Shown here piece after piece: positions 1-64,000 of a stretch of 64,000 bases of DNA. The notes below the pieces were generated by a model, which made no database searches, was not told the DNA's origin, and saw only the letters and a program-made list of their open reading frames with translations. This stretch comes from Eledone cirrhosa. Lineage: Eukaryota. The DNA lies in NCBI GenBank assembly GCA_964016885.1, contig OZ024740.1:244094001-244158000 (forward strand), in the 5' to 3' direction. Every line of letters starts with the position of its first letter. Positions within the stretch are counted from its first letter, which is position 1. The position numbers and the translations under genes were made by a program.

Positions 1-67
1 GGATGTAATGAGATATTAAATGAATTGATTCAGGTCTTTATATATAAGTATTATTATTGAGAGAAGG

Positions 68-259
68 GCGGTGGATTGGCAGTATCGGTAGAGGGTCGGA
101 CGCCATGCTTTCGAGCATAGTTACGTCCCTTTACGATCTGAGTTCAAATCCCGCCGAGGTTGACTTTGCCTTTCATCCTTACGGGGTCGATAAAATAAAG
201 TACCAGTAATGCACTGGGTAATTGCTGGCCTTGTGCCTAAAGTAGAAACAATTATTATT
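68..259 (+). mobile_element. tRNA-derived SINE (Meta-domain-like body, (TAT)n tail)
   Basis: A-box TGGCAGTATCGG, B-box GAGTTCAAATCC, central GCCTTTCATCCTTACGGGGTCGATAAAATAAAGTACCAG, ATT tail; several more copies in the window. Confidence 0.85.
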
Positions 260-396
260 GAGAGATTCACTAAAGCTATTGTGACGTTACGCAAGAGATA
301 TGGCGGACAGGTTGTTCAGAACAGGGCCGCCAACACACTTTTCAATTTCTGCCTGACTTTTCAATTTCTCCCAATAAGCACGCATACATAGTATAG

Positions 397-443
<47 letters not shown>

Positions 444-529
444 ATAATAATAAATTTGAAGAATAAAATCCAAAGAGGGCTCGATAAGGATAAATATATA
501 TCAAATATATAAGAACCGTAGACCAAATA

Positions 530-960
530 TTTATTAAAATAACAGATTAAAGTTTAAGCAAAGAATCGCTGCTTTCACCCTTAACGGGATCTTCTGAAAC
601 TAACAAAGTCAATCTGTAAACGCTAAACTGGATATTTCAAAAAATTTTGCAACCGGAGGAAGACAGGAAGACGATACTTTGGTTCGTGGAAACGTCCCCT
701 GGCTAAGAACGGGAAAAAACGAATATAATACGTCATTAATAGGAGCGGTGAAAAACATTTACGCGCAAAGACAGAACCACGTTTATGGTATAAAAGAGGT
801 CGTAGACTAATGTTCTCTTAGGTGGTGCATAGAGACGATCTCTGGCAAAGAACGAAAAAAACGAAGATAATACGTCATATGTGGAGCGTGGAGAACAACA
901 ATAGCACGCAAAAACAAAACCACGTAAATGGTATAGCAGAAGTCGTAGACTAAATTCTAA
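530..960 (-). mobile_element. Non-coding element of the CAGAAGA-hammerhead family, with an internal ~143-bp tandem duplication
   Basis: 530-700 is homologous to 46990-47150; 699-810 repeats at 842-953. Confidence 0.55.
551..602 (-). ncRNA. Type I hammerhead-like ribozyme, CAGAAGA core variant
   Basis: Minus strand: AGTTT-CAGAAGA-TCCCGTTAAGGGT-GAAAGCAG...TTGCTT^AAACT; all three stems pair. Confidence 0.65.
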
Positions 961-1204
961 CTAGGAGACCGAATGAATCTCCGCTACGGAGTTAAGAACA
1001 AAGTAAATAAATACAATACAGAAGTAATAGAAATAAATAAAAACATACACGCAAACAAAAACGTACATACACAAGCATACGCAAAAACTTACCATAGGTA
1101 AACAAAACCACGCACATATAAATATGTGTGTGTGTAAGCGTGTATACAAATAAATAAATAATTATATAAACGTATATAAATAAATAAATAAATATATATA
1201 TATA

Positions 1205-1389
1205 TAAATTGAAACAAAATGAAAACGAAATTTCATTTCTCACTCTTAGTATGGCACTTACTTAAATGTAAGTATGCATGTATACGTACATACATATATG
1301 TATACAGACGTACAGTAGCATGCACATATATATATATATACATATATACATACATATGCATACAGGTACACATACATATATGCACGTAT
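1205..1389 (-). repeat. Solo fragment of the 467-bp retrozyme-like unit (lacks the HHR)
   Basis: Near-identical to ~53626-53812; 3' end abuts (TA)n. Confidence 0.9.
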
Positions 1390-2308
1390 TAAATTTAAAG
1401 GGTAAATTAGACAAAGTCATAGATACATATATATGTTTTTGGCAACCATTCACGGTGTGGCCATTTTGAATTCATTTCTGGCGGGGATCATGGTAGAAAA
1501 ATCTTAGTCCATCTGAGGTATCTCCTGATGAGTTCCGAGCCTCGTGGATTTATCCAAAACCGGATATATCCAAAAGGTGGAATGAAACCGCCGGTTGGTA
1601 GAGATTATGAAGATTCTAGTAAAGTTTATGTACATTTTTTCTTCTAACTTCGATTTTGTACCTAATTCCGTGTACTTAACCATATGTCTAGTCAATTTCT
1701 ACAGGCTAGAAGGAATATTCGGTAAATATCAAGTGGCTGTACATTGCGAAAAGAAGCTATATCATTTGTTTATTATTTCTTCATAAGTACATTTTAAACT
1801 TATAGCCTCGTTTAAATGATTTTTTGTGTGGTTGATTCATACAGACTGGGAGAGGAAATACTGTATATATTTTATTTAATGATTTTTTGGACTTACATTT
1901 TTATATATTGCTCTGATTATTAATTATTTAATTAATTCTTCATTGAGCCACACCGTGAATGGTTGCCAAAAACATATGTATATGTATCTATGATTTTGTC
2001 TAATTTATATATATATACCCTTTAAATTTAATATATACTCCCGTAAGGTTGAGTAAAACTTTAGGCAGTATTCGGCTGCGCTTTCTAGGAACCAGCCTAC
2101 TCGCCGACAAGCACCAATCACAAACTTTCTGCCTTGACCACTGACCCCGTGATGGTTCTTAGCCATTTTGAATTCATTTCTGGCGGGGATCATGGTAGAA
2201 GAATCTTAGTTGAGTCTGGGATATTAAATGATTTTTTGTGTGGTTGATTCATACTGACTGGGAGAGGAAATGCTGTATATATTTTATCTAATGATTCTTT
2301 GGACTTAC

Positions 2309-2311
<3 letters not shown>
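1389..2311 (+). mobile_element. Non-coding HHR-bearing element with Penelope-like inverted and tandem architecture
   Basis: 1389-1462 is inverted at 1948-2031; 1461-1508 repeats at 2162-2209; 1813-1897 repeats at 2224-2311; ends in (TA)n. Confidence 0.7.
1520..1605 (+). ncRNA. Type I hammerhead ribozyme
   Basis: ATCTC-CTGATGA-GTTCC...GGAAT-GAAACCGCCGGTTGGTA^GAGAT; stems I-III pair. Confidence 0.8.
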
Positions 2312-2379
<68 letters not shown>

Positions 2380-3595
2380 CGTAAAGTTCGGGGCGTATGT
2401 GCATAAACACTTACTCACCGAACTGTATAATTGCAGTATTGTGTTAGCTCAATGTACGTAGACAGAGTCGTTATATATATATATATGTGTGTATGTATGT
2501 ATATGTATATGTATATATAATATATTGGATATGTAAACAATTAATCCTGCTTGTATTGCTAATTATGCATGAATAATAACTTTGCCAATTACTTTATAAC
2601 AACTTTTTAACAACTAATATATCGAGACTGCTTAAATTCTATCGCACACTAACCTAAACCTGCTTATGTATGGCTTCTTTCTATGCCTTAAATGTATTTA
2701 CTTGTTTCACTCAGCAATACCATATATTAACCACATTTACTTGAGTGAGGCCTGTACCTTTGTGATACCTTTCTATATACTTGTGAACACCAATTTGCTA
2801 CTTAGTTTGAGTACCTTGTGTATGTATAGTATGATGGTCATTCGAATTACTGTGGTCCTTTGTGATGTACCAAAATTATCTCTTCACGCCTGTATATAGA
2901 CAACTGACATTCTACTCGCTTGTGTTGCTGGGAACTGCGCTTTTAATTACTTGCTTCTCTAAGGACTCATAAAATATTACTTTTTCTCAATTTATTAAAT
3001 ATTTTTAATCCTTTTAATTTAATTTTATCTTATTATTATATTATTTTTATTATTTTATTATCATTTATTATTATTTTATTATGCTTTTTTATATTAATTT
3101 ATTGTATTTTAATTTATTTTTAGTATATTTTTACTTAATTACTTTTCTTTATTGGATTTTACTTTATTTTATTTTATTTTTCTTCATTTCATTTTATTAT
3201 ATTATCTCTATTATTATTTTTTATCTTTATTTTTATATTTTTTTTATTGCTTTAATATAATTTATAACATTTGCCTGTATTTCTTTATGTATTTTTATGT
3301 ATTTTTTATATATTTTTATGTATTTTTATGTATTTCTTATGTATTTTTATGCATTTTTATGTATTTATTATGTACTTTGTAATGCTTTCACACTTTTGAA
3401 TTTTACATTCTACATTTTTGAGTGCCATCTACTGTGTCTTCATCTTGTTGAATCCAATTGTACCTTGGTATTTTGCAGTGATGCTTAGTAACCCCAGCAT
3501 GAACATCTTTGTTAGCTATCTCCAATCCCCCTATTATTTTTCTGATTGTTCATATGACTAAGTTATTGTGGAGCTTATACTCAACACGGTATTTG

Positions 3596-3657
3596 TTGAG
3601 CTCTGATGATTCCTGCCTAAAGGTGAGGATGAAACATTGTTAGTGAATAAAGACTGT
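3596..3657 (+). ncRNA. Type I hammerhead ribozyme (stem I partly decayed)
   Basis: CTGATGA-TTCCTGCCTAAAGGTGAGGAT-GAAACATTGTT^AGTGAA at the end of a long T-rich tract, ~30 nt before (TA)n. Confidence 0.65.
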
Positions 3658-3687
3658 TTGAGTATGTAAGCGTTCTTTGGTTTCTTT

Positions 3688-3720
<33 letters not shown>

Positions 3721-3723
<3 letters not shown>

Positions 3724-3771
3724 TTTCAGAAGATCCGTTAGTGGTGAAAGCAGCGATTCTTTGCTTAAACT
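3721..3771 (+). ncRNA. Hammerhead-like ribozyme, CAGAAGA variant (minimal insertion in (TA)n)
   Basis: Same family as 551-602; (TA)n on both sides. Confidence 0.6.
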
Positions 3772-3799
3772 TTAATCTGTTATTTTATTATATATATAT

Positions 3800-4097
3800 A
3801 ATTATACATTCGCGTACAGATACTTTTGCATACACAATAACAAAATATAAACAAACGTATTTATTTCACGAGGCTCGACAGCAGCAAAAACAACAACAAA
3901 AAAGAGAGGGAACGCAATTACATGCTTTTGAAAAATCTTAATGGAAAATTATTTGCCTATTCACCCAAGGCGACTTCACTTTTTATTAGGACTTCTGCAT
4001 CAATTGGTGAACATACGACGAATCTGTTTCAGAAAGGAGGGATAAACATGCCAATCTACGTTTAGAATCCCGAACAACGCCGGGCCATTCTGCTAGT
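3800..4097 (+). mobile_element. Probable non-autonomous Helitron
   Basis: Ends in hairpin CCCGAACAACGCCGGG followed by CTAG|T; 3800-3871 is shared with 46270-46340. Confidence 0.55.
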
Positions 4098-4153
4098 ATA
4101 TATATATAATTCAAATTTTAAGAAAACCAAGGATAGTATATTATTATTTATTT

Positions 4154-4265
4154 ATACATCTCTACGGACGTTTCAACACGGCTAGTATATCGCATTTATT
4201 TGTGGAAAGAACTGGATATTACCAGTTAATTATTTATTCAGACCATATCTCTTCAGGAAATTTAT
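4154..4265 (-). ncRNA. Type I hammerhead ribozyme with ~75-nt stem II domain
   Basis: Minus strand: ATAAATTTC-CTGAAGA-GATATGGT...GCCGTGTT-GAAACGTCCGTA^GAGATGTAT; 3' halves of the same family at ~6080-6110 (-) and ~8495-8555 (+). Confidence 0.7.
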
Positions 4266-5349
4266 ATAATAAAATAACAACAAATTAATTAATATCATAA
4301 GACAAATTATCAAGAACAATAGAGAATTCAAAGCATTTAGACATGCAATTTCAAGTGTAAAAGCATAAGTTTGCGTATGTTTTCAGACATGCAAAATTAT
4401 AAATTTATCAGTGATTTTCAGAAAGCATGCTAAAGTATGTTAAAGCTATGAATTGGTTACAACAGGGGTTGTTTGAAAAATGTTTCCTAGATTTAGGGCA
4501 ATGCGTTCAATATTTAGATTTTTCGTAAGTACAAAAGAAAATTATATGTATGGAGTTAAAAATACTTTCACATATATTTTTCAAAATACATGTATACCGT
4601 TACCTATTATTTTTCTAAACAAGTTCTAGAGTAAAAATGATTTTATGATACAGCTGATGGATTTCAAATGGTTCATTCATAAGTATTTCGAAATATATCG
4701 TTATTTACTGTTGTCAGTTTAAGGTTCTTTATCTAAATATCTTTACAGTGTTTATCAATTATCTTCATAAATGGCTTGTTTCATACTTATTATTTTAAGG
4801 AATTTTTACGAAAAACTAGTGTTTGATTTGATTTAGTATATATGTAGTTAGAGTTATATTGATGTGTCTATAGATAAAATCAGAACAAATACAAAACATT
4901 AGAAATCATAATATAATAAAGGTAGGAGTGCGCGACTGTGTCCTGATTATAATTGTTTATCCCGTTAGTAAAATAAGTTGGATTAATTTGAATAAATAAT
5001 AAATGAATATAACAATTTATCTACTAAATTTCGTAGCTGTTGATTAAACATAAATATTTTTATATATAATGATTGCTTATTTTAAGATTCACTTCTTTTA
5101 CAATTTTCAAATGTCAATATTTCCGGTTATGATATAAGGCTATATTATATCACTTACATAAACGTTCATATATTTGCATCGTTATATCATAACGTTTATA
5201 TTTTTGTCGCTACTTTTCTCCGTTTTCGTTTTCATTACATTTCACTGTAATGCAGTTTATATATAATATCTTTTTTAAATGTAATATGTATCTAACAAGC
5301 GAATGCAATACTCTTAGCAGAGTTTGCAGCCATCATGTTTGTATGTATG

Positions 5350-5431
<82 letters not shown>

Positions 5432-5794
5432 AACAGTTAATTTTCACATACGTGATCCTTCTATGAAGGATAGCGTATGTGAAAATTAACTTTTCTTCCT
5501 CTCTCTATATTTTTTTTGTTATTATCATTATTTTCACTATTTGTACAAATATGCAACTTAACAATATTTTGCATATCCCCAATTGACAATGCATTTAATG
5601 CTGAAACCGGTATTGTAAATAAATTAATGCTTTGAAATTTCACTAAAAAATCTCTTCAACATTTTCTACAGAAAAAATATTTTTCCTTTCTACTAATTGT
5701 TTATATATATACTTTTCTATTGGTCAATTCAAAACCTGTTCCCAAACGAACCTTTTATATTAAATCTTTGTTGTTTTTTTTCAATAAACAAATC

Positions 5795-5930
5795 TCATCA
5801 TTTCTGAAGACAGCATGTATATGTGAAGGTATGTATATTTCCTCTGATAGTTTGTAATATTTTTACATAGATCTATATGATATACATACCAACACACATA
5901 TACATCCTAGAAACGATCGTAAAATGATGA
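5795..5930 (+). ncRNA. Type I hammerhead ribozyme with ~99-nt stem II hairpin
   Basis: TCATCATTT-CTGAAGA-...-GAAACGATCGTA^AAATGATGA; perfect 9-bp stem I, palindromic stem III. Confidence 0.8.
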
Positions 5931-5983
5931 TTTTTTTAATACAAGGAACTTGTTCTTTGTTTTTATTCCTTGTTTTTATTAAT

Positions 5984-6055
<72 letters not shown>

Positions 6056-6133
6056 GGGGATGGCATATTATTATTCATTTATACATCTCTACGTACGTTT
6101 CGACGCGGCTACAATTTATATACACACACATAC

Positions 6134-6216
<83 letters not shown>

Positions 6217-6422
6217 GATAACAAGTTATCGTTAAAGGTAATCCAGTTAGAGTATTCCGCGTCGTGGATAGTTTTAACGTACGGCTTTGTTTGACTCAAC
6301 AAGATGTTTCCATAGTTATGCAGCGAGTTGGCGGTAATTTCTATGCAGGTTATACTTGGAGTAATAATAGTTAAAGAATGAAGAGTAACATGGTTGGCTG
6401 TACAATAAGGGCTTTATGTAAA

Positions 6423-6533
6423 GTACTGACAATTGTTTCGTTGATCAGGTGAATCTAGAGTTCGCTAATCGCTTTAGGCTGCGTCAATCGATCTCCAATA
6501 CATTGTTTACAACTGGTCAACACATCCGAGCAC
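6423..6533 (-). ncRNA. Decayed hammerhead ribozyme
   Basis: Minus strand: GTGCT-CGGATGT-GTTGACCAG...CTGATCAAC-GAAACAATTGTC^AGTAC; two core mutations, stems retained. Confidence 0.5.
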
Positions 6534-6732
6534 ATAGATATGATAATAATTCACTCGAGGCAAGACTTATATAGAAAAGTAGCGTAACACCAAAACAATA
6601 ACATCAATAATAAAATAGCTTTTAAATAAAACAATAACATCAATAGTAAAACATGTATGGTAAATAGATGGAAAAGTTACAGATGTAAAACAGTGAAATG
6701 GGGTAGGGTACATTAATAAGTAATAATAATAA

Positions 6733-6939
6733 GAAGATCTTACTTGGAGCTTACTGTCCAGAGCTAACTCTTACACGGGAGGACGCCGTCCGTGTAACTT
6801 ATGCTTGGAGGAAACATTACAAATGCTGTTTATGAAGGATCAACTCCTAAACAAAAAAGACAAACTGGTAACTGCATGCAAACACAGATTGCGTAAGACT
6901 TACCTCGCCCTCAAACCCCCTAATGATCTGGGTGGGTAG
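6733..6939 (+). pseudogene. C-terminal fragment of a Penelope-like element endonuclease region
   Basis: Hand translation WSLLSRANSYTGGRRPCNLCLEE...LLNKKDKLVTACKH matches the CNLCLEEK...LLNKRSE...CRH tail of invertebrate PLEs; not in the ORF track. Confidence 0.6.
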
Positions 6940-7511
6940 ACAAGGGCTGAAACACCCACTTGCCGAATAAGATAGGGGAAACCCCAGCTTACATAGGTAG
7001 ATGTACCTCTTTTCTTTTCTTCTATGTTTTCTTCTTCTCTTTGTCTCTTCCTATCACTTCCTTCCACCACCGATCTTCTTCCTTGTTCGTTATTATTTTT
7101 TCCCCTTTCACCAACCCCGAGGCAGCCCATCGGGCCTCTGTAGCCTCAATACCCCCACCCCAGTAACTTAAAGATAGCATTGGTCGATTACGCTATACTA
7201 ACTAATCATAGCAGCTGTGTTAGACCCCAGAGATTTGGTATTACTTTTTACTACCCAATTCTACAATTTCAATAATTCTTATTTATTATCTTCTATTCTC
7301 AACTCATTCTATAGCATTGGCCGAAAGAGCAATACCAACTAAATATAGCAGATGTTTTAGACTCTATAGCTTTTGTTTTTTATCACTTCTCACTTTCCAA
7401 TTTTATATTTTTATATATCTTTCTCTTATATTTTTTTATTTTTTTATTGTAGGAAATCTCAATTAATTTACCCATTCTATAACGTCCCTCCTCTATTTTC
7501 TCCAGAATTTT

Positions 7512-7895
<384 letters not shown>

Positions 7896-7907
7896 TGTTA
7901 TATATTG

Positions 7908-7950
<43 letters not shown>

Positions 7951-7951
<1 letters not shown>

Positions 7952-8002
7952 AGTTTCAGAAGATCCCGTTAAGGGTGAAAGCAGCGATTCTTTGCTTAAA
8001 CT
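7951..8002 (+). ncRNA. Hammerhead-like ribozyme, CAGAAGA variant (minimal insertion in (TA)n)
   Basis: Matches the reverse complement of 551-602; (TA)n on both sides. Confidence 0.65.
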
Positions 8003-8028
8003 TTAATCTGTTATTTTTATATATATAT

Positions 8029-8143
<115 letters not shown>

Positions 8144-8202
8144 TAAAAAAATAATGAATAAAACAATGAAACAGTTCCTTATACTAAACAAAAAAAGTTC
8201 AT

Positions 8203-8346
8203 TATTTAACGATCGTTTCTAGGATATATATGTGTTAGAATTGGCATGCATATTCAACAGATCTATGTACAAAATTATACAAAATTATACAAACTATCAA
8301 AATTAAATATACATACCAACACATATATATGCCGTCTTCAGAAATA
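8203..8346 (-). ncRNA. Type I hammerhead ribozyme with ~115-nt stem II hairpin
   Basis: Minus strand: TATTT-CTGAAGA-...-GAAACGATCGTT^AAATA; paralog of 5795-5930. Confidence 0.75.
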
Positions 8347-8371
8347 CCGTAAACTCTTGGTAGATTTATCT

Positions 8372-8438
<67 letters not shown>

Positions 8439-8689
8439 TATTATATATATGTGTGTGTTTGTGTGTGTGTGTGTGTGTGTAAATTGTATCCGCTTTGAAA
8501 CGTCCGTAGAGATGATAATATGCTATCCTTGGTTTTCTTAGAATTTGAATTGTAAATGTTCTGGTACCGGAACTGCCCTTTATTCATCCAATTTTCTTTT
8601 CACTCCTGAAGAGCAGAGATCTGTAAATTACATCGTGTGAAGATGTATGGAAGTTCTAAAACTCAGTACCCAGGACCTTAGACACCCTA

Positions 8690-9327
8690 AAGTAAATCAA
8701 CCGAAACTAAAAGCTCTTCGATACATCTCCACACACAACCTCCTCAACAATGAGGCCTTTGACACCATCCTCCAGAACATCCCTGTGTTAAAAAAGGACC
8801 ATACAATGAACCAAATCCTTCGAACACACGATATCATAAAGAGCAAAAGACAATCTAAGTCAATGAAAAACACCCTAACATATGCCAAAGTACTGCCAAC
8901 CACAACAACGAAACCCACAGTAAAAAAATGCGATAGACCCAACTGTGGCATATGCATCAACCTAATAGAGGGTTCGGAATTCTATTTCAAAGAAGGACAA
9001 CGTTTTATAGTAAAACACAATTTCACATGCGCATCAGAAAATCTAATATATGTATTAACTTGCTCAGGTTGTCGAGAACAATACATAGGCCAGACCAAAA
9101 ACAGCCTCCGCCAACGCATGACTGTCCATAGATCCCAAATTAAAATACGGGAATACAGGCAAATACCACTGCGTGAACACATTGATACCTGTGCCGCCCA
9201 AAATCATCCCAACTTTAGAATCTTTCCCCTCTACAAATTTAAAGATAATGCCACCCACACCCAGCGCATCAGCAAGGAATCTCACTTTATTAACAAATAC
9301 TGACCCCGTCTAAACACTTCTCCCTAA
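8690..9327 (+). pseudogene. Penelope-like element GIY-YIG endonuclease fragment
   Basis: CDRPNCGIC linker, NLIYVLTCSGCREQYIGQT..LRQRMTVH; premature stop at 9301-9303; homologous to 58030-58639. Confidence 0.9.
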
Positions 9328-9992
9328 GACGAACCCACAACATACACACGTCAACATACATACCTACATCCGCATACATCCTACATACATCTCTATCCAC
9401 ATATAAACACAATGACATACGTAAACACACATGTTCTATGGTGCAACACAAATATACACAAATTTGCATACCTTTTGATGTCTATAGATATAAACGTGCC
9501 GACACACACACATACATATACGCACACATGCATTGCACACTGATGGGCACATACATATTTGTACACAAGTATTCCAATACGGCAAAGCCTAATGGATTCC
9601 CCTTGCAGTACGTACAATCTGGACACTCACACACACCTTGGTCTTATGCCAATACTATATATCATTTCACCCCTTTTATTATTAATGGTTTTGATGTTCT
9701 CTTGAGAGAATCGTTTTTGCTGAAAATATCGAACAATGTACGCCATTTTTACCAGTATCACAAAAATACCCCCCCCCCTACACACATACACACATATACG
9801 CACACACACACACACACATATATATACACACACACATACACACGCGTACACTAACATACAAAGAGACATACACACACACACACTTCTCCGTATAAGACAA
9901 GAGCTGAAAAATATCTTTCAACATGTTAAATATCCCCACACACGTACAGACACATTCCTACTGACCGAATCCCTCTACCACGAATTACTCTG

Positions 9993-10088
<96 letters not shown>

Positions 10089-10184
10089 TTGTCTTAATAG
10101 GCACCTGAACTGTTGACCTTTCAACATGACTGCAATTCACACACACATCCCTACTGACCATTATCACAACAATGAACCTCTTTA

Positions 10185-10228
<44 letters not shown>

Positions 10229-10690
10229 TTGTCTTAAAAGACTTATTTTTCAGTGACTTCTCAATCAGGCGAAAAAGGACACTCTTCGACAAACCTACAT
10301 TTGGCGCAAAATCAATTTTTAACATTCACGTGACCTCTACCGACCAATCAAAATTGTTTTGACCACAAGAATTTTTGCAACACGAATTGGCGCGAAAGTT
10401 ATTTTAATACCTCTGGGGCCACTTTTTTCACATAAAACAGGTAGAATTTCCAAAACTAATCAGATTAAAGCAAACATCACGGGCGCTCTACCTCAAAATT
10501 ATTTTTGCAAAGCATTAGAAATGCGCAACCGGTAAAAACTTAAAACTAAAACTGAATACTAACCAATACTTATTACTAATTTTTACTTATTCCTAATTAA
10601 ACTATTTTTCACTGGGAACAATTTGTCAGCATTTTCTTTTCCTTTTACCAATATATCACAACTCGTGTGTTACACCTCTATTCTTAAAAA
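9328..10690 (+). mobile_element. Long CA-rich 3' region of the same Penelope-like element
   Basis: Follows the EN; 10230-10690 recurs inverted at 16845-17812; shares motifs (GCGCGAAA, TCACGTGAC, AACCGGTAAA) with 59330-59720; ends at (TA)n. Confidence 0.6.
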
Positions 10691-10716
10691 TATATATATA
10701 TATATATATATATATA

Positions 10717-11673
10717 ATGAAAAATTGAACAGGGACAGAACAGAGAGGCAGTACAATAAATGTTTATTAAATTCACGCTCAGGAGAGTGGGGGGTAGGTG
10801 GGGACGACGTTTCGGGCATAAGCCCTTCTTCAGGTGAGAAGTGTGTGGGAACAGAGTTCAAAAGGTGTGTAGGGGAGTGGTGGAGAGACATATAGCGAAA
10901 GGAAACGGTGCGAATGAAAAATTAACAAATAAAGACAAAAAATATAATAAATAAAAATAAAGCATGATCAAAATACAAGGAATGAGAAAATTTAAAAATA
11001 AAGGCATGATCAAAATAAACTGAAATTAAAAGGGGGGTAAACAGGTGGTGGAAGGGTGTGGGGCGAGTAGGGGTGGTGGCGGGTGGAGTGGGGAGAGTGA
11101 GACGGGGTGTCCGAGCGGGGAGGGCTGAAGGTGGTGTGTGTGGTTAGGTGTGTGTGTGTGTGTGTGTATGTGAAAGTGAGGGTTGGGGGAAGAACGGGGT
11201 TGCATGTTCAGGAAGGTGTGTGTGGGGGGTGTTTTTGTGGGTCGGAGTGTCTGTGCGTGTGTGGATAGGGGGGTGGGGGGATAGGAATCAGGAGGCTGAG
11301 GGTGTAAATATGTGGTGGGAAGCACGTGTGTGTGGTTTAAGCGTGTTGTGGGTGTGGGTGGCGTGTGGATAAAAAAAATGTTGGGGGTGTGTGTGTGTGG
11401 GTGAGTTATATAGGTGATGGTGTAGGAGGATAGTTGAAAAGTTGGTAAGTTCCACGGATGTTTGGAGATTTGGTTAGAAGTCAATTTCGCGTGTGGGTAA
11501 TCCAAGAAGCGGTGGTCGGAAGAGGAGGGATGTGGGGTGCGCACGCAACAGGAAGTGGTCAGCAGTGGGAGTGCTGTGGTCAATTGGTGCTGAGAGGTGG
11601 TCGGAAGGGCATAGCAGCAGTCGGCGGAATGGTAGGGAGGCGAGGATGGGTAGGTGTGAGAGTTGGAGTGAGG

Positions 11674-11704
<31 letters not shown>

Positions 11705-12515
11705 ATTAGTAGGGGTGTTAGTGGGATGAGTGAGTGTGGGGCGGGGAGAGAAGGGTGTGTGTGGTTCTATGGAGGTAGTGTGGTGTACTGGTGTGTGTGT
11801 AGTTTGGTGAAGAGGTGTTAGTGGGTGTTAGTATACGGGAGGTGGAGAGGGGTGGAATGCAGGTGTGAGTGGGGGTTAGTGGTGGTAGGGTGTGTAGAGT
11901 TGGTGGTGTACGAGGGTGTGTGGGTACGTGTGCGTGGGGTTGGGGGGTGTTAGTGTTGTTAGTTGCGTGTGGGGTGGGTGGTGTAAGTGGGGGCGTGTGT
12001 GCGTGTGATAAGGAGGGGGAGGAGGAGAAGAGGGGAGGGAAGGGATGTTAGTATGTTAGTTGGGGAAGGGTGGTCAGATGAGGGGTGGAGTGGAGGTGTT
12101 AGTATTGTTAGTGTGGGGTGGGCGGTGAAAAGGAGGGGTGTGTTAGTGGTGTTAGTGGGGGATAAGTGTGGGGGGAGGGGGGCGGTCGAACCCTAAAGGA
12201 ATAAGGGTGGGGAGTTCAGGCCGGGGGGAGTGTGGGTCTGTAAGATGAAGATAGTGCGTTGTTCGACCGTAAGGCGATGGGCGGGTGTTCCGTGGCACTG
12301 GAGTAGGCCACAGACTGTAAGATGGCGTGCGGAGTGTCCAGGGCCACCAAAGTGGCGGGCGATGGGGGAACTGCCCCCGAGACGAATATCCCGGAGGTGC
12401 TCCGTGACTCGGTCCGCCAGGCGACGCCCCGTCTGTCCGACATAAGTCGCGCTGCACTCCGTGCAACGAAGTCCGTAGACTAGGTTGGAGGAGGTGCAGC
12501 GGAAGGCATGCCGGA
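10717..12515 (-). mobile_element. 5'-truncated Penelope-like element: GIY-YIG end, CA-rich 3' UTR, HHR core
   Basis: 12193-12515 encodes [36 protein letters not shown]...PPGLN; (TA)n on both flanks. Confidence 0.85.
10803..10840 (-). ncRNA. Hammerhead core in PLE 3' end (no local stem I)
   Basis: Minus strand: CTGAAGA-AGGGCTTATGCCC-GAAACGTCGTC. Confidence 0.6.
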
Positions 12516-12516
12516 C

Positions 12517-12625
<109 letters not shown>

Positions 12626-13444
12626 TAAATATGTTTAGTTATATTATGTATATATTTCTCCAGTTCTATCATTTTCTATTAATTATATTAATCAATAACT
12701 TATTTTTTGTTATTGAGTCTTATTTATTTATCGATTCATCTGTTGGAATAATAATTTTTGTTTCAGCCAGCCAACTATTATGTTTGCTCCTATTACTGCG
12801 TATTACCCAATCTATTTTATTTGTTTTAGCGTCGCTGCTTATATATTGACTTATAACTGTTAAGATTTCTATTAAAAACGAATTGTATGTAGGGATCTAT
12901 ATATATTTAATAAGCGTTATTAACTTTTGGAACTAATTAATGTGTAGTTCTGGGCATGGCTTTAACCTGCAGACAAATTAAGAAAAATTAAGAAAAATTG
13001 TAGCACCTGCATTAGTTGCACAGTAAACTGCATTGTGGAGTAGGCAGCAATGATCCAATAGTCTATCATAAAGATGTGTAAGTAACTTGCCAATGGGCGG
13101 TATACAACAAATACTACGTGTATGAACCAAGAACACGGAGAAAACGGATGATGATGATGAGGAGGAGGAGGGGGTGGGGGGGGGGGGGAGAATAAGAAGA
13201 ATAAGAAGAAGAATCTTCCAGTTGTGTGATTCACAAACGAAGTCCATACAGAGACGTATACAATATGTTTAAGTATAAGAAACTTATAAATCTCGCTCAT
13301 CGGTGACGTTAACTCACCCAGTACTGATAAGATAGTGCGAGCTTATATATATATATATATGTGTGTGTGAGTGTGTGTATAATATTATATTTCATTAGAA
13401 TAGAATTAGAATTTAGCTTCGAGCATAGCTGTATACAGATATGT

Positions 13445-13484
13445 ATCGGAATTTCGTATTTCTAAAGAAATACGAAATTCCGAT
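13445..13484. repeat. Perfect 19-bp inverted repeat with 2-nt spacer
   Basis: ATCGGAATTTCGTATTTCT-AA-AGAAATACGAAATTCCGAT. Confidence 0.9.
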
Positions 13485-13845
13485 TGTGTGAAAGTGTGAA
13501 TAGAAATCTATGCGTGTTATCTAGTGTGGGATGTAATTTCGTAAATCTTAACCTTCTTTTTAAAAGTATTCTAGAAAAATTTTCTAAAATTTAAATCCTG
13601 AACACTAAAAAATATGACGTAATATGGTGTATATCTTAAGTGTGAGTGTGCTTAAGGATATGTGCATTTCTGCGCGTGTATAGAGTCAAAAGATAGAGAT
13701 GGCTTTTGATATTCAAACATGTGGTCACCAATCATCTATCTTAACTCCCAGAGATTTTAGTCATTGTTTTCAGTTTATACGTTAGTCGGAAACCACCAAT
13801 AATGGTTAATTTATAGTAATTGTTTATTAAGTAGGGTCACATTTA

Positions 13846-14025
13846 TAATAATTGTTTCTACTTTTGGCACAAGGCCATCAATTACCCAGTACATTACTGG
13901 TACTTTATTTTATCGACCACGTAAGGATGAAAGGCAAAGTTAACCTCGGTGGGATTTGAACTCAGACCGCAAAGGGACGTAACTATGCTGGCGTCCGACT
14001 CTCTACCGATACTGCCAATCCAGCG
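13846..14025 (-). mobile_element. tRNA-derived SINE, same family as 68-259
   Basis: Reverse complement of the family sequence. Confidence 0.85.
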
Positions 14026-14406
14026 TCACATTTATAATAATAAAATGATGAGGAATTCCTGTGCTGGCAGGTAGAAAATATTTCCGATTTTTTATTCAAT
14101 AAATTTAGATGATACTTAGTTATTAAGAGACTCTCATAAGCATAGGTTATGTTTTAGGTTACCTAGCTCTTAGGCCTTTACGGTTTTCAAAACAGACCAA
14201 TGTTTTAAAAAATGCTATGTTAGTGCTTCTTTGTTCTTTCTGGGTTTCTGTTATTGCAAATAATTGTGAAGAGAGCACCATCACGATATAAGCCCCCGTT
14301 TAAGAAAAGGAAGACATTATGTAGTAAAAATAAACTTACTAAGTCACACGCACACATATACATCTCTCTCTATCTCTCTCTGTCTCTCACTCACTCTCTC
14401 TCTATT

Positions 14407-14466
<60 letters not shown>

Positions 14467-14682
14467 TATCCCGGGTTCAATCGGGGATAACCACAGTGAG
14501 TAAGGTACTCAATACATAGCAGAGTATAAATATTTAATATAGAAATGGCTTCTACAGGACTAGAACTGCTTCATTTGGGAGAAATCATCAAAAGGGGTGT
14601 TTTCAGTTACTTATCTCCGTCTTTTCATTATATATGTATATATATATGTAAGAATATTTTCGAAACAGCAAGTGGGTTTGAA

Positions 14683-14916
14683 ATTATTAGAAATGTAAGC
14701 TATCGACCTATTTTGACTAAAGAAATTAAAGAAATTATTTAGCCTGATAGTGGGGTTAAGAAGCCTCGGAGAAATGGAAAAAGATGAGTATTGACGTACA
14801 TGGGACGTCAGTCAATACTCATCTTTTTCCATTTCTCCGAGGCTTCTTAACCCCACTATCAGGCTAAATAATTTTTTTAATTTCTTTAGTCAAATACGGC
14901 GATGGCTTACATTTCT

Positions 14917-14922
<6 letters not shown>
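14683..14922. repeat. Large palindrome (~112-bp arms, ~15-nt spacer) of an interspersed repeat
   Basis: 14683-14794 is inverted at 14810-14922; single-arm copy at ~46775-46880. Confidence 0.85.
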
Positions 14923-14976
<54 letters not shown>

Positions 14977-14986
14977 ATGGATGTGT

Positions 14987-15086
<100 letters not shown>

Positions 15087-15731
15087 TTCATGACTTTTAG
15101 GATAATGACCTATTTCCATACTTTGTACAGGCTCTCTGAAACGACTAGCGTTAACGCAGTCGATGTTTATCAGAATGTAATTCTGTCCCTGATATCATTT
15201 TCTGAGTCCTCAATAAAAATACTCAGTATCACAAAGCCCTTTAAATTATCACTCATGTCATTTACCCTGTTTCTTGAGCCATGCTATTTACTCCGTCCAT
15301 AGTAACCTTTGCTCTGTATCCAATGTCATTTACACACACTACATGACATTACGGTCATTAGTCTTCGTCATTGATTACTAACATCGATGTGATTATGTCC
15401 ATATCAGCATCATTATCAATTCATGCCTTCAGCAATAACAATTCTACTAAGAGACTCTACTATCTTAATCTTTATATATGTCTGATCATGTTGAATTAAA
15501 AACAATCCTGGGGGACATAAGAATGGGAAACACCTATGTGAATGTGAAAGTACATACGTAGATCTGTGTGAGTACGTATATCAGTGGGTCTATGTTCGAT
15601 ATGCGTGTACGTGTATCTGATTGCGTATGTCAATGCGTGCATATGTCAATGCGTGCATATGTATACGCTTCTTGGTGTATATACATATATATAGGTACAT
15701 TGACAAAGAGGGCAAAATCCTGATTCCTTAT

Positions 15732-15822
15732 TTGTATACAGCTGTTTCAGGGCGTAAGAGTAATAGTGTAAAATATTAGATAAATGGCACCGTTAAGATA
15801 AACCAGCCCATCATCAGTAGAA
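15732..15822 (-). ncRNA. Type I hammerhead ribozyme with large stem II loop, weak stem I
   Basis: Minus strand: CTGATGA-TGGGC...GCCCT-GAAACAGCTGTA. Confidence 0.6.
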
Positions 15823-16031
15823 GTCGTCTCACTAAACGCATTAGAAACAACTAACCACCATAGATTCAAAACAGGATGTGAACGCACTTGATGAAGACGT
15901 TATTCTATAAGGATACGAGTGGGCCAACGGGATTGCTAGAAGTAGCAGCACATTTGGTCTAAAATAAATCAGCTCTACTAAAATTTAATGTTAGAATTAC
16001 ATATATTAATATTTTGATTAATACATAAAAC

Positions 16032-16206
16032 TTATTAACCATATTGTCTGTAAATGCTCAAGTCAACCAGTGTGCTAGAAACAGCCACTTAGACCCTTAT
16101 TCCAGCTCTACTATTTAAACATTTTCAAATGGTTTAAGGTTTTAACTGTGGCTATTTTTAGCACTCTGGTTGACCTGGGCATTTGTCAGACAATATGATT
16201 AATAAT
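16032..16206. repeat. Imperfect foldback (MITE-like), ~60-bp arms
   Basis: TTATTAACCATATTGTCTG...GCTAGAAACAGCCAC pairs with GTGGCTATTTTTAGC...CAGACAATATGATTAATAA. Confidence 0.6.
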
Positions 16207-16239
16207 ATATATATATATATATAACTTTGAAAACTTTGA

Positions 16240-16766
16240 TTGGTTTCGGCCAGTATTGGCCCAGGCCATGTCTGGGGAGCATTGAATGCAATGGAAAAGA
16301 AAAGATATGGAAATCAAACCTGTCGGCCAAACTGAAAAGGAATTTCTTCAGAGCTGCTGTGGAGTCTGTGCTTGTTTATGGCTCTATCACTTGGACGCCA
16401 ACGTCGAAACTGGAGAAAAAGCTAGACGGGGCATACATACGTATGCTCCGCGCTGCTTTAAACGTGTCTTGGAGGGAACACCCAACAAATAAGGATCTCT
16501 ATGGCAATATACCACCTATCAGCAGGTCAATACGTGCACAGAGACTCAGATTTGCTGGCCACTGTTGGCGCAGCAAGGAAGAAATAGCAGGTGATGTGTT
16601 GTTATGGAGCGAGAAACGCTGGTTGTCCCAAGAAGACATACGTCAAGCAACTTGAGGACGATACTGGATGCACTGCGGAAGAACTGGCAAACGCTATGAG
16701 AGACAGAGATGGGTGGAGGAAGCGTGTCGTAGAAAGCCGAGTAAGCTCGACCTGATGATGATGATG
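16240..16766 (+). mobile_element. RTE-type LINE 3' fragment with (TGA)n tail
   Basis: FFRAAVESVLVYGS..W...RLRFAGHCWRS...DRDGWR; TGATGATGATG tail. Confidence 0.85.
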
Positions 16767-16787
16767 TCTAACTTAATAGCACCACCT

Positions 16788-17812
<1,025 letters not shown>

Positions 17813-17821
17813 CATTTTCTA

Positions 17822-20410
17822 TTCCGTTTACCAAAGATCGTCCATAAAGAGGAGGTGATTGATGGTAAGCTCTCCCTTTCCCAACTTGAATCCTGCTCTC
17901 ACTTTTCGCAGTATAATGGTCAGAGGCATCAGGGCAAGGACAAACAACAGAGGAGACAGACTATCTCCCTGGAAGATACCTCCCTTGATCTTCACGCCTC
18001 CCAAGGATTCTCCAGCCGATGTTAACTCTGTTTTCCATGACTTCATACTTTTGCTCAACAACTGTCTGATGTTATCTGCCACCCTGAAGATCTCTAGGCT
18101 TTTGGTGATCCAAGAATGAGGCACCATGTCAAATGCATTTTTCTAGTCTATCCATCACATGGCAAGACCAGTGTGTCTGCTCCTACAATTCCTCATTACC
18201 ATCTTATCAATAAGTAACTGGTCTTTTGTACGACGGGACTTCTTTCGGCATCCTTTCTGTTTGTCCGGTAACAAGTTGTTTGTGTGGAGTTGATGGTAGA
18301 TTTCCTCAGACACAATGTTTGTTAACAGTTTCCACATTACGGACAGCCATGTGATAGGTCTATAGTTGGTAACATCATTACCCTTGATTCGGTCTTTCAT
18401 TACCAGAACTATGGTACCTTTTGTCAACTACTCTGGTACCTCACCCGACATCAAGCAGTCATTGAACATGGTTGTCAGTTTCGGGTGGAGGGATGTTATA
18501 TTTTGAATCAAATACCCCTGCACACCGTCTGGGCCTGGTGATTTCCAGTTGGTTAGTTTTTTGGCCTGCCCCTTAAGAGTTTCAACTGTGATACTCAAAT
18601 CAGTTTGTTGGTGTGCCTGTTCACTAATCTCCTTTTGAACTGTTTCAATCCACACCGCCTGATCATTATGTTTAACATCCTGCTCCCATATTCCTCTCCA
18701 GAATGTCTTAGTTTGTTCCGCCTCAGGGATCAAGTCGTTGCCTCTTTTTTCCCTTCAAGCTGCCCAAACAACATCTTCTGGTTGTTGTCAGACATGCGGT
18801 TCTGTCTATACCGACTGACTCTGCTCTCGTATCGCCTAATTTTTGCACCCTTTGCTACAATGCGTTGCTTCAGTTCCTCTATGATAATATTTAGCTTTTT
18901 CCTCCTAGTTTTGTACTTTATTTTCAGTCTATTTCTAGTGTCTATGTTTTTTAGTGTCCCATTCAGAAGGGACTCAAGCTTTCCAATGTCATTTCTCATT
19001 TCCCTGATGTGACCATTCAGTCGTTTCTTCCACTAAGGTTCTGATCTTTCTTGTTTGTTGTTTCCCCTTGCTTTTATGCCAAGTAATTTCCTCACCGCAT
19101 TTGCTGTTGCTTTGAGGATATTGTTGCACTGGTGAAGGCTCCTCGCCTCAAGGTATGGGATGAATTTGTTTACCATAGCTGTTGTTTCTTTTAACTTTTT
19201 CCTGTCTACAAATCTTAGGTTCATAGGTTTTCCACTATCATTGTTCATTTCATCTAACACTAAGTTTAAGATATCAACCAAATCTTGTCCTAGCCCGTCA
19301 GCATTCATTTCCTCAATGGCCGTATCTTTGTTCCAGTTATTATTTATTTCAGCATTCAGATCATTGTCTGCTTCGGATGGTTCCTCCGTTCTCTCAACCT
19401 CTTCACCTTCATTTCCCACTGGCTCGTTTGTCTGGCACACTCCACTCTCCATTTCAAACCTAATCTCTCTGCTCAGTTCCAGCTCGCTTATCCACCCATT
19501 AGTTCTTATTACCCGAGCCTGCCCGGCCAATTTTTGTTCATCTAATTTAAATAGACCAATCTCGTTCCAGATGTTATGCATCCGTTTCCTATAGCCTTTT
19601 TCCTTGGAGTTACTCTTCAGGTAACATTGCATAACAGTTCTATTCAATTCTTTCGTCCAGTTGGTTCTGGTCCCTTTCCTTGTTGTTCTTCCTCCAACAC
19701 CAGCAGTATTTGGATGACAGCCAGGTCCCTGCTGCTGGGTCATGGAGCACCTGCTGGGTGAGAGTCTGTCACATGACATTCCAGTCTCCACTTCACCGTT
19801 ATTCGAACTGTTCAGGTTCGACATTTAAGCACTCATATTGAGGATTGGTGAATGTATGGTTACATAACTACCGGTGATTTCATCACCCCCGGTGATTTTA
19901 GCGTGGCACCATCACGCTGTAGACGAACATAAATAAACAAAAACAAACAAATAGATAAAAATCTAAAAAAACAAAAATAAACATAAGTCTCATTGTAATG
20001 TTTGAATGTCTCACTTAGTTTTTTTCCTTTTTTTTCGTTTTTTGTTTGTTTTTCTCCTTTGCGATTTTCGTTCTACAAGGCCAGTAACATCGGTTACTAG
20101 TGTTGTTGTTGCTGCTGCTGCTAAGGGAAGTAGGGGTTGTGTTCAAAACTTTTGAAATTTGTGTTTGTTGTTGCGTTTGCTTCTGTCTATGTTCTGTTCT
20201 ATAATTTTTCGACTATAATTTTTTCTATAATTTTTTTCCTTTCATCCCTACGGGGCCGACACCACAAAGCACCTGCAACACACCGGGACAATTGCTGGCC
20301 CCGTGCCAAAAGCAGAAGCAATTATTATTATTATATTATAGTTTAGATTTGACATCGTTTAAACTAAACATTTTGAGAGAATTTAGAGATACAACAACAT
20401 AATTATTATT
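17822..20410 (-). mobile_element. R4/Dong-clade non-LTR retrotransposon, 5' half, decayed (copy A)
   Basis: ORF starts at 19824; [47 protein letters not shown]; 5' region shared with copy B. Confidence 0.9.
20238..20335 (+). mobile_element. SINE 3' half, T-to-C hypermutated
   Basis: Aligns to the family body with ~13 T>C changes. Confidence 0.8.
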
Positions 20411-20411
20411 A

Positions 20412-20502
20412 TTTCCTTCCAGGGTCGATAGAATAAAGTACCAGTAATGCACTGGTTAATTGCTGGCCTTGTGCCAAAAGTAGAAACAATTATTATTATT
20501 AT
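20412..20502 (+). mobile_element. SINE 3' fragment
   Basis: GGGTCGATAGAATAAAGTACCAG...AAACAATTATT. Confidence 0.8.
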
Positions 20503-21210
<708 letters not shown>

Positions 21211-21558
21211 ACAATGACGAAGAGGAAAGATGAACTTGACCTAGGCGGGATTGAAACCCAAAATGTAAAGCGCAGGAACAAATATGGTAATGTATATTAA
21301 CTATCACTATCATTGCGGAATTTCTTTCTACAATTTACATTTTGTCTTCCAATTAAGCCTAGGTCAACTTTGCTTTTAATCCTTCTGTGGTCAATAAAGT
21401 GAAGTATCATTCAAATATTGAGGTACTATCGCTTCAGGAGGTTCTACGAGATACTTAGTGAGTGCATATTAAGCATATTGGTGATTTACACGAAATAAAA
21501 AGCAGATTCAAACCATTCAGTTACATCTATCTATCTAAGTGCCTAAATTAGACACCAT

Positions 21559-21752
21559 TGTGGATTGGCAGTATCGGTAGAGGGTCTGACGCCATGCTTT
21601 GACGCATAGAGTTACGGCCCTTGCCATTCTGAGTTCAAATCCCGCCGAGGTTAACTTTGCCTTTCATCCTTACGGGGTCGATAAAATAAAGTACCAGTAA
21701 TACACTGGGTAATTGCTGGCCTTGTGCCAAAAGTAGACACCATTATTATTAT
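21559..21752 (+). mobile_element. tRNA-derived SINE, same family as 68-259
   Basis: Full A-box, B-box, body and TAT tail. Confidence 0.85.
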
Positions 21753-22064
21753 GTAGCTGTGGAGTGTAAGTGTACTTTCAATAAAGGCAAGTGAAACCCT
21801 TTTAATAGATTTTTATTTGCGGAAAAACATTTTCTGGGTGACACTTGTCACTTGGAGTTCGTCACATCAAACTTTGAGTAAAATAAAAATAGAAAATATT
21901 CAATAGTTTTGTAATAAATTGCTTATATGTAGGTACAATGCACAATACCTTGGACCTACAGAGAGCGGAAGTGCGATTATGTAATGTTCATGGGTTTCTA
22001 ATGGAATTTAAAGATGTGAATAGATTGAATGAGCTGTTGATTTGATATATATATATATATATAT

Positions 22065-22097
<33 letters not shown>

Positions 22098-22098
22098 C

Positions 22099-22187
<89 letters not shown>

Positions 22188-23779
22188 TATATATATATAT
22201 ATTGTATGTATGTATATATATGTGTGTGTGTGTGTGTGCGCGCGCGCGCATCTATGTATGTATGTATTTATGTATGTATGTGAGAACTATAATGTTAGTA
22301 AAAGTTTATAAGGGTTGAAAAAATATATAACTTAATAGTCAAAGTATGAATAATTGCCGCATGAGATGAAACCAATGCTAAAAGCTGTCTGTTGTATGTC
22401 TCTTCGCAATATCCGTTCATGATTGGTTGGGCGGAAATACCACGACTAGATATTACAGAAAGGAAGAAGATGGTATTAAAAAAATCATATATGAATACAT
22501 GAATATATTATAAAATATACCAGCAGTTATATACAATCGTTGTTGTGATTCAACTACGAAGTCAATTCTGATAGAGAAGACCTATTGTCAAAGAGGTTGA
22601 AACCGGAATCATCTAGTTGTTTTCAAATATATAGTGCACGAATGATAACCTGCGGTTTTTCAGGCTCGTAATGTGACCTTCTGGAAGAAATCTGGATTGT
22701 TGTATTTCATAAATTATATTTTTGTTATGAGATAGTGTTACATTTATTCAACTGTTCTTAAATTACCACAAAAATATATTTACTATCTTTACAATAAGTT
22801 TACAGTTTTGTTTATTACTTCAATATTTATGTTATTACATATTCCCATGTATTTAATAACATTTTAAGCTGGAGAATAGTGTAAGAATATTTCCTTGGTA
22901 AAAAATAAGAACATTGTCTCTTTTGGGGGCTTTGTTTCTTTTTTTATCTGAAGAATAGTTTGAGATAGAAGGCAAATTATTTTGAGAATAGAATTAATCA
23001 TTTTTAGCTTTTTACGGTTGAGGAAAGCTTGAAGAAAAAGAACTTAGCAGACAGGTAAATTATCTACTTTATCGAAAATAATTTCCTCAAAATACGTTAG
23101 TAGACAAGTAAGTTGCTCATTTTTTAAGCTGCCAAAGAGATTGAGACAAATGCCATAGTAGACGAGAGCTAGAGAACAGTTTCAAATAAATACCTTAGCA
23201 AACGACAGCGCTGCTGATCCAATCGGAACTGAGCATCATCCACGTTGTTTACTTCTCGTTTACTCCACAACCGTTCTGCAACAGCTGAAGCTCTTGGCCT
23301 GCAAATTGGATATAGAAATCTTGGTCACAACTTTTATCTTATCCTTTCTTATTTTTGTCTTGCTCTGTTTCTCTTACTATGTTCCTGTGTCTTTGCATTG
23401 ATCTATCTATTTATCTGCCTGGCTCTTCTCTCTCTCTCTTTCTCTCCATATTTACATGTATATTATGTAGTCTGATAGTGATAATATACATCGTCATTTA
23501 GAATTAAGAGGTACTGAAAGATCAGACGAATATATATACTCAACTTGAGCATTAACGATATAAATTGCTATATTTTCCGTAGAGTTGCCTGACTTGCATT
23601 ATGAGTTTTAACATATAATAAGGTGCTCAACTTATCACATAATATTGAGGAGTGATATTTCCTTAGGACTAGTTAAAAGAGAATTGTGAAAGTATTGAAT
23701 AAATTTGTTGCAATTATAAATAAGCTGCTGTGTGGGAGAGAATATGAAACGTTTATGAGCTGAAATGCTGTACCTGATG

Positions 23780-24385
23780 ACCGAATACAGACGTTGGCGC
23801 ATTACTGCTCCAGCTTCGGCAATTCTTGCACTTAATCCAGCCTCCTACATTCAATCACTCATGAAAACTGTGTTCTTCATGTCACTGTGCAGGTTTCCTT
23901 GAGAAGACGAGTGTCTCAGTTTTCGTAGCACTGATTTCCATTCCTGCCATGCAGTACTCAACAGTAAGCCTATCAAGTCGGAGATTCCCTTCCGACGGGT
24001 TTAGTAGTACCATATCGTCTGAAAATTTCAGCAGACTGATTCTATACAAACTAGTCCTGATGCCATATCCAACCTGGCTGCGCATGACAGTCTGACACCC
24101 ACATTGAACAGTTTCGACTTAGCTCTATTTATCCAAACACAAATACTAGGGCATTCATGTAAAGACTGCAAGGCAACTAGAAGATGTCTATTGATCACAT
24201 TCTCCTGCAGAACCTACCACAGCAAGTCCCGTGGAACGCGGTCATATGATCTTTACAGGTCTACGAAAGTATACACCTTTTGGCAATACTCCCCCGATTT
24301 CTCAGAAACTTGTCGGAGTGTGAATATTTGGTCGGCGGTACCGCATCTGGGACGAAAACCAAGCTGTTCGTCAGTTAGCATTTGA
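23780..24385 (-). pseudogene. Old RTE-like RT fragment
   Basis: Minus-strand remnants GFRPRCGTADQIFTLRQ, YDRVPRDLLW, LKFSDDMVLL, GMEISATKTE. Confidence 0.7.
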
Positions 24386-24949
24386 ACTCTTTTATTGTTA
24401 TTGTAACCTCAGCCTCTGAAAGGTTAGTCATCGCTCCTAGATGCACCTCATGTACGTCATGTGTTGTTTTTTGACAGGGTTTTGGAGATCAGCAAAATAT
24501 TCTCTCCACTTCACACATGGTGTTATGCTTGCAAACAAACTAAACATTAATAATATTATCATTATATTATTATCATTCGATATAAAATTCACGAATGCAT
24601 TTATGTATCCGCTATGTTAGAGCGAAAACAAATTTTGTTTTTTTAATTTTCGGCAAAGCCAGCCGTAAGATCACTCAGTATGCAAATTATACTAATCAGC
24701 CAATGAATACTTAAGACAATACTATATATTCTCAAGAGTTCTAGTGTGTAGCAGAAAAGGAAAGATACACAATTTTGACAACGGACAATAACCCCAAAAC
24801 AATTGTCGATTGTTTCTCTATGCTACCACTAGAACTAAAGGATAGCGATAGTCGTCTAAAATACATGGCGTTATGAGGCTTATTTCTTGCAAAGGAATCA
24901 AATGTTAATATTCTTATAATATTATTATTATCATTGGATACGAAACTCA

Positions 24950-27010
24950 GGAATGCATATACCAACCACCTAATAACCTACAAATCAAGTGAGCACATAA
25001 GCCTGATTGACATCTTAGTAGTTAGGCAGCGAGACAGACATATGGTGTCAAATACTAAGGCATACCCTGGGGAAGAATGTACCACACAGCATAGGTTAGT
25101 CATTAGTGACATCTCAGTAAGCAAGAGACAGAATGAGACATACAGGAAGGTGTGGAGAAGAAAGGTCTGGAAGCTAAAAGACCTTTCACTAAAATATAAA
25201 TTTAGGAGGAGCCCTTCAAAATGTGTATGACGAAAAGGGAGACGATTTAGAGTTGTATGACATAGATGATAACTGGAATTTCTTACGTGACAACTTACTG
25301 CAGGCTACTGAAGAAACTTGTGGCTGGAGCAGGGCTTCAACCAGACAGAGTGTGGCCTGGTGGTGGAACAGCGCAGTAGATAGGGCCATTAGAGACAAAA
25401 GACTAGCATGGGATGCTTGGAAAAATGGTGGGAGTAGAGGAGGATACACAGCCGCTAAGAGAGAAGCTAGACGTCAGGTGTACTTAGAACGCAGGGAGGC
25501 TGAGAGTAAGAGGTTTGTCAATGTTCTGCTACGGGAAGATCAGAGACGTGTGGTGTTCCGCATTGCAAGGCAGTGTGTCAGTGAAAATCAGGATGTTGTT
25601 GGAGATAAGTGTGTCCGGAATGATGCCGGTGTACTTAGTGTCACGAATGATCAGAAAAAGGAGGCCTGGAAATGTCATTATGAGAAACTGATGAATGTGG
25701 AGAGAGAGAAATTACCCCCAGTAGACCCGAAAGAGGGACCAGCTATTGAGATTAACGAATATAGGGTCCAAGAGGCAATTAAGGAAATGTAAAATGGTAA
25801 GGTCGCTGGACCGCCGGGGATAGTTGCTGAGATGCTGAAGGCATCGGGAGAAGTAGGCACTGAACTGGTTTCACGCATCATCAATCAAGCTATATATGGT
25901 GATGTCATACCCAAAGGTAAAGGGGATGCTCTGGAGAGGAGAAATTATAGGGGCATATAGCAATTATAGGGGCATATGCAGAGAGAATATTAGCGCAACT
26001 GATTAGAGAAAGGGTCAAATTAGATGAGATGCAGTTTGGTTTTGTGCCTGGGAAAAGTACAACAGATGCCCTCTTCTTAGTGAAACAACTACAAGAGAGG
26101 TTCTTAGAGAAGAATAAGCCACTATACTTAGCTTTTGTTGACCTAGAGAAGGCCTTTGATAGAGTACCTCGATCTGTCATCTGATGGTCCCTAAGGAAAC
26201 TAGGTGTAGAGGAATGGCTTGTGAGGACAGTGCAAGCTATGTAAAGAGGTGTTATCAGTAAAGTGAGAGTAGGAATGGAGTTTAGTGAGGAATTCCAGAT
26301 ACAAGTAGGTGTACATCAGGGTTTGGTCCTCAGCCCGCTCTTGTTCATTAAAGTCCTCCAATCCATAACAGAGGAGTTTAAGACTGGCTACCCATGGGAA
26401 CTTCTCTATGCTGATGATCTGGTTCTTATAGCAGAATCAGTAGAGGAACTAGAGAAGAAATTCTGGCCATGGAAACAGTAGTTGGAATCAAGAGGACTGA
26501 GAGTGAACATAGCCAAGACAAAAGTGTTGATAAGTAGAAAAGAGGACAATATTCTGATTCCATCAGATGCGCGATGCTGCGTGATAGTGAAACATGGGCA
26601 GCAACTACAGAGGATATGCGACGGCTGGAGAGAAATGAAGCAAGCATGCTGCGTTGGATATTCAATGTCAATGTGCGTGAATGACCAAGCATGGATGAGT
26701 TGAGATAGAAACTGTGTATAAGAGGGATAAATTGTGGTGTGCGGGAGAGAAGACTGAGATGGTATGGACATGTGATGCGCATGAAGGATGACAACTGGGT
26801 AAAGAAGTGCCAAAAAATTCCAGTAGAAGGAAGACGTAGTAGAGGAAGACCACGGAAAACATGCGCAGAGGTGGTAAGAGCAGAGCTCAGATCGCTGATG
26901 ATAGACTGTGACAAGTGGAGAGACGCTGTGCTGAATAGGACCCGTCCCACTCTTGCAAGCAGGGAAAAGTGGACGTAAAATGATGATGATGAGGATGATG
27001 ATGATGATGA
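24950..27010 (+). mobile_element. RTE-clade LINE, decayed (EN end, RT, (TGA)n tail)
   Basis: TQHRLVISD, AWWWN, QFGFVPGKSTTDA, FVDLEKAFDRVP, GVHQGLVLSPLLF, LLYADDL, RLRWYGHVMR..GRPRKT. Confidence 0.9.
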
Positions 27011-27469
27011 TATATACATATATATCGATTTTTATTGCTTGCTAATGTGAATTCTATTGGTTTTTCTCACAGCTGTAATATTTGATCCACGTTCTATTTC
27101 TGTTATGATGAGTTAACACTCATAATTGATTATTCAATCTTCTATAGGAAAAAATCATCATAGTTAAAAACGGAATTGCTTTAACTCATTACTGACACTG
27201 ACTATAATTTCATCATTCAACTACTGACGCTATTTAGATTTGGTTGAACATAATCAACCAAACCCTCTCCCTCACCATCTTTCAAAAATGTTTCATGCCG
27301 GAAATATTAACAGCTGAATGTTAATACGGACAGAATATATTAACGTCTTTGTTTAACGAACACGTTAATTAGCAGCTTCGTTGAACATTTTACATTAAGA
27401 ACTCACTGTTCTCAGTTATTATTATTGTTGATGTTATTGTTGTAGTGGTGGTGTCCATTATCAAAACGA

Positions 27470-28212
27470 TTGTTCATGCTATTTTCTTCTTCTTCTTCTT
27501 CTTCTTCAGCAGTGGCGGCAACACAAGTAGCTACATTTGCAGTAGCAACAAAATCGCCAAAGAGGGCTCCACTACAACCACCATCAGCCGTGGAGCATAT
27601 ACCCCTCCCAGACGCCACGGAATCCGACATGGAGTCTGAGGTGGGAGTGAAGTGGCAAACAGTCTGCCACAAAAAACAAAAGAGAAAGAAACCCTTAGCT
27701 TCACCCGCCAAAAGCGAAGGCAAACAAAAAGGGGTAAAGGCTGCAAGGCGACTCGCAGCAACGCCACCACCATCACCACCACAAGTATCACCACCAACTA
27801 CAACCACACCACCACCAGCATCGCCACAAACACCAACATCGCAAACACAACAAGGCAAACATACCCAACAGCAGTAACAAGAAAACAGCAACAAAACCAA
27901 ACCCCCAAAAAACATTTCACAGCCTTAAACATGGCAAATAAAGAACTCTTAGAACATATAAAGCAGCACACAGACATTACGGACAAAAATTACTACACCC
28001 CACCAACACCAAGAACTCTCCCGAAAAATATAAACATTATTGAAATTAAAATAGAACATTATAAACATTTAAAAGAAAAATTCCCCAACGCAGTTGGAGA
28101 CTTCAGAGAGTCGGTTGCCAAAAGGATACACACCGACATCATCTTGGAGACACCCATGACCATCCAAAGGGACGGTTCAACTGTCCCTTTCCCACACGAT
28201 CAGGGTAGGTGA
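27470..28212 (+). pseudogene. Possible LINE ORF1 remnant
   Basis: SDMESE..WQTV..KKQKRKK acidic/basic N-terminus and Pro/Thr-rich linker directly upstream of an L1-type EN. Confidence 0.4.
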
Positions 28213-28249
28213 TCCTTTCTCACTTACTCCATTCCTCACCCAACATAGC

Positions 28250-31200
28250 ATTACTTAGAATAGGCAGTATAAATGTACGTGGCCTGGGGTCATCGTGGAA
28301 GCAGGGCCACCTGCTTAACGACCTCAGATCACTAAACATAGATGTGGTGGCCATCAGGGAGACCAGAATTTCTGAAGCACGAGACTTCGCACCGATCTTC
28401 GGCGGCTACGATGTATACGCATCTCCCAGCCGTCCACAGGGGGGGGGGGGGACACACAGAGTTGCTGTGCTTTTTCAGAGAGGCTTGGATCTCGCCATAC
28501 GAGCCATCTTCCTGGACCCAGAAGGTAAGTCGGTGGTACTGGACGCGACGGACAGCGAAGGCAATGCTTTTAGGCTAGTAGCCGTCTACGCTCCAACAGG
28601 GACAGGACGGCCAGATTTCTTCAGACGTCTAGAGACCTTTCTTGGAACGTCCCGCTCTTTAGTGTTAGTGGGTGACTGGAACGGTATCTTAGATGCACGC
28701 TGGGATTATGTGGGGCTAGTAAATAAGGGAGGAGGATGTAAAAGTCTCACCAACCTGCTCAGACGTTTTCAACTGTCTGATAGGTATCGACTGGATTATC
28801 CGAATGTGCCAATGTGGACATGGGCAAACCGCATCGGGTCATCCAGATCGTATCTAGAGAGGGTATTGTGTAGAAAAACAGATAAGGCTAGCCTAGGTTG
28901 TCCATAATTTAAAGTAGTCGGCTACTCGGACCACAAATTTGTGATCTGTGAAGTCGACTTAGATAGACTTCATAAGCAAGGAGGCGTTTAGGACCGGCAT
29001 CGCAACCGACATGCTTGCGGCAAGATTGGCATTCGACCAATTGTTTAATGCACGAAGGCTGCGTTATCAGAGCTAGAGCGCGTGCTCTAAGACAAGAGGG
29101 GACAAAATCTGGCCAATGGGCCCGGGTGGTGGAGGCGCGACGTGGCAACAAAGCCACAATTCAATCCTTGCCTGACCAAAATGGGCACATGTTACTCGAA
29201 CCCGAGCAGATGTGTGAGGCTTTTCAGCAGCACTTTGCTCAACTGTTTGGGAGCGGCGGCGGGCCAGATCGGAGTATGATTTCAGTGCATACCTCGAGGG
29301 ACTATCGCAGCTCTCGATGACCGCAGTGCAGTATTGCGAAAAGCCGATAACAGCCAGTGAAATACGAAGGCTAAATCGCCAGGTTTGGATGGTCTGCCCT
29401 ACGAGCTTTATGCGTACATGCCAGACTTGTTCGGCGACATCTTGGCAGACGTCTACCGCAACTGGCAGCAGAACGGGAGCATTCCCAGTTTTATGAGCCG
29501 GGGAGCGGTGGCGCTGTTGAGAAAAGACCCGAACAAAGGGGACGTTATAGACAACTTCAGGCCCATAACTCTGTTAAACATAGATTTCAAAATTTTGGCC
29601 AAGGTGTTAGCAACGAGATTGTCGTTGGTAATCTGGTAGGAGAAGCGCAGACATGCGCCATTCCAGACAGCTTCATCCACGACAACCTCCACCTCATGCG
29701 ATACATAATAGAGAGGGTGGTTAAGGAACTTGGCCCGGATGGAGCCCTGATCAACTTAAATCAATCTAAGGCTAGTTTCGGGCCCATTTTCAGGGGTTGG
29801 ATCGCTGCGATGCACAGCGACATCTGCTCAGTTGTAAAGAGGAACGGTCATCTGTTACAGCCGTTCAGCAGCATGCGCTCGGTCCGTCAGGGTTGTCCCC
29901 TCTCGTCACTCTTGTACGTATTGGCCCTATGGCCGTTACTGCACAAATCGGAGGCGATGAGAGACGTCCCACGCGAACTGGGATGTGGGAGATCCGTATC
30001 GGCTTACGACGACGACATTACCGTGGTGGTGTCAAGCGCCGGACATGTCCAGATGCTCGGCACCACTCTCAAGGAATATGAAACAGTGACAGGAGCAAAG
30101 TTAAACCAGAAAAAGTCGGTGGGTTTGCAGCTCGGCACCTGGAGAGGCAAGTCTATGCCGCCCGTCAGCGTCGTGGGGCGCTGGACGGAAGGACCTGTTA
30201 AAATGCTCGAGGTCTGGTTCGGTCCGAACCTCCAGATGTAGGAAAACTGGAGCGAGGTGACAAACAGGGTGACCTCTCTCACCCAGAAATGGGTCGAGAA
30301 GAAGCTGTCCCTGAAAGGTCAGGCAGAGGTTTCGAATACGTACATCGCATCCGTCATCTGCTACCGCCTAATCGTTGTGCCTTGCCTCGGCCCAACTCTG
30401 ACAAAAGTGGAGCGCTTCCTCTTCCGTTTTTATGGAAGGGACGTGCTCCAATGGTCAGACGATCCATCTGTTGTCAACAACCGTTGCGTGGAGAGCTGGG
30501 CATACCGTGGCTGATGATGCGCAAATAGGCGCTGAGGCTACGACATCTCTGGTGCTTCCTTAACGGTGGACAGGTGTGGTCACCATTTGCCAGACGTGTT
30601 TTTCCCCAGCTCGTCTCATTAACGGAGCTGCAGTACTGGATCAGGAGAAGGCCGAGGGATAGCGCTTGGAAGCTGGAATGTCTCCAAGCGCTCACAGCCT
30701 TCTACCAGCTGGGCACTAGTATCAGCTGTTTGCCCTCATCAAGAGAACTTTCAGACCGGGACCTATGGACAACTTGCAGAAATCCCTGGCCTGGCAGTGC
30801 TACCGGGGAGCGTTGCCGATTCGAGATAAGCTCTACAGGCACGGAGGTGCTGTCAGCCGAACCTGTTCGAGATGCGCACAGGGCGACGAAACCGTCGTGC
30901 ACGCACTTGTTCAGTGCCCGAGCATTGCTGACTTGTGGAGCTATGTCGAACAGTTGCTGTCGCGTGTAGGGCGGATCCGGTTATCGACTGATTCCATTGT
31001 GCAGATAGCCCCGCCATCCTCCTTTAAAGAGGAGGAAGGGCAGGCAGTTTTCATCAGCCTGGTGGCCATGGCGAAAGAGATTGTGTGGTGGACAAGGTTG
31101 AAAGGGTTGAAGACGGACACTTTCTTCTCCGGCCAATCCCTGATTAACTTTTTCATGTTTCACTTGAAGAGGAAAATCAGGGTGGAGAAATAAGTGCTGT
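28250..31200 (+). mobile_element. L1/Tx1-clade LINE ORF2, decayed (APE, RT, zinc finger)
   Basis: GSINVRGL..ETR, VYAP, GDWN, SDH; PGLDGLPYE, NFRPITLLNIDFKILAK, VRQGCPLS, AYDDD; CSRC..ETVVHALVQCP. Confidence 0.92.
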
Positions 31201-31600
31201 TTCAACCCCAGCATTGCAGAATCCGCATTTTGGGTTTATTCCGTTTCTCATCACATTGGCCTAGTAATTACGAGTCAATAAGCTTTGATCTTGGGTAGCT
31301 AAGATGAAGCCTTCACTCTCCGCCTTTAGCCCTGAACTACGTAGCCACTGATGGGTGTGCTTTTTGTCAACATCAGCTTGTTTGTTACGGGCCACATATT
31401 TGCTATGCAGAGGTTTCTGCTCCCAGTTTGATGCTAATTGTCCTTGCCCTTTTGCTTTTGCCAGTGATTTTATGTGCCTAGCAGCATCAGTTGCAACAGT
31501 TTCTTTAGTCTGTCCAGCCTGGGTATCAAGCATGAGATCAGTAGCATATTTTTTTGCTTTCCTTCAACAAGTTTCAGTATATAGTAGTTAGTTGTTTCAG
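31200..31600 (-). pseudogene. Fragment of a second R4/Dong family
   Basis: KPLHSKY..THQWLRSSGLKAESEGFILATQDQSLLTRNY..KCGFC. Confidence 0.8.
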
Positions 31601-31627
31601 TCTAATGATGGTGGTCTTATAAGCAAG

Positions 31628-34600
31628 TGGGAGGTCAAAATCCTTTTTACCTCCCACTTTAAGTCCTGGTATCGGTTAATTTTCTCCCTCTCCTTTTCTT
31701 GCACTCTCGTGTCAAATGGGCAGACTACATCTACAATCAGGCATGATCTTTTTTCCTTGTCCAAAACCACCAGGTCAGGCCTATTGTGTTCCAGTTTCTT
31801 GTCCGTCTGTATCCTAAAATCCCATAGCACCTTCACCTGATCGTTTTCTATCACCAACTCTGGCTTATGCTCATACCACTTCTCAGTATGTGGTAAATTG
31901 TTTACTTTGCATAGGTGCCAGTGGATCACCCTGCCCATCACACCATGTCTCCAGCCCTTATAGTGAGTCTGGGTTCGGTGTTTACACTCGGATGCAATGT
32001 GAGTCACAGTCTCCTCTCTCTCTCCACAGATCCTACACAGTGGGCTAGCCTCCTCCTTGTAAATATGGTGTTTCACCCACTTCGTTCTGAAGGCCTGCTC
32101 TTGCGCAGCCATTAGCATTCCTTCTGTAGCCTTTTTAATGTCTCATCTTTTCAACCAGTTCCATGTCTGTGGATCTCTAAATTCAGTTTTCTCAAAGAAG
32201 GCACTATGAAGGGATTTTTCATGAAGGCTGCTCTTTCTCCTTGCTGTTATTTCCTCCTTGGACATGCCCTGATCTATTGTCCTCTCCTTCAGTACAATTC
32301 TGAGCATTGGCTCCCTACTGTCAGTCACGTATTTGTGCAGGTTGTTTTTCTCCATCTCAACACAGCCCTCTATGCTGATAAGACCTCTTCCACCATCACT
32401 CCTCTTGTGGAACATGTTGTAGATAGTCAATAGCTTCCTAGTCTTCCTATCTCTCCTATTTCCTGTTTCTTTTTGTTCAGCAACATTCCATTTCAGAATT
32501 CCCGCACTGTACCTAATAATAGACACAGCTCGGGAATTTACTGCACTTATGACATTCCTACTGTTCAGATGTGATTTTAATACGCTCCTTATTCTCCGAA
32601 TGTATTCAGATCTTATCAATTCTTCCATTTTTTTTTTCTTGATGTCATCTGCCTCCAGAACACCTAAATATTTGTATCCTTCTTCACTGTCAATTTCCTT
32701 TATCATCTCACCTGTTGGTACCAGGATTCCGTTGCTTCTGCTCAATTTACCCCTCTTCATCACAAGGACTCCACACTTACTAATACCAGATTCCATACAT
32801 ATATCATTGCTGAAAATACGGACAGTGTCAACAGGTACATCCAACTCCTTCTCACTCTTCCCAAAGAGTTTAAGATCGTCCATGAAGAGGAGGTGATTGA
32901 TGGTAAGCTCTCCTTTTCCCAACTTGTATCCTGCTCTCACTTTTCGCAGTATAATGGTCAGGGTATCAGGGCAAGGACAAACAACAGAGGGGACAAACTA
33001 TCTCCCTGGAAAATAACTCTCTTGATCTTCATGCCTCCCAAGGATTCTCCACCCGATGTTAACTCTGTTTCCCAGGACTTCCTATTTTCGCTCAACCACT
33101 GTCTGATGTTAACTGCCACCTTGAAGATCTCTAGGCTTTTGGTTATCCATCCCATGGCAAGACCAATGTGTCTCCTCCTGCAATTCCTCATTACCATCTT
33201 ATCAATAAGTAACTGGTCCTTTGTACCACGGTACTTCTTTCGGCATCCTTTCTGTTCATCCGGTAACAAGTTGTTTGTGTGGAGGTGATGGTAGATTTCC
33301 TCAGACACAATGCTTGTTAACAGTTTCCACATTACGGACAGACATGTGATAGGTCTATAGTTGGTAACATCATTACACTTGATTCGGTCTTTCATTACCA
33401 GAACTGTGTTTGTTACCTTTTGTCAACCACTCTGGTACCTCACCCTACATCAAGCAGTCATTGAACATGGTTGTCAGTTTCGGGTGGAGGGATGTTATAT
33501 TTTTATCAAATACCCCTGCACACCACATGGGCCTTGCGATTTCCAGTTGGTTAGTTTTTTGGTCTGCCCCTTAAGAGTTTCAACTGTGATACTCAAATCA
33601 GTTTGTTTGTGTGCTTGTTCACTAATCTCCTTTTATACTGTCTCAATCCACAATGCCTGATCATTATGTTCAACACCCTGCTCCAGAATGTCTTACTCTG
33701 TACCGTCTCAGGGATCAAGTCGTTGCCTTTTTCTTTCCCTTCAAGCTGTCCAAACAACACTGGTTGTTGTCAAACATGCGGTTCTGTCTATACTGACTGA
33801 CTCTGCTATCATACCGTCTAATCTTTGCACTCTTTGCTATAATGCGTTGCTTCAGTTCCTCTATGGTGATATTTAGCTTTTTCCTCCCAGTTTTGTACTT
33901 TATTTCCAGTCTATTTTTAGTGTCTATGTTTTTTAGTGTCCCATTCAGTAGGGACTCAAGCTTTCCAATGTCATTTCTCATTTCCTTGATTTGACCATTC
34001 AATCATTTCTTCCACCAAGGTTCTGATCTTTCTTGTTTGTTGTTTCCACTCGTTTTTATGCCAAGTAATTTCCTCACCGTATTTGCTGTTGCCTTGAGGA
34101 TATTGTTGCATTGGTGAAGGTTCCTCGCCTCAAGGTATGGGATGACTTTGTTTACCTTAGCTGTTGTTTCTTTTAACTTTTTCCTGTCTACAAATCTTAG
34201 GTTCATAGGTTTTCCACTATCATTGTTCATTTCATCTACCACTAAGTTTAAGATACCAATCAAATCTTGTCCTAGCCCGTCAGCATTCATTTCCTCATTG
34301 GCCGTATCTTTGTTCCAGATGTTATTTATTTCAGCATTCAGATCATTGTCTGCTTCGGATGGTTCCTCCGTTCTCTCAACCTCTTCACCTTCATTTCCCA
34401 CTGGCTCGTTTGTCTGGCACACTCCACTCTCCATTTCTAACCTAATCTCTCTGCTCAGTTCCTCCAGTTCCAACTCGCTTATCCATCCATTAGTTCTTAT
34501 TATCCTAGCCTGCCCGGCCAATTTTTGTTCATCTAATTTAAATAGACCAATCTCGCTCCAGATGTTATGCATCCGTTTCATATAGCCTTTTTCCTTGGAG

Positions 34601-35500
34601 TTACTCTTCGGGTAACATTGCATAACAGTTCTATTCAATTCTTTCGTCCAGTTGGTTCTTGTCCCTTTCCTTCTTCTTCTTCCTCCAACACCAGCAGTAT
34701 TTGGATGACAGCCAAGTCGCTGCTGCTTGACCAGGGGGCACTTGCTGGGTGAGAGTCTGTCACATGGCGTTCCAGTCTCCACTTCACCGTTATTCGAACT
34801 GTTTAGGTTCGACATTTAAACACTCATATCGAGGATTGCTGAATGTATGGTTACATTACCACCGATGATTTCATCACCCCCAGTGATTTCATCATCCCCG
34901 GTGGTTTTAGCGTGGCACTATCACGCTGTAGACGAACATAAATAAATGAACAAATAAACAGATAAAAACTTTAAAAAATAAACATAAGTTTCATTGTAAT
35001 GTTTGAATGTCTGAGTTAGTTTTTTTGTTTGTTTGTTTTTTTTCCTTTACGTTTTTCGTTTTTCAAGGCCAATAACATCGGTTACTAGTGTTGTTGCTGT
35101 TGTTGCTACTGCTGCTGCTGCTGTTTTTGATTTTAGCTACGTGTGAAGTAGGGGTTGTTGCGTTCAAAACTTTTGAAATTTGTTTTTTGTTTGTGTGCTG
35201 TTCTATAATCTTTCGACTTGTTGCTTATTATTATTATTATGGCAGTATCGGTAGAGGGTCTGACGCCATGCTTTGCAGCAAAGAGTTACGGCCCTTGCGA
35301 TTCTGAGTTCAAATCCCGCCGAGGCCAACCTTGCCTTTCCTCCTTACGGGGTCGATATAATAAAGTAACAGTAATACACTGGGATAATTGCTAGCCAAAA
35401 GTAGAAACAATTATTATTATATTATAGTTTAGATTTGACATCGTTTAAGTTAAACATTTTGAGAGAGTTTAGAGTTTAGAGATAAAACAATAATTATTAT
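31628..35500 (-). mobile_element. R4/Dong-clade element, nearly full length, decayed (copy B)
   Basis: ORF starts at 34815; RT motifs, CRIC..HIASEC knuckle, WDF..HNRPDLVVLDK restriction-like endonuclease. Confidence 0.92.
35240..35425 (+). mobile_element. tRNA-derived SINE inside the Dong 5' region
   Basis: Same position relative to Dong as 20238-20335; shared downstream flank TAGTTTAGATTTGACATCG. Confidence 0.85.
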
Positions 35501-36027
35501 TTTGGTGTTGTTGTTGTTATTTGTTTGACCGGGTCACTAAATCAGTCTATTTATATCTTTTGATGCCTTCCTCGCTTATTCATGTGTAGTGGCACTACTA
35601 CCACCCCTCTCTTAACAAGAGGTAATGAGGGAAGAGTGGTGGTAGCGATGATGCAGTGGTGGCGGTGGTGATGGGATAGTAGTACTATAGTGATGGTGTT
35701 GCTGCAGCCTGGCTAGATTTTTAGTAGTAGTGGTGATGGTGGTGGTGGCCATGGTGGTGTTGGTGGTGAAATTATTTGGCTGTTGTTCGTAACCATTTTC
35801 TTTTTTGACTATAACATTTCTTATGCAAAATTAAATATTAAATACTGGAGCCCTATGCCATAATGTGATTTGTTGTCACTCCCTTAGAGTTGAAACTAGT
35901 ATCTTATGTTCCATTTGTAATAAGAATTATTCTATCACAATTGTTTTAAATATGTAAAAAATCAAAAACTTACGTGAGCGATTCCATAACACTCTATCCA
36001 CCATGTGCGTATGATTATTATTATTGC

Positions 36028-36375
36028 TAAAAGGTGGATGAATGTGGCGAGAATGGCCCGTGTGAATGGGCCTACTCTGACCATGTGCCTATAGGCTAGA
36101 TAAATTGAGGAGAGGGGTGCTCTCCCTGGGTGCCCTAGAAGCGCAGGGTGGTTCAGGATTGGTGGGGTACCCGAGTCACTCCAGGGTCGTCCACCCCCTA
36201 TCGGGGAATTTATTTTGTTATATTTATGCATAGTTTATTTGATATTTTTTATATCTTCATTGTTAAATCAGTCTTGCTATTGTGCACTTTTACTCGACTG
36301 TATTCTAAACCCCCACTGTCCCTGTCTTTGTATTGTCCCCTACATGTCGGCCCTTGTGGCTAATAAATGAAATCA
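36028..36375 (+). mobile_element. 3' end of L1/Tx1-like LINE
   Basis: RWMNVARMARVNGPTLTMCL* plus 3' UTR and ATT tail. Confidence 0.65.
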
Positions 36376-36440
36376 TTATTATTATTAATATTATTATTAT
36401 TATTATTTTTATTATTATTATTATTATATTGTTATTACTC

Positions 36441-38876
36441 TTTGAGTCTCAGTCATTGATGTTAGTTAACTGGAAAGTTTGTTGAAATGAATATCAAGCC
36501 ACTACCTGCAGCCTCAGATATTCAGGACGTATCGGAGGGTTCTTGCTGTTCCCAGCAAGCATGCCTTTTGAAGTGTTCCAAAAAGCGGGGCGGGACCAAT
36601 TTTCTTTAACCATCCTTGGAAACTCTTTGAGATAGTCCCTAGTGCGCCTATGACAATCGGGACGACCTTGATTTCATGGCAGTTCCAAATCCTTTTTACC
36701 TCCCACTTTAAGTCCTGGTATCGGTAAATTTTCTCCCTCTCCTTCTCTTGCACTCTCGTGTCGAATGGGCAGGCCACATCCACAATCAGACACGATCTTT
36801 TTCCCTTGTCCAAAACCACCAGGTCAGGTCTATTGTGTTCCAGTTTCTTGTCCGTCTTTATCTTAAAATCCCACAGCACCTTCACCTGATCGTTTTCTAT
36901 CACCAACTCTGGCTTATGCTCCTACCACTTCTCAGAATGTGGTAAATTGTTTACTTTGCATAGGTGCCAGTGGATCACCCTCCCATCACATCATGTCTCC
37001 AGCCCTTATAGTGAGTCTGGGCTAGGTGTTTATACTCGGATGCAATGTGAGTCACAGTTCCTTTCTCTCTCTCTCCACAGATACTGCACAGTGGGCTAGC
37101 CTCCTCCTTGTAAATATGGTGTTTCAACCACTTCGTTTTGAGGGCCTGCTCTTGCGCAGCCATTAGCATTCCTTCTGTAGCCTTTTTAAGGTCTCATCTT
37201 TTCAACCAGTTCCATGTCTGTGGATCTCTAAATTTAGTTTTCTCAAAGAAGGCACTATGAAGGGATTTTTCATGAAGGCTGCTCTTTCTCCTTGTTGTTA
37301 TTTCGTCCTTGGACATCCCTGGTCTATTGTCCTCTCCTTCAGTACAATTCTGAGCATTGGCTCCCTACTATGAGTCACGTATTCGTGTAGGTTGTTTTTC
37401 TCCATCCGAACACAGCCCTCTATGCTGATAAGACCTCTTCCACCTTCAGATCTCCTTAAGTAGAGTCTATCGACATCACTCCTTTTGTGGAACATGTTGT
37501 AGATAGTCAATAGCTTCCTAGTCTTCCTATCCATTTCTTTTTGTTCAGCAACATTCCATCTCAAAATTCCCGCACTGTACCTAATAATAGACACAGCTCG
37601 GGAATTTACTGCACTTATGGCATTCCTACTGTTCGGATGTGACTTTAATACGCTCCTTACTCTCCGAATGTATTCAGATCTTATCAATTCCTTCACTTTT
37701 TGTTCTTGATGTCATTAGCCTCCAGAACACCTAAATACTTGTATCCCCCTTCAGTATCAATTTCCTTTATCATCTCACCTGTTGGTATCTGGATTCCGTT
37801 GCTTCTGCTCAATTTACCCCTCTTCATCACAAGGACTGCACACTTACTAATACAAAATTGCATACATATATCACTGCTGAAAATACGCAGTGTCAACAAG
37901 CACATCCAACTCCTTCTCACTCTTCCCGAAGAGCGTAAGATCGTCCATGAAGAGGAGGTGATTGAGGGTAAGCTCTCCTTTTCCCAACTTGTAACCTGCT
38001 CTCACTTTTCGCAGTACAATGGTCAGGGGGATCAGGGCAAGGACAAACAACAGAGGGGACAAACTATCTCCCTGGAAGATACCTCTCTTGATCTTCACGC
38101 CTCCCAAGGATTCTCCGCCCGATGTTAACTCTGTTTTCCAGGACTTCATACTTTTTCTCAACAACTGTCTTATGTTATCTGCCACCTTGAAGATCTCTAG
38201 GCTTTTGGTTATCCAAAAATGAGGTACCATGTCGAATGCCTTTTTGCAGTCTATCCATCCCATGGCAAGACCAATGTGTCTCCTCCTGCAATTCCTCATT
38301 ACCATCTTATCAATAAGTAACTGGTCCTTTGTACCACGGGACTTCTTTCGGCATCCTTTCTGTTCGTCCGGTAACAAGTTGTTTATGTGGAGGTGATGGT
38401 AGATTTCCTCAGACACAATGCTTGTTAACAGCTTCCACATTACGGACAGTCATGTGATAGGTCTATAGTTGGTAACATCATTACTCTTGGTTCGGTCTTT
38501 CATTACTAGAACTGTGGTACCTTTTGTCAACCACTCTGGTACTTCACCTGACATCAAGGAGTCATTGAACATGGTTGTCAGTTTCGGGTGGAGGGATGTT
38601 ATATTTTGAATCCAATACCCCTGCACACCATCTGGGCCTTGCGATTTCCAGTTGGTTAGTTTTCTGGCCTGCCCCTTCAGAGTTTCAACTGTGATACTCA
38701 AATCAGTTTGTTGGTTTGCCTGTTCACTAATCTCCTTTTCTACTATCTCAATCCACACTGCCTGATTATTATGTTTAACATCCTGCTCCCATATTCCTCT
38801 TCAGAATGTCTTAGTTTGTTCCGCCTCAGGGACCAAGTCGTTTTCTCTTTCTTTCCCTTCAAGCTGTCCAAACAAC
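36441..38876 (-). mobile_element. 5'-truncated R4/Dong element (copy C), 3' end in (TAA)n
   Basis: RT, knuckle, RLE and QKACLLGTARTLRYVLNI* C-terminus. Confidence 0.92.
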
Positions 38877-38888
38877 TTATTATTGTTA

Positions 38889-39770
<882 letters not shown>

Positions 39771-40090
39771 CCGTTTGTCGCACAGTATTTCTTGTTGGTG
39801 ATGTAATACTGGTACCAGCTGTCCACAACCAATAGACTGAGGTCACACCTTCTATTAATATAATTATAATTATTACTGTTATTGTTATTACTATTAATAA
39901 TATCATTATGATCATACACATCGTCCTCACAATTCGTCTTCCTTTATCTTCGTGTTAATGTTTCAATTATTAATTACACTGGTTAAATGTGATAAAAATG
40001 TTAGTGAAGTATTATTTGTTAATAGTTTCCTGCTACCTCATGTTCCTGCCATTAATGAAGGTATTATTGTGAATATTTATACATATTGTG

Positions 40091-40144
<54 letters not shown>

Positions 40145-40155
40145 GTGTGTGTGTG

Positions 40156-40203
<48 letters not shown>

Positions 40204-40444
40204 GCGAGAGATGGATGGATATAGATATTCGATTTATATATTTTCGTCGTAGATGCTAAGTGAAACAATACGAAGCATTTCAATGAACTCTCCTAAGTAG
40301 ATATGATTTTTTAATGGATATAGAGACACATATACAATATATTATATGTACACACATATATATACATATGTGTGTGTAGATATATTTATATGCAAATACA
40401 CCTGTGTTTATTATATAATATATATGTATTATATATATGTATTT

Positions 40445-40535
<91 letters not shown>

Positions 40536-41299
40536 ATGAACTGAGTCGATGCGAACGTAAATAGCTGAATCTGCAGTGATAGAAACGTAATAATACACAA
40601 CAATAAGAACAACATCCATAACAACAATGCAGTTGATAAAAAAAGAAGGTACAATTATAAATATCAATTGATGGAGGTAGGTGGAAGTAAACTACGAACA
40701 AAGATATCACAAAATAAAAATAAGAAACTAATGGAGAAATATGGTAGGGAAATTGTATGTATGTATGTATGTATGTATGTATGGGCCCGTAAGTTCTGAT
40801 GGGGCACCGTACTGACGTATATCCATGTTTGAGCATACCCTACTTTTTCCAGAGAGAGAATGATGGAGGGGAAGTGAGAAAAATATATGGAGGTTCAATC
40901 GATCCCAGTAATAGACTGGATTTTTTTATTGACGTCAAATGAATGAAAGGTAAATCTGATTGCGTTGGGTTTTGAACTTTTGTACAGACACGGAACGAAT
41001 GGTGCACAGCATTCTATCCGACCTTCTAACGGCCCACACATACAAAAACACTCATACACACTTATATACATAAGCACACACATATATACAAACTCACACA
41101 CATACACTACACAAAAGACTCTCTTGTTTATGTCACTTCATTGTTAATAATAACTGGTGAAGATTAGATACATAATTATGAGATACATAATGGTAGTTAA
41201 TGGATTATAGACATTTACTGACGATAGACACACTGAAACATCTGTTTATGTCCGACAATCGAAAAGATATACGGACTTAGTATGAATTTTTATACGGAA

Positions 41300-41405
41300 G
41301 CTTACAACTATATCATGTACAACTATATCACCGAAGTTAAGCAACGTCAAACCTAGTTTGTAGTTAGGCGGGATCACCACTTGGGTAACCTGAGGTGCTG
41401 TAATC
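41300..41405 (+). pseudogene. 5S rRNA pseudogene
   Basis: GCTTACAACTATATCA...ATCACCGAAGTTAAGCAACGTC...GATCACCACTTGGGTAACCTGAGGTGCTGTAA resembles metazoan 5S, with an internal deletion/duplication. Confidence 0.75.
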
Positions 41406-42059
41406 AGTTATATGTATTTGAAAGATAACTTAATAAATATGAGGTTTTCGTGCGAATTCCTGATGAAAAATTTACCATCTGAAATTCGGTGTTATGTTGC
41501 ATTAAATGATGCCTTGCCTTGAACCCTCAATTCATGGTAATGTCGAAGGGCTGCCTTGAGTATCGAATGACACGCCTTGGGTATCTGGCGGCGCCCATCC
41601 GTCTCCAACTAACATTAAAGCTAATTTCTTGCAGAGAAAGTGAGAGGGAGGGACAAAGAAAGAAAGAAATTGCTACATATACTATATTTGTAGTATATAT
41701 TAATTTCAGCATTTTCAATCTACAGGGAAATACGGAAATTTGACGTTTATATATTTATAGACACAATGTGTATATTTACCGACATGTATGAAGCGCATAA
41801 TTGCTACGGGCGTAGTAAATTTATGTTCATATTTCTATTAATACACTTGTATAACTTTATTTATTTACCTACTGTTACCTATCGTGTTAAACGTCTACTT
41901 CCAAATTCACCTGTCACATGAAAGAATTTTCTATAACGTTGTTAGCTACAGAAAATTCAGAATAAGACATTCTTAGGAAAGTTATGATGTATAACATTCT
42001 GTTTTTATACCAATTCATTCGTATCTTTTGTGTCTTCAGTATGGCGTGTGAAGGAGGTT

Positions 42060-64000: not shown

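What the first reader, a model, noticed from the sequence alone, without database searches (positions are those of the whole stretch)
20238..20335. Possible fossilised A-to-I hyper-editing: T>C-hypermutated SINE in the 5' region of a minus-strand Dong LINE
Seen: against sister copies (21660-21735, and the positionally equivalent copy at 35335-35410) this ~75-nt stretch has about 13 T>C changes and only ~3 other substitutions; about 8 of the 13 are at TpA. On the minus strand, which is the LINE's transcript strand, these are A>G with a 5' U neighbour. Copy B has a few more T>C changes (GAGGCCAACCTT vs GAGGTTAACTTT at ~35321-35332). Established: ADARs prefer a 5' U/A neighbour, RT reads inosine as G, and coleoid cephalopods edit RNA heavily. 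Inference: an ADAR-edited LINE transcript was reverse-transcribed back into the genome.
Basis: partly seen in the sequence, partly recalled or inferred. Interest (0 to 1): 0.78.

Follow-up and report, generated by a model that had tools for sequence, protein, structure and literature searches.

The report
RNA-editing scars inherited by retrotransposon lineages
A short repeat lodged backwards inside a jumping gene carries a dense, one-stranded burst of A-to-G changes that dozens of daughter copies inherited, likely because the RNA-editing enzyme ADAR rewrote the element's RNA before it was copied back into heritable DNA.

Summary
In detail: 12 of 22 T columns of a SINE 3' half are C. These are A>G on the sense strand of a Dong/R4-type LINE that carries the SINE antisense in its 5' UTR. 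The change is not private to this copy. It is one ancestral burst (11 A>G, 0 other changes, confined to the SINE) inherited by a LINE lineage, marked in 46 of 100 listed UTR junctions. The same burst type recurs in other Dong and RTE-like lineages. Pooled over 13 events, the 5' neighbour order is U>A>C>G, repeated in 5 further arms; post-insertion mutations are flat. An inverted SINE pair gives the control: both arms carry A>G on one strand, only in the stem, and a partner-less relative is unedited. Best reading: ADAR-edited RNA was reverse-transcribed into masters that stayed active (0.85). The focal dsRNA partner is not in the element; pairing with SINE RNA in trans is inferred. No RNA data were available. 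Retroviral precedent exists; ten literature searches listed no title reporting a germline non-LTR case. This scan noted similar scars in three findings on other DNA (unchecked).

The parts
20234..20331 (+). 3' half (about positions 91-180) of a SINE, antisense within the LINE 5' UTR; 12 T>C (A>G on LINE sense) at 20248, 20256, 20260, 20265, 20270, 20276, 20279, 20284, 20289, 20301, 20302, 20313
19825..20407 (-). remaining 5' UTR of LINE copy A (outer part missing); carries further lineage-shared A>G changes outside the SINE
17834..19824 (-). 5' part of the single ORF of Dong/R4-type LINE copy A, broken and 3'-truncated
31628..36012 (-). LINE copy B, near full length, with RT matches; ancestral-type UTR
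35240..35420 (+). full-length T-rich SINE at the same UTR site in copy B; 3 T>C (35325, 35326, 35330), all at sites often changed in other events
36414..38890 (-). third, 5'-truncated copy of the same LINE (RT and 3' end)
21560..21752 (+). free T-rich SINE copy C, 0 T>C; ancestral-state control
20414..20499 (+). T-rich SINE 3' piece just beyond the truncated 5' end of copy A
69..259 (+). free T-rich SINE copy
13845..14022 (-). free T-rich SINE copy

Best explanation
A SINE sits antisense in the 5' UTR of a Dong/R4-type LINE, and an ancestral copy of that LINE gained 11 A-to-G changes in one stretch of the SINE, likely because ADAR edited the LINE RNA where it was double-stranded and the LINE's reverse transcriptase then likely copied inosine as G into germline DNA. 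Shown: the burst is one-stranded, confined to the SINE, inherited by a multi-copy lineage, followed by later layers, and paralleled in other Dong and RTE-like lineages, with an ADAR-order neighbour bias and stem-only changes in an inverted pair. Inferred: the enzyme (ADAR), the RNA stage, and that the focal stretch paired in trans with abundant sense SINE RNA (about 0.55; otherwise with an inverted SINE in a read-through transcript). Because the scar is in the UTR, the edited copy remained a source of new copies.
For: (1) Polarity. B-type copies hold the full T-rich SINE at the same site and sit basal in an ORF tree. L180/L181 hold the full SINE with the burst in its 3' half only. (2) Six earliest-state copies share 11 A>G of 21 A and 0 other changes in the SINE half, against 6 A>G of 360 A in the UTR flanks. 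(3) Lineage-shared UTR changes: A>G 46/395 against T>C 9/275, P 8e-5. Private changes in the UTR are symmetric, 27 vs 28 and 26 vs 18. (4) 13 hand-grouped events: 150 edit-type changes, 2 mirror-type, 18 other transitions, 18 transversions. 5' neighbour rates U 0.73, A 0.55, C 0.24, G 0.16; 3' rates G 0.58, C 0.50, A 0.39, U 0.32; pattern-forced sites excluded; site-level G versus rest P 0.003. Five new arms: U 0.66, A 0.64, C 0.29, G 0.15. Human ADAR1 is 5' U>A>C>G, 3' G>C~A>U (PMC3113232, passages). Private ORF changes show no 5' bias. (5) Inverted SINE pair in an RTE-like element, 5 copies: both arms A>G on the element strand; sense arm 9-17 of 26-28 A in the partnered part against 1 of 15-17 unpartnered; 0-2 of 39-115 A in the 5' flank; 32 of 86 stem pairs are G-U; fold z -12. 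Relative L161, with no inverted partner, lacks the burst. A further antisense SINE in L159, probably a later insert, has 0 core changes. A second, unrelated inverted pair, L204, has 18 and 13 changes on one strand. (6) Mirror patterns: T>C 73 and 31 matches, A>G 1 and 1, both the same hairpin arm. (7) The genome has an ADAR2-like gene.
Against: No RNA evidence at all. No long inverted repeat or opposite SINE in the Dong elements examined. A>G sites outside the SINE (36/399 A vs 8/260 T) are not more paired than other adenosines in 5 of 6 folded UTRs, and over the whole UTR the first context test showed no 5'-G depletion (5 of 46). PMC5625713 (passages) reports A, not G, enriched downstream in invertebrate hyper-editing; here 3' A is not favoured. 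Background SINE changes are already about twofold higher at TpA on both strands. Events were picked by patterns that force 2-3 changes and were grouped by hand; some may share a partly edited ancestor, and the match counts are mostly inherited copies, not events. Private A>G exceeded T>C in B-group ORFs (76 vs 26, P 0.018), unexplained. In cell culture ADAR1 did not edit human L1 RNA (PMC5224506, passages). The hairpin loci were not checked in raw reads.
Confidence: 0.85

Rival explanations
1. ADAR acted on DNA, not RNA: SINE RNA formed an RNA:DNA hybrid with the genomic SINE (or with its cDNA at insertion), and dA in the DNA strand was deaminated, giving T>C on the SINE sense strand with ADAR context.
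For: Predicts the T>C excess and the context. Four edited loci or pairs could not be assigned to a retroelement: L204, L216, L130, L134. ADAR activity on DNA in hybrids is recalled, and one listing (10.1101/2020.02.11.943845) proposes it.
Against: It cannot give A>G on the sense arm of the hairpins. All 30 loci lie in Dong UTRs (28) or the RTE-like hairpin (2), although free SINEs are far more numerous. Editing at SINE insertion is excluded for the focal site because unedited copies have the same insertion. A>G layers also occur outside the SINE on the same strand.
Confidence: 0.07
2. Error bursts by the LINE reverse transcriptase or by a translesion polymerase (polymerase eta-like, WA motif, recalled) during second-strand synthesis made the A>G clusters.
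For: It would be strand-specific and inherited; the WA motif overlaps 5' U/A. Lineage-shared ORF A>G are 23 of 27 after A or U, though codon structure confounds this.
Against: Changes stop at the stem: unpartnered SINE part and flanks of the same molecule are spared, and the first Dong burst stops at the SINE boundary. The ORF shows no strand excess in shared changes (27/1184 vs 13/693).
Confidence: 0.05
3. The C-rich form is a separate SINE subfamily, or the ancestral state, with T-rich copies derived (C>T decay or APOBEC-like G>A), or it came in by gene conversion.
For: The variant is multi-copy.
Against: 23 of 23 exact matches are in the LINE UTR. Different lineages have different C sets. 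Most changes are TpA/CpA, not CpG. The C-rich lineage has the derived, truncated SINE.
Confidence: 0.02
4. Assembly or sequencing artefact.
For: None for the focal stretch; the hairpin loci have no read check.
Against: Shared, nested patterns on many contigs; raw reads from another study.
Confidence: 0.01

Closest known systems
A-to-G hyper-edited avian retroviruses and T-cell leukaemia viruses (Felder 1994; Hajjar and Linial 1995; Ko 2012), seen only as cited in passages of PMC8586724; the Hajjar paper itself was not held
   Same: ADAR-type A>G clusters in the RNA of a reverse-transcribing element; 5' A/U excess and 5' G depletion is the signature that review describes for viruses
   Different: Those are exogenous retroviruses, partly in culture only. 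Here the elements are non-LTR, the changes are germline-fixed, recurrent, and passed on by masters that kept copying.
APOBEC DNA editing of LTR retrotransposons fixed in vertebrate genomes (Knisbacher and Levanon, PMC4866542, passages; Zaranek, PMC2873906, passages)
   Same: Host deaminase scars in retroelements, read by comparing copies; clustered and strand-specific
   Different: G>A on the sense strand from cDNA deamination, LTR elements, depleted in the 19 invertebrates screened. Here A>G, stem-dependent, non-LTR, invertebrate. The word ADAR does not occur in PMC4866542's main text.
Hyper-editing of SINE-derived dsRNA in transcriptomes (Porath, PMC5625713, passages)
   Same: SINE substrate, clustered A>G, upstream G depleted; octopus CNS sample had 1,053,826 unique sites
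   Different: RNA-level and not inherited there. Its invertebrate group prefers A downstream, which is not seen here.
ADAR1 restriction of human L1 (PMC5224506, passages)
   Same: ADAR meets a LINE RNA
   Different: That effect was editing-independent and no L1 edits were found in more than 2.5 kb.

Membership tests
ADAR A-to-I hyper-editing | Dense cluster of A>G on one strand with few other changes | tested here: met
   11 of 21 A, 0 other changes in earliest-state copies; 150 edit-type vs 2 mirror-type over 13 events
ADAR A-to-I hyper-editing | 5' neighbour order U>A>C>G with G depleted | tested here: met
   against PMC3113232; private ORF changes flat. Pooled result; the focal stretch alone is too saturated.
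ADAR A-to-I hyper-editing | Confined to double-stranded RNA (sister hairpin elements) | tested here: met
   stem 9-17 of 26-28 A vs 1 of 15-17 unpartnered, flank 0-2 of 39-115 (4 of 5 copies P<0.05); partner-less L161 lacks the burst
ADAR A-to-I hyper-editing | A dsRNA partner for the focal stretch | tested here: inconclusive
   no cis partner in the Dong elements examined; a free SINE would pair over the whole stretch (duplex -141.8 kcal/mol), but its expression was not shown
ADAR A-to-I hyper-editing | 3' neighbour preference | tested here: inconclusive
   G>C>A>U (chi-square P 0.018), C>G>A>U and not significant; fits human ADAR1, not the invertebrate A preference in PMC5625713
ADAR A-to-I hyper-editing | Inosine or A>G mismatch in RNA from an unedited locus | not testable with these tools
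   no run on record as RNA was offered
ADAR A-to-I hyper-editing | Host encodes ADAR | tested here: met
   12 A_deamin matches at four places; one exon matches human ADAR2 at E 3e-102; germline expression not tested
Dong/R4-clade RLE non-LTR retrotransposon | Single ORF with RT, CCHC knuckle and C-terminal restriction-like endonuclease | tested here: met
   1141-aa open frame in L098 with RT, CxxC-H-C and PD..D..K motifs read by eye (motif labels recalled); RVT_1; best solved relatives are R2 proteins
Dong/R4-clade RLE non-LTR retrotransposon | Ends in or inserts at (TAA)n microsatellites | tested here: met
   6 of 6 printed 3' ends run into (AAT)n; the Dong target preference is recalled
Dong/R4-clade RLE non-LTR retrotransposon | Groups with named Dong/R4 elements in an RT tree | not tested
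PMC9115989 (passages) mentions an octopus Dong consensus.
APOBEC DNA-edited retroelement | G>A on the element's sense strand relative to the ancestor | tested here: not met
   polarity gives A>G
Independent C-rich SINE subfamily | Free-standing copies with the same diagnostic changes | tested here: not met
   23 of 23 exact matches in the LINE UTR

The most novel reading that the evidence does not exclude
In this mollusc's germline, abundant SINE RNA acts as a guide that pairs in trans with any retroelement transcript carrying an antisense SINE. ADAR edits the duplex and reverse transcription writes the edits into active masters. RNA editing is then a recurrent, sequence-targeted, heritable mutator that drives LINE 5' UTR evolution and leaves a layered fossil record of germline ADAR specificity.
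Probability: 0.45. Interest if true: 0.9.

Novelty: new variant of a known kind. Interest (0 to 1): 0.8.

Why it matters
It is sequence evidence that RNA edits can become inherited DNA in an animal germline, repeatedly and through masters that stay active: 46 of 100 listed UTR junctions of this LINE carry a marker of the edited lineage (hand count), and a second lineage carries its own edits. The genome supplies its own controls (paired versus unpaired, partnered versus partner-less), so whether ADAR edits LINE RNA in vivo, which was negative for human L1 in culture, becomes testable from assemblies alone. It also means that repeat subfamily diagnostics and divergence-based ages can be inflated by a single editing round.

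Tried and rejected
Sequencing-run search: no RNA holder listed; no conclusion on expression. Folding six ancestral-type UTRs did not show the non-SINE A>G sites to be paired (1 of 6 with P<0.05). Self-comparison of four elements found no long inverted repeat. Context over the whole UTR with a loose filter was flat; with sites shared with B copies removed it leaned U 0.14, A 0.09, C 0.07, G 0.04 outside the SINE (not tested for significance). The ORF tree has short internal branches and mixes UTR groups, so branch-wise counting was dropped in favour of group-shared columns; L195 was the root. Age order by private ORF divergence (B 1.9%, early 1.8%, late 1.5%) was not significant. ARAGORN found no tRNA in the window, so the SINE's tRNA origin and Pol III transcription rest on recall. 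L138, L140, L143 (3-6 T>C) and L200, L213, L214, L217 (2-4 T>C) matched the patterns but were left out of the context counts as possible chance; L205, L206, L207, L208, L209, L215 were left out of the replication as relatives of counted families. The idea that SINE-plus-outer-UTR pieces are antisense transcripts was not pursued, since recombination between SINEs explains them as well. Literature: ten searches, seen as listings, showed no title or abstract start reporting germline-fixed ADAR editing of non-LTR elements; subscription papers and all supplements were not seen, so prior art may exist.

Full report
Observation. The stretch 20234-20331 is the 3' half of a SINE of about 180 bases with several copies in the window. 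Against the majority of 121 near-full pieces it has 12 T>C at 22 T columns, plus 2 A>C, 1 A>T, 1 A>G, 1 G>A at a polymorphic column and an edge G>T. Non-hypermutated pieces in the same loci change T to C at 0.0149 per site. Copy B has 3 T>C and free copy C none. Raw reads from two samples of another study cover the C-rich form.

Setting. The SINE lies antisense in the 5' UTR of a minus-strand LINE of about 4.6 kb that ends in (AAT)n and has one ORF with RT, a CCHC knuckle and a restriction-like endonuclease motif; its closest solved relatives are R2 proteins. The label Dong/R4 fits this anatomy but was not tested on a tree. The 3.0-Gb host has mollusc-type haemocyanin repeats and an ADAR2-like gene; that it is an octopod is likely from recall only.

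It is inherited, not private. All 40 listed places matched the C-rich region at 89-100%, and 23 exact 30-mers all lie in this UTR in one orientation. B-type copies have the full T-rich SINE at the same site. L180 and L181 have the full SINE with the burst in its 3' half; other copies have lost the 5' half. Six earliest-state copies share 11 A>G among 21 A of the SINE half and no other change, against 6 of 360 A in the flanks. Later sublineages add the twelfth change, the transversions and small A>G clusters outside the SINE, for example five within nine columns and six within 70. Over 15 lineage copies against 7 B-type copies, shared UTR changes are A>G 46/395 and T>C 9/275, while private UTR changes are symmetric and shared ORF changes show no significant excess. 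Of 107 UTR junction matches, 100 were listed and 46 carry the edited base (counted by hand).

It recurs. A pattern forcing three T>C gave 73 matches. I examined 51 of them: 13 lie outside Dong UTRs, and others belong to different Dong lineages. A second pattern gave 18 (14 examined) and a third 31, of which 30 were examined: 28 in Dong UTRs of a second lineage and 2 in the hairpin family. The mirror patterns, forcing A>G at the same TpA sites, gave one match each, the same arm. These counts are mostly inherited copies, so they show the direction of the bias, not the number of events.

The natural control. That one match is an arm of an inverted SINE pair inside a short RTE-like element, named by resemblance recalled from memory. 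Five copies share the pair. Both arms carry A>G on the element's strand, with partly different patterns per copy. In the sense arm, 9-17 of 26-28 partnered A are changed against 1 of 15-17 unpartnered, and 0-2 of 39-115 in the flank. The stem still folds (z -12) with 32 G-U pairs of 86. L161 has the same sense SINE without a partner and no burst; L135 has only an antisense SINE and 14 changes. L204 is a second, unrelated inverted pair with 18 and 13 changes on one strand. Polymerase error would not respect a stem, and deamination of DNA in a SINE RNA hybrid would not hit the sense arm.

Context. Thirteen hand-grouped events give 5' neighbour rates U 0.73, A 0.55, C 0.24, G 0.16 and 3' rates G 0.58, C 0.50, A 0.39, U 0.32, forced sites excluded. 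Five further arms give U 0.66, A 0.64, C 0.29, G 0.15. This is the order measured for human ADAR1 (PMC3113232, passages). Private ORF changes are flat; background SINE changes lean about twofold to TpA on both strands, less than the 4.5-fold U:G ratio in the events. Against: the downstream A preference reported for invertebrates (PMC5625713, passages) is not seen.

Mechanism. Shown: one-stranded bursts, SINE-bounded, stem-dependent where a stem exists, ADAR-ordered, inherited and layered. Established knowledge: ADAR deaminates A in dsRNA, and inosine is read as G in reverse transcription (PMC5224506). Inferred: the LINE RNA was edited and then inserted, and the new copy stayed a master because the ORF was spared. 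The weakest step is the partner. No Dong element examined has an opposite SINE or long inverted repeat. A free SINE would pair along the whole stretch, and antisense-embedded SINEs are hit without a partner while the one partner-less sense copy is not, which suggests pairing with SINE RNA in trans; that contrast rests on very few sense-embedded cases, and an inverted SINE in a read-through transcript is the alternative. The clusters outside the SINE have no identified partner.

Comparison and novelty. It works like ADAR hyper-editing and parallels edited retroviruses (cited in PMC8586724, passages) and APOBEC scars in LTR elements (PMC4866542; PMC2873906; passages). It differs in being A>G, non-LTR, germline-fixed and propagated by active masters. 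Ten searches, seen as listings, showed no such report; subscription journals and supplements were not seen. Three unchecked notes of this scan describe similar scars on other DNA; none exists for this genome. I had reached the reading before seeing them and do not count them as support.

Verdict. Real; ADAR-edited RNA written back into DNA at 0.85; new variant of a known kind; interest 0.8.

Noticed in passing
G000:C17:942850-943140 (L142/L155), also L156-L159: Short RTE-like element with an inverted SINE pair; both arms A>G on one strand, only in the stem; the clearest case in this genome.
   Followed up: yes
L204:1190-1557 (G000:C1 near 296727033): Second inverted pair of a longer SINE variant, 18 and 13 changes on one strand; host element not identified.
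   Followed up: partly
L194, L197, L224-L252: A second multi-copy Dong lineage with two edited SINE halves in its UTR; copies differ in edit number (4 to 14 in the longer half), as if edited in successive rounds.
   Followed up: partly
L120, L136, L141, L205, L207, L215: Family with an antisense SINE piece (positions 30-180), five of the six beside an RTE-like 5' stretch, carrying 9-15 T>C in partly copy-specific patterns.
   Followed up: partly
L186-L190, L185, L206, L209: A second full SINE beside the edited half was itself edited in its 5' half; L185 joins both sets (23 changes), probably by recombination.
   Followed up: partly
L039, L053, L056, L055, L059: Pieces made of the SINE plus the outer LINE 5' UTR without the inner UTR directly beside them; deletion between SINEs or antisense transduction.
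   Followed up: no
LINE ORF alignment: 23 of 27 lineage-shared A>G follow A or U (background 597 of 1184); low-level editing or codon structure.
   Followed up: partly
window 36015-36370 and 20538-20860: Plus-strand repeat ends with (ATT)n tails that resemble the SINE 3' end by eye; possibly the LINE that mobilises the SINE.
   Followed up: no
window 8641-9303, 49180-50589, 57839-58639: GIY-YIG matches, one with weak RT: Penelope-like elements (label recalled).
   Followed up: no
window 28209-30241: Plus-strand LINE with endonuclease/exonuclease/phosphatase and RT matches.
   Followed up: no
window 53218-55654: Near-identical units of about 470 bases in tandem, part of them inverted (about 99%); may be an assembly feature. 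The window also holds 200 N.
   Followed up: no
G000:C1:173.75-173.91 Mb and C26:21.93-22.02 Mb: Haemocyanin gene clusters; one C1 gene shows seven beta-sandwich matches, the octopod-type number by recall.
   Followed up: no
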